Assembly (NCBI GenBank): GCA_964106645.2
Contig: OZ067052.1
Strand: one strand, 5' to 3'
DNA: 64,000 nucleotides
DNA from: Podarcis pityusensis
Lineage: Eukaryota
The translations under genes and the position numbers were made by a program. This document shows positions 1 through 64,000 of the stretch, in pieces (within the stretch, counting starts at the first letter, position 1; the number at the start of each line of letters is the position of its first letter). Under the pieces are notes generated by a model, which was given only the letters and a program-made list of their open reading frames with translations, did no database searches and was not told where the DNA came from.

Positions 1-1111
1 ACTTCCTCTTCTTGAAGGAAGCATCTATGTTCTGTTCAGTCAGCTGCGAGATGCTCAGTAGGTTGTGTGCAGCATCTGAAACAAAAAGAACGTTGCGTAT
101 CGATGCATCCAAACTGTGAAGAACAACCGTTCTGTGGCCTTGACTGGAGATCGTATAGTCATCCGCTTGGTGAATCGCACCTTCCTGCGGAGTAAAGGAC
201 ACGAACAGGTGTTTGTCCCGACAGACGTGCCGGGTCGCTTCCGAGTCGACAATGAAGAAAGATCTAGACATCTTCTAGACCTTTGGAGTGAAGCGTGAGA
301 CCATGGCCTTGTGTTGCGTTGCCCTGAACATCGGACCTTTGCCTTTTCCACGTGTTGAGCTTTCGCTGCGCTGCTCTGTTGCCTTGGCATTGGGATGTTT
401 GCAGTCCCTCTTCACGTGGCCTAGACATCCACACGAGTAGCATTTCACTGCCTCCAAAGCTTTGGCACCATCTTGTGGTTGCACTGCATTCTGGGATGAC
501 GTCTGTGAGGAGTCCTTCTTAGTGATACAGCTAGCACTACTCCGATCCGCTTCATTCAACACCACAGCAGTAACATGCGCTACCGTTAGCTGAGCAGTAG
601 GTAAAACAGCAAGCTGGCTGGCAATCGCTTCCCAACTTGAACCCAAAGAACGTAGAATCATGAAGGAATACACAGCCTCTGGAAAGGTGATTCCACGCTG
701 TTGCAACTCATGCCTGAGATTCTGCATTTCCATGAGGTGAGCATGTACATCTGCTCCATCAGCAAGTGCCATATCTTGCAACTTGGCATAAAAGAACAAA
801 GAAGCTCCCGCCTCTGTTCTTAAATGTGACTGTTGGAGACTGCCCCACATCTCTCTGGCTGAGGCCTTGTCACGCAAAAGGCATAACTCTTCAGGAGACA
901 CGATAAGCGTCAGAGTTCCCCTTGCTTTGGAATCCTTAGCCTACCATTCTTCGGTCACTGGAGCTGGGGGGCGTCTGTTATCACATTAAGCAGACCCTCT
1001 TTTCTTAGCAGAGCTTCTGCATACTGCACCCAGTTTTGATAATTCCCTTTTGTGAGCTTTGGAATTCCCAACGCAAATTCAAGAGCCTTCTGTTACTCTT
1101 GGACTAGCCAT
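1..1111 (-). pseudogene. Disrupted copia gag-protease coding region
   Basis: ATG at about 1111 followed by frameshifts, a TAG near 941-943 and another TAG at 275-277; the frame continues after 275 into the protease. Confidence 0.85.
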
Positions 1112-1340
1112 CTCTGTGCCTTTAAAGCAAGCTGCATCTGTTTACCAGCAGCTGCATTCCAAAAGCACCCTTCTTGAGGCTTTTGCTTTCTCCTGCCGCT
1201 GCCGGTAAGTGCTTTGGCTAGAAGTTCAAAGTCCACCCTTAATTCCATTAATTAGGGACTGGCAGGCTTCCCGGGGCTTGAGCACATACCTCTCATCAAT
1301 CTTCTTGACACACAGAGAAGATAAGCTGCATTCCGTTCTT

Positions 1341-1354
1341 CTGGGCCCATAACC
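1341..1354 (-). promoter_or_regulatory. Copia-type primer binding site (internal region of initiator tRNA-Met, half-tRNA priming)
   Basis: Minus strand GGTTATGGGCCCAG, 5 nt after the LTR-terminal CA; same motif as the Drosophila copia-lineage PBS. Confidence 0.85.
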
Positions 1355-1359
1355 AAAAA

Positions 1360-1707
1360 TGTCGGGATCTCTGCTCGGCCAAGCTGATAAAGCTCATCTT
1401 CCTCCGGCCGAGTCCTTCGGAATCGCCTCCAACATGATTAACGACCTGAGCAGAGAATCAAAGCAGCATGCGGAAGTGATGAGATTTATGGCTACATTTC
1501 AAAGCTTTATTTTCTAAGCTACGCAGACAGAAATCATCCTCTCTCTATGAAAGCAGAGAGCAACCGAACAACAAAGGAACAGGAAACCAGTACATCACAT
1601 CCGTCTCCCGTCTCACGTGAGACTTCCAACAGTATGGAATGTGTGGAATGTAAACAGAGTCTTGTGACTCCAAAGCACTGCTCAGTGGCAACACACAGAA
1701 ACTAACA
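1360..1707 (-). repeat. Copia 5' LTR
   Basis: Minus strand ends ...ACA at 1360 next to the PBS; AATAAA at 1506-1511 (minus); outer TGT boundary uncertain (1707 or 1631). Confidence 0.65.
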
Positions 1708-3092
1708 GGAAGGCTAATCCGTGCAGGCTTTCTGGGAACTGCGGTGGTAGCCTGGAATATCAGTTTTACTGTGCTTTCACATTCCAGATGTTGGCCTCCG
1801 GAGAATGTTTCAGGAAGTGGGAAGGTGATGCATCTCTGGATCTGAATCCACTGTTGATCAGAGAGGAAAGTGGTTTGTTGGAGAGGCTTTCCCACTTGCA
1901 AATGTAGATCAGAAACACATGCACTTTTAGGCAGCTGTGGGGTTGCTAAAGGAGACCAGCTGCCAACTGAACTCTCCAGAGCAATCTGACGTCTAGTGTG
2001 GGGAGAATGAGAGACTTGGCTCACCAGGCTTCTTCAGATTGGTGGGGAGAAACCCTTCTGATACAAATATGGTTTTGTAGCAGTTGTTTTAGAAGATGAT
2101 TGTATTCATCTGGAGGAGATGTTAGTCATACTTCAGTGCTTGCTGCCAGGAAGGGCAAAGTGTCAACAGTAGTTCAGTACTTCATGGTCAGAGTAAACTA
2201 TACTGTACGATATACTGGGCAGTGAGCTGAATTGATTTGATTTCTAGCCCTTCAGATGCATCACAGTGTTGCATTCCCCTTAACCTGGCCAAATCCAATT
2301 CCAGACAGACTAATCTCTTCTTCCTCTGAATAGAGCGGCTGTCGCTTAGGCAGAGCAGGGTTCTCAGTGCCGCTGTGCTGTGCTGCTTGTCATGAATCAG
2401 TCTGCTGGGAGTGAATTTGGTGTGCATCTTTACCTGTGGAGTCTCAATGGGAAGCATCTGAGCATTTGTTTTGTAAACACTCCTGGAAGCAGCTTCCTCT
2501 GCAGTGGTTTCCCAACTGTGTTCTGGGGCACCCTGGTGTTCCTGGGAAGCTTATCAAGAGTTTCTTACAATGAAAAGATCAGTCTGAAAGACAGCTTGCA
2601 AATCTCTACTTCACTTCCCCTGCAATGCATAGCTGTGGGAGAGCTCTGGCTATGTTCAGGTGTATGCAGGGCAATAATGAGGTCACATAGGCCTGATCTG
2701 CACTGCACATTACCCAGGCATTCCTGGAACTTGCCTTGGAATATGGAAATGGTTCCCTGCAGATGAGAAGTTCAGAAAACAGCTGTTCTTATGTGTCACA
2801 TACAATGTTATCAGTAGAAAGTCTTCAGACTGCATTTTTTTTCTGTGGGGAAAAATTGTTACGAGCAGTGCATTGTTCCATAAAATTAGTAAGAAGAAAT
2901 GATGAACATGGTAAGAGTCAAATTAGACCAATAACAATGGATACAATAACAGTCAAATCCTAAATTTATGTGTATAGGCATACTAACATGCTAAACCTAG
3001 CATGTTAAATGTTAATAATGCAACTACCTTGCTTTGAAAAGCTTGTCTGGGTCTGGCCAGTTATCTGGGAGACCTTCTAGGGGCCACGCCTG

Positions 3093-3313
3093 AGAGCCAG
3101 TGCAGTGCAGTGATGACCCAAGGACCTGGGAGGTCAGTGTCAAAGTCACATCACAGCCATGAAGCTTGCTGGATGACCCTGGGCCAATTTCTGACTCTTA
3201 GCCTAACCTACCTCACAGGGTTGGTATGAGGATAAAATGGGGAGGAGGAGAACTATGAGGGCCACCTGGAGCGCATTGTTGGAAAGATGGAGTATGGAAA
3301 TTAATAATAAAAA
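3093..3313 (+). mobile_element. Old MIR/CORE-like SINE
   Basis: gagagccagtg head, cctaacctacctcacagggttg core, AT-rich tail. Confidence 0.55.
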
Positions 3314-5611
3314 GTATACCGCCTTGGATTCCACAATGGAAGAAAAGTGCTCTATAATTGTAAGGCATTCCCATTACAATCTAAACAATGTAAGAGAACT
3401 ATAAGCTCCATCTGGTTGCTGTAGTCCTAATTTACAGTTTTAAATTGCAAACATTGCAGTAAAATTCACAAGTATTACAGTAAAGATAAAGTAAAGCTTT
3501 GAATTAGTTTTAAATGTTATCTTCAAACAACAGCAAATGCACATTTTTTGTCCTAATTGGTTATTTAGGTTCAGCTGCTTTTGACAATTGGGGGAAAGTC
3601 TTTTTCAGATATTTATACAGCATATAAAATTATTACAGCATTTAAAAAATGTTTGTTCACTAAATACAAGTCTGGTGTGCCAAATCAATGGCTACCTTTA
3701 TGTTTACTGGCAAACTTAAAAGTGCTGCTTTTTTTTTGTAACCCAAGGGCTGCCTTCTTCCATTTGCCTGTTCACAAAGGTCCTAATCATAGAATCATAG
3801 AGTTGGAAAGGGACCCAGAGGATCATCTAGTCCAACCTGAATATGCAGTTATCCCATACAGGGATTGAACCTTGGCACTATCAGCCTTGTCCTGGATGTG
3901 CCTATCCAGAAGTTAGAGGAACGTCATCTGGAGAGAGAAAATTTTACATGGTGGCATTCTGCCTTTGAAGTGCCCTTCCAGACTCTCTGATTAGTCAATC
4001 AACCTTTATTATGGTCCAGAGACCCAACAAATGTGGAGGAAGCTTTCTTGAAATGTGCGCGGACCATACTGAACAAAATTGAATCAGGTGAACTTGACCC
4101 GGAGAGGATGGGCTCTGGCATCCAGTACGGGGACGCCTCCCTGTGACAGCTGCGGCAACCGCGAGGGACCCAAACACAGACCCGAAAGCAATGCAACTGT
4201 TAGAGCCGGTGCCAGAGCATGCCTGGAAACTGCCTCTCTGATTAGTATAGTCACTCTTATTGTTTTAGACAACTAGTAAAACACATTTTGTTTGCTGTGC
4301 TCTTATCACCAGTCCGTCAACCTACTAACTTTATTATTTTGCTGCTGCTGCTGTCTTCATTTGCACCATTTTTTTCCTGGATTTCAGTTATTCTACTGAA
4401 TAATTCTACTGCCTTGGGTACTTACACAGAAAGGCGGGATAAAAAATATTTTAAATAAATTAATGAGGATATCTCTGTAGGCACCTTCAAACATCAATCT
4501 AGCTTTCCCCCAGTTTTAGGCATGCTAATTCAATTTGCTCTTGGTCAGAAGCTAAGTGGCACCTAATTGCAGACAGTTTGCATGGCAGATGCCAGAAATC
4601 CAAGTACGGAAGGCCACATGTGGGAAGTGGCAATGTTGGCACAACAAATCCAGCGCCACATCTTAATTTGCCTGGAACAGCTTTCTGTATTGTGCACTGA
4701 AATGCAGAAGTGGGAGTTCGGGAACCTCCTGTGCGGACATGCCTGAACAGCAGCTTGGATGGGATTATAACTCTATTTCAAGCTGCATTGCAGGCCCAGC
4801 TACATGAAAGGCATCTAACTCACCCTGTGGTGATGTCATGCTCTTCAGTGGGGACTGGGTTATTGGAGTCGGCAGATGCTTGAAAAGGAAGGAGCTGCTT
4901 ACTCCTCCACTTTGTGCCAAAAGACCTTTATGCCTGGGGAAGAGCCTCCCACCTGCTGCCAGGTGGGCTTTGCAGAAATGGTCCCCATTTTCTGAGCCTT
5001 GACAAGGAAGTGAGGGAATCCTGCATTGAAAAACACCCTTCAAATGGCAGAAAGAAAGATTCTGTGTAGTCTATGCCAGAATAAGAGAGGCAGCAGGGCC
5101 ACAGATCCAGGAGCTGATGTAGAGTAAGCAACACACTACTCTGATTCAGTTCTGAGATGACATTGATTTTATAAGAAGCAGGAGTAAGCTAACCAATATG
5201 TGCACTGGGATCTCACTCTAGATTGTTGCCACCACTTATGTAGGTCCAGACAGAAGCATGCACGCACACTCCTGAAACTTCTTAAAGCAGAAATTGCTGT
5301 CTAAGCCAACCACCCAGTCTCCTAAATAAGTAGATTAGAATCCTGTTCAGGTATATAGAGCACGTGAAGAGGGGTAGAGAGGACAAGCAGGCTAGCTCTA
5401 GCCCTGGATACCAGCACAAGCTCTGGTCACCCATCCTTGCCGCTGACGGCTCAGTGCTTGTCTGAAGAGTTGCCTGCCTGCAGAGGCCTCCTTCAGGCCA
5501 ACAGAGTTAGCCTGCTTGTTCTCAACTCCCCTCTCCATGCACTGGGTGCCTGAATGGGGTTTAGAACTGAGCGAGTTGAGGTGAATGTGAGTTTTACTTC
5601 AAAAAGAATAT

Positions 5612-5748
5612 TATAGAGCTGGAAAAGGGCAACCAAAATGATCAAGGGGTTGGAGTGACTCTCCTATGGAGAAAGGTTCCAACATTTGGAACTTTTTAGT
5701 TTAGAGAAAAGGCGAGTAAGAGGTGACGTGATAGAAGTGTGTAAAATG
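5612..5748 (+). mobile_element. Old CR1 LINE 3' fragment; its extreme 3' end resumes at about 6190-6222 and 7250-7300
   Basis: Decayed RATKMIKGLE...FSLEKRRxRGD coding sequence; terminal ggactagatgggccattggcctgatccagca split by the hAT insertion. Confidence 0.75.
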
Positions 5749-5749
5749 A

Positions 5750-6190
5750 GAGGGGCCGCTAGGGGCGCCTTGGAAGATGGCCGACAATACCATCTATCCA
5801 GCCTGCACGAGGTAATTAGAGGCTGATTATGGGGAGTAAATCAGTCTCCCTCGTCTTCCCTGGGTTTTGGGGAGATGCTGCCTTGCCTGCTGTTGCCATA
5901 AATCACCCCCGAGTTCGGTAGAAGGAAGGGGTGAGAGGCACTGGGCGGAAAGCCCTCAGGCAGGCTCTGGAACTCTCCGACGCTGCTTCCAAGAGCGAAA
6001 CTGGTTGCGTTGCTTAAGAGTAAAAAAATTTGGAGAAGTAAACGCACATGCTTCAAGCGAGGTCAGGAGTGTTTTATCTGCTAAATAATTCCACAACTGA
6101 GATGATGAAGATTGGACGGAAGGAACAGAGATAACACCAAAGAATCACAGACATATTGGTATGAGGAACGGAACGGAAAGGGGACTTTTC
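5750..6190 (+). mobile_element. Probable L1-clade 5' UTR fragment with YY1-type motif
   Basis: Begins G-rich, then AAGATGGCCGA (5774-5784), as at L1 5' ends; retains CpGs; interrupts the CR1 fragment. Confidence 0.45.
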
Positions 6191-6222
6191 AGCCATTGTG
6201 AGAACAGGATGCTGGACTAGAT

Positions 6223-7249
6223 TACGGTTACCAGACATCCCTGGTTCCCGGAGACAGTCCCCAGATTCACCAATCTGTCCTCGGAATGTCCCCGGATTTT
6301 AATTAATGTCCTCGGATTTATGCCTGGGGACTTCCGGTGAGGCAACATGGTGGGCGCCATGGCAGCGAGCAGCACCGGAGGTCCCGGCCATGTCAAAGTT
6401 CCAGCCAGCCAATTCACTGGCTGGGGGCGGGGCTGTTTAAACTTCCTCGATCAACGCCCTGCGCGCCCGAGTTGGGGGGGAGCGAGGTGCTGAGGCGGTG
6501 AAGAAGAGGAGGAGAAGCGTAGAAAAGAGCTGTGCTGCGTTGTGACAGAGAGCAAGAGATGGAGCGCAGCGATGCCTTCTCACGGGAACAAAGAGGTGCG
6601 ATAGCGAAGGCTGGGGGGGAACGGGGGGGGAGTCGGGCTGGCTCCTTTGCTTTCTCTCCTTCCTCTCCCTCCAACGGCCACTGCGGAGATGGTGAGTTTA
6701 ATGGGGGGCGAGGAAGGCGCTGAGGCGCCCCTTGTCCCCGGCGGTGCCACGCTGCCTTCCCGCAGGGGGTGGGGGTTGAAACATTCTCAGGAGATGGAGC
6801 CTCCTTCCCTCCGCGCCTCCTTCAACACCAGCAGCCTCTCTTGTGAGGAGGGCTGTGTGCGAGTTCACTGTTTCTCCACCTCTGGTAACGAGACACCGCC
6901 GCCGCCAGCTGAATCTCCATAGAGACTGCACTCGCCCTCCAGGGGTCTCCCGGTTATGGGAAGCCGGTGCCTTGTGTGTGTGTTTTTTAATGCGTGTTTT
7001 CCCAAGACCAGCGAGCGCCTTTGCTCGATCTCTCTCCCCTACCACCACCAACCTCTTTTTTTGGCATTTGTGTGTTTATAGATGGGCTTCTCCACCTGCC
7101 TTGTGTCATGGTGTGCGCCCGACAACTTTGGGGTCCCCCCCTAAAATAATGTCAAGAACTCCAGGCAACCCTTTCCTAAAATAATAAAGCTTGAATTTTT
7201 TATTTTTTTTTAAGTCCCCGGATTCCTTGAAAACAGTCTGGTAACCGTA
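6223..7249. mobile_element. Non-autonomous hAT DNA transposon with CpG-rich internal cargo
   Basis: Perfect 14-bp TIRs TACGGTTACCAGAC (6223-6236) and GTCTGGTAACCGTA (7236-7249); perfect 8-bp TSD GACTAGAT (6215-6222, 7250-7257). Confidence 0.93.
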
Positions 7250-7309
7250 GACTAGATGGGCCATTGGCCTGATCCAGCAGCTCTTCTTATATCCTTATGT
7301 ATTTTATTT

Positions 7310-9016
7310 CATAGAATCATAGAATCATAGAGTTGGAAGAGACCACAAGGGCCATCAAGTCCAACCCCCTGCCAAGCAGGAAACATCATCAGAGCACTCC
7401 TGACATATGGTTGTCAAGCCTCTGCTTAAAGACCTCCAAAGAAGGAGACTCCACCACACTCCTTGGCAGCAAATTCCACTGTCGAACAGCTCTTACTGTC
7501 AGGAAGTTCTTCCTAATGTTTAGGTGGAATCTTCTTTCTTGTAGTTTGGATCCATTGCTCCGTGTCCGCTTCTCTGGAGCAGCAGAAAACAACCTTTCTC
7601 CCTCCTCTATGTGACATCCTTTGATATATTTGAACATGGCTATCATATCACCCCTTAACCTCCTCTTCTCCAGGCTAAACATGCCCAGCTCCCTTAGCCG
7701 TTCCTCATAAGGCATCGTTTCCAGGCCTTTGACCATTTTGGTTGCCCTCCTCTGGACACGTTCCAGTTTGTCAGTGTCCTTCTTGAACTGTGGTGCCCAG
7801 AACTGGACACAGTACTCCAGGTGAGGTCTGATCAGAGCAGAATACAGTGGCACTATTACTTCCCTTGATCTAGATGCTATACTCCTATTGATGAGGCCCA
7901 GAATTGCATTGGCTTTTTTAGCTGCCGCGTCACACTGTTGGCTCATGTCAAGTTTGTGGTCAACCAAGACTCCTAGATCCTTTTCACATGTACTGCTCTC
8001 AAGCCAGGTGTCACCCATCTTGTATTTGTGCCTCTCATTTTTTTTGCCCAAGTGCAATACTTTACATTTCTCCCTGTTAAAATTCATCTTCTTTGTTTTG
8101 GCCCAGTTCTCTAATCTGTCAAGGTCGTTTTGTAGTGTGATCCTGTCCTCTGGGGTGTTAGCCACCCCTCCCAGTTTGGTGTCATCTGCAAATTTGATCA
8201 GGATGCCCTTGAGTCCATCATCCAAGTCGTTGATAAAGATGTTGAATAAGACCGGGCCCAAGACAGAACCCTGTGGCACCCCACTAGTCACTCTTCTCCA
8301 GGATGAAGAGGAACCATTGATGAGCACCCTTTGGGTTCGGTCAGTCTGCCAGTTACAAATCCACTGAGTGGTAGCATAGTCAAGACCGCATTTTACCAGC
8401 TTCTTTACAAGAATATCATGGGGCACCTTGTCAAATGCCTTGCTGAAATCAAGGTAGGCTACATCCACTGCGTTCCCTTCATCTACCAGGCTTGTAATTC
8501 TGTCAAAAAACGAGATCCGGTTAGTCTGACATGACTTATTTTTCAGAAATCCATGCTGACTATTGGTGATCACAGCATTCCTTTCTAGGTGCTCACAGAC
8601 TGTTTGCTTAATGATCTGCTCCAGAATCTTCCCTGGTATTGATGTCAGACTGACTGGGTGGTAATTATTTGGGTCCTCTCTTTTCCCCTTTTTGAAAATA
8701 GGGACAACATTTGCCCTCCTCCAGTCTGCCGGGACTTCGCCTGTTCTCCAGGAATTCTCAAAGATGACTGCCAGTGGTTCTGAGATCACATCTGCCAGTG
8801 CTTTTAATACTCTTGGGTGCAGTTCATGTGGCCCTGGAGACTTGAATACATCTAAACTAGCCAAGTATTCTTGTACTATCTCCTTAGTTATTCTGGGCTG
8901 TGTTTCCTCTGCTGAATCATTTGCTCCAAATTCTTCAGGTTGGGCATTGTTTTCTTTATCGGAGAAGACTGAGGCAAAGAAGGCATTGAGGAGTTCAGCC
9001 CTTTCTGTGTCCCCTG
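7310..9016 (-). mobile_element. Young 5'-truncated CR1 LINE with open ORF2 reverse transcriptase region
   Basis: ORF 7389..9056 with [19 protein letters not shown] and FADD motifs; (ATTCTATG)n 3' tail at 7310-7330. Confidence 0.97.
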
Positions 9017-9043
9017 TTTCTGTGTCCCCTTTCTGTGTCCCCT

Positions 9044-9990
9044 GGATATGGAACAACTGATTGGTTCAAAATTGGGAAAGGAGTGTGACAAGGCTGTATA
9101 TTGTCTCCCTGCTTATTTAACTTATATGCAGAATTCATCATGCGAAAGGCTGGGCTGGATGAATACCTAGCCGGAATTAAGATTGCTGGAAGAAATATCA
9201 ACAACCTCAGATATGCAGATGACACAACCTTGATGGCAGAAAGTGAGGAGGAATTAAAGAACCTTTTAATGAGGGTAAAAGAGGAGAGCGCAAAATATGG
9301 TCTGAAGCTCAACATCAAAAAAACGAAGATCATGGCCACTGGTCCCATCATCTCCTATCGAATAGAAGGGGAAGAAATGGAGGCAGTGAGAGATTTTACT
9401 TTCTTGGGCTCCATGATCCCTGCAGATGGTGAGAGCAGTCACAAAATTAAAAGACGCCTGCTTCTTGGGAGAAAAGCAATGACAAACCTAGACAGCATCT
9501 TAAAAAGCAGAGACATCACCTTGCCAACAAAGGTCCGTATAGTTAAAGCTACGGTTTTCCCAGTAGTGATGTATGGAAGTGAGAGCTGGCTCATAAAGAA
9601 GGCTGATCGCCAAAGAATTGATGCTTTTGAATTATGGTGCTGGAGGAGACTCTTGAGAGTCCCATGGACTGCAAGAAGATCAAACCTATCCATTCTGAAG
9701 GAAATCAGTCCTGAGTGCTCACTGGAAGGACAGATCCTGAAGCTGAGGCTCCAGTACTTTGGCCACCTCATGAGAAGAGAAGACTCCCTGGAAAAGACCC
9801 TGATGTTGGGAAAGATGGAGGCACAAGGAGAAAGGGATGACAGAGGACAAGATGGCTGGACAGTGTTCTCGAAGCTACCAGCATGAGTTTGACCAAACTG
9901 CGGGAGGCAGTGGAAGACAGGAGTGCCTGGCGTGCTCTGGTTCATGGGGTCACGAAGAGTCGGACACGGTTAAACGACTAAACAACAACA
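9044..9990 (+). mobile_element. 5'-truncated RTE-BovB LINE
   Basis: ORF 9101..9886 with LSPCLFNLY, NLRYADD and IDAFELWCWRRLLRVPWTARRSN; frameshift near 9820; (CAA)n tail. Confidence 0.96.
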
Positions 9991-10378
9991 AGTTCTAATG
10001 GTGCACAATTGAGCACCATATACAAGCAATGTGCAATGTATTTGGCTTCAAACAGTTTGAGGGCTGCAGGTATATATTGTCCGCCTTTTGTCCTAAAATA
10101 CCTGAGTATAGAATTTATGCTTCTCTGGGCATTCCCTGCAACATAATCCCAGTGGGCTTTTCTGCTTCCCGAAGAATGAAGGGTTATACCCAAATATTTG
10201 AAGCAGGTGACCTGATGAATGTTATGGCCATTGATGTACCATGAGCAAGGTTTGGGCCTTTTGGCAAAGACCATGATTTTGGTTTTTTGGTAATTTAGTT
10301 CTAGTTTGCTCTCCTTGCAGCATGCTGCCAGTGTTTTTATGGCTCTTTTAAGGCTTGTAGGAGTTCTTGAGAGGATTG
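9991..10378 (-). mobile_element. Non-LTR retrotransposon RT fragment (RTE-X-like; clade uncertain)
   Basis: Minus strand reads AILSRTP...LELNYQKTKIMVF...QVTCFKYLGI, the post-YADD part of a LINE RT. Confidence 0.75.
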
Positions 10379-10587
10379 CTGTGGAACCTTGAGTTGCGTA
10401 CCGTCCTCCTTACGAATACTTCGGGTAACGAGCTCCGCTAACCTGGAAGTAGATGCGAACTTTGCCCCAGGATGCGAGAGGAAGTCGTGTGGCGCAGCAG
10501 CAGTGGGAGGCCCCATTAGCAAAAGCGTGCCTCATGTTAAGAACGGACCTCCGGAACGAATTAAGTTCATAACCGGAGGTACCACTG
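10379..10587. mobile_element. Tc1/mariner (Tigger-like) MITE
   Basis: Right TIR GGAGGTACCACTG followed by TA; degenerate left TIR CTGTGGAACCT; same TIR type as 47001-47210. Confidence 0.7.
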
Positions 10588-11293
10588 TAAAGCAGTACCG
10601 GGATAAGAGTAGCTTGTAAAACCAGCTGCTGTGTAGACAAGGCTGCAACTATCCCCGGCCTTGAGTGGGGGCTTGAACTTGGAAGTGCAAGTTCCGTGCC
10701 CTGCATCCACTTAGTTCTTTTCTGGTGCAGCCGCCTCCACCACCATGTTTCTCCCCCACTTGGAGTGCGACAGGTGAATGCAGGCAGAATGTGGGGGAGC
10801 GTGGGCTGGGTCTGGCCAGGCGCTGATCACTGCGAGATTGCCTGCCTGCCTGCCTGCTTCAGTCTTCAGATGTCGGGTGTTGCAGTATGTCTGAAATCTA
10901 AATGGTAGTTAATCATAACTATGGTCTGAAACAAGCATGGTTTTGAAGTTGACTTGTTTTAGACAAACTGGCTAAGATAAACCACATTTTATTAGGTTAA
11001 GATGATAACTAAAATCTGTAGTTAATAAAAAATGAAAATGAAAGCTTCCAATCTACCACTTGCAGTTCCGTCAGAGGAGGAAAGTGGAAAAGGAGCATTC
11101 GGAACTGAGATATGCCTAGGCTCATTCTCACTGTAATAAATAATGACATTATTGTAACGTCTGAATGCTACCAATATAAGTTAGCTCTTTTAGAGTGCGC
11201 AAAGTATTTACTACTTCTTTAGTATGTTTTAAGTACATAACAACATGATTGGGTTATGGCCTCCCCCATGTTGCCGCCACATCTATTCATTTA

Positions 11294-12059
11294 CCGTATT
11301 TTTCGCCCTATAGGATGCACTTTTTCCCCCTCCAAAAATGAAGGGGAAATGTGTGTGCGTCCTATGGGGCGAATACAGGCTTTCGCTGAAGCCTGGAGAG
11401 CCCCACCGCCAGCCCCACAAGCTTGGGGGACAGCGGGGAGGCAGAACGCTGCCATCCCGCTGTCCCCCGACTTTGTTAGAGGGCTGGCGGGGGGGAGAAG
11501 CCTGCTCCTCCCCGTTGCCAGCCCCGCAAACTCCCCCTCCCCCTCCCCCAGCCCCACAAACTTCCCCCTCCCCCAGCCCCGCAAGCTCCCAGAGCGATGC
11601 TGAAGCTGTCCCGTTCTGGGGGCTGGGGGAGGGGGAAGCTCGGGCTTCCCCCGCCCCAGCCCCGCGCCTGGGGGGGGGGAATAAATCTGGCTTTTTTTCA
11701 GCCGGAGCTGTGCTCCAGCTCCTCTCAGGTGGCAGGCGGCATTGCGGGCTGGCTTCCTGCCCCTGCCCCGCTCCTTCTGCCCCTGCTGCCAGCAGTTGCC
11801 AGGGCGGGAAAGGAGAAGTGGATGGGAGGCTGAGGGTGGGGAGAGGTCAGTGCAAGTCCGAGCCTCCAGGACACAGAGCCCAATCGCGGCCCCCAGGAGG
11901 CCATGTGACGGCCCAGCTGTGTGTGTCATCTTTGACCAGAAGCGTGTCTCTGGTTTGGGCTCAGGCAGTGGCAGCAGTGCTGGGGGGGTTGCACTGTTCT
12001 CCCTGCTCCTGCCTTCCTTCTTTTTTCCCTTGGGCACCTCATTCCGCTTTCTTGCCGGC

Positions 12060-12128
<69 letters not shown>

Positions 12129-12240
12129 TGCGTGCGCAGTGCGAGTGCAACAGCCTTCCTGCCCCAGAAGAGCTTGCGGTGGGTGGGAAGTGAGGAGGGA
12201 GCTCTGGCACCTTTTTCTTCTTCAAATAATAGCACCTCTT
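11294..12240. mobile_element. Tc1/mariner-type MITE left end followed by long GC-rich interior; right TIR not found, end approximate
   Basis: TA|CCGTATTTTTCGCCCTATAGGA terminus related to the TIRs at 20893 and 55009; sub-terminal inverted copy cgtcctatggggcgaata. Confidence 0.6.
12060..12126. repeat. Compound microsatellite (CT)n(GT)n(GA)n
   Basis: Read directly. Confidence 0.95.
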
Positions 12241-12297
12241 CCAGGTATTATTGGACTCCCTAACCTCTCCCATCTTCCCTGACTATACTGACTGGGG

Positions 12298-12352
12298 CAG
12301 AGGTCAGCAACCTTTTTCAGCCTCAGACCATGTGGTGGGCTGGACTATATTT

Positions 12353-12383
<31 letters not shown>

Positions 12384-12546
12384 TGAACGAATTCCTATGC
12401 CCCACAAATAACCCAGAGGTGCATTTTAAATAAAAGGACACATTCTACTAATGTAAAAACATGCTGATTCCTGGACCATCCACTGGCCGGATTGAGAAGG
12501 CGATTGGGCCGGATCCGGCCCCCGGGCCTTAGGTTGCCTACCCCTG
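12298..12546. mobile_element. hAT (Charlie-like) MITE containing a (TAA)n tract
   Basis: Termini CAGAGGTCAGCAACC and GGTTGCCTACCCCTG; 8-bp TSD GACTGGGG / GATTGGGG. Confidence 0.85.
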
Positions 12547-15500
12547 GATTGGGGCAACCTTGGGAGGGCCACATGGTAGATATTGGTAGTATTTCCATCT
12601 TTCTCTCCATGTGCTGCCCTGTTCTGTGATGCCTTCACTTTACTCACAACCTAAGAACACAGGAAACTGCCTTTTATCGTCAGGTCTGCCTGTTTGTGCA
12701 TCTCGTCCAATGCTGTCTGTTATTCTGGCTCTCAATAGGCTCTCATCACACACTACCGGAATCCTTTTAGCTAGAACAAACTATTTTATTCTCTCTGTGT
12801 GTGCACATGTGTGAAAGAATAGAAAAAGGTGATTGAACTGGTTAAAAAAACAAAAACCTTAGAAATTTGCCTGTGTGAAAATAAAGACACTTGCATAGAC
12901 TTCACATCAGGCCCAGGTGTTTCTTGCTTCTGTAAGATATGAATTTTTGTGTGATAAGTTTTTTGCAGGGTCTCTTGAGTTGATCGCCAGTGTGGACGCC
13001 TGTATCACCCTGCCTTCTAAGGCAACCAGGACAGTTCACACATGGGCATATAAATAGAAGCAACAATTCAGCAGCTATTTTTTACCACCGGAACACCCAT
13101 AGAAATTTAGGGAGGCTCTTTTTGTGCTTGTTACCTGACCTGAAGGCATCAGCTGCTGTGGATTTTGGCAAGCCTGCAGCACAGGCAGCGGCAGTGCAAA
13201 CATCCTACGCACTGTTCCAGCCCCAATTCCTAGGAAGTCCATTTTTGGCAGTGGGCAAACTTTTTTGCTTGTACATAATTTTTCCACTAATGGCAGTAGT
13301 TTTGTAGTAGTGCACACAGAATAGGTACGGTTTCATGAACTGTGTATCAGCCAGCGCAGCTGAAATAGCCATCTCATTGAGATGCCTCAGGACATTCAAA
13401 CTTGCAAACCAATATTCTTTTCATGGAGGTGGCCATAAAAGCAGGAGACGATTTACATCTGCAGGCCTTTGCTTTGAAATGGTGGTGGCCTTGTAGCAGT
13501 GTTAATTAGAAACCAAGTGGGGATTTTAATTTGAAGTATTCCTATTTCTTTAGTTATTGCTTGTTGCATCTGATAATTTTGGATTGTGAATGCCTGTGGC
13601 ATAGTTGTGTGTGCTAGGATCCTTACTCTTTTTTCGTATTCTGGTTATAGGAGCATGCAACATTTTCCTGCTTTTCATGGCATGCTGACTTGCACTTCAT
13701 TTGATCTTGTGACAATAAAACCTCCCATTCCTTTCACTTTTGTCTGTGTATAGGCAATATTTTTTACTTACCTGAGAGCAGTCTGCCACCCCCAAGCCAG
13801 TGCCCAGTCATAGCCTCTTAAGAGCATGCCATTTGCACAGTGCTTATTTCATGGACCCAGAGTGCTTGTGTAGTTCAGCTAATCTGTACAGTACCTTTTA
13901 TCTATTGTATAGTACATTAATTACCTAGATAATGAATTATATCTGTTCAAAGCTTCCGCTTGTGCAGGTCCTCAGTGGTGCAGATTGTGGAGCCTTCTAG
14001 GTCCAATACAGATTTAGCACACTCTGTTAACTGTAATTTTACTTTGAAGTTTATTACATGTTTGTCCCACCCTTCTGCCAGGGAATTCAAGGTGGTATAC
14101 TCATTTGGCACCTCCTAATTTTATCCTCATAGGAACCCTGTAGGTTAAAGCTGAGAAATCTTGACTAGCTCTACGTGACCCACGAAGCTTCATGGTCAGC
14201 TAATGATTCACTTGAACCTTTTGGTTCCAGTCTGACAGTAACCACTCTGCTACGTGATTGGGAGCCGGATGTGGCAGACACAGGCCTCTCCATAGAGTGC
14301 ACTTTACCTTCCTTTATTACGGAAGGTACATGGCACCAGCATTGATCAAGGTTTAGGCTAGCCAAGTTTAATTCCTTGTGCAGGATTTGAAGTTTGGTAA
14401 CAAGCCTTGCTTCGGAGGACATTAGGCTAGACTGCACTCTCACTTTTAAAATATAAAAACTATACAGTTCCCTGCAGAGTCTTGGGGATCTAACCTGCAA
14501 ATAGATGATGTAGTAGCAGTCATTTTGGATGATGTCTTTAGGTTTGGAAAGTTTTGCTGATGGCAATATTGAGTAAAGTAGTGGGGGTAAGGAGTATTCT
14601 AGGAAATGATACTTAGAAGATGATATTCAGCACTCATTAACATTGAGATGTGGGTGGCAAATGCTGAACGAGGAAAGCACATGAAAATGCCCTAAAGACC
14701 AGAGCTGAGGTAGAAGGAATGAAAGAAAAATTGTCACTTGCATGGTTTTTGTTTTTTTAAAGGAACAAGAACTAATAGAAAGTTCAAACTACTTGATTTT
14801 TTCCAGGGTAATTTTCTGCTTTCTCCTAAGATTCCCCAGATATAAAGCATTTTCCTTTGCAAAGGAAATTGTTGGAAATTGCTCAGTTAAAATGAGCAAC
14901 TCTGATTTTCCAAAATTAAAGTGGCATTTGCTTCCCATCTTAATACTTCTAATGTATTAGTTAACAGTGGCAAAGGATGTTTTGAAGCAGGAAAGGACTC
15001 TCGGTTGAGGGTCCATCCACGCTTTCCTTTGTGCCGCACTTTCTAGGCACAACTCCAGGATTTCTAGGTCCATGTCCAAGCAGGGGTTTGGGGTTTGGGG
15101 TTTTTTTTGGGGGGGGGTCCCACTCTTTTCCCTAGGAAAACCAGCTGTTTATCACTGAACTGAACTAATTGAACTAATTGAACCATCTATGCCCATTTAA
15201 ACTCTGCGTGTGCAGAAATTCTTGTTTCTGTTTGTTACTGTGGTATATTTTTTGTGTTTTTGTATTGTAAACTTCCCTTTAACCTTTTGATGAAGGGTGC
15301 AACATAACACAACACAACACAACAACAACAACAACAACAACAACATGAGGTCAAAATACAGTGACTGCTGCACACTCCTCCTTCATCTTATAGCATAAGG
15401 TGGACAGTTGCCTGAACAGCTATTGACACCACTCCTCTTTGATTTGGTGAGCCAAGTCTAATGTTAGCTCTTGCGCTGTAGAATAACGTTTGTATATGGG

Positions 15501-16822
15501 AAACCACGTTCCAGTCCCTGTTCAGCTGTGTGTTTCAGTGGATGGATAGCCTCGGACGCATCGGAGTCTCCTTTTCCCCACAGGAGGGTTCTGAGATTAA
15601 ACTAGTGCTCTGAACTCTTTGGTAGAAATGCAGGCCAAATACGCATTGCACCTTCTTTTTTGGTGAGTGGCAGTGGGGAATTGGGCCCTGTTCTTGGATT
15701 CCCCTTGCCGTCGGAAGCTATGCACTTCTGCCTCTCTTGGTCCTGGAATCCTAGTGGAAGTAGAAGAAAACAATCTTGTTATACTTCCAGTTACACTAGA
15801 CTTTTTGTGCACCATCCTGACTTCATCTTGCTCTCAACGACCATTGGCCCCTAAAGCAGAAGAAACAGGTGTGCAAGAAGCCTTGTACAGTTGTGAGGCA
15901 GTTTGACAGGGGTGCATTTGAGCTGTATGATAAATGCAGTTCTGTGGTCAGCTGGCTACCTGCCTAGTTCTACTTCCTTTTTGTTTTTGTGTTTAGTTTA
16001 GGGCTTGTAGTGGTTTAAGACTGTGTGGTGTGTCTGCTATTGCCACACCTTGCAACTCAAGTGTCCAAAGTGAGCTGTAGCTTGCAAGAATGCCCTGCTA
16101 GAAGACCCTCTTTTGTGGACCTTGATTAATAAGCCAGCATTATATGAATGTGTGTTTTCTTCTGTTTAAGAAAAAGGTGATCTACTAGAGATCTTACTGT
16201 ATGGACAGCCTCACAGCTGAATCATAGTGAGCAATAATTATTGAACCAAAGTGGACCCCTCACAGCTTTCCTCTGTCTGCTCTGCCAATATCTGAATTCC
16301 AGTTACTCTTTATGAGCATTTTGTGTGTGGGTTTTTTTTTTAATAATAAAAAAACTAAATATTGCTTCTAAATATGTCTTCATGAGTGGGTTATGGGGGG
16401 GGGGGAGATGTTTGTTTGAATTGCTCTGAAAATCATTCAGTACTAATTTTCCCATCATCTGATTGCTGTTGAGAATCAGAAAATAAATTCCCATGTAGGT
16501 GGGGGATTCATATAAATATTAGATATTTTGTTTTCGATTTCTAGCCGTGGTTCTGGAGATGTAAAGCCCTTTTCATGCCAACCATGGGTGATATGTTTTC
16601 TACCGATTACGGGGGGAGCCCTTAGCAAGTAAGATGCTTGAGTGGGATTTGATGTGCTTTATCTATTGCTATTTGTAGACTAGTCTATTCTTGGGCTTTA
16701 CACTTGGAAAGATGGCATGCTGGCTGCATTGGGTGGAGTGGTGGTTTTTTTCTTTTTCTTTTTTTTTGTTTTAATTATACTCCAACGTTTTTAGCTGATT
16801 TGGCTTCTGTTCCTTTTCACAG

Positions 16823-16863
16823 GTCGAGAGAGATTTTGAACGGGAGTATGGGAAGCTGCAGCA
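16823..16863 (+). CDS. BIN3: BIN3 internal coding exon (human exon 3 equivalent), VERDFEREYGKLQ(Q)
   Basis: Pyrimidine tract ttccttttcacag|GTC...CAGCA|gtaagt; 41 nt; peptide matches recalled vertebrate BIN3; phase 0 to phase 2, compatible with the next exon. Confidence 0.95.
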
Positions 16864-17701
16864 GTAAGTGTTCTTAATTCAGCTTCTTGTGGTTCCATTC
16901 TTGGTGTATTCTCTCTCCATCCTTAAACCTTGCCTGTACTGGTTTGTTCTTTTGCTTCACCCTGGATTCCTTGTGACTGTTAGGACTGAGGGTTGTTTCT
17001 CAAACATCATGAAAGGCATGAAATAATGATTTCTGTATAGGTAATTGCACTTGAATTTGCATGTCTGTAAAGCAAGGGTGAGGACCCTACAGCCCACCAG
17101 GCCTCCCCATTTGGCCCACGTGTGGCAGCTAAAATTGCAGCTAGGCCCCAAAGAGGTTTTCAGCTGTCAGTTGATAGGTGGTGCCTGTGAAACTTGTGAA
17201 GCTGATCATGGGGGTTTCAGAGTGCAGCCCAGGGCTGTCTGCAAGCCCTGCTGATCAGTTGATTGGTGTGGTTTGAAGGGAGCCCTGCGCAACCGAAGCT
17301 CTGACAAACACTTGGTATAGGCTGCAGTAGGGAGTTGGAAATGCTTCAGGAACACCAGGGTGTAGCCTAAGGGGCAGGAGGAAGTGACTTCAGTTTAAAG
17401 CACTTCTTCCAGCATTTTAAATCCAAACTGCTTTCTTTTAAAAAAATTCCTTTCAAAATGGAGCATTTATTGTCTCCTGAGAAAGCAGTTTGTATTCAAA
17501 GTGCTTTCCCAGCACTTTGAATACAAACTGCCTTCTCTACATGGGGAAACACTCTGGTTTCAGAGCAGTTCCCCCTCTGCAAAGACTTCATAGGGGCTTC
17601 CTGGTAGTGATGATCAGCTGATTGGTGGTTACAGGAAGCCTCTTTGAATATATGCTCCCCGAATCAATCATCTAATTGGCGCTGAAAGTGTGTCTTCAAA
17701 G

Positions 17702-18811
17702 TCATAGAATCATAGAATCATAGAGTTGGAAGAGACCACAAGGGCCATCGAGTCCAACCCCCTGCCAAGCAGGAAACACCATCAGAGCACTCCTGACATA
17801 TGGTTGTCAAGCCTCTGCTTAAAGACCTTCAAAGAAGGAGACTCCACCACACTCCTTGGCAGCAAATTCCACTGTCCAACAGCTCTTACTGTCAGGAAGT
17901 TCTTCCTAATGTTTAGGTGGAATCTTCTTTCTTGTAGTTTGGATCCATTGCTCCGTGTCCGCTTCTCTGGAGCAGCAGAAAACAACCTTTCTCCCTCCTC
18001 TGTGTGACATCCTTTGATATATTTGAACATGGCTATCATATCACCCCTTAACCTCCTCTTCTCCAGGCTAAACATGCCCAGCTCCCTTAGCCGTTCCTCA
18101 TAAGGCATCGTTTCCAGGCCTTTGACCATTTTAGTTGCCCTCCTCTGGACACGTTCCAGTTTGTCAGTGTCCTTCTTGAACTGTGGTGCCCAGAACTGGA
18201 CACAGTACTCCAGGTGAGGTCTGACCAGAGCAGAATACAGTGGCACTATTACTTCCCTTGATCTAGATGCTATACTCCTATTGATGCAGCCCAGCATTGC
18301 ATTGGCTTTTTTAGCTGCCGCGTCACACTGTTGGCTCATGTCAAGTTTGTGGTCAACCAAGACTCCTAGATCCTTTTCACATGTACTGCTCTCAAGCCAG
18401 GTGTCCCCCATCTTGTATTTGTGCCTCTCCTTTTTTTTGCCCAAGTGCAATACTTTACATTTCTCCCTGTTAAAATTCATCTTGTTTGTTTTGGCCCAGT
18501 TCTCTAATCTGTCAAGGTCATTTTGAAGTGTGCTCCTGTCCTCTGGGGTGTTAGCCACCCCTCCCAGTTTGGTGTCATCTGCAAATTTGATCAGGATGCC
18601 CTTGAGTCCATCATCCAAGTCGTTGATAAAGATGTTGAATAAGACCGGGCCCAAGACAGAACCCTGTGGCACCCCACTAGTCACTCTTCTCCAGGATGAA
18701 GAGGAACCATTGATGAGCACCCTTTGGGTTCGGTCAGTCAGCCAGTTACAAATCCACTGAGTGGTAGCATAGTCAAAACCGCATTTTACCAGCTTCTTTA
18801 CAAGAATATCA
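17702..18811 (-). mobile_element. Young 5'-truncated CR1 LINE, same subfamily as 7310-9016
   Basis: ORF 17782..18720 with RT motifs; about 18 differences from the first copy over about 1.1 kb by eye. Confidence 0.97.
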
Positions 18812-19636
18812 CTTCACTGATCAGCTGATAGGTTGCTAGAGTAACTTCCTTTTGATAGATGCCAAATACCTGCAGCTATGATGACATCAGGTGGTGATCC
18901 TGGCAACCTTTCGAAGTTGGTCCACAGGTGGTGGGGGAGATGAGGATCTAGCGTGCTGGTCAGCCCCTATTCCCCATGCTCTGGGAAGCTACAACTCTGT
19001 ACAGCTTCCTGACACCTCTATAGTGTGTTTATATTCATGCTTTATGGTTAGTTGCACACAAACATGTTAATGCCTATACAAGACAAATGCCTTCTGTGTA
19101 GGAGTTTTGTAACATGAAGCAGCTCAGGTTTCCTTTCATTTGAAGCTCTGTCTGGCTTTTGAACTTGAAATTGGCTTCCTCTTTTTGGTGAGTCACTTCA
19201 CCTTGGTTGGAATTGTCTTATAATCTGTTCCTCTTGCAAATACGTTCCTCACTCCAATCTCAATTCTGCAATGAAGTGTTGCTCCCCCTCCCCGCAAAAA
19301 GAGTGATGTGCGACATCCATTTGTTTTGCTAGTAGCTGATAGCCATTTTCTTCACTTACATCACGATTGAGCAGCAAGAAGGAAATCAGCAGACCAAGGA
19401 ATGATCAAATAGGGTAGATACTATTTCCTACCTGATATTTCCAAATCTGGATGTTTGCATCCAGCCCATTTGTTGTTCTCTGGTAAAAGAAAGCAGGAGT
19501 GCCTGCCTCTGTGTGTGAGGCAAAGTAGAAGCATGTTTGTATGACGCACTATTGGACTCAGGTCACATTTCACATCAAAGAGGAAAATCATTTACTGTTT
19601 CCAATGACGTGAACTTCAGGGCCCTTCCTTGTACTT

Positions 19637-19915
19637 TATTATTATTAAATTTATATATTGCCCTATACCTGTGGGGCTCAGGGCAGTTCACAGGGTAAAA
19701 TTGCAAGATAAAATCACCAAATACATAATCAAAACAAAAACAACCCGATAATCCCCCCAAACACATTTTAAAAGGGCATTGGATGTTAATTAGCCAAAGG
19801 CCTGGTTGAAAAGGAACATTTTTGCCAGGCGCCTCAAGGTAAATAATGTAGGCTTCAGGTGAACCTTCCTGAGGAGAGCATTCCACAAACAGGGAGCCAC
19901 TGGAAGAAAGGCCTC
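19637..19915 (-). mobile_element. L2-like LINE 3' fragment
   Basis: AT-rich tail, gggctcagggcagttcaca end motif and gagagcattccacaa...gggagccac typical of squamate L2 3' ends. Confidence 0.55.
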
Positions 19916-20892
19916 AGAAGATGATCTCAGTACAGTAGAGAGATTCAAACAATTTGAAAAAAGTGCTTCATGTGTCCCAAGTACTAGTTCATCCTTGTTG
20001 GATAGTGGAATTATAGCTTTTCCCTGTTAGACACCTTTTCCCTCTCTCAACTAAAAAACCTCCAAATACTTTTGACTCCCCCCCCCCCCATCTTATACAA
20101 CCCTATACACAGAACAGCCAGTCCGTGTTTGCAAACTGAACAACAGAAGGCTGAGACAGGAAAAGAACACAAGTGTGTCGCGAAATCAAAACCCCAGGAA
20201 CTGATTTCATTCCCCACCCCCAAGCATCCCGTGTTACAATTGTGAGGCTTTGGAAAGACGTTAAATTTCAGGATCTGTAATATTGGTATCAACAGATTTG
20301 GAAGATTGCTCTTTTTGAAAAGCTTGCTACAATATGTGATCAGTAAAAATGATACCCTTTTGTAACACTCTGGCATCCATTTTTTTAGTTCATTAATGCA
20401 TAGGAAAATAATAGATTGATTCCTACTCAGTATCGGTCAGTGTGGTATTTTAAATTTTAGGCTATAAATGAAGGGGTGTTAAATTGGGTTTTCTTTTGTA
20501 ACCAGGTTGCATGCTGAGCAGTCGGCAACAGATTGGTTCTGTAGACTCTTGGGGAGAGGGCTGTGGGGTTGAAACAAAAGTATTTGTTTGTATTTTGGGT
20601 TGTAATGACTATGATATATGCTGCATCTGAATACTTTTTGGAAAACACAGTCACGATTATAAATAATAAAAAAGAAATGTTCTCTATTAACCATCAACCT
20701 CTTCAATCTTGCCTGCTTCTCCCTGTTTTGTATTCTTACTCCAGCTTAATCCTCCAAAATTACTAGCCCCATGTTGTTGCTAGCCTGTCTCCCTTCTCAT
20801 ACTTACCACGGTCCTTTTTGGCCCATTGATTTATTTTTTTAAGAACACGCTTCCAGTTTCATAACATTTGCAAGCTCGGTTGCTCAGAGGTA

Positions 20893-21056
20893 CCATATTT
20901 TCCCGTCTATAAGACATCCCCATGTATAAGACGCCCCCTATTTGGGGGACTCAGATTTAAGAACATGGGGGGCGATGGCCCAGAGTATGAGACTCCCCCT
21001 AATTTTTGACATTATTTTTAGGCGGGAAACCTAGTCTTATACACTGAAAAATACGG
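20893..21056. mobile_element. Tc1/mariner MITE
   Basis: TA TSD on both sides; imperfect TIRs CCATATTTTCCCGTCTATAAGAC and GTCTTATACACTGAAAAATACGG. Confidence 0.85.
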
Positions 21057-21225
21057 TAATTATTTCTTAAAACAGGTGGCCAAGCAAATTATATATTTCA
21101 AGCATTACTTCTCCTGTATCTTTCCTCCTCCGGCCATCCTTCCTTCTCTGTATTGCAGGCTTGAACTGGCCACTGCCCCACTGCTTCTCCTGAGTCATCT
21201 GTAAATTGCCCAGTAGTAAGAATTC

Positions 21226-21253
21226 CACACACACACACACACACACACACACA
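21226..21253. repeat. (CA)14 microsatellite 44 nt upstream of BIN3 exon 4
   Basis: Read directly. Confidence 0.95.
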
Positions 21254-21297
21254 CCAACAACAACAACCCCAAAACAAATCTCAATTTTCTGTTTTAG

Positions 21298-21359
21298 GCT
21301 GGAAGATCAAACTAAGAAACTCCAAAAGGATATGAAGAAAAGCACAGACGCAGACCTAG
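21298..21359 (+). CDS. BIN3: BIN3 internal coding exon (exon 4 equivalent), LEDQTKKLQKDMKKSTDADL
   Basis: ttttctgttttag|G CTG GAA...CTA G|gtaaga; 62 nt; peptide visible in ORF 21206..21388. Confidence 0.95.
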
Positions 21360-21938
21360 GTAAGATGAACGCATTAAATGGGGACTAAGCCGACAAGGAT
21401 CTTTTTCTAGGGTTTTGTTGCACATACATTGTGGAGCTGTGATTCATCCATTTCTCAGTGGTCAGAATGCTTCCTTTTACAAAAATACACTTTAAACTGT
21501 GGCTTACCAATAAACCAGTGTGAATCAATAGCAAATCCATTTCATTGACCTGTATGGATACAATATTAAGGAAGTTTCTGGCTAATGCATGACTTAGCTT
21601 CATTTGGCCGGGACAGAGTGATAAGCATAGGAAGTCATGAGCATGCTGGCTGACTCTCTCTGCATCTCTCTTAACTTACTGACACAGCTGTTTGCTTCAG
21701 AAATCTCAGAGAAAAATGTCTGGCCTCCAGGTGTTTATGTACTTTTGTGCATTGGCCCCTTGTTTCAATGCTCGTGTAACTTCTTCCTCATGAACCCCAT
21801 TCAAGCCCATTAACCAGTGATGCATCTAAAGCAAGGAGACCGAACAAGGTGAAGGCAGAGGCAGAGTATGGTTTGGTGGTCCACAGTGTGTTTCATCCAG
21901 TTGCGGATATTTTGCCATTGCTGCTGGTCATAGGAACA

Positions 21939-22093
21939 GTCACACTTCTTTGAAGTCTCTCAGCCCCACTCACCTCACAGAGTGTTTGTTGTGGGGGAGG
22001 AAGGGAAAGGAGAATGTTAGCCGCTTTGAGACTCCTTAAAAGGAGTGAAAGGCGGGATATCAAATCCAAACTCTTCTTCTTCTTCTTCTTCTT
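21939..22093 (+). mobile_element. 5'-truncated Squam3/POM-type SINE with (CTT)n tail
   Basis: Near-identical to the 3' half of the full copies at 54250 and 56108. Confidence 0.88.
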
Positions 22094-24224
22094 GTGATAA
22101 AGGAAATCAGAAAGGAAATCAGTAACCACCGAGTATGGTTTGGTGGTCCACAGTGTGTTTCATCCAATTGCGGATATTTTGCCATTGCTGCTGGTCATAG
22201 GAACAAAAATGAGGCTTCTCATTCCTCGGAACCCATAAACCCTTAGTACTTCTCCACCTCCAGTCTTTGGGAAATGGCCATGTGCAGAAAATAACAGTTT
22301 TTCTAAAGAATGAAACTGGGAGGGTGTTATGTGAAAAGCTGGAAATGCAGTGTTGTCAATCCCAAAGGCAGCTAATGGTCTGAAAGGCAAGTTATTAAAT
22401 AAAATAAAATAAAATAAAATAAAATAAACCTTATTTAAACTATTCTCGCAACTACGCAAGAGGAATGAATCTTACTGTTTCCATTTCTACCCTCCACCCC
22501 AAGAATACAGAATTCATGTTTGCAAAGGTTAGAATTTGGATTTCTTTTTGACCTTGAATGTGCTCAGCAATGCTAAGAATGGCAGCAAACCATATAACAG
22601 GAATGGGGAAACTGTGGTCCACCAAATGTTGCTAGACATTTCTGACCATTGGCTGGGTGTGCAGGGCTGATGGGAACTGGAGTCCAGCAGCAACAACAGG
22701 GCCCATACCTGATTTAGACAAAGATGCCTCTAAGTGTGTAGAGCTTACTGTAAGGGGGAGATTACACTTGCTCTTCTCTACCTTACATTTGTACATCCCT
22801 TTAAAAGAAGGGACCTATACATACACAGCTCAAGGTGTGTAGGCCTCGTTACATGACTTTTCAGACTGCAGCTGCTTGTCTTTGGCCCTGTGTGCGCTGA
22901 CCCTGTTCAAATACCCTGACATCAGACGTTGTGGGGCAGGTGGGCTAGGCGTCCAGGGCAGTTACAGTCTCCATCTCTTATAGGCGCTACGTGAAGGATG
23001 GCTCAACGGTGGCCCTCCAGATGTTGCTGGACTACAACTCCAATCATCACTGCCGATAGGGATGTTTGTAGGGGAACTACTGCCCTGCAGGCTTAAAGCC
23101 ATATCTGCACACCCACACGCAGGAAGCGCAAATGGTTCAGGTCATGAAGAAACAACTCAAAACTTTTTTAGAAAATCTCCCACTAGTCCATTGTTACAGT
23201 TGCCCAGTAAGATTTTCCTTGCAGAGAATTCCTCTCTCCTCCCTTTCAGTGGGTGTTTTATATGGATCACTTCAAACCCCAAAGGATCTGTGGGAGGATT
23301 CTCTCTCCCCCGCCCCACTCCCCCTTCAGCTGTGTGGCATCATCACAAATCAGCTCAGACGCTTGCCCAGATAGCAAGAGATGATTTTGCATTTTGAGGC
23401 ATGTCATCCTGAATTATGGACTGACAGTGGCTATTTCTTTGTTTTGCTTGTCCTTCCTGCTAGTGAGTGGAAACTGGGACAAATCCAAATCTGGCTGGAT
23501 GCTGTTTGGCAAAACCTAATTACACATTCAAACCCTCTGGAGCATTGCTTTCTCCACCTCCCAGTAACTGTGAGAGCTGACTGTTTAGTTGGATTGAACA
23601 GTTTATATTTTCCCAGGTCTAGCATAAGTCTGGCAGTGTATTAGCTGTGCTATGTCCCATTCCTCTGTGCATCCAGTCCTTCCATTGCATTGATGGAAGG
23701 ATGATTGTTTACTTGACCAGTACTGTCATGTTGGACTAGGTCAGCCTTGGGTCAGATATCCGGCTTCTGCTGCAAATAACTTGGTTACTCCAGCTGAATG
23801 TGTAGCAGCACTCCTGGCAAATACTTCATTAGCAGCACATACACAAGGGAACATCACAAGCATGGCTACAAAGTGATCAGTGACTTTGAGAAATATATTT
23901 TTGTTATCATCACCACCATCATTGTTTATTTAATTTGTTACTGCCCTGTACCCACTGGTCTCAGGGCGGTTCACAGGACAAAATCACAACACAAAAAATA
24001 AATGCTATGTTGTGTCTGCATGTGGTCTCCAAAAACCCAATGCCCTTACCCAAATTCCTTATATTTGCTAAACCAACAAGTGGCACTTGAAAACATTTCT
24101 CTTTGTAGTTCTTTCATTATTTCTCCCATTTCAATATGTCACCTTTCTTCTTTAGTTCTTAATTTCCTACTGCTTTTCTTAACTGTCTTTTTAAAATCTG
24201 TTTATTAAATTTATATCAATCTCC

Positions 24225-24372
24225 CTCGGGATGTTGTAAACTCTCCTTCCTTGGAGGTTTTTAAGCAGATATTGGATAGTCATCTGTCATGGACACTTCA
24301 GCTGGAATTCCTGCATTGCAGGGGGTTGCACCTTGAGGTCCCTTCCAACTCTACGATTCTATGATTCTTTGA
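24225..24372 (+). mobile_element. CR1 3'-end fragment
   Basis: ccttccttggaggtttttaagcaga...ccttccaactctacgattctatgattct. Confidence 0.8.
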
Positions 24373-25081
24373 TATTATATCCTGCCCTCCCTCCACCCTA
24401 CTGGATGTAGTTATAGAGAGTAGGAGATTCCACACACTCCTTGCGTCTCCGTAGACATTTTCCTTCCATGAAAACCCAATTTTATTTTTACCAGCAGTGC
24501 CCCACCCAAACAAGTGCTGCAAATTGATATTTTTACCTAGATGATTATGCTATTTGTGTAGTTATTTTATATTTTATTTTATTTTATTTTATTTTATTTC
24601 TAATAAGACTTTCATATTAAAGGGATCCCCAGGCAATGTACAGCAACCAATAGCATACAATATATCGAATCACTTTTCATTTAAAATGATAAAACAATCT
24701 AACTGCAAAATTTGCTGTCAAATGGCGAACAAAAGAGGTCTTACCCCACCCCTCCCCAAATGCATGATGAAACGGAAATGATATCTTAATGAAAAGCACT
24801 TTTTAGGCCTTCTAAGTAAGTAATAGTGCTATGTTTTGCCATCCTGATTAGATACACAATTTATATTAGTTTCACTAATAGAGATACTGGTTATATATTT
24901 TTTATTGCGTTTACTTCATGGAGCTCATCACTCGCTTCTTCCGTCTCATTTTACCTTGCAGCAACACTGTAAGGTAGGAGAAGCTAAGAGGTCCTGAGTG
25001 GTCCAAGGCCACTCACAAAGCTTCACAACTGTGTGGGGATTTGAACCTAGATCTTTCCAGTCCTAATCCAAAGCCACAGCC

Positions 25082-25218
25082 CAGGAGTGACTAACCTGTG
25101 GCCCTTAAGATGCAGCTGGGCACCACTCTCATTGGCCCCAATCGTTGACCATGCTAGCTTGAGTGAAAGGGTGATGGATTCCAACGACAGCTGGAGGGCT
25201 GCAGGTTAGTCACTCCTG
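25082..25218. mobile_element. Short hAT-like MITE
   Basis: Perfect 17-bp TIR CAGGAGTGACTAACCTG; TSD not recognisable. Confidence 0.7.
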
Positions 25219-25641
25219 CTCTAACTACTAAATATGGCTGATGCAGAATGATAATTCTGGAAACATGATTGTTAGATTAGAATGAGGAGCAATTAGAGTG
25301 ATGTAGTCACACTGTCCTATTTCTATTAACAGCTTATCAGCTGTATTTTCTGTCATCAGTTGCCACTTTATGTCAAGGGGAAACATCCAGCCTGGATTTC
25401 CTTCCCGGAGATGTGCTGCTCCCCACACTAGAAAAAAACTGGGTGTGGGTTTGCTAAGAGTACAAAAAACTTATCATTTAACATGTACTGCGTGGGGGCT
25501 GTGTGGCATTACACAACAAAGGAAATCGGGGCGGGGGAGGGCATTTCCTGTGAAGGAGACTGAAGCAAGCCATAAACCACCAGTTGACAGCTATGGAAGT
25601 CACTACAACTGGGATTTGAACCCAGGCTCAGGTAATGTAAT

Positions 25642-26018
25642 GGATACGGGTGGCTCTGTGGTCCAAACCACTGAGCCTCTTGGGCTTGCCGATCAGAAGG
25701 TTGGCAGTTCAAATCCCTGTGACGGAGTGAGCTCCCATTGCTCTGTCTCAGCTCCTGCCAACCTAGAAGTTCAAAAGCATGCCAGAGCAAGTAGATAAAT
25801 AGGTACCACTGTGGCGAGAAGGTAAACAGTGTTTCCATGCACTCTGGCTTCCGTCACGGTGTTCTGTTGCACCAGGAGCGTTTTAGTCATGCTGGCCAGA
25901 GGATCCGGAAAGCTGTCTGCAGACAAATGCCAGCTCCCTCGGCCTGAAGTGAGATGAACGCAGCACCCTGTAGTCAAATTGGATTGGACTTAACCATCCA
26001 GGGGTCCTTTACCTTTTA
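25642..26018 (+). mobile_element. Sauria SINE (Squam1)
   Basis: tRNA-like head, gcaagtagataaataggtacc core, (ACCTTT)n tail. Confidence 0.9.
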
Positions 26019-27720
26019 CCAGGTAGATCTCATTGCTGCTTCTCTGTCAACTTCTGGAGGGAGGCATTCTCCTGCCCTCATTCTGGTACTTTCCCCACAG
26101 CTGGATCCACTTGAAATGTACAATGCTATCCTAGCAGTTTAATCCTACATATATTTTATTGGAAATAAATCCTGCTTTGTTCATTGGCGCTTACTCCTAG
26201 GTAAGTGTGTGCAGGGACCTTTGCTTTACTTTCATTATCTTGTCACAGCTGCCACCAGATAATTTTTGTAAAACAACTGGGAAGCTGCAAACTCTTAATA
26301 GGCTGTGATTTGTTTCATTTTGAAAAAGCTGTAGTGAGACTCTGCAGTGCTTAACCGCCTAGAGAAAAAGGCAGGCCCTGCGCACCTGTGCCTAGTTGAA
26401 AGAGAGCCTTACTTGTGCAGTATTATAAATGCTGCATTTAAATGGTATGGACTTGATTGCATATGAGATATTATCTTGGCATTACACAAATTCATTAATA
26501 ACTCTTCTTCCAAGCCATCCTTTAGTGTTCCTGGAAAGTTTCCCATTAGCATTTTAGGCACTCTGGAGTGTCTGCTCTTTGTGTTTCAGTTTATTCTGTA
26601 GAAACAAGATAATGAATGAGTTCCTGAAAAGCTGGATTATGAAGCACTTGACTCACTGCCGGAGAGTATTTGACAGTGCTGGCCTTGGAACAGTGAGGTC
26701 TGAGTTCAAATAACAGCTCTCAGGGTGGCTCTAGGCAAGTTATGATGTCTAAGCCTTAGGAAAATGGAAGTACTTACTAAGTGGTGGTTGTGAGAATGAA
26801 TGAACACAGCAATTTGCAACAGGAAAAGGCTATAAAGTAAGAAGTTGTCTAGTACAGTGGCTGAAAAGGTCTGGTACAGATCAAGAAGTCCCCGCTTCAG
26901 ATTGTGTGTCTGTCCTGAGCTCAGCAGGTGGCGTTAGGCAAGCTCCCCCCCCCCCCCCCAGTCTCAGGCCTACACCTGTGGTATGAGCTTAATTATGCAG
27001 ACCTGCCTTACAGGGTAGTTTTAAGGATTACAACAAGATAATGTATGTCAAGTGCTTTGAACCTTGTTGAGTGCATTGGCAGAAAGACAATATGTAAATG
27101 TAATAAATATAAGCATTATGCAAATGCTGCTGTGTTGATTTTGATATGATAATCAGATGTCAAATTTTGCCCACAGGCATTCTAAGCCTGGTTTTAAACA
27201 CATTGCGGGAGGTTTCTTTTATAGCTTGCCATTCCCACCAAAACATTTAAACGTGCCTCAAGTTGGAAGTACAACATGCAGAACAAAGCGACATCTTTTC
27301 CAGGGACTTGGCAGGGGTCAAATGTACTCAACAGTAGGTGTGCATGATGCAAACAGAATTAAGAACCAATCAAAGAGACAAGTGTTTACCTGTTAGACAA
27401 CTTGGTAGACAACCTAGTTTCTTCAGATGCTCTGGGCTACACCTTGAAGGGCAGGCAACCTGGGGTTCTAAACTGCAACTTATTTCAGTTCCAGCCACCC
27501 TGCATCAGGGCTAGCCAACATGTACAGTGGTCGGGTGATGGGAATCGTAGTCTAGAACACCAGAATGGCACTGGTTTGCTCACCCTTCCTCTAGACAGCT
27601 AGCGCCTTTGAGAGGTCCTACCTGTTGATAGCAACATACTTCCTTGAGTTTCAACAATAATTGTGCAGCTCTTTATCATTAACAGACTTCTTGCTTTCCT
27701 GGGTTCTGTCTCAACTGTAG

Positions 27721-27857
27721 CAATGTCAAAGTCTGCTGTGAAAATCTCATCTGACTTACTGTCGAACCCACTCTGTGAGCAAGACCCCAAATTTCTTGAA
27801 ATGGTGATGGCCCTGGACACAGCTATGAAGAGAATGGATTCCTTTAACCAAGAAAAG
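27721..27857 (+). CDS. BIN3: BIN3 internal coding exon (exon 5 equivalent), AMSKSAVKISSDLLSNPLCEQD...MDSFNQEK
   Basis: ctgtag|CA ATG TCA...GAA AAG|gtaaat; 137 nt; BAR-domain peptide in ORF 27663..27965. Confidence 0.96.
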
Positions 27858-27858
27858 G

Positions 27859-27863
<5 letters not shown>

Positions 27864-27898
<35 letters not shown>
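27864..27898. repeat. (GA)17 microsatellite starting 7 nt into BIN3 intron 5
   Basis: Read directly. Confidence 0.95.
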
Positions 27899-27900
<2 letters not shown>

Positions 27901-28416
27901 TCTCTATCTGGGGAGAGGAGAGAGTGAAAAATTATGTCCTTCAAGTCCGCCTGCACCTGTTGTGAAGTGTCCTTTTTGCTTGTCTGAAAATAGCCTGTCA
28001 AAATTTGCATATACTGAAAGTTTCTGGCTATATATCAGAGGGTGTACAAGTCTGCATGATTGGGATCATGCTGCAAATTGCAGAATTTGGTATTTAGCCA
28101 TGGATACAATTCTTAGGACTCTTGGGCTTGCAGGGTTTTGTTTTAATTATCCTAGGAACAAGTGGACTGTTCCAGTGAGAACTGAGCATGTTCAGAATGT
28201 TGAGTGTCAGCTGGAAGTGAAGAGCAGAAGACATGGGGGTGGGAGAGTGGAAAGGGATCAACCTGGGGATGGGCCAGCAGGCTAGCAGAAACCCTGAAGA
28301 ACAACAATCTTGTTTAGGAGGCGAGAATGCACTGCAACATTTCATTGCAGGTCCCACTTGTAATTCAGATTGTCTTTCACATCCATTATTGTTGTCCATG
28401 TCTCTTTTTCTGGCAG

Positions 28417-28457
28417 GTGAACCAAATACAAAAGACAGTCATAGAGCCCTTGAAAAA
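28417..28457 (+). CDS. BIN3: BIN3 internal coding exon (exon 6 equivalent), VNQIQKTVIEPLK(K)
   Basis: tctctttttctggcag|GTG AAC...TTG AAA AA|gtaagt; 41 nt; peptide matches recalled BIN3. Confidence 0.95.
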
Positions 28458-29747
28458 GTAAGTAACAGTATTTTGGAATGAGCAACAGTGTGTGCTTTTG
28501 CAGTCCTTACAAGGGAACATGATTTAACATGGGGGCGAGCAATACATGTATCCGTCAGGGAACATAAGTGAAGCCCATGAAAGCTTGTGAAATTGTGTAA
28601 ATCCCACTTTGTATTCAGGGGATGAGGATCCCAATTCCTAGCCTTCATAGAAGATTCAAAATGTGAAGGAAAAGCATTCTAAAACATTAGAAGCAAGTCT
28701 ATAATGTCTATATAAAGAATCAGAACATTAGAAATGTGGTTAGATTTACGTAATATGCATGAGTTATATTAGTTGTAGAATTTGGCCAACAAATCACAGA
28801 ATGTCTATCGTCGTGGAGCAGGTTTGCATGAACAAGAATAGGCACAAGAAAGGCATTAGACATTTCTGCACTCCCATAAAAAGGCTTCCCTACTGCTTCT
28901 TTCACTTTCAAAGAATCCTGGCTTGTTGTTCTGTATGAACTAAAGATTGGTTTAACTAACCAGAGTTTCCTGATCTCTGGTTTGTATGTATAAACAATCC
29001 AGGATTCTTCAAAACCAATTGTAAATGCTAGCAAGGTCCTTCTCCTGGCTGAGTGGGAGAAGGAGAGGGGAGCATGCCATCCTGAGGTTTCATTGGGCTA
29101 ATTTTAGCTCAAGCATATACCACCAAAGTATGGCTTGGTGTTAATGTGCAAACAGCCCACTCTGTTCGGGATTGTTCTGGTTGTTAACTTAGTGGATAGA
29201 TGATCTTGTCTTTTGGTGAAGGAGTTGTATCTAAATCCTATACATATATGAACTGCATGAACTTTAGATTCTATGAACAGTGTGGGTTCTGTCATCTTTA
29301 TGTTGGAGGTAGCACCTCCCCTATCAAGGCTGATAAAATGTAAAGGTTTCGAAGCTCATCCCCACCCAGCAATACATCTAACCCTGCAGGCGTACTTTTA
29401 TCCTTGCAAGTCTGTAAGAATCTTTCAAATGTTTAAGTCTTATTAGCACTTACTAGGGCTATAAGCAAGCATTAGCGACTCCTTAAATGAATTTAGGAAG
29501 AATTTCAGTTACTGCAACCAAATGACTTCAGAAGTCTTTAGATTCTCTATTTGATTACAAGGAAATAGTGCCAGAGAGAATAAAATGACTTTAATAAGGT
29601 AGTGAGTGAGGTAAATTACTGAATAACAACCTTAGTTTACACCTGACATTTTTGTTGTCTCTAGTCTCAAGCAAGAGTCTTATGCTGTTAATATGGTTGC
29701 CCTGTGCTAGTATCAAGAGAATCTCTTTCCTCCTATTTTGCTTACAC

Positions 29748-30128
29748 CAAGGAGTTCCAACCTTTCAGACCAAGTAGGCCACAAAAGTCCTTTGGCACAG
29801 AACCTGGGAGGGCGGCACACACTGAATTAAATTTTCATATTGTAAATTTAAGTGTTCGCAATATAGTTAATATTATTTAATATACACGTTTCATGTATTT
29901 ATTTAATTAAATATATATATATTAAACACACAATTATAGTTAACAATTAGTATTTGTTAACAATGCAGACATCAATGGGGTGTCTTAGCTGGAGAATTCT
30001 TCACGAGCTGATTGATGTCTACCTTGAAGTTGGCTGTTCACATGTGCAGGCAACTCTTGACTGAATTGTATGTTAAGTTGTTTTGAGTTTTGGACTTCAT
30101 GAAGTTCATGTTTGAAAACACTTGTACA

Positions 30129-30171
<43 letters not shown>

Positions 30172-30604
30172 TTCTTCCTCTTCTTCTTCTTCCCAAAATT
30201 CCTTTCTCTTCCCCCACCAATTGGTACATCCCAAAGCTCAAACTTCTATGCACTGCAAAAAAGAAAGCAAAGTCTTTCATGCTAAAACACACACAGACAA
30301 ACCCCCAGCCTTCTTCTCTGTACTGCCTACTCCCTGGGAGGCTCTGGAGCCCTGGCTGCTTGGGGATCTGGCCATGCTCCAAGCGGCTCCAAAAATGCAG
30401 CCTGGTGGTGACACAGAGCTCCTGCAGCAGCAGCAGAGGAGGAGGAACAGCCACAGCAGCCTGCCTTTGGCTGCAGCACACACACTCACTGCCATCTCCA
30501 TCAGCCTGGCTGTGCTGCCCTGGGTGAGGTAGAGGGTATGGAGCTGCAGAGCCACCAAAAACAGCCTCGAGGGCCGCCCATGGGCCCCATGTTGGACTAC
30601 CCTG
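29748..30604. mobile_element. Older non-autonomous hAT element containing (GT)20 at 30131-30170
   Basis: Imperfect TIRs CAAGGAGTTCCAAC and GTTGGACTACCCTG; TSD GCTTACAC / GTTTAAAC (6/8). Confidence 0.6.
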
Positions 30605-31845
30605 GTTTAAACTATGAAGAACGAGAAATGATTGCAAAATTCTTACCTACTGCAGCAGATTTCCACCCTGTCTATTTTTCATGGTCTCCAGCCATGTTCC
30701 TCTTCTGCTCTTACTGCCCTCACTTGTCTGTCTTTTCCTATTATTCCATCTCTTCCTCTTCCCACCCACCCAAAAAAGTATTGTAATTCTCAGTCAGCTT
30801 GGATATGGATATTGAGTTCACATTGGAAGGTATAAAAACTGAACAGGCTTGTGAAGAGTACACAACATACTATACTGTAGACCTATCTCAAGGGTAGAAT
30901 TTGAATCCTTCACATTGTGCTTTATGAATGAGGGGATTACTATGACATGTAGGCTAACGATGGGAGAGAATGGCTAAAGAAGGTAAGGAAAGATGGGAGT
31001 GCTTGACTGAAAGCAAGTCTGGACAAGAAAGGTTCCTGCTTGTAGGATGTGCAAGGCTGGTGCTGACCTCTGATCAAAGAAGCATTTGTATATGACTTCC
31101 AGCTGATCAGAAAGGCAGGCTGGGAGGCCGTGAGGGGCCACAATATAGCAAAAGGGAAAGTTCTATAACTTCTTGGGATCTTTTGAATTGATTAGGAAAT
31201 TTGACTTTCCTGTCTGTACAGTCACTGGTTAAGAAAAAATAAATAAATGCCCATTGTGAAAATTGTATTACAACATGCTGCATATTCAGGAAATACATTA
31301 CTTTGTTTCCCAACTTTATTCTATTTAAATCCAGTTCAGCACACAGATCTCCCTCTCCCCCACCATTGCTTTATGTACACATAGTAAAATCTGCACTAGC
31401 TAACCAGTGAGATGTAAAGGTATAAAGCTAAGGTGGAAAAGAGAGAGAGCCTGGAAAGGGGTTGTAGGGCGGAAGTAGTGGGTGGGGAAGGGGTTAAGTG
31501 CATAAACACTTTGACAACCAAATGTCTCCTGCAAATACCCACCACCACATGAGCAAACTTACTTGACAAAACCAAACCAGTAAATATTACTTGGCAAAGA
31601 CAGATTTGGGAATACAAATTGGCTTGTGTAACATGTAGTTCCTGCCTTAGAAGAGCATCCTCATGCCATGCAATTTCACAAAAACTAGGCAAGGTAGGTT
31701 GCATGTTTTCCCTCATTTTATTCTCATTGGTAATTAAGGCTGTTAATCCAAAGTGAGTTCTTAACTTATCTGAGAACTAGATGCAAACACAATTTGGTCT
31801 CAGACTAACACTTCAGCCCGTGGGCTCCAGAAACTCCCATCTCTG

Positions 31846-32728
31846 GTTGTTTTTTAATAAGATATTTATTAGGATTTTTAAAATATTACAATAAAAAATG
31901 AAAAAGAAAAAAATACAAAATAAAAATGATTAAAAACCACTCAATTTTTCCATTGCTTATTTTTCCTTAGCTTGTTTCCCGGACCTCCTCATACCTCCCT
32001 TTTTTGTATTCCAGTTCAGTTTGTTGGTTCAGCAAATCCTTACCCTCTTTATTTATCCTAATCTTTGGTCTTAAAATAGTAACTTTAGATTTTTACCTCT
32101 TAACAACCCATTTTTCATATTCCCTTAAAGCATTACAGCTGGAAACCACTTAATTTCTATCCAACATCGTTCTAACATTCATTAATTTTACAATATTTCT
32201 GTAGATAATCTTTGAACTTCTTCCAGTCTTCTTCCACCGACTCTTCTCCCCGGTCTCGGATTCTGCCAGTCATTTCTGCCAGTTCCATATAGTCCATCAG
32301 CTTCATCTGCCATTCTTCCAGAGTGGGTAAATCTTGTGTCTTCCAGTACTTTGCAATGAGTATTCTTGCTGCTGTTGTGGCATACATAAAAAAAGTTCTA
32401 TCCTTCTTTGGCACCAATTGACCGACTATGCCTAGGAGAAAGGCCTCTGGTTTCTTCAGGAAGGTATATTTAAATACCTTTTTCAGTTCATTATATATCA
32501 TTTTCCAGAAAGCCTTAATCCTTGGGCACGTCCACCAAAGGTGAAAGAATGTACCTTCAGTTTCTTTACATTTCCAACATTTGTTATCGGGCAAATGATA
32601 AATTTTTGCAGGCTTGACTGGGGTCATGTACCACCTGTATATCATTTTCATAATATTCTCTCTTAAGGCATTACATGCCGTAAACTTCATACTTGTGGTC
32701 CATAACTGTTCCCAGTCAGCCATCATAT
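31846..32728 (-). mobile_element. 5'-truncated L1-clade LINE (ORF2 C-terminus and 3' UTR)
   Basis: ORF 32172..32726 with cysteine-rich CWKC...HLWWTC motif; AATAAA and A-rich tail; 18-bp TSD CAGAAACTCCCATCTCTG at 31828-31845 and 32778-32795. Confidence 0.92.
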
Positions 32729-32780
32729 GATGGAATAGGGGCTTGCTCCATCCACTCCATGCATCGACCTGGTATTGCAG
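32729..32780 (+). pseudogene. U2 snRNA internal fragment (3'-domain portion) inside the L1 TSDs
   Basis: GATGGAATAGGGGCTTGCTCCATCCACTCCATGCATCGACCTGGTATTGCAG differs at about 3 of 52 positions from vertebrate U2 as I recall it. Confidence 0.88.
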
Positions 32781-34040
32781 AAACTCCCATCTCTGAAACA
32801 GTTCTGGAAGCCAAACTCATTTCCGATCCCCTCACTTTTGCCCTTTTATAGTTTGGCAAGTTGAGTGCAGTTACAACCTGCATTTTAAAGCCACCACCCC
32901 TTCACATTCCACTTTAGGGTTCATCTGGATCATTTCTCTTCCTCTGCTTCCTGTATGTGAAATGCGAAGCCAAGGAGGAGCCAATGAGAGTAAATGCATA
33001 TGTGATGCTACAACATTTTTTAAAGAGCCCCAGGACCCATCTGAGCATTAATGAGAGGCACCATCGGCATTCAGGCTTGTGCTCTTCCCCTCTTTCTGAT
33101 TTTGGAATGCTCTGATAATGTTTCTAGATTAATGAAAACTGTCTTGGGATTCTTTCACTTGTTTCCTGTTAGGTATTGCTTTCCCAAAGGAGATCATCCT
33201 CCCTAGCCTCTCCCAGACTTGCCTTGACCTAGAAATGGGCTTTGATTCTAACAGCTGCATTTCATTACTCCCTTCAGTGGTGGTCCTTACAATTTATTAG
33301 CTAAAGACATGGATAAATTCAATCCACGCAATTATCGTTAGCGGCAATATATTACAATCAGAGTCATGTGCAGCATAAAACACCTTATTCTCTAGTGTAG
33401 CCGTACGAAGCTCCAGGAGGTGTTTGGCGCCTCTGATGAGACTAATCGCTTCTCTTCAAAAGCAGCAACTGACTCAAGGGGGCAGGCACATCTTCCCGAG
33501 GTTACTAGGATCAGAAGTTGTATTTTCTTTGTTTTTCCTAGATAATACAGTCCCTTGGTGTGGAATTACTGAGGGTTAATTTCAGTTCATTTAAAATTTT
33601 AAGTGAGAATGTTGTGTTCTTCCCTGTGTGGGTTGAGCAGAGTAGAAGGCTGGAAAATTCACCCCAGATCCAATTCAGTCAAAAGTCACCTCTCTTCTGG
33701 CTCATACAGCATCCTCCCAGCTCCTCCCTTGCCCCAGGATGGGATTGGTCAAGTGTACAGTGCACTAGCTATGGTGGATAACACAGTTTGTGCTTTGAAC
33801 AATGCAAGAAGCTCGGATGTTTGCATTCTGCACCTCATTCACACAGTAGCCTCCTTCAGGTGATGTAAAAGTGAGCTCCCTCAATACATGAGTGGGAGCC
33901 ATGAGGGTGAGCGCAGGAGTTCATCTCTTTGTGTTACTCTCCATAAAGGTGAATATATGAAATGAGGAGCCCTCTTTGCTCCCCTCTGCACTTTAGAGCT
34001 CTGCCTCCCCCCCCCCTTGCATGTTGAACAAACTCCCTTT

Positions 34041-34180
34041 TAGAATCACAGAATGATAGCGCTGGAAGGGGCCACAAGGGTCATCTAGTCCAACCCCCTG
34101 CAATTCAGGAATCTTTTGCCAACGTGGGGCTCGAACCCACAACCCTGAGATTAAGAGTCTCATGCTCTACCCACTGAGCT
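34041..34180 (-). mobile_element. SINE with tRNA-Lys(CTT)-derived head and CR1-derived 3' tail
   Basis: Minus strand AGCTCAGTGGGTAGAGCATGAGACTCTTAATCTCAGGGTTGTGGGTTCGAGCCCCACGTTGG (34118-34180), then a CR1-like end; a decayed relative lies at about 3787-3885. Confidence 0.85.
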
Positions 34181-36558
34181 GTCTTTCACACAAAAGTGCC
34201 TGAAGAGAACTGATGTCTTTCAAACCAAGAAGACTTGGTTCTGATCTCACTGTGCTGAGTCTCATTAAGCCACCTGAATGCCACTAGTACTAAATAAACA
34301 ACTGTTTTCTTCCAGCTCCAAGGTTTAAGTTCCTACCAAGTCTTGTGCTGCTGCTCAAGACTCTTGCTTCCTGCAAAGCTTTTTGTTATCCTGATTACAA
34401 TGTCAGTAGAAAGGTCCATATAAGAAAAGACCCCTGGAGACCAAAAACACAGCAACATTGTAGATCCTGATGCCTGTGAATGGACTAGGCAGACTCTGTA
34501 GACCGTCAGGGCTTAAAACTAGTTCAGAGCTTGGCCCTTAGCTGTCACACCAAGACATGCTCAAGGCAACTTACATGGTTTCCTAGTGTGCTTTGCCAGC
34601 TGATTGGAGTGGTGGTCCCCAGAGGCACCGAAAGGAGCTGCTTCCAGGCTGCAGAGCACCTCAGACACTGCAGAGAACGTGAGGATCCTGGAGAACTCCC
34701 TCCCACAGCAGGGGGTGGTGTGATATATTGACTCTCCTGGCACAAAGACAGAGGGGAAGGGTCCAAATTAACTAACTGCTTAACAGAGTTGGCAGTTTTC
34801 CCCTGGAGATTCAGAGTTGCACTGGCATGTGTGGGCAGGATTTATACTAGGTCCAAGGCTGGATTGGCGGTCCCAGGCCTGAGGTAGCAGACAAAAATGG
34901 AATGCTTAAAATGGGAAGCTCTGCTGCTGTTAATTTGACCTTTGTGAATACCAGCAACAAGTACAGAGGAGATGCTTCCAAACCAGGTGAGGGTGTTGTG
35001 ACAGACCCAAGCCAGGAATCCTCAGAAGCAAGAATAAATGGATGTGGAGGTTGTATGCAGAGTCTGAGGTTCATTAGAAAGAACTGGTGGTGTTGCCTCT
35101 CTTCAGACTTCTTTCTGCTGCTTTTTCTGTGAAAAGCAAGCTCCCCCTGCCCCTCAGCAGTTTGAATCAGCATGTTGCATAAGCTAAGTTATATCTCCTC
35201 AAGAGCGAGTTTCCTATACAGCTGGAAACCAGTGGTGTGTGGCAAAAATTGTCCAGTCTGGAGGCTTGCCACTTGAGTGACCAGCTTTATCCAACCCCTG
35301 CTTTTCCAGGCTAGAAGGTTCCAGTAACCTACATTACTAGTAGCAGTGTCTAACCCTCTCTGTAACCCATAAATCTCATCCATTAATCACACAGTCCTGG
35401 TCTGTGAATCTTTCTCTGACAGTGAAAGCAGATAACCCAGCCTTTCGGCTCCCTGGGGGGAACTGGGGACCGGAAACAACAAAATCCGCTTTCATGTCCT
35501 TACTGGACTCTAATGAGGATTTCATACACAAAGCTAGCCACATGGCCTTCCTTCCCTCCACCCCCATTTGTGCACCCTCCCTCATCTGGGGACTCTTAGT
35601 CTTAATCCCTTGTTCCCACTGGTTTGAACTGTCATCTTATTTTCTGTTGCTTTTTGCTGTAGTCGGAAAGGATGGTTTTAATTTCCCTTTCCTGGTGGGT
35701 GGACAGGCCTGCGACGGACGTGTGGGCACCGATTATGGAATGACAGGCATTCCTGAACCCAGCCCAAGTGCTTCGGCTAGCTCTGTACCAGTCTCAATCA
35801 CACCCTTTCCTGCCTCCCATGTTTATAAAGTTTTTCCTCCCCATTGCCTTTTCTGGCTTAGTTACTATTTTTTGTGTTCTTTTAATTACCACCCTTTCCT
35901 CTTCTCTCCCCAAGTCCTGTTTTTCTGCTCCTTTTCCCTTGTCCTGCTCTTCAGTTCTCTTTAGCTGTCCTTCAAGAGGCAGGCCTCATTTCTTCTCTGG
36001 CAGCAGATCTTCTGCTCAGGCTTATTATACCTTCCAATATATATTTGCATTATTGGCCCATTAAAAAACACAAACCCAACTGGGAATATTTGGTGAAGAA
36101 ACAGCATGACAGAAGATAAGAGTCTTTTGGGGGCAGTGGGAACAACAGAAAAATAGCCAGTTTTGTTTGGGCTGCTGATAAAAGTGGAAAGTTGTCTGGT
36201 TTTGCATGATTATGGGTGATCTGATAGATGTTTCTGCTTTGAAAAGGTGATTATCATATTAAAAATGTGTCATTTTATTTATGTATTGTTCAGAAATGAT
36301 AAATTTTCATCCATAACAAAAAATATGGTACATTGGCCATGCAAATAAAACTTTATATCTCTTTATCTACAAGCTTCCTCAAAACCTACCCAGCCAGATT
36401 CCATTCTTTGCTTTTTGACCAGGAGTCACTGCTGAATGGTTTCTTGAGCCTTTAGTGGAGTAGCTTTGAATTCACATGATTGTAATGGGAAACAGCATCT
36501 GGTGTCTTGTCCCCAGACTAACAGCCGCACAACAGCACAAGCCACGTTTCATATTCAT

Positions 36559-36997
36559 CAGGGATGCCCAACATCTGGTTGACTGGTCGATTCCTGAGAG
36601 GTTCTGGTTGATCGCAGTTGATCACTGGCTCCTTTTACTTTGCGGTGGCATAATAGCATCCAGCCCTGCCCCCTCGCCCCATCCTCCATTTCTGCAAGAT
36701 CGCTGAAAAGGAAGACAGAGTTTTTGCTGTGAGGCAGATTGTTACCTTAGCAATCGGCTGGTGAGCGACTTCCCCCTTTCCTCAGTTCTGAAATTTCCCT
36801 CTCCATAATGTGACATTATTCCCTAAAAAAAGCTGAACTATTGTTATAACCCCCCCCCCCCAAAGCGGGGCTTTCCTCCCTAAAAAAAGCTCAACAACTT
36901 TGACCTGAAACCCCCCTCCCCCCAAAAAAGGGGTAGATCACTGCCAGTTTTTTATTCTGTGAGCGGATCGCAGTCGGTTGGGAGTTGGACGTCCCTG
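36559..36997. mobile_element. Non-autonomous hAT element
   Basis: TIRs CAGGGATGCCCAAC and GTTGGACGTCCCTG (12/14); TSD ATATTCAT / ATATACAT. Confidence 0.85.
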
Positions 36998-38796
36998 ATA
37001 TACATGATGCACAGCTTGACAGCAAAGTCTCAAACCTGCCACAGACAGCTTGGAAGAATGGTTGGGAAGGGAGGGTATTCTCAAGGAGGGATTTGAGTAA
37101 AGTGGGGAGGCTGCTTGGAGTATGCTAAGATAATGATAGTACTTACTAATGATGGTACTTAACATTGACTCAGCCCCTTGTGTTTTGAAAGCATCAAGAG
37201 ATGGTTAGGCACTTTAGATTGCCCACTTGTGCTTTAGCTGTTCTGATTCCCATTTTTAAAGAAGAGGGAACACATTGCCAGATGTCATTCAGCTAGTCTG
37301 GCTAGCAGTGATTCCAAACTTTCCTTTTCCTTTTCTTTTTTATTTGCTGTATACTTTGATACGGTGCTCGAGGCAGCACATCCCAATAACACATGCACAT
37401 AAATGCATACACATACTCAGCCATATAAATATGAAATTGTTGTATTGAAACCATTGAGCCAGCAAGTCTGGAGTATTGTCTGTAGTGATTGGTAACATCC
37501 TTCTGGGATCTCAGGTCTTTCCCAGTCGGGCCACCTGACATCTATTGTAGAGAAGCCAAGGATTAAACCTACCATGTGCAAAACCCCTTCTCAGTAAGAA
37601 GCAAAAGCTGAGCCACACTAGGCAAGAAAGGCTTTGTTTTATCCTCAGACCTTGCTTGCTATGAGAGCATGGATCTTCTGCCTTTTTAGAACATCACCCA
37701 CATAGCAGAAGGAGTTGAGACCAGCCTGTTTGTTCTAGGAGAGTGGATCTCTCATGGTATAGGACAGCAAAAAGAACGTTGCATCCTGTTCCAGGAAACC
37801 CAAGTCTTGCTATGTTGTTGTGGTATCCATTCCAAACTTGGGGCAGGCCGACTTGAAAGCTTGCATGGTGAAGTGGTTGTCAGCATGCTGCTCTTGGATT
37901 CTCAGCAGGTACTTCTGAAATATGGTTTGCGGTCACTGGGCTGGGAAGGGTGGATTTATTGCTGGTTTTGTTTCTATAAATGTAAAGGACTTCATGTTTT
38001 CTTAAAATAAAGTTGTATAAAAAAAGATTGTGGTGGCACAGCAAACTTAGGATTTGGGAACATGATAGAGAATTTAACACATGCAGATTCAAACTTAACA
38101 AAAAGTGCTGATCTCGATTGAATATGATCCCTGAAATGGGTGGTTTGAGCTATACTCCAGAGTGGGCAGTCAGAAGAGGCAAACTTAAATACAGTTGATG
38201 AAAGTGATCAAATATCTTTCAGTTTTATCACCTGGATTCTATGTGTGTCGAGCGCCTTGAAACAAAGTCAGGAGCTTCTTAAGGTGAATTTGACTGCTGT
38301 CTTCAGGTGTCAGAGTGTTCACTTACGAACATGTCCACGTGCAGGATGCGGCCTTGAAGCAGTCAGTGTCCGGATGGGAGACCACCTGGAAGCCCCTTGT
38401 GAGCTGCCTTGAGTTCCATGAAGAAAGGTGTGATGTAAGAGTAACAACCTAACAATGTGTCAGTACTTCTTGGTGATATGTTTTTATATTCTAGGAGTAC
38501 TGTAAGCTTCAGTCAGATTAATCAACCAAATCCTAGGTTGATTACTCAGTGGGATTTAATTTAAACTGGTGAAGTCAGCTTTTAACTGGAGAGGTTGAGC
38601 GTTAAGAACAAGTGCTTAAAAAAAGACTATTTGGTTCTGGTATTTAAGGTAATGGGGGTGTTAAAGATTAGCTTTCCTTCCAACAATGCACAGTAGGTTT
38701 TATTTATTAAATTGTACATTACCTTGGTCTTCCATCATTATCTCCAAAAAGGCATTCATTTTGAGGCTTTGGCAGTATGCAGACAATAATAATTAT

Positions 38797-39090
38797 TATG
38801 ATTATGATTATTTATTTGTACCCCACCCATCTGGCTGGGTTTCCCCAGCCACTCTGGGCAGCTTTCAACAGAGTTTAAAAATACATTAAAACATCAATCA
38901 TTAAAAACTTCACTAAACAGGGCTGCCTTCAGATGTCTTCTAAACATCAGGTAGTTGTTTATCTCTTTGACATCTGATGGGAGGGTGTTCCACAGGATGG
39001 GTGCCACTACCGAGAAGGCCCTCTGCCTGGTTCCCTGTAACTTGGCTTCCTGCAGAAAGGGAACTGCCAGAAGGCCCTTGGCGCTGGACC
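38797..39090 (-). mobile_element. L2-like LINE 3' fragment
   Basis: ORF 38894..39097 RAFSVVAPILWNTLP...FRRHLKAALF is a typical L2 ORF2 C-terminus; (ATT)n-like tail. Confidence 0.8.
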
Positions 39091-39238
39091 GATACATTTC
39101 AGTTGCATCAGTCAGTTAAAAGCAGGCAGTTAATGAACTAAAAGATTAGCGACTGTGGTTATTAGTGTGCAGAAAAGCAGTTCTCAGTTTGCTAATGGGG
39201 GGTGTTGTAGCTGTTATTGGATTACAGCTACCGTAAGA

Positions 39239-39540
39239 CAGAGGTCGGCAACCTAAGGCCCATGGGCTGGAAGTGGCCCATGAGGGTCGCTTAACTGGCC
39301 CATAAGCCGCACCTGAACCGAGCCGCCCACTCAGTGAGTTCCCGTGCGCTGTGCTGAACTGGCACAGCACGGCGCGGGACTCTCTTCCGCGGCTCCGGAA
39401 ATTGCTTCTGCGCATGCCCAGATGCCAGAAATCGCGCTTGCGCAGAAGCGATTTCCAGCGCCGTGGACATGTGCAGATGCGTTTTCCTGCGTTGCACTGC
39501 ACCAGTCCGGCCCATGCCCGGTAAGCCTTGCCAACCCCTG
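39239..39540. mobile_element. hAT (Charlie-like) MITE with CpG-rich interior, inserted in an older MITE
   Basis: Termini CAGAGGTCGGCAAC and TTGCCAACCCCTG; TSD CCGTAAGA / CCATAAGC (6/8). Confidence 0.75.
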
Positions 39541-39665
39541 CCATAAGCCATGATGACTGGGGCTGATGGGAGTTGTAGTCCAACAACAGCTGGAGCCTCC
39601 CTCTGCCATAGGGTAAGCAAACATCGGAATTCACCCTTTCTTGCAATGTTTGTGATTCTCTTCTT

Positions 39666-39860
39666 TTAGTAAGAGCTGTAGGACAGTGGAAGGCACTCCT
39701 TCGAGAGGTGGTGGACTCTCCTTCCTTGGAGGTTTTTAAGCAGAGGTTGGGTGGCCATCTCTCAGGGATGCTTTAGCTGAGATCCCTGCATTGCAGGGGG
39801 CTGCACTAGATGACCCTCGGGGTCCCTCCAAACCCTACACTTCTTTGATTCTATTATTCT
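39666..39860 (+). mobile_element. CR1 3'-end fragment
   Basis: gtaagagctgt...cagtggaa...ctctccttccttggaggtttttaagcagaggttgg, decayed attct tail. Confidence 0.8.
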
Positions 39861-42300
39861 AACTTCTGGGAGGGCTGCAGCATTCGATTCAAATTGGCTA
39901 AAAAGCATTCTGTCTACAAAAGCATTCTGATACATAGGACATAAGGTTTTTTATTTTTAATGCAAAACAAGTAGTTCTAAAAACTGAAGGTAGCAAGTGC
40001 AGTCTTAGGAGAGGGAAGCATTTCGTCACACACACAAAATTGCCACTGTGAGGCCTACTGTGACCCATTGTCTTAAAACACAGTGGTATTATTGCCTCCC
40101 TTGTATGTAAACTTAATTGACTGAGGCTGTAGTCCTAACCCCACTTACCTGGGAATAAGCCCCTTTGAATTCAGTAGAACTTACTTCTGAGTAGACATGG
40201 TTCAGATTGTGCTGTAAGATTATTTAGTCAGGTGGTGGCCCTAGTTGCAGGGATCCACCCAACTTTTTTCTCTTCTGCCTGCTGTGGACATGCTGCAGTG
40301 TGCTGAATCCTTGTCTGCGCATAGCAGCATAGCTGCTGGGTGGTAATGGGTCTGTTGCAGTCACAGTGTCACAGCTGGAGAAAGAAAGAGTGAGTTTCCA
40401 TTTTCAAGGAACAGACTTGTCAGGCAGGTTGACTAGTTAATGAACACAGCAGCGGTGGGAATCCTGATGCTGCTTTTATCTTTTCAGGGCACTGTCTTTC
40501 AATCCTCATCCTTTAATTATGGGAAGCTGAAGGGAGACTGCGAATGCAAAAAGAAGTGGCAATATTATTTATAATTCAGTGTGTCTTCTAAAGTCTGGCA
40601 TTCCCCACCCATAGGTTAAAGTGTCACCTTAAGCAGAGTTTTGGTGGCACATTCCTCTCTACTTCCAGCAGTGGGGAAACTGTGCTTCTGTATTTTCATT
40701 TAGCTATCCCCATGTAGCTAGCTATTAATACCTATTGCTTCTGAGTTTTTATTATTACCACTCCATTCTCCTCTTTACCCAAGCAGAATCTCCAGAGAGA
40801 AAGTGATTCCAGCTTCCTCTGAGATCAGCAAACATGTGGGTCCAACTTTGGGCTTCCTACACATTCAGCAGTTATAAAATGCTGTCCAAACTGCATGGTC
40901 TGCCTGCCCCAGTTCTGCACGCTGAGAAATGTGTGGCAGCAGCATTCTAGACTGGGAATCTGTTGGATCACAAGTCGTCCTAACTGCTCACCTTAGATTA
41001 CAGCCTCTTTGCCCGTGCAGTAACCATTCCTTGCTCAGCTCTGGTTCTTGTTCTTGTTCTCAATCCTATTTTTTTTTTTGTACCTGCTCCTGGCCTTCTC
41101 CTTTCCTGCGTTAGACCAACACAGCTACCTACCTGAATCCTTCTTTCCTGTTTTTGCCATATACCGATCAGCCTTGCATTGTTGTCTTTGAATTGTGTCC
41201 TATCCTTTCAGCATTCAGCATTATCTTTTTTTGCTGCTGGTGGAGCAGAACCCCATTGCCCTAATGGACCAACCACCTCTACTGTCATCCTCTTTTCCAG
41301 GATTATTTTTTTTTGGGGGGGGGGGGAGAAAGACAGGTAAACAAGGCACACTTCCATACTTTGGGGGAAGTCAAGATCTCTGTTACTTGGAGGTGCTCCA
41401 AGCATGCACATTGATAGGTGTGTAGGGCCTCTTAGCACTGCCAGTGAGGCACTCCACACCGAAAGCCCTGCAACGTCCTGAGGCGTACTCTCAGTGATTC
41501 TGAATGCCGCTAACTTGGATGTCATCTTTGTCTTTGCACATCCTTACTGTTGCATAATCAGGGCACCCATTGTATCTTGGCTGAAGGTACCAGTAGCTGT
41601 TCTTCAGGTGATCCCAGTAGCAGGGAAGCTGTGTAGATCAGTGGGTAAGGGCAGCTTGTAGACTTTGAATAATCTCACCCCTCCCCTCCCAGTATGGTGC
41701 ATGACCCATGCATTAGAAGTCCTTATGAGACAGCAGTTGCTGAATATACAAACCTTGTACTATAGCTATTTTTAAAGCAATCTGTTGTGCCATGTCCCTT
41801 CATTAGTGCCTGGAAAAACATCGCTTTGTGAAATTGAGACTACTAGAATGTTGTAAGCAGGAAAAACAGACAGACACATCAATTAGTTTTCAGAAATATA
41901 TTTTAACTCAGATGGTAGCAGAATCTTTGTTTTTAAGTTAATGTCCATATTTTTGTGATCCATATAAGCTTTTTCAATTCCTCATTCCTAAGAAATTAAT
42001 GATTTTACATACCATCGTTAATGTACATGGTCCTTAACAGAGTAACATGGTTCCTCCCTTCACTCAGACAGGTCCCTGGCCACAGAACATAATGTCTAAA
42101 TTTCATTGGAGGCAAGGGAGAAGGAAGGTCAACAGGAGAGAAATGTGAGCAAATGTTGATTATATGGTTTTTTAAAACAATAAAAATACAAAATAAAGCC
42201 ATGACTTTGGGACAATCACTATATTTCAGAATAACCTATTTCATAGGGTTGTTGTGATGATAAAATGGAGAGGGGGAAACCATGTATGCTGCCTTTTGCT

Positions 42301-42515
42301 CATAAGAATATAAGAAGGCTTTGCTGGATCAGGCCAATGGCCCATCTAGTCCAGCATCTTGTTCTCCTGGTGGCCAGCCAGGTGCCTGGGGGAAGCCCTG
42401 CAGGCAGGATTTGAACACAGGAGCAGCCCTCTGGCCTCCTGTGGTTTCCAGCAACCAATTTTCAGAAGCATGACTGTTTCCAACCGTGGAGGGAGAACAG
42501 CCGTCAGGACTAGTA
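42301..42515 (-). mobile_element. Old CR1 3'-end fragment
   Basis: cataagaatataagaagg...gctggatcaggccaatggcccatctagtccagcatc, the reverse complement of the CR1 end seen at 7250-7300. Confidence 0.75.
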
Positions 42516-45500
42516 GGTCACTGGAGGAAAGGTAGGATGTGAATGTAGGAAATAATGATGCTGATTAGATTATAAACTGCCCTGAGCATTTCTTTTAATT
42601 TAAATTTGTGGAGGGGGAATACTTGAGTTTCATTTTGGTTGAGGTGAAGACAGATGGTTGTATTGAAAGTAGCACTAAGTAGCTCCTTGCATGAGAGAAA
42701 CAACTTGTGCAACAGGACTCCCCACCCCCACCCCCAAATCTGTTCTGGGGATTCCCCCAACCCTCTGCAGCAAATCTGGGGACAGGATGGGGGTGAAGAG
42801 GTGGAAGTCCCATTGTGCTAGTGGAAGTTGTTCCACTTGCAGTTATTTAATTGAATACCACTGTAGTGGGTTAAAGTCAAAGGAGTCACAAAGAATTCAA
42901 TTCACAGGCTCCAGTTACCTGGAGAATGGGTTCTTCTTTGCTGGAAATCTGTTACAGATACTTGATAACATTATTTTCATTGCATTTTCAATATCTCTCT
43001 GCGTGTGCACGTGCGTGAGCACAGCCATGAACTCTATACAGAAATGCCTTTGGGCCTGCCCCTCATGATGTCCGCTGCTGGGACGTCAGGAAAGCTAAGC
43101 TGTGCTTTGCAAACCTGGTCTTGGCAAACTTGGTCTCTGGCCTAATGTGCTGGGAACAGCCCAAGGGGACACTCAGCAGATTTTCTGAAGTTGCCTTCAA
43201 GGATGAGTGCTGTCCTCACAGTCATGTAGAAGCAGTTTTTCTATTGTCAATTTTATCAGAGGGTTATAGAACGTATAGTTAACTTTATCCCCTCATGAAG
43301 TGGTTTCCTTATGATAAAGTATCTTCTTTCGGGGGGGGGGGTCTGTATCATAAATCCATTACCAAACAGGTGGCAAAATATCTAAGTGCTGTAATATCTC
43401 TTAGACCTGCTGCAATTGCTAGTTACTAACTTATTACATTCTGAGACTGTGATTTTGTATTTTTTATGTTTCATACTTTTAAAATCTTTTGTTGGGGTTG
43501 TTTTGAGGAAATTCATTATGTTTGCAAACTCATTGTTGCAATAAGTCCCTATTTTTTTCCCTCTGATAGTTGCAGTGTTCGTCCATACATTGAGCAGAGA
43601 ATCCTTACATGGCATTTTTATAAAAGTGGGGTCTCTGTCTGTATTTTGCCATGTGGTGGGCAATTATTATATGTTGACATTTCCTTAGTTTATTTTGTTA
43701 AAAAGATAAATAAACTCAGTTCACCTTCATTTGCTTCCACCATTCACTGTTGACACCTCAGCTATGATACCCAGTTAGGGAAACAATGGATCATAAAGCG
43801 GATTGTTTTAAATATATCTGATTTCACATATTAATATATTTTTATTAAAGTGTTTTAAAACTGTTTTTAGGGCCAACCTCTCACAAGCCAGCTTCCAACA
43901 TATAAAGACACAAAGGTATACAAACCTTAAAAATATATTTTTAAAAATCAGCATAAAACAGCAATAGGAATCTATAACAATCAAAATAGCAATAAGAACA
44001 GCATTGAACCCAGCATACTATAGTTAAAATCCAGTTAGCAGCATAATCTATTTCAGGAAAATATGATTCAGAACATGGAGCCTGTAATGATGGCACGGTG
44101 CATATTTAACCCTTCCTGTTGGTGATTAACAGGGTCTCAGCTCTTGGCTTCACTCTTACAGTTGAACTCAGAACTGAAAGGGGCATGTCCCATTACAGTA
44201 ATACTTTCTGGAATAGTTCTATATTCAGTAACAAATGGGAAAAGGGAACATGCTACGTAGTAAGTTCTGCATTCACTGACACTTTTTGAGACTTATCTTT
44301 GTAAATTTAGTCAGATTGTCACAGAATTAAAATGCAGCATCTTCTTGGGCTTGATGGACCACATCACATAAATGGGCAGTAGCCTTTTCTTCCCCATCGC
44401 TTTTTCTCTGACATTCTAGTGTCCCCAGTCCACTAGGATCACTGTTCATTGGTTGTTCCTTTTGACCTCTGCCTTTAAGAGTGAGATGTTTCCCCCCAAG
44501 CCCATTAAGACCATGATGTTGATCTATAATTCTCTGTAGCCAACAGCAAGAGGCACTCTTTTAGCTTTTGCCATAGTTAGAGACCAAAACAAGCCCTGCT
44601 GCACCACCAATCATGGGGGGAAAGCCCCAAATCCCATAGTTGCAGCATCCCATAAATGCAGTTGTGGCCAGTTGCGTGGAATAAAGATCCTAGGGACAAG
44701 TCTGTTTCACTGATGCTTTTTGCGTACAGCATACAGAGCTGTTTTCTCTCATTGAGGCAATATCATTTCACAGCATTTGCTTTTAATGCAACCATAGAGC
44801 CAACACACATTTCGCTAATAAAATGAGGTGATGGCAGAAGCAAAGTGATGTATCTCCAAGTTCCTTGGGACCTTTTGAAGAATACTGGAGCCTGTCTTTC
44901 TAGGTTGAGAAACAGCCAGCTTCTGGATTCTAGCGGCTAAGCAGCACCGTGAGAGACTGCTGTTGCTGGCTGGCCTGTTTGTGGACTTCCCAAAAGATGT
45001 TATTGGCCACTGTCAGAAGCAGGATGTTGGATTAATTAGATTAATTAAGAGCAGGGCTGCTCTTATATTCCTAGATCAGGGGTAAGCACTGGCAACCCCT
45101 GGGCTAAATCTTCATGTGCCCTTGCACACTTGCCAATTCAGGGGTGAAAAAGGACTTTGGAAGGACCATCTCTATGGGTGGATTCAATGGCAACCCCTGT
45201 GGGGGCTGGGACAGGGACCTACCGTCTTTGCCTCTCTGTCTTGGAATGGTATTCTCTGGTGGATCACAGTGGTAGATAGTCTGGTCTGATTATTGTTTTC
45301 AATATATACAGTGATTGATCGCCTCATGCCTAGAAACAACTGCTGCAAACCTTTGCATGAGCGTTACAATTTCAGATTGCAGGCGAGGGCTACTTGGCCT
45401 TACAAATAAATTGGATATAAATTCTCATACATGGTAATAGGTTTGTCCATAGGAATGACTTCTCAGAATACAGAAAAGTGATATAACAGGGGGAAGAAGA

Positions 45501-47000
45501 CTAGACTAGAACCCTTCTCACTAATATGTTAGTTTGCTGTGTGCATGGGATCTCTCTCTTTCTCTCATACACACACAAATTATATATAATATGTAATTTG
45601 TATGGAGGAGTATTGAGCCTTGTGACCCCCACCCCCCACCTCCACCCCACCCCCCGGAATGTGAAGTGGTACCATCTGACATGACCTGCATTAATTAATA
45701 AAATTTCTTCTTGGGTCTAATTAAACACAAAGGACCGTCCTTGGAGATTATTATGTATGTCCAGCAGGACTCCCATCTTTCATGCTTTGAACATATGAAT
45801 CTTTAGCAACTATAGCATGGCAAGGATTGCATAGTTAGTCCTTTAAATCAAAACCACAATTATTCTGAGGTGCTTAAGTCCTTCCCAACAATGTAGAAAT
45901 CTAAGTATAGAAGCAAATGTCAATAGCTCTTATGTTTTAAATAATACCACAGTACCTTTCCTGCTGTTATGTCTTTCGTACAGGCTATTACAGGTGAGTA
46001 GGTTTTATAGATTAGATTTTATGGCGCAGCGGCATCTGAAATATCTAAGAGCACAACATGGTGTGCTTATTGGCATAAAGGCTTGAGGGGGAGGGAAGGG
46101 GAATCTACTGGGGCACCTCTTCCGTGTACAGAGTGCTTCTCACAACGTAGAGACCTAAGAGCCGTAATAATGGTGGTTTGGTTTTAAAGTTCTGTCTACA
46201 GAATTCTAACTGCATTTCCCAGGAGATTATGAATGCAGGGGGCAAATTTACTTCTATTTTAGCAGCTTTGTGTGTTCTGTGGGTCTTGGTGTTCATTAGA
46301 CTACTAAGGATTTGAGAGTGTTTGCATTTATTATGTAGGCATTCTGCTTCGTGGTACTAGAAGCTAAATGTTTGCACTGAAGTCAGACACCAACCCCAAG
46401 CTGAGCTGGACTGTTCTGGAAAGATTTGGGACTTGTCTAAACTGAAGTCAAATCCCTCCAAATCACCCCAAACTGAACTAGGAGCCTCAGAAGCAACTTA
46501 GATATATTTTTTTAATATCTCTTTTAGGTTCCCCACCCCCAAATCATATTTAAAGGCAACTAGCGCAAACACTCATGCATCTATCCTTCATAAATTTGGC
46601 AGGTTTCTTGCACCTCTCTGATATGTGCGGTTATGCAAATTGTCCACAAAAGTGGGAAGGATCAAATGAATCCTAAGCCACCTTGAAACTGTAAAAATTG
46701 CCCAGGAAAACCACTGCTGTTAGTTTCTGCATTTAGTCCTTTGAATCCAGTCCCTGGTTGGTAAACTGCTTCCTATCTAGACTTGATTACTGCTGTTGTT
46801 GTTTATTTTAGAACATAGACTTAGTTAAGACATTACATTAAACTATGGTTAAGAATATTTAAATTGTGATTTAGTGTAATGATAAACCATGATTTGCAAT
46901 CTGCTAACAAACCAGGTTTGAAAATCATGACTTGACTAGTTCTGCCCCCTTGATTTATGCCAGCAATGAGTTGGCATGATATTTGAAATGATGTAATATA

Positions 47001-47210
47001 CAGTGGTACCTTGGGTTAAGAATTCGTTCTAGAGGTCTGTTCTTAACCTGAAACTGTTCTTAACCTGAGGTACCACTTTAGCTAATGGGGCCTCCTGCTG
47101 CCGCCGTGCGATTTCTGTTCTCATCCTGACGCAAAGTTCTTAACCCGAGGTACTATTTCTGGGTTAGCGGAGTCTGTAACCTGAAGCGTCTGTAACCCGA
47201 GGTACCACTG
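47001..47210. mobile_element. Tc1/mariner (Tigger-like) MITE
   Basis: TA TSD on both sides; TIR CAGTGGTACCT(T/C)GGGTTA. Confidence 0.9.
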
Positions 47211-50200
47211 TAGTTGCTGTCATTCCTCTTTTTCCAGAGGGCCCTGTGCCGTAGTGTTGAATAGATGGAAATGAAAGCATCGGAGCAACTCTAAATCATT
47301 GTTAGCTAAACTTGAAAATGAAATCACCTAAGCACTTCTGAACCATTCAGGTGTTTCTGGATGAGGCAGGAGATAGATGATGTTTCAATTTATATACCAC
47401 CCTTTGTCAAAAGATCCCAACGTTAAGAACACATTCTACACATTGTGGCTCTTTTGCCAATCAGGATTGGGAAAATTATGTCTGAACGAACCATATGATT
47501 ATTGCAAACCATTGTTGGTAAGATACTTGAATTAAGTCATACCATGAAGTAAAATTTTTGTTTGAAGACATGAGAGATTTGACTGTATAATTGAAATAAA
47601 TGTTGGGGCCCTCGGGGGCAGCTGCAAGACTTTCAACTATTTTTAACTAGTTTTGTGTGAAACTAGCAATTTTAAAGTTATTGGACACCTCTAAAAAGAC
47701 ACTGCTGAAGTTAACGAAGGAATGTAATTGTGTTCTTTGCCAGCATCTTTCCCTTAACAAGCAATTGATGCATCTTGCAAAACTTGAATTTAAACTGAAT
47801 ATTGTGTATGTGTGAGTGTATCTGTCATTATCTTTTCTGAGCCTTCAGGATGGGGAGAGCTAAAAATTAATTTAGATGTAGGATTAGTTCTCACATTACT
47901 CCCATGGCTGTAAGAAACCTCAGGCTAAGTAATCTATGGAACAGGGCATTCTCTATGAGGACACAGATCAGACAGCTCCATATAATGTATAAAGTTATGT
48001 TTATATAATTATAGAATGCGTAAAGTAGCTCAGGTTTGCCTTTGTGCAAGTTGGATCTCTCTGTCTATCTCATAAGGTAGATGCAAACGAAGTTAATAAG
48101 ACTTTTAAATGTCTGTTGTGTGTGGGAAAGGACTGTAAAAGTAATAATATTAGTCACTTTTCTCATGTAAGGTGTTCAGAACATACTCATAATAATGATA
48201 GTATAATGGTGAGGATATAATGTTGGGAGGAGAAAAAGACAAAAGACAAGTGATGTAGCCCTGTTGAATTTAATTCAAGGTGAAAACTTGAATGCTCACT
48301 TTAAATGATTAATTGGATATTTACTGGCAGTGGTCAGGCTAGCAATAGCCAGATTTTGGAAGGGATTGGAAAGGACAACTCTTAGACATGATACCATAAG
48401 GTGTGGCAGATTACTTTAAAGGAAAAACTTACGAAGAAGCTAAAAATGGCAAGGAGAGATTGCCAAAATAATGTTGGGAAGAAGACAGAATTTATAGAAG
48501 AGGGCTTGGGTTGTTTATCTCTCTCACCAAGCTTCCTGTCTCAAATACAGTTCCTGTTAACTGAATATACCTTGGGACAGACAGGTGGTCTTGGAAGTGC
48601 TGTTGAAGCCCCCTCGGTTAGGTGACTTCAGTTTCCTTGTCCTTTCAAACAGGTGTGGTTCTATCTCCACATGCTAGTGGACTGGTTAATTGGAGCCAGT
48701 TCAGATAGCTAATGGTTCCAACTCGTGTTAGGGGATATTTATTCTGATACTGCCTCTTTTCTATCAAAACTCCTAGTGAACACCTAAAACAAGAAATTAG
48801 CATGGGTAGTTGACACAGTAGTTTCTTGGTATTCTTTCTTGCTAGTTGGAAGGATGTGTGCCTAAGGCCAACATGGTGCCCCCAGATGCTCTTGAACTGC
48901 CATGGCCCCTGGCCAACATCTGGATGGCTCTGTGTTTGCTGCCCCTGATTTAATGGCAGTGAGGCAGGTGGGCTGGCAATTCAAGCCCAGGCAGAAGGAA
49001 ACTCCTGATGACTCTTCTCAAATGTGGGCCTGTTCCTTGGCAGTGATGGTGGCATGCTTCCATGTCCTCCCACACGGCATCCAGCTGCATGGGATATTGT
49101 AATACATTTCATGCTTTGTGCTTACCATGGGTTTCACCCAATTTTTCTTGGACTCAGATTGAGGAGGCCCAATGAAAATCCCTGCTAGTCCTCAAAGGCT
49201 TTTAAGTGACCTTGGGCCAGTCACCATCTTTTAGCCTAACCTACATCTCTGTAGCTCTAGAGGACAGCAATATGAGTAGTGGGTAGAAATTGCAGTGAAG
49301 CAGAGTTCAGCACTCTCATGGTAAGAGCTGTTAGGGCCTATCCATACTTCTTCCACTTGTCGCATTGCAGATTAGTATTGCCATGAGTTTTGTCTTCATG
49401 CCACACCTTACTCTGCACTATTTCAAAGAGGCATCACTGAAAATGCCTGAGCTCCTGCCCATCGCTGTTCTCTGTTCTGCTTTTTCTGCCTTCTTACCCA
49501 CCCCTTTCTTCACCCCTTCTGCCCCCTTGCACTTCAGCATAGCTGCTCGTCTTTTCTGTTGCTCTTTGTCAGGGCTTCTTGCGGTCCATTGTGTTCCTGC
49601 ACACATGCACACAATATCATGTTGTCACTTCTCTGGAACCTCCAAGGGGGAGTCCAACAAGCACAAGGTAAAAATAGACCATAATTTAATTGCCATTAAA
49701 AGAAGACCACCTACACAGCCCTTAATGTAGAATATTTGAGGTGGCGGTGGCAGGGAAGGAAGGAGAAAATTTGGACAGTGTATGTTCCCCAGTCATTTCC
49801 AACTTTTACATTGTGCTTGCACGCATTGGCACAGGAAAGGGAAACTGCTTTCACTCACATATATGTAGTTGATTGCAATGCCTGTATGAGCGCTAAAGCG
49901 GGGCACAATTTTTTTTAAAAAAAATATGTGGGGCAGAGAACCGAAAATGGACAGCAAGGGACTGGCAGATTGACTGAAGGTGTGGGTGGAGACAGAAGGG
50001 ATAGAGGTGACAGAAGTGAAAGAGGAATGGCCACACAATGTGCCACAAGGGAAAATGTGTTTTTTTTTTGTTTTGTTCAGGAGTCCAAAAGGGATCTGAT
50101 CTGGTCGGAAGGGGAACAAATTTCTATATTTCTATTCGGCGGTAAAAAGCCGTTTTTCACATTTCTGTGTCAGAATATAAATGAAAAGCTTTCAGCCCAG

Positions 50201-50570
50201 TGCTACAGATCTGATGGAGGTTCTAAGAAAATGAGGGACCAATGGAAGTGTGGGCGGGGCAGGTGTGTGGGAGGGGGCGGCCCTGGGGGTGGGCTCTTCT
50301 CTGCCGGAGCTGGAGGTGAATTCTGCTTTGAACAGCGATTTGAAAAGATGACCTTCAAGGTCCCTTTTTCACTCTCAGAATCTAAGGTTGTTGTGTGGAT
50401 AAAATGCATGGGGAGGGGGGCAGTGGCAATGTTCCTTGCCTTGAGCAGTTTCTGAAAAAGGCCAAAAAGAAAATGGAAGCAAGTCACTAAGCTAAGTTCT
50501 CAATGGACAGTCAGGAGAAGTGTCATGAGGACACAGTAATCATAATTTTACCCCACTTCATTTGTTACAG

Positions 50571-50712
50571 ATTCAGTGGTGTTTTCCCCAGCCTGAATAT
50601 GGCAGTAAAGCGGCGGGAACAAACTCTTCAAGATTACAAGAGGCTGCAATCTAAGGTGGAGAAGTATGAAGAGAAGGAGAAGACGGGACCCATCCTGACC
50701 AAGTTGCACCAG
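50571..50712 (+). CDS. BIN3: BIN3 internal coding exon (exon 7 equivalent), FSGVFPSLNMAVKRREQ...ILTKLHQ
   Basis: tttgttacag|A TTC AGT...CAC CAG|gtactg; 142 nt; peptide in ORF 50503..50865. Confidence 0.96.
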
Positions 50713-53003
50713 GTACTGAGCCAAGAGGGAAGGGGGCTCATAGGCTCACGGTCAGAGAGGATTCGGAGGTTTTGCAGGTGCAGGGTAACATTTTACTGGT
50801 TGTCCTGGGACTCTTTTCACAAAGTTGCATGTGCTTATCCACAGGTAATACAAAGGGAGAGTTAGTGCCATTCCATTAGGAGTGGTCAGAAGATATCTCT
50901 GAGGTGTTTGTTCTTTTGGTTTCTTTAATATTTAGTTTTGAGCTGGAATTTGGATGGATTCAACCAACAATCTAGAGCGTTCTGGTGTGTTTTAGTGTGA
51001 ATAGCTTACCTACAGAGAAATCTAGTTTTCACACAGAAGATACATTTGGATGCAATACCGGCCCCAAACCATCATCAGGGCAACTAGCCTTTGCCTGAGC
51101 TATCACAGAGCAGCTGACTTAGCACTAGCATGCGACCCAGCACTCGTGGTTTGAGAATCCAATAACAAACTTTGGTTTCCACTTGTGGTTTATTTGGAGA
51201 AAAGCAAGCCACACAAACAGGTTCACATGTAACCCTAAGCCAGCTTCTCCGTGGTTTGTTTCCCTGCTCTGGAAAGCGATGAGCAAAACGAGTGTTTGAG
51301 TTACAGGCACCTACCTGCACACAGCTTGTGCAGAGGCTAATTCCGTGGCCAGTGTTGTATACGAATGAGGCCAATATCTTCATTTAAAAGAAAAGCAATC
51401 ATTTGTAGGATGATCTTTAGAACTGCATATGTCCATTAGGTGCTCAGCTCCCATTTGTATCTTGGCTGCTGTTGTTGCAGCCGCAAGTGACTTTTCCATT
51501 TCACATTTCTGCCACCCTTCCTGCAGGAGTGACTCCTTTGCCTCTAAATATCCTGCAAGTGTATGTACACAGTTCAGAGTTGTAGGCACACATCACAGAA
51601 TGGCTTCCAAATTCCCTTCAGTACTTTTTTGTATGAAATAATCCAGCAAGATTTGTTGAGATCTTGAGATGTCTTATGAGATGACTCCTGTGTCAAACAG
51701 GAATATTGAAAAGGGCCATTAATCTGTTTTGAAAGTGGGGCTAAGACTAAAGTAAAAAGGTCTTCCGGTAAGCTGGTCTTAAGCTGGTGTTAAGAGAATT
51801 GTATTTAGGATGGCAGTTTTAGTTTCCTAACTCACTAAGCGCTACTTTGCATTTGGTGTGGCAGTTGTGTTTGCTGCGGCTGTATTGGCATCCTGGAGAA
51901 GATAGGATGTACACCCCTAAACTCTCCCTAGGGAGCTGCAGCCAGTTCCTAGGCGCTTAAATGGAAGCGCTCACATTTCACACTTTGAAGTTTCTTGCAG
52001 TAAACTGGTGGGGCATCAGGGCTGAATGGATTGCCATATAAATGATGAAGCAGCTCTGAATCTAATGTTGCTAACCCACTTTCCTATGTATGCTGGAGCC
52101 TCTTAAGAGATTGGCTTTCATTGAAGAATGCAAATTCTTAATAACTCTATAAATTGGGCATTGTGTTAAAGAATTACCATATCAACATTAAGAAAGGAGA
52201 ATTCAAGCTTTATAGTAAAGAAGCTTAGAATGCTGTGTATGCATGCATAAAACTAAGGATGTGCGAAAGTGAGCTCCGTTGTCTTGATGACTAAGCAGGG
52301 AGGGTTCTCCCCCTCCCCCTGGAATTTCAAGTAGGGCTGTGCCAAGAGGGAAGGGGGGGCACCGTTTTCACAAACATTTTCATCTGTATCAGAAGGCACA
52401 TGTGTGCGCACACATACGCTCCCCACTCCCCCCCCCCCCCGGTGTCTTTAGGCAATAGGCAGTACAATGAGTTATTTTGCCATCATAGTCCTGATTGGCT
52501 TGGGATCGCCCTTGAGCCCAGTTTAGGAAGCATGGCCATTCTAAATTAACTTTGTCCTATTGATGTCAGCATATAAACAGATCTGACTGGCTGTGTAACA
52601 TTGTGATGTGGTTATGTTCAATATGTGATCCCTGACTGGCTAAGACAAAGAAGCCCTAATCAACAAAGGATATGAGCATTAGGTCAGGTGAACATTAACA
52701 AGAAGGCAAACCATTCTCGACAGTAAGTGATTTTATTGGAAAATATTTTGGAAGACCTTAAAGCACTACCTTCATCCTAAAAATGGAAAGAAGCAAATAT
52801 TTGGTCCAACCATGTTTGCTCCTATGCATCTTCCCTCTCTAAGGGCTGAGGGCCATTTCATATGCTAAGGATTAAAAGGACCTTGCTTGGCTAAACTACA
52901 TTTGGTACTGAACATGGGAGAATAGTCTCACCAACTGTTGAGGAGGAGGTGAAGGATAACACTTTGTGGTCCTCTTCTTCCACTACCTTTTCTGTTCCCC
53001 CAG

Positions 53004-53138
53004 GCACGGGAAGAACTGAGGCCAGTGAAAGACGAATTTGAGGCTAAGAACAAGCAGCTTCTGGAAGAGATGCCCAAATTCTACAGCAGCCGCATCAATT
53101 ACTTCAAGCCAAGTTTTGAATCTCTGATCCGGGCTCAG
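53004..53138 (+). CDS. BIN3: BIN3 internal coding exon (exon 8 equivalent), AREELRPVKDEFEAKNKQLLEEMPKFYSSRINYFKPSFESLIRAQ
   Basis: ttttctgttcccccag|GCA CGG...GCT CAG|gtatga; 135 nt; translated by hand (absent from the ORF track); matches recalled BIN3. Confidence 0.95.
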
Positions 53139-53478
53139 GTATGACTCAGGCAGTCTGTTGCATAAGTATCTGCTTTATTTTCCTTAATGCAACCTAAACA
53201 ACAAGGCTGTTCAGTAGTACTTCAGTAAGAAAGAAGTGAATGCCATATATAGATGCCATCAATCTGCGATGGAATATCCACTAGACACATACCAAAGCCC
53301 TGTGGGGACAGAAGGGATGAGAAGAGTAGGAAGACTGCCGCATCAGCATGCAAGGGGTCTTTAAGTTTGGCTACAGTTTGACAAAAGAAGAAGGGTCATT
53401 CCATACCAAATCACCTGGTGCCATGTGCTCTCAAGACTCAGATTTTCTTCAATTTTTTTTAATGTGTAGATACCTATG

Positions 53479-53841
53479 TAAAAGGTAAAGGTACCCCTGA
53501 CTGTTAGGTCCAGTTGCGGACGGCTGTGGGGTTGCGGCGCTCATCTCCCTCTGTAGGCCGAGGAAGCCGGTGTTTGTCCGCGTCCAGCTTCCGGGTCACG
53601 TGGCCAGCAGGACTAAGCCGCTTCTGGCGAACCAGAGCAGCGCACGGAAACGCCATTTACCTTCCCGCCGGAGCGGTACCTATTTATCTACTTGCACTTT
53701 GACGTGCTTTCAAACTGCTAGGTGGGCAGGAGCTGGGACTGAGCAATGGGAGCTCACCCCGTCGCGGGGATGCAAACCACTGACCTTCTGATCGGCAAGT
53801 CCTAGGCTCTCTGGTTTAACCCAGAGCGCCACCCGCATCCC
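53479..53841 (-). mobile_element. Full-length Sauria SINE with 12-bp TSD
   Basis: TSD TAGATACCTATG at 53467-53478 and 53842-53853; (ACCTTT)n tail on the minus strand. Confidence 0.93.
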
Positions 53842-54249
53842 TAGATACCTATGAGATAACCTCAAATTAATTTTTAAAGATTTTTTGGTCCAAAATTGGG
53901 CGCAGGAGAATTTTTTGAAAATTCTGATTTTCACGTGATTTAGGCTAATGCAATTTCTGCGTCAGTTTAGAAAAAACCTCCTGTTTCACTTATTTTTCAA
54001 CTGATTGGGCTTATTTTAGTATCAAAATAAAGCCAATTGTGGTTTCTTTCAAAATAAGGTATAAATATGGAATTAAGTGAGGCTTTAAGGTCTCTTTGAG
54101 CCTGAAATAACTCACATAACTCACATATTTGTGAGAATAGTTAAAATTGTTCCCTGTTATGTTACAGTGTGATCTGATATATTTTAAAAATTAAGTTTTA
54201 TTGATTATTTAATAAAAACAAAATATGTCTTAGAGCCCTTGTTCATTTT

Positions 54250-54506
54250 AGCCAGTGTGGTGTAGTGGTTAAGAGCAGTAGTCTTGTAATCTGGGGAACC
54301 GGGTTCGAGTCTCCGCTCCTCCACATGCAGCTGTTGAGTGACCTTGGGCCAGTCACACTTCTCTGAAGTCTCTCAGCCCCACTCACCTCACAGAGTGTTT
54401 GTTGTGGGGGAGGAAGGGAAAGGAGAATGTGAGCCGCTTTGAGACTCCTTAAGGGGAGTGAAAGGCGGGATATCAAATCCAAACTCTTCTTCTTCTTCTT
54501 CTTCTT
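54250..54506 (+). mobile_element. Squam3/POM-type tRNA-derived SINE
   Basis: A-box TGGTGTAGTGG, B-box GGTTCGAGTCT, (CTT)n tail. Confidence 0.88.
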
Positions 54507-54582
54507 TATTGTCTAAAGCACTATGGCTTATGGAACCTACCGGGGGTGGGAGATGACAGAAATACACTTTGAATGGTTGGTG

Positions 54583-54886
54583 ACCCACAGAGCCTAGGAC
54601 TTGCCAATCAGAAGGTTGGCGGTTCGAATCCCCGCGACGGGGTGAGCTCCCGTTGCTCGGTCCCAGTTCCTGCCAACCTAGCAGTTCAAAAGCACGTCAA
54701 AGTGCAAGTAGATAAATAGGTACCACTCCGGCGGGAAGGTAAAGGGCGTTTCTGGTTCCCCAGAAGCTGCTTAGTCATGACCCGGAAGCTGCATGCCGGC
54801 TCCCTCGGCCAATAAAGCGAGATGAGCACCGCAACCCCAGAATCGGCCACAACTGGACCTAATGGTCAGGGGTCCCTTTACCTTTA
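54583..54886 (+). mobile_element. Sauria SINE, slightly 5'-truncated, with internal deletions
   Basis: ggttcgaatcc B-box, shared core, CCTTTACCTTTA tail. Confidence 0.9.
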
Positions 54887-55008
54887 CATAGGTATCTACA
54901 CGTTTTAAAAAAAAATTTGAAGAAATTCTGAGTCATGAGAGCACAGTCAAGTATTAAAATCAGGTGGTTTGGTGTGGAAAGACCCAGAATGAAACAACTG
55001 CAAACATA

Positions 55009-55392
55009 CTGTATATACTCGAGTATAAGCCAACTTTTTCAGCACATTTTTTATGCTGAAAAAGCCCCCCTCGGCTTATACTCAAGTGAGGGTCCCTGTC
55101 GGCAGCAGTGGAGGAGGAACGAGCAGCTCGAAAGCAGCCCTTTGGGGCTGCTTGTTCTTCCTCCGCCACTGCCGCCACCAGCCTCTGCCTCTCGGCAGCA
55201 CCCTACGTGGGAGGGCTGGGGGGGAGAGAGAAACCCCCTCTGGCGTGGGCGCATGCGCACCCCCCCCCCCACACACACTCCGGCCACCAGGAGGTTTGTG
55301 GTGTGGTGAACCGGCTTATACTCGAGTCAATAAGTTTTCCCTGTTTTTTGTGGTAAAATTAGGTGCCTCGGCTTATACTCGAGTATATACGG
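55009..55392. mobile_element. Tc1/mariner MITE with GC-rich interior
   Basis: TA TSD; TIR C(T/C)GTATATACTCGAGTATAAGCC; internal GGCTTATACTC repeats. Confidence 0.9.
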
Positions 55393-56107
55393 TATGTAAT
55401 GTTCTACATCCTCCCCACCACCTTTCTCCTCCCCTTCCCTGTCCCTTACAGCATCCCTTCCTTTTCCTCTGGTTTTTCCCACCCATGGAGGAAGGGGGAG
55501 ATCCTTTACATCATATGGACATTGATATTTGTTTTGTTTAAAAAATCTGTGTATTCTCTTCCAATTTGCATTCAAGGTGGCTTAACAAAATGCCATAAAA
55601 ATAATCAAAACTTAATAAGAATACAAAGCAATGGCAGAGAAAAAGAATGCAGAATTTTTCAAAAACAATTTAACTTAAAAGCAGCATATTAAATTTAGCA
55701 ACAAGAAAGGCAATTCGGCAAGCTACATGGTGAAACACAAAAAAATCACATTAGATCAACCCATTCAAAGGCTAAATAGAAAGTAACAGCAATGATACCA
55801 GGCAGAACTCCATTGGGACTGGCTATCTCTCTGGTAGCCAGTCATTTGACGTCCACAGGCAAGGACCTCCATTGACAACCTTACAAGAGCACACTAGAAT
55901 GTAGACTCAGCCCATGATTTGATCAGCTCCAAGCACAGGTCTATTAGGAAGAGACATATAGTGGGGGCATTCTGTTTACTGTGGTTTCAAATAGAGTTGA
56001 AGTGTGTGTGAGATGATCACCTGGTGATGCGTGTCCACACCACCTTTCATTTTATCCTGAGATTGCTGCACAATTATGCACTGGAGAATCATTGCCCTCC
56101 CACGCTA

Positions 56108-56364
56108 GGGAGCCAGTGTGGTGTAGTGGTTAAGAGCGGTGGACTCGTAATCTGGGGAACCGGGTTCGCTTCCCCGCTCCTCCACATGCAGCTGCTGAGT
56201 GACCTTGGGCTAGTCACACTTCTCTGAAGTCTCTCAGCCTCCCTCACCTCACAGAGTGTTTGTTGTGGGGGAGGAAGGGAAAGGAGAATGTGAGCCGCTT
56301 TGAGACTCCTTCGGGTAGGGATAAAGCGGGATATCAAATCCAAACTCCTCTTCTTCTCTTCTTC
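56108..56364 (+). mobile_element. Squam3/POM-type tRNA-derived SINE
   Basis: Near-identical to 54250-54506. Confidence 0.88.
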
Positions 56365-58318
56365 CTTGCTTTGTTACATTGCTTAGACGTCTCAAACCTT
56401 CTTAAAAACCCAAAACAGCACTGTTGTCACTTCTAGATTAGTGGCCTGGTTAGTAGCACAAGGGGGGGGCAGTTTTTAGTTGTCATATATGGGATAGATG
56501 TGTACGGTAGATGTGGTGCTTGTTTTCTCAACCACTGTCTAGCCTACATTGTGAGCAATGGATGATGAATGGTACATTGATGCCTAAGAGCAACCCTCAA
56601 CAACAGTTATTGTCGAGGTCTTTTGTGAACGGAGAAAAGCGGTCAGCTTTTGAGAGTTGTCTTTGCGTCTGGCCTCCTGCTTAGGCACGGGTGCAGGTAG
56701 CTTGCAAACATTTGCAGATGCAGTTGGTGTCACAATGACCCCCAAAGCAGAATTAGTAAGCATTGTGTGAAATGCCAGCCATGATGGGTGGGGGAACAAT
56801 TTTGGTAGATTACAAAAAAGGTTTTAACTGGGGGCGGGGAGGGGCATGTTTTAAAATTCAGGCTTGTCAAGGGGTTTTGTAAACCTGAGAGGTACTGTTG
56901 ACCCCCATTACAGTTTGTAGCCCTGTTAAGGAAACCGAGTCATTTGTCTATTGTGGGAAGATCCAATATGCTGTGTTTTTACCTTCTATGCTCCTTTCTC
57001 ACAAGTAATGAAAAGAACAGGTTCTGAGCTAAGCCTCTGTGGTCATGAAGAAAAACTAAATAATTTAAGCAGCACTTTTACGGGGTCACTTTGACCCCTA
57101 GCACTTTGTCTGTGTGTTTTTCCAGTTTTCTCTGAAATTGAACTCCAGAGTTGTAAGAATACAGAATTAACCCCCACCTAGCTATAAGAATAAAAACATG
57201 GATGTTTCACTAAACTTAGGAAGAAGCATCACACGGTAATAAGCACTTCTTCATAGTCAAGGTATATCTAGAACAGAGCTTTTGAAACTTTTCATGTTGG
57301 TGACACACGTTTTAGACATGCATCATATTCTGACACAGTTTTACTAGCAAACTGAAGGTTAAACTAACTCCTTTCCAGCCCTGGGAGGAGCGCAGGGAGC
57401 ATTCATGCGACACACCTACACACTGCAGCTGATAATGATTGGGAATTTGAATGCTAATGTTTCCCTCTTCATTGCCACTGCAATCCTATGCATGTCTACA
57501 TAGACACTCCATAACCCCACTGTGTTCAAAGAGACTTCCTCTCATGTAAGTGCATGTAGGGTTGCAGCCTAAAAGGGGTTATGAGTTTGTCACCAGATTC
57601 TGTGTGTTGTGCCTGGGCAGATTTCTGGACCATTTGTGTACAAGGCACAAGCTGAAAGGAGAAGCAGCTTCTCTAAAGAAAGTTAGCTGAGCCAGGTTTT
57701 AGATTTAGACCTCTGAGGAGTCCTAACTCGGGGCTGTAATCAATAGACCACATTGCCTTGTTGGGGTCTGCTTAAATAAAGAACTGTGTGCATGACCTCT
57801 ATTTCCTAGCCTGCAGCCGGAACCCACCCATCAGATCGTCCCTCAGCCTTTAAGTCAGAGCAGGAATGAACTCAGGCTGAAAGCATGCAAGTTGTAAATG
57901 GACTGAGCGCCACCCCCAGACCGCTCATTCATCCAGCCGGGCTTCTTTTCAGGATCTCTCCCTTTCCACCCATGCCTCGTTAAGTTTATTTGATTTTCTA
58001 CGGTGTTGTATTACTCAGTGGAATATCTATTTCTGTTCTCTTCTCTTCGTGTACCTTTTTGAGAGTCAAAATATCTTGCTGTGCTGCAGCCCTTGTGGAA
58101 GAAATGCGACCCTGTTCTTTCAGGGAGCTGTTCAAGTGTACAGATTTTTAAAAGAGAGTCCTTCCTAGTTTTCTGATAATAAGACTCAAGGCACATTATT
58201 AGACCTTCAGACTAACAAACAGCAATTCAACAGGTGAAGGTTTTTCCCTGGCTACTTACCTCCATACCAGGAACAGCTTCACCTCTTTAGGTTTTCTGAA
58301 TGTCAGCTTGCTGCTGAA

Positions 58319-58523
58319 TTCAGGTAGGTAGCCGTGTTGGTCTGACACAGTCAAAGTATATTAAAAAATAACAAAATTGCCCAGTAGCACCTTAGAGACC
58401 AACTAAGTTTGTTCTTGGTATAAGCTTTCGTGTGCATATCTGAAGAAGTGTGCATGCACACGAAAGCTTATACCAAGAACAAACTTAGTTGGTCTCTAAG
58501 GTGCTACTGGGCAATTTTTTTAT
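58319..58523. mobile_element. Penelope-like element remnant (inverted pseudo-LTR pair)
   Basis: Perfect 65-bp inverted repeat at 58373-58437 and 58454-58518; flanking direct repeat AGCTTGCTGCT (58305-58315, 58524-58534); hammerhead core. Confidence 0.8.
58436..58475 (+). ncRNA. Minimal type I hammerhead ribozyme-like motif of the Penelope-like element; stem I appears damaged
   Basis: CTGAAGA, stem II GTGTGC-AT-GCACAC, GAAA, palindromic AAGCTT stem III, then UA. Confidence 0.55.
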
Positions 58524-60974
58524 AGCTTGCTGCTAAAAACATTGACTCAGAACCTGTTTAAAAAGGGAAATAAATAAGGCAGTTCTTTATGTAAGGTTTC
58601 GTAATATTTTAACTACAGTTGTAGAGGGTTCCTTGGCCCTTTCCTGAGTTCAGTGTAGTGTAGCCTTGAAGAGCATTAACAGGAAGTCTGTCGGAAATGG
58701 CAGCGGGACCAGGAGTTGACTGGGTGGCTTTAGGCAAGCAGCTTTTCTTCCCTGAGCCCTGCTCTCCCCCTCCCTCTACTGGCCTACCTTAGAGCTGATG
58801 AAGGGGGGGTTGAGATAACGTAAGAATGCATTCTGAGCACTTAGAAGAGGTACTGGACTAAGTATAGTTTAATTTATGGCCAGCAGGAGGATCATCAGGG
58901 GAGAGACTGCAGCTCTTGGGTAGAGCATCTGCTTTCCATGCAGAAGGTGGGTAGGGCAGGAACTGTCCCCTGCCTGGAACTCTGAAAGCCGCTGCCAAGC
59001 CGTGTAGAGTCATGGACCGGTGCTGTAAGGCCACTCCCTGTGTTCCCATGCACATCTGAACCCCTTTGTGTATTGGATACAACAGCCAAGCAAACAGAAG
59101 TGGGAGCTGATGAGTAACAGGCTCATTATTGTCCAGGGATGCCTACTCAGGGGGTCCCTCCCATGCCACCCCCCAATTTCTCTGTTTTAGTTATTAGCAA
59201 CAAAGATGCGTTAGCAACAACCCAAGAGTGTTGCAGTCGGAGGCTCCTCTCTTCAGTGGTGTGGTCTTGATTTTGTTTTCCATATATGGTTTTGTAATTA
59301 TTTATCATTATTGCACAACAGGTTTACTGGCTCATCTGTTCCCAGGAATTGTTCCAGGTCCCAAGAATTGTGGAAAGTAACTTAGGACTTTGAGGCTGTG
59401 CTATTTGACTGCCTTTTCATGCGGCACTCCCAGCTGGCAAGAGAAAACGGCAGCTGCAGTTGCACATGTATGGATTTAATCGTGTAGTAAGCAAAGCGAT
59501 GAGTCTTCCTGTGTTACTCTTCTCTCAATTCCTTCCCACTTCATGTTGCGTAAATGCCTGTTGTGGTGAAGATTGTATTTATAGCAGAAATCCCACCTCA
59601 GAGGTAACAGAGCCCTGAAAGAAACCTGCATGGAGCGTTTGACATGCCAAGGAACATTTTGCGCTATGGCAGTGAGCCTGAGAGAACCTCCAGCCACAAA
59701 GATGAGATAAGAATTTTTTTATTCCATTTTCAGGAGCCATTGTGGTCTAGTGATGAGAATATCAGACTCGGACCAGAGAGATCGAGGTTCAGATTCCCTC
59801 AGCCACAGACACTCTCTCAGCTTAACTTACAAATTTGTTATGAAGAGAAAATGGGGTGCGAAGAACCATCTTTGTCACCTTGAGCTCCTTAAGAGGGCAA
59901 TATAAATCTAATAATTATTTTTCAAATGCACACACACAACAGTCACTTGTTTTCTCCAAACCATTAACTGTTTTAAGAAAGTGTGCCGTGATTGTAGATG
60001 GTTTGTTCTCCAAAACATCCTAAGTTTAACTGCAGTTAGTCTAGGCTCAAAAGTGAGATAAGACCAGAGACAAAGGCCAGAGGAGGAGGGGGGGGAACGT
60101 GGTGTGTGAACCTGAGGCTCTTGCTTGCAGCCTTAGAACATAGCTTAGCAGAAGGGCTTGACTCCCTTGTAAGCAACCTTAGTCACATATTGTGCGAAAA
60201 GGCTGCCATAGTATGAAACAACAACAAATACCCTACACGCCCCTCCCAACACTGCTTCCCTCTTAGAGGGGGGGGGGGGGAATGCAGCAAATAGATGCCA
60301 GTTCGTGTGTCACAGCTTTGCAAAGAATTGGGGGAAACCCACTTGCTCTTGGGTCACCCACCCTGCCTGATGCACCATCCCCCCCCCCCCCGTCTGGTGA
60401 ATATTGAGGGTAATGTTCTAATGATAAATACTTCTGCCCACCCACAAACTTTTCCCCAGTCATAGGCTTTGAAGTTCCTACACAAAGATGAAAGGGGGAG
60501 AGTTTGTGCTCGCTTGTTGATGAAGGCTTGCGAAGAACACTTCCTTCTCTTCTTGTTCTTATCGGTTTCTGGTTTTAAATAATTTCTCAGTGTTTAAGAC
60601 ATCTGTTGCTGGAAGGGTTGTGTGAGTACATGCACATGTTGCATGTACACACATGTATGTACCCAGCAGGTGCATCAAGTCAGTTTTCAGAAGCTCTAGC
60701 TAGGGAATCAGTTTCATTTGTGAGTGACTACAATTAGTGTGGGCAAAAGAAGCATCTTTCTTATCTACGCAGTGCTAGCATACTGCCTTGTCCTCATGGA
60801 TACAAGAGGAGAGGAAGCTTTCCACTAACATAGAACAACTCACCAAGAACAAAGATGCCAAATAATCCTATGTAACTTGAAAAGTGGGATGTTTCAGCTG
60901 TTTCAATTAGTATGACATTTTATTTGAAGACTAGTACCCTTCTTCTTCTTTGGTGATCACTCATAGCCGAGTAA

Positions 60975-61320
60975 GGGATGCAGGTAGCACTGTGGTCTAA
61001 ACCACAGAGCCTAGGGCTTGTCGATCAGAAAGTTGGTGGTTCAAATCCCCGCGAGGGAGTAAGCTCCCGTTGCTCGGTCCCTGCTCCTGCCAACCTAGCA
61101 GTTCAAAAGCACGTCAAAGTGCAAGTAGATAAATAGGTACCGTTCTGGCGGGAAGGTAAACGGCGTTTCCATGCGCTGCTCTGGTTCGCCAGAAGCAGTT
61201 TAGTCATGCTGGTCACATGACCCGGAAGCTGTACGCCGGCTCCCTTGGCCAGTAAAGCGAGATGAGCAAAGCAACCCCAGAGTCGTCTGCGACTGGACCT
61301 AATGGTCAGGGGTCCCTTTA
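60975..61320 (+). mobile_element. Sauria SINE
   Basis: Full head and core matching the other copies; short CCTTTA tail. Confidence 0.9.
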
Positions 61321-64000
61321 CGTATCTGTCCTAAAGGGGTCCCTTTAGGTATCTGTCTTCAAAAAAAACAGTCCTCTTGTCCTCTAGTTTATTTCTATTT
61401 TTTATTTCACCATTTTTCTTCGCACAGGCATTCCTCATTGTAAATTAAAAATTTGAGATTCCAAATTCTGTAAAAGCTCAAACAATGAGTTCTGAATGGA
61501 AGCAAGCAGATTCAGAAGAGATCTACAAAATATTCAAATTTGCATAATTTATTCTGAGTAAAATCTGTGGTGTATATAATTAGCACATTTGTGGCCTTTA
61601 TTGCTAAGTGCAAGCTTTGCTTTGATATCCAGACCCCCATAATTTTACATATTTTCTGTTTTTAAAGATTTAAATTTTGTTCAAAATATACACAATTAGA
61701 AAGAAGCATAACATTTGCATGATTTGGTATTAATTGGCACACTTTGGTTTTATTAATATAGTGTTTTATTTGCATAGAAGGGTTTTTTGGGGGGCGGGGG
61801 GAGGGTTGGCCCAGAATTCATGCTGACTTCATATACAAAATTCAGGATTTTCCGAAGTTGCAGAATATCTGCCTGACCTAAAGCAACTCTAACTATTGTA
61901 CTTCAGTGGGAGATCCAGTTGCAAATGAGCCTTATCCAGGAACATGGGATTCCCATAGTGGATTTGAAGAACACTGGCTGAGTGTGGGTGTGTTTGGCTC
62001 TTTTGTTTCTTTTTGAAATCTTGGTGGAGGTTTGAAGTTTTCTGTAATTCTGTCCCTTCTTAAGTCATTAGCAAATGCATAATATATGGAGTCTGGTGCC
62101 CTCAAGTGGATTTACTTGTTCAATGCGGCTAATCATGACGGTTCCCTCCCCCTTGAGGAAGTGACTACACTGTTTTGGGGGTAGTTACTGCTGTGAAATT
62201 CTCTTTCTCATAGCTGCAAAACTATCCGGGGTTTGAGGCTCAAAGTCACAGGGAGTTACTCTTTTTCCTTGCTTTCTACTTGCTTAGTGGTAAAAACCTG
62301 TCCACCTTCCAGACTGTGTAGAGTTCTGCCACTGTGGTAAAAGGAGTCTGCTGCACATAGTATCCTTGTGCTCATTAAGAGGAATGCTGTAGCAAATGGG
62401 CACAAGTAAAGATTCTGAGGAAGAACAATGGCTCATTCGTATGAAGTTTTTAATAACAAAAATCAAATACCCACCTCCAAACAAGAAGTGTAATTCCTGG
62501 AATTTATGGTTTCTGAAGAAGCAATGCCCAAAGATTATTATTTTAAATGCTCTGTTTATCAGATTTTTTTATACTGGCCTTCAGCAAATAACGGGGTGGT
62601 CTACAAAAGTTAAAATACAATAGAAGTACAAACCAGCAGGGTGAAAGCAGTAGTAAAAATTCCAGGAGAAAATGTCCTTTAGATGGTAAAAAGTCCAGGA
62701 AGATGAGAGTCTCTTCACCTGGTGCCAAAAACGCATTAGAGTAGGAATCCATTGAGCTTCCCTGGGATGGGAAGGAAGTTTCCATGGCCACAGAAAAGGC
62801 CTACTCCGTTTTCTTCCTGCCTCCTCTCCTCTTCATTTCAATTAATAGGTCTACTGGGAAATGTTCCAGTGCAAGCCTCATTGAAATGACTTGCCTCTCA
62901 TTTTGCCATCTTTATAATGGCCTCCAAAATCTGCTGGTGGAGGTAGCAACCTTACGTTGCATCCTGAGACGGCTACACTGGGTTCCATGCTCACAGTCAG
63001 CATAGTTGCTGTTTGGGCCTCCCTTAAGCCAGTGTTCTGTTGCTGTCAGATGCCAAGGCCCATTCTCTGCCTCTGCCAGTTCAGTTGTTCCTCATCCACT
63101 GAAGGCAGGCTTGAGACCGCACATCTTCCCAAAATGCACTCTTACCTCAAAGTTTAAGAATGCCTGCCCTGGGCCTTTGCGTCTGCCCTTCTGAGAGAGA
63201 AGGGGCACCTGTTGGCTCTCCTGTGATTATTCTTGGTTGGGGAAGGGTGGCTTCACACTGCCCCCACAGCCATGCTTCTGCAGAGCGGGGGCACCTCTCT
63301 GTGGAGCCTGACAGAGGTACAGGCTGTTCAGTGGCCTGAAAAAGCATCCGGTGTCCCACGGGGACCATAGAATGAGGTTGCATTAGAACCACTTCCCCTC
63401 TAACCTCTCTAATACTTTTCTTCAAGTTCTAGCTGCTACAGATCTGTTCATGCAGATGGCTGCAGCATCATAGGCAGGTCACTCTGTGAATTTTAGCCGA
63501 TGGTGGCTTTGCACAGCTGGAAAGCACTTACTCGTGCACAAGTTGGGACAATCTACTTTTCACAGACCTAACGAAGAGTGTGAAAGGTTTTGTGTACCTT
63601 TGCGCTCATTGTTAGCTGTTTGCTTCCTTGGGGCCCAGTGACAATGTGTCAAGAAACTTTTGCTGCATAGAGTGAGAGAGCCAGGTGGGGATGCAGGTGA
63701 TTTTCATGTACCTTGTGGTGTGTTGCTTCTTTGCATGCATATACCGGTAAATGACTGGGGAGGGTTGGGGTTCTCATTTCTTATGCTGCTGCCCCTGTTA
63801 CATGGAGACAGATGGTGCTTACAGTTTGTGGTTTACTAAGGTTTATAGTTACTAGTCATACAAAACGTTCTGTGTGTCGGGAGAGGAGTGCTCCTAGGCA
63901 TCTGTGCATGTAGAGACTACATGCTGGGGCCTTTGTGTGCAGCCACCCAATTAAGTGCATTATCCCGAAGGCCATGGCTCAGACAACAGGCTGCTTATGT

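Follow-up and report, generated by a model that had tools for sequence, protein, structure and literature searches.

The question raised by this locus was whether a 5'-truncated L1 element and a piece of U2 snRNA, which lie on opposite strands between the two copies of a single target-site duplication (TSD), were laid down together, and how a second, cellular RNA came to be copied there. The DNA analysed was one stretch of 64 kb, referred to below as the window. The composite was confirmed as a genuine feature, consisting of an L1 retrotransposon and an inverted piece of U2 snRNA in a single TSD. It was probably produced by a single L1 retrotransposition, with two different RNAs serving as templates for reverse transcription from the two ends of a staggered break.

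Architecture of the insertion

Table 1. Features of the L1/U2 composite. Positions are those of the window.
Feature	Coordinates	Strand	Remarks
Left TSD copy	31828-31845	.	18/18 identical to 32778-32795
L1 3'UTR and tail	31846-32170	minus	AATAAA, followed 9 nt later by the short A-rich tail AAAAAACAAC, which adjoins the left TSD copy
5'-truncated L1, C-terminal segment of ORF2	32171-32726	minus	185 codons and stop, open; CCHC motif
Perfect 14-bp palindrome	32720-32733	.	CCATCATATGATGG; L1/U2 joint
Two bases (AT) in neither L1 nor U2	32727-32728	.	Codon of the relatives Ile/Val/Leu; U2 alignment from 32729
Internal U2 snRNA fragment	32729-32780	plus	RF00004, model 116 to about 167 of 192; truncated at both ends
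Right TSD copy	32778-32795	.	18/18 identical to 31828-31845

The coordinates of the features are collected in Table 1. The TSD (CAGAAACTCCCATCTCTG) and the orientations of the two parts were observed directly. Identity of the two TSD copies at 18 of 18 positions was found by direct reading, with a repeat finder and by local BLAST, and the bases immediately flanking the copies of CAGAAACTCCCATCTCTG differ on each side. By simple arithmetic, about 1e-5 such 18-mer pairs would be expected by chance among the approximately 7e5 position pairs in 1.2 kb. The 18/18 repeat was found only at the outer ends of the composite, and neither the L1 part nor the U2 part has flanking repeats of its own.

On the plus strand the order is left TSD copy, minus-strand L1 with its tail first, two bases, plus-strand U2 and right TSD copy, with the U2 part at the 5' end of the L1, on the opposite strand, and adjoining the right TSD copy. 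The original prediction for this DNA had claimed a perfect 18-bp TSD around both parts, and this was borne out by the 18/18 identity and the differing outside bases. Its minus-strand, 5'-truncated L1 was recovered as an open ORF2 end followed by a 3'UTR, AATAAA and an A-rich tail. The U2 segment is antisense to the L1, as had been stated, with the U2 match and the L1 ORF on the plus and minus strand, respectively; the perfect 14-bp palindrome described at the joint is present at 32720-32733.

The L1 part and its 5' breakpoint

Read on the minus strand from 32726, the ORF2 frame continues without interruption over 186 codons, the last of which is TAG, and the 3'UTR comes next. The translation gave 3992 protein matches at E ≤ 0.001 in a representative library, in which the best two matches were ORF2 fragments of Podarcis muralis with 78-81% identity. 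Fragments from Podarcis lilfordi were added by a word-index protein search, which returned no relative closer than the Podarcis ORF2 fragments. When compared with human LINE-1 ORF2p, the translation was aligned with residues 1094-1235 of 1275 (E 1.4e-11). Longer relatives of this ORF2 have APE endonuclease (Exo_endo_phos) and RT (RVT_1) domains. From the match to human ORF2p and the APE and RT domains of the relatives, the segment was identified as the C-terminal end of an L1-clade ORF2. The host of the element is most likely a lacertid or another lizard related to this group. A Pfam search of the C-terminal fragment itself gave no match, and no second copy of this L1 family was found in the 64-kb window. 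The open ORF2 frame and the perfect TSD together suggest that the insertion is fairly recent.

The position at which the L1 sequence ends was located by comparison with about 40 relatives. In these a conserved MIKWA-x-DIG-xx-I motif is located directly upstream of the residues equivalent to MMADWEQLW in the window, whereas the motif is absent upstream of MMADWEQLW in this L1. The methionine pair of MMADWEQLW is present in some of the relatives (P0100, P0051). The codon preceding the pair encodes Ile, Val or Leu in nearly all of them and His here. Given the missing motif and the His codon, the L1 similarity stops at 32726, give or take 1 nt, which is the probable 5' breakpoint of the element.

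Several of the protein matches begin at query residues 8-11, within the translation of the U2-derived segment. Residues 8-18 of the query, compared by eye with the closest relatives, showed zero identical residues, and matches starting there were therefore read as alignment overhang. Whether the inverted segment might itself be L1 sequence was settled by the same protein comparison: it is not L1, and that reading was rejected since the conserved upstream motif of the relatives is missing.

The U2 part

When nucleotides 32729-32790 were searched alone against Rfam, U2 (RF00004) was the top hit among 4227 families, on the plus strand and over model positions 116-176. The score was 14.9 bits (E 0.15) and did not reach the gathering score of 46, as is expected for a fragment of a quarter of the full length. 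Longer Rfam queries (141 nt, 5 kb and the complete window) gave no report of U2, which is likewise expected for a quarter-length internal piece and a glocal model.

The extents of the L1 and U2 similarity were read directly from the alignments. That with RF00004 was ungapped, and 37/51 columns agreed with the pan-eukaryotic consensus up to CA, against 4/10 beyond it; the U2 similarity thus extends no further than the opening bases of the right TSD copy. All invariant consensus positions inside the fragment were matched. We take the fragment to be approximately 49/52 identical to vertebrate U2 at about nt 115-166, with two of the three differences presumably being CpG transitions.

On the Rfam consensus structure the fragment starts 3 nt into the basal stem of stem-loop III, takes in the rest of that stem-loop and continues along the 5' side of stem-loop IV as far as its loop. 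The fragment ends in CAG, and with these 3 nt the right TSD copy begins. They lie in the terminal loop of stem-loop IV and are single-stranded there, a position that was read directly from the consensus structure line. In the RF00004 alignment CA occupies conserved consensus positions and G a variable one.

The internal U2 match of about 50 nt given in the original prediction was upheld by the Rfam check in that RF00004 was the best family with 37/51 agreeing columns, but at the low score stated above. The claimed overlap of U2 with the TSD at CAG was likewise found, as one of 2-3 nt. From CAG onwards, 8 of 10 TSD bases presumably match vertebrate U2, so that primer pairing could exceed 3 bp.

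The palindromic joint

The centre of the palindrome, between 32726 and 32727, coincides with the L1 breakpoint. Comparison with the relatives suggests that the left arm is native to the L1; the right arm combines the 2 orphan bases with the initial 5 bases of the U2 match. The palindrome implies that GAUGG would have been present in both RNAs where copying stopped, which would have placed the same terminal bases on both cDNAs. Perfect palindromes with arms of at least 7 were counted 13 times in the window, compared with 4.5 ± 2 in Markov simulations. The chance of a given joint lying inside such a palindrome is about 0.1-0.3%, for an observation that was made post hoc.

The palindrome may be a trace of the way in which two independent cDNAs become joined head to head. 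A short fold-back or a template jump at the end of the L1 cDNA is one possibility, since it would make GATGG pairing with the end of the U2 cDNA. The origins weighed were fold-back of the L1 cDNA, a jump of the U2 cDNA to the L1 RNA as a new template, and chance, and none of these was established. A zero-loop hairpin was rejected as the origin because it is sterically unlikely.

Comparison with known chimeras

The original prediction had implied that twin priming of an inverted snRNA/L1 pair was new. This was not upheld, since such insertions were already described and explained by Doucet et al. (2015, Mol Biol Evol, PMC4476161), who reported inverted U1, U2, U5 and U6/L1 chimeras in human as part of their 'Group IV'. 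Seven human cases were found in the whole genome, with a 3'-truncated snRNA inverted relative to an L1 or SVA within one TSD. Homology was noted at the junctions, the U5 truncation was located in a single-stranded loop, and twin priming on the snRNA was proposed. The human U2/L1 case (Supplemental Table 1 of PMC4476161) has an L1 of 1457 nt, a TSD of 14, truncation at nt 55, homology of 2 and the site CTTTT-AA. Anolis was screened in that study for U6 only.

The composite shares with these human chimeras the single TSD, the 5'-truncated L1 and the inverted, 3'-truncated snRNA at the L1 5' end. The 1-4 nt of snRNA/target homology and the truncation in a single-stranded loop correspond to the CA(G) in a loop here. 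It differs from the human U2/L1 case in that initiation would have been at about nt 166, in the loop of stem-loop IV, and not at nt 55. It further differs from the human set in the internal U2 fragment, of which the copy halts at about nt 115, and in the palindromic joint, the 18-bp TSD, the weaker match to the endonuclease site and the lizard host with its own L1 lineage.

In a 2026 survey (Cell Genomics, PMC13174262) an antisense bias was reported for 5S rRNA, tRNA and U5 fragments in mammals, twin priming was invoked, and the antisense U5, 5S and tRNA copies reach their own 5' end. The terms 'U2 snRNA' and 'RNU2' are absent from the text of PMC13174262. The composite has in common with these antisense chimeras a small RNA antisense to the L1, truncation in a loop and a position within TSDs. 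The fragments of the survey usually start at nt 1 of the small RNA, whereas the U2 match here starts at model position 116.

In the classical twin-priming L1 inversion, reportedly described by Ostertag and Kazazian in 2001, both cDNAs are said to copy the same L1 RNA. Two reverse transcriptions from one staggered break and a head-to-head join would be shared with the composite; the inverted part is L1 in the classical case and is not L1 here. Chimeras of U6 and L1 formed by template switching or RNA ligation (Buzdin 2002/2003; Garcia-Perez 2007; PMC6789731) likewise combine an snRNA and a 5'-truncated L1 in one TSD. In the template-switch chimeras U6 is co-oriented and full-length, whereas the snRNA here is antisense and partial.

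Two other kinds of U2-containing element were considered. The U2-targeting LINEs Keno and Utopia insert at U2 nt 38/39 and have U2 on both flanks. An element of this kind was rejected, since the fragment corresponds to about nt 115-166 and the 3' flank lacks U2. Also rejected was a SINE whose head derives from U2, as SINEU is restricted to crocodilians and uses other parts of U2.

The proposed mechanism is thus a known one, and the composite is a clean reptile example of a rare chimera type described in human; the internal U2 fragment and the palindromic joint are what is unusual here. A mechanism put forward on the basis of a few human cases, twin priming on a cellular snRNA, would be extended to a distantly related reptile L1 lineage, and a case would be added with initiation in the loop of U2 stem-loop IV and an incomplete copy. 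A single case alone is an anecdote. Young L1 insertions with sharp junctions are numerous in lizards, and many cases of this type could reveal the RNAs present around the integration complex, the starting points of priming and the way in which the cDNAs are joined.

Proposed mechanism and alternative explanations

The composite may be accounted for by twin priming on U2 RNA as follows. The L1 endonuclease would have nicked the plus strand after ...CTCTG (CTCTG/AA), at the 3' end of the left TSD copy, and the freed plus-strand 3'-OH would have primed the L1 cDNA from the short A-rich tail. This cDNA would be the plus strand from 31846 rightwards, halting in ORF2 at 32726. The minus strand would have been cut 18 nt off, giving a 3'-OH that ends in ...TTTCTG, the minus-strand end of the right TSD copy. 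The ...CTG end would then have annealed to the CAG of U2, in the loop that closes stem-loop IV, and been extended by about 49 nt through stem-loop III, halting 3 nt before the base of the stem. Head-to-head joining of the two cDNA ends, with the addition of two bases, would have produced the palindromic joint, and filling in of the 18-nt stagger would have produced the TSD. In this scheme we infer the order of the nicks, priming as opposed to capture, and the manner in which the ends were joined.

Twin priming is favoured by the single perfect TSD, which surrounds both parts while none surrounds either alone. It is also favoured by the stop of U2 at CA(G), where the TSD starts, which provides the 2-3 nt of primer/template overlap that the model needs, and by the location of CAG in a single-stranded hairpin loop, like the loop initiation of human U5. 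The same architecture has been published for human U1, U2, U5 and U6 and for antisense 5S, tRNA and U5, which argues in the same direction, as does the finding that the inverted part is not L1, the motif of about 40 relatives being missing. The original prediction that the second-strand ...CTG end was primed on the CAG of U2 fits every junction. The same CAG microhomology is, however, predicted by a chimeric transcript, and for that reason the local sequence does not separate these two explanations.

Such a transcript would belong to a two-step origin, in which an older locus of truncated L1 and antisense U2 gave rise to a read-through transcript that was retrotransposed in trans and 5'-truncated at CAG. 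Microhomology at the 5' junction is usual for truncated L1 insertions, and that at CAG would be equally expected if the cDNA end of a chimeric RNA had been joined to the target by microhomology. This course of events would, on the other hand, require two rare events plus the mobilisation in trans of an RNA without a functional ORF2 of its own, and the first L1/U2 joint would still have to be explained. U2 targeting of the Keno/Utopia type would be a misfit as its source, since these elements insert at nt 38/39, away from the position near nt 115 seen here, and U2 is missing from the 3' flank. No second copy of the L1/U2 composite was found within the 64-kb window. A two-step origin was judged decidedly unlikely. 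It is unlikely, too, that the U2 sequence was acquired by end joining, that is, by capture of a U2 cDNA or by RNA-templated repair on U2 that filled a gap at the L1 5' end with no second-strand priming, in which case the orientation of U2 would be random. The two orphan bases and the perfect palindrome do look more like end processing or templated filler than like simple annealing, and U2 was copied in part only (about nt 115-166). Capture would leave unaccounted for, however, that U2 ends exactly at the 2-3 nt TSD overlap and in a single-stranded loop, as priming predicts, and the antisense bias of several small RNAs in surveys (PMC13174262) is unexpected for random capture.

The remaining explanations dispute either the identity of the 50-nt segment or the unity of the insertion. 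The segment could be unrelated filler or a U2-like part of another repeat, a reading to which the low score (14.9 bits against 46, E 0.15) and the reporting of U2 only for the fragment searched alone lend themselves. It is nevertheless very improbable that the segment is not from U2, as U2 was top of 4227 families in an ungapped alignment with 37/51 agreeing columns and all invariant positions matched, and the only SINEs reported to contain U2-derived parts are crocodilian and draw on other regions of U2. Nothing specific was found in favour of two independent insertions, a chance repeat or an assembly artefact. Chance and independent insertions are opposed by the 18/18 repeat exactly at the outer ends (about 1e-5) of parts that are without flanking repeats of their own. 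An artefact is opposed by the sequencing runs of two separate studies of the best-matching organism, in which 86-89% of the sampled words of 31000-33600 were present. In four other organisms (B-E) the corresponding shares were 0.51-0.67, near the 63% of 31000-33600 that is flanking sequence, though sequence divergence would account for them just as well. Explanations of this group are scarcely credible.

Evidence that weighs against twin priming comprises the halting of U2 at about nt 115, the weak U2 score and the poor endonuclease site. The preference of the human L1 endonuclease is TTTT/AA. In the first-strand site of the scheme, CTCTG/AA, the AA is present and the upstream bases are pyrimidine-rich only, a poor match to a human preference that may differ for lizard L1. 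Read in the orientation of U2, the site becomes TTCTG/GA, which resembles TTTT/AA about as poorly.

As a separate observation on the target site, the TSD starts with CAGA and ends with TCTG, so that TCTG precedes both of the putative nicks.

Sequence words of the insertion region in related organisms

Of the words sampled from 31000-33600, 0.86-0.89 were present in the runs of organism A, the best-matching organism in the read-run word comparison, and 0.51-0.67 in those of the related organisms B-E. Flanking sequence by itself accounts for 63% of this interval, and the relatives might therefore be without the U2/L1 insertion; the same word shares are, however, expected from about 2% divergence.

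TSD ends

The TSD (31828-31845) begins with CAGA and ends with TCTG, which are reverse complements of each other, and both inferred nicks therefore come after TCTG, each on its own strand. The shared TCTG may be due to chance (about 1/256) or to a preference of this L1 endonuclease.

Other features of the window

Long perfect palindromes were about three times as numerous in the window as in Markov simulations. The occurrence of TATACTCGAGTATA at two places 360 bp apart suggests two copies of one repeat. The partial tRNA match found in the Rfam scan probably represents a tRNA-derived SINE head, not a tRNA gene. A SCARNA7 match from the same type of scan is spurious and arises from a long (GT)n microsatellite.

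Positions of additional features in the window
Feature	Position	Strand	Details
Long (GT)n microsatellite	30140-30180		
Partial tRNA match	34124-34180	-	47.3 bits; model positions 9-63 of 71
Perfect palindrome	12506-12521		arms 8-9 nt
Perfect palindrome	14851-14868		arms 8-9 nt
Perfect palindrome	52400-52415		arms 8-9 nt
Perfect palindrome TATACTCGAGTATA	55014-55027, 55374-55387		14 bp; identical at both places
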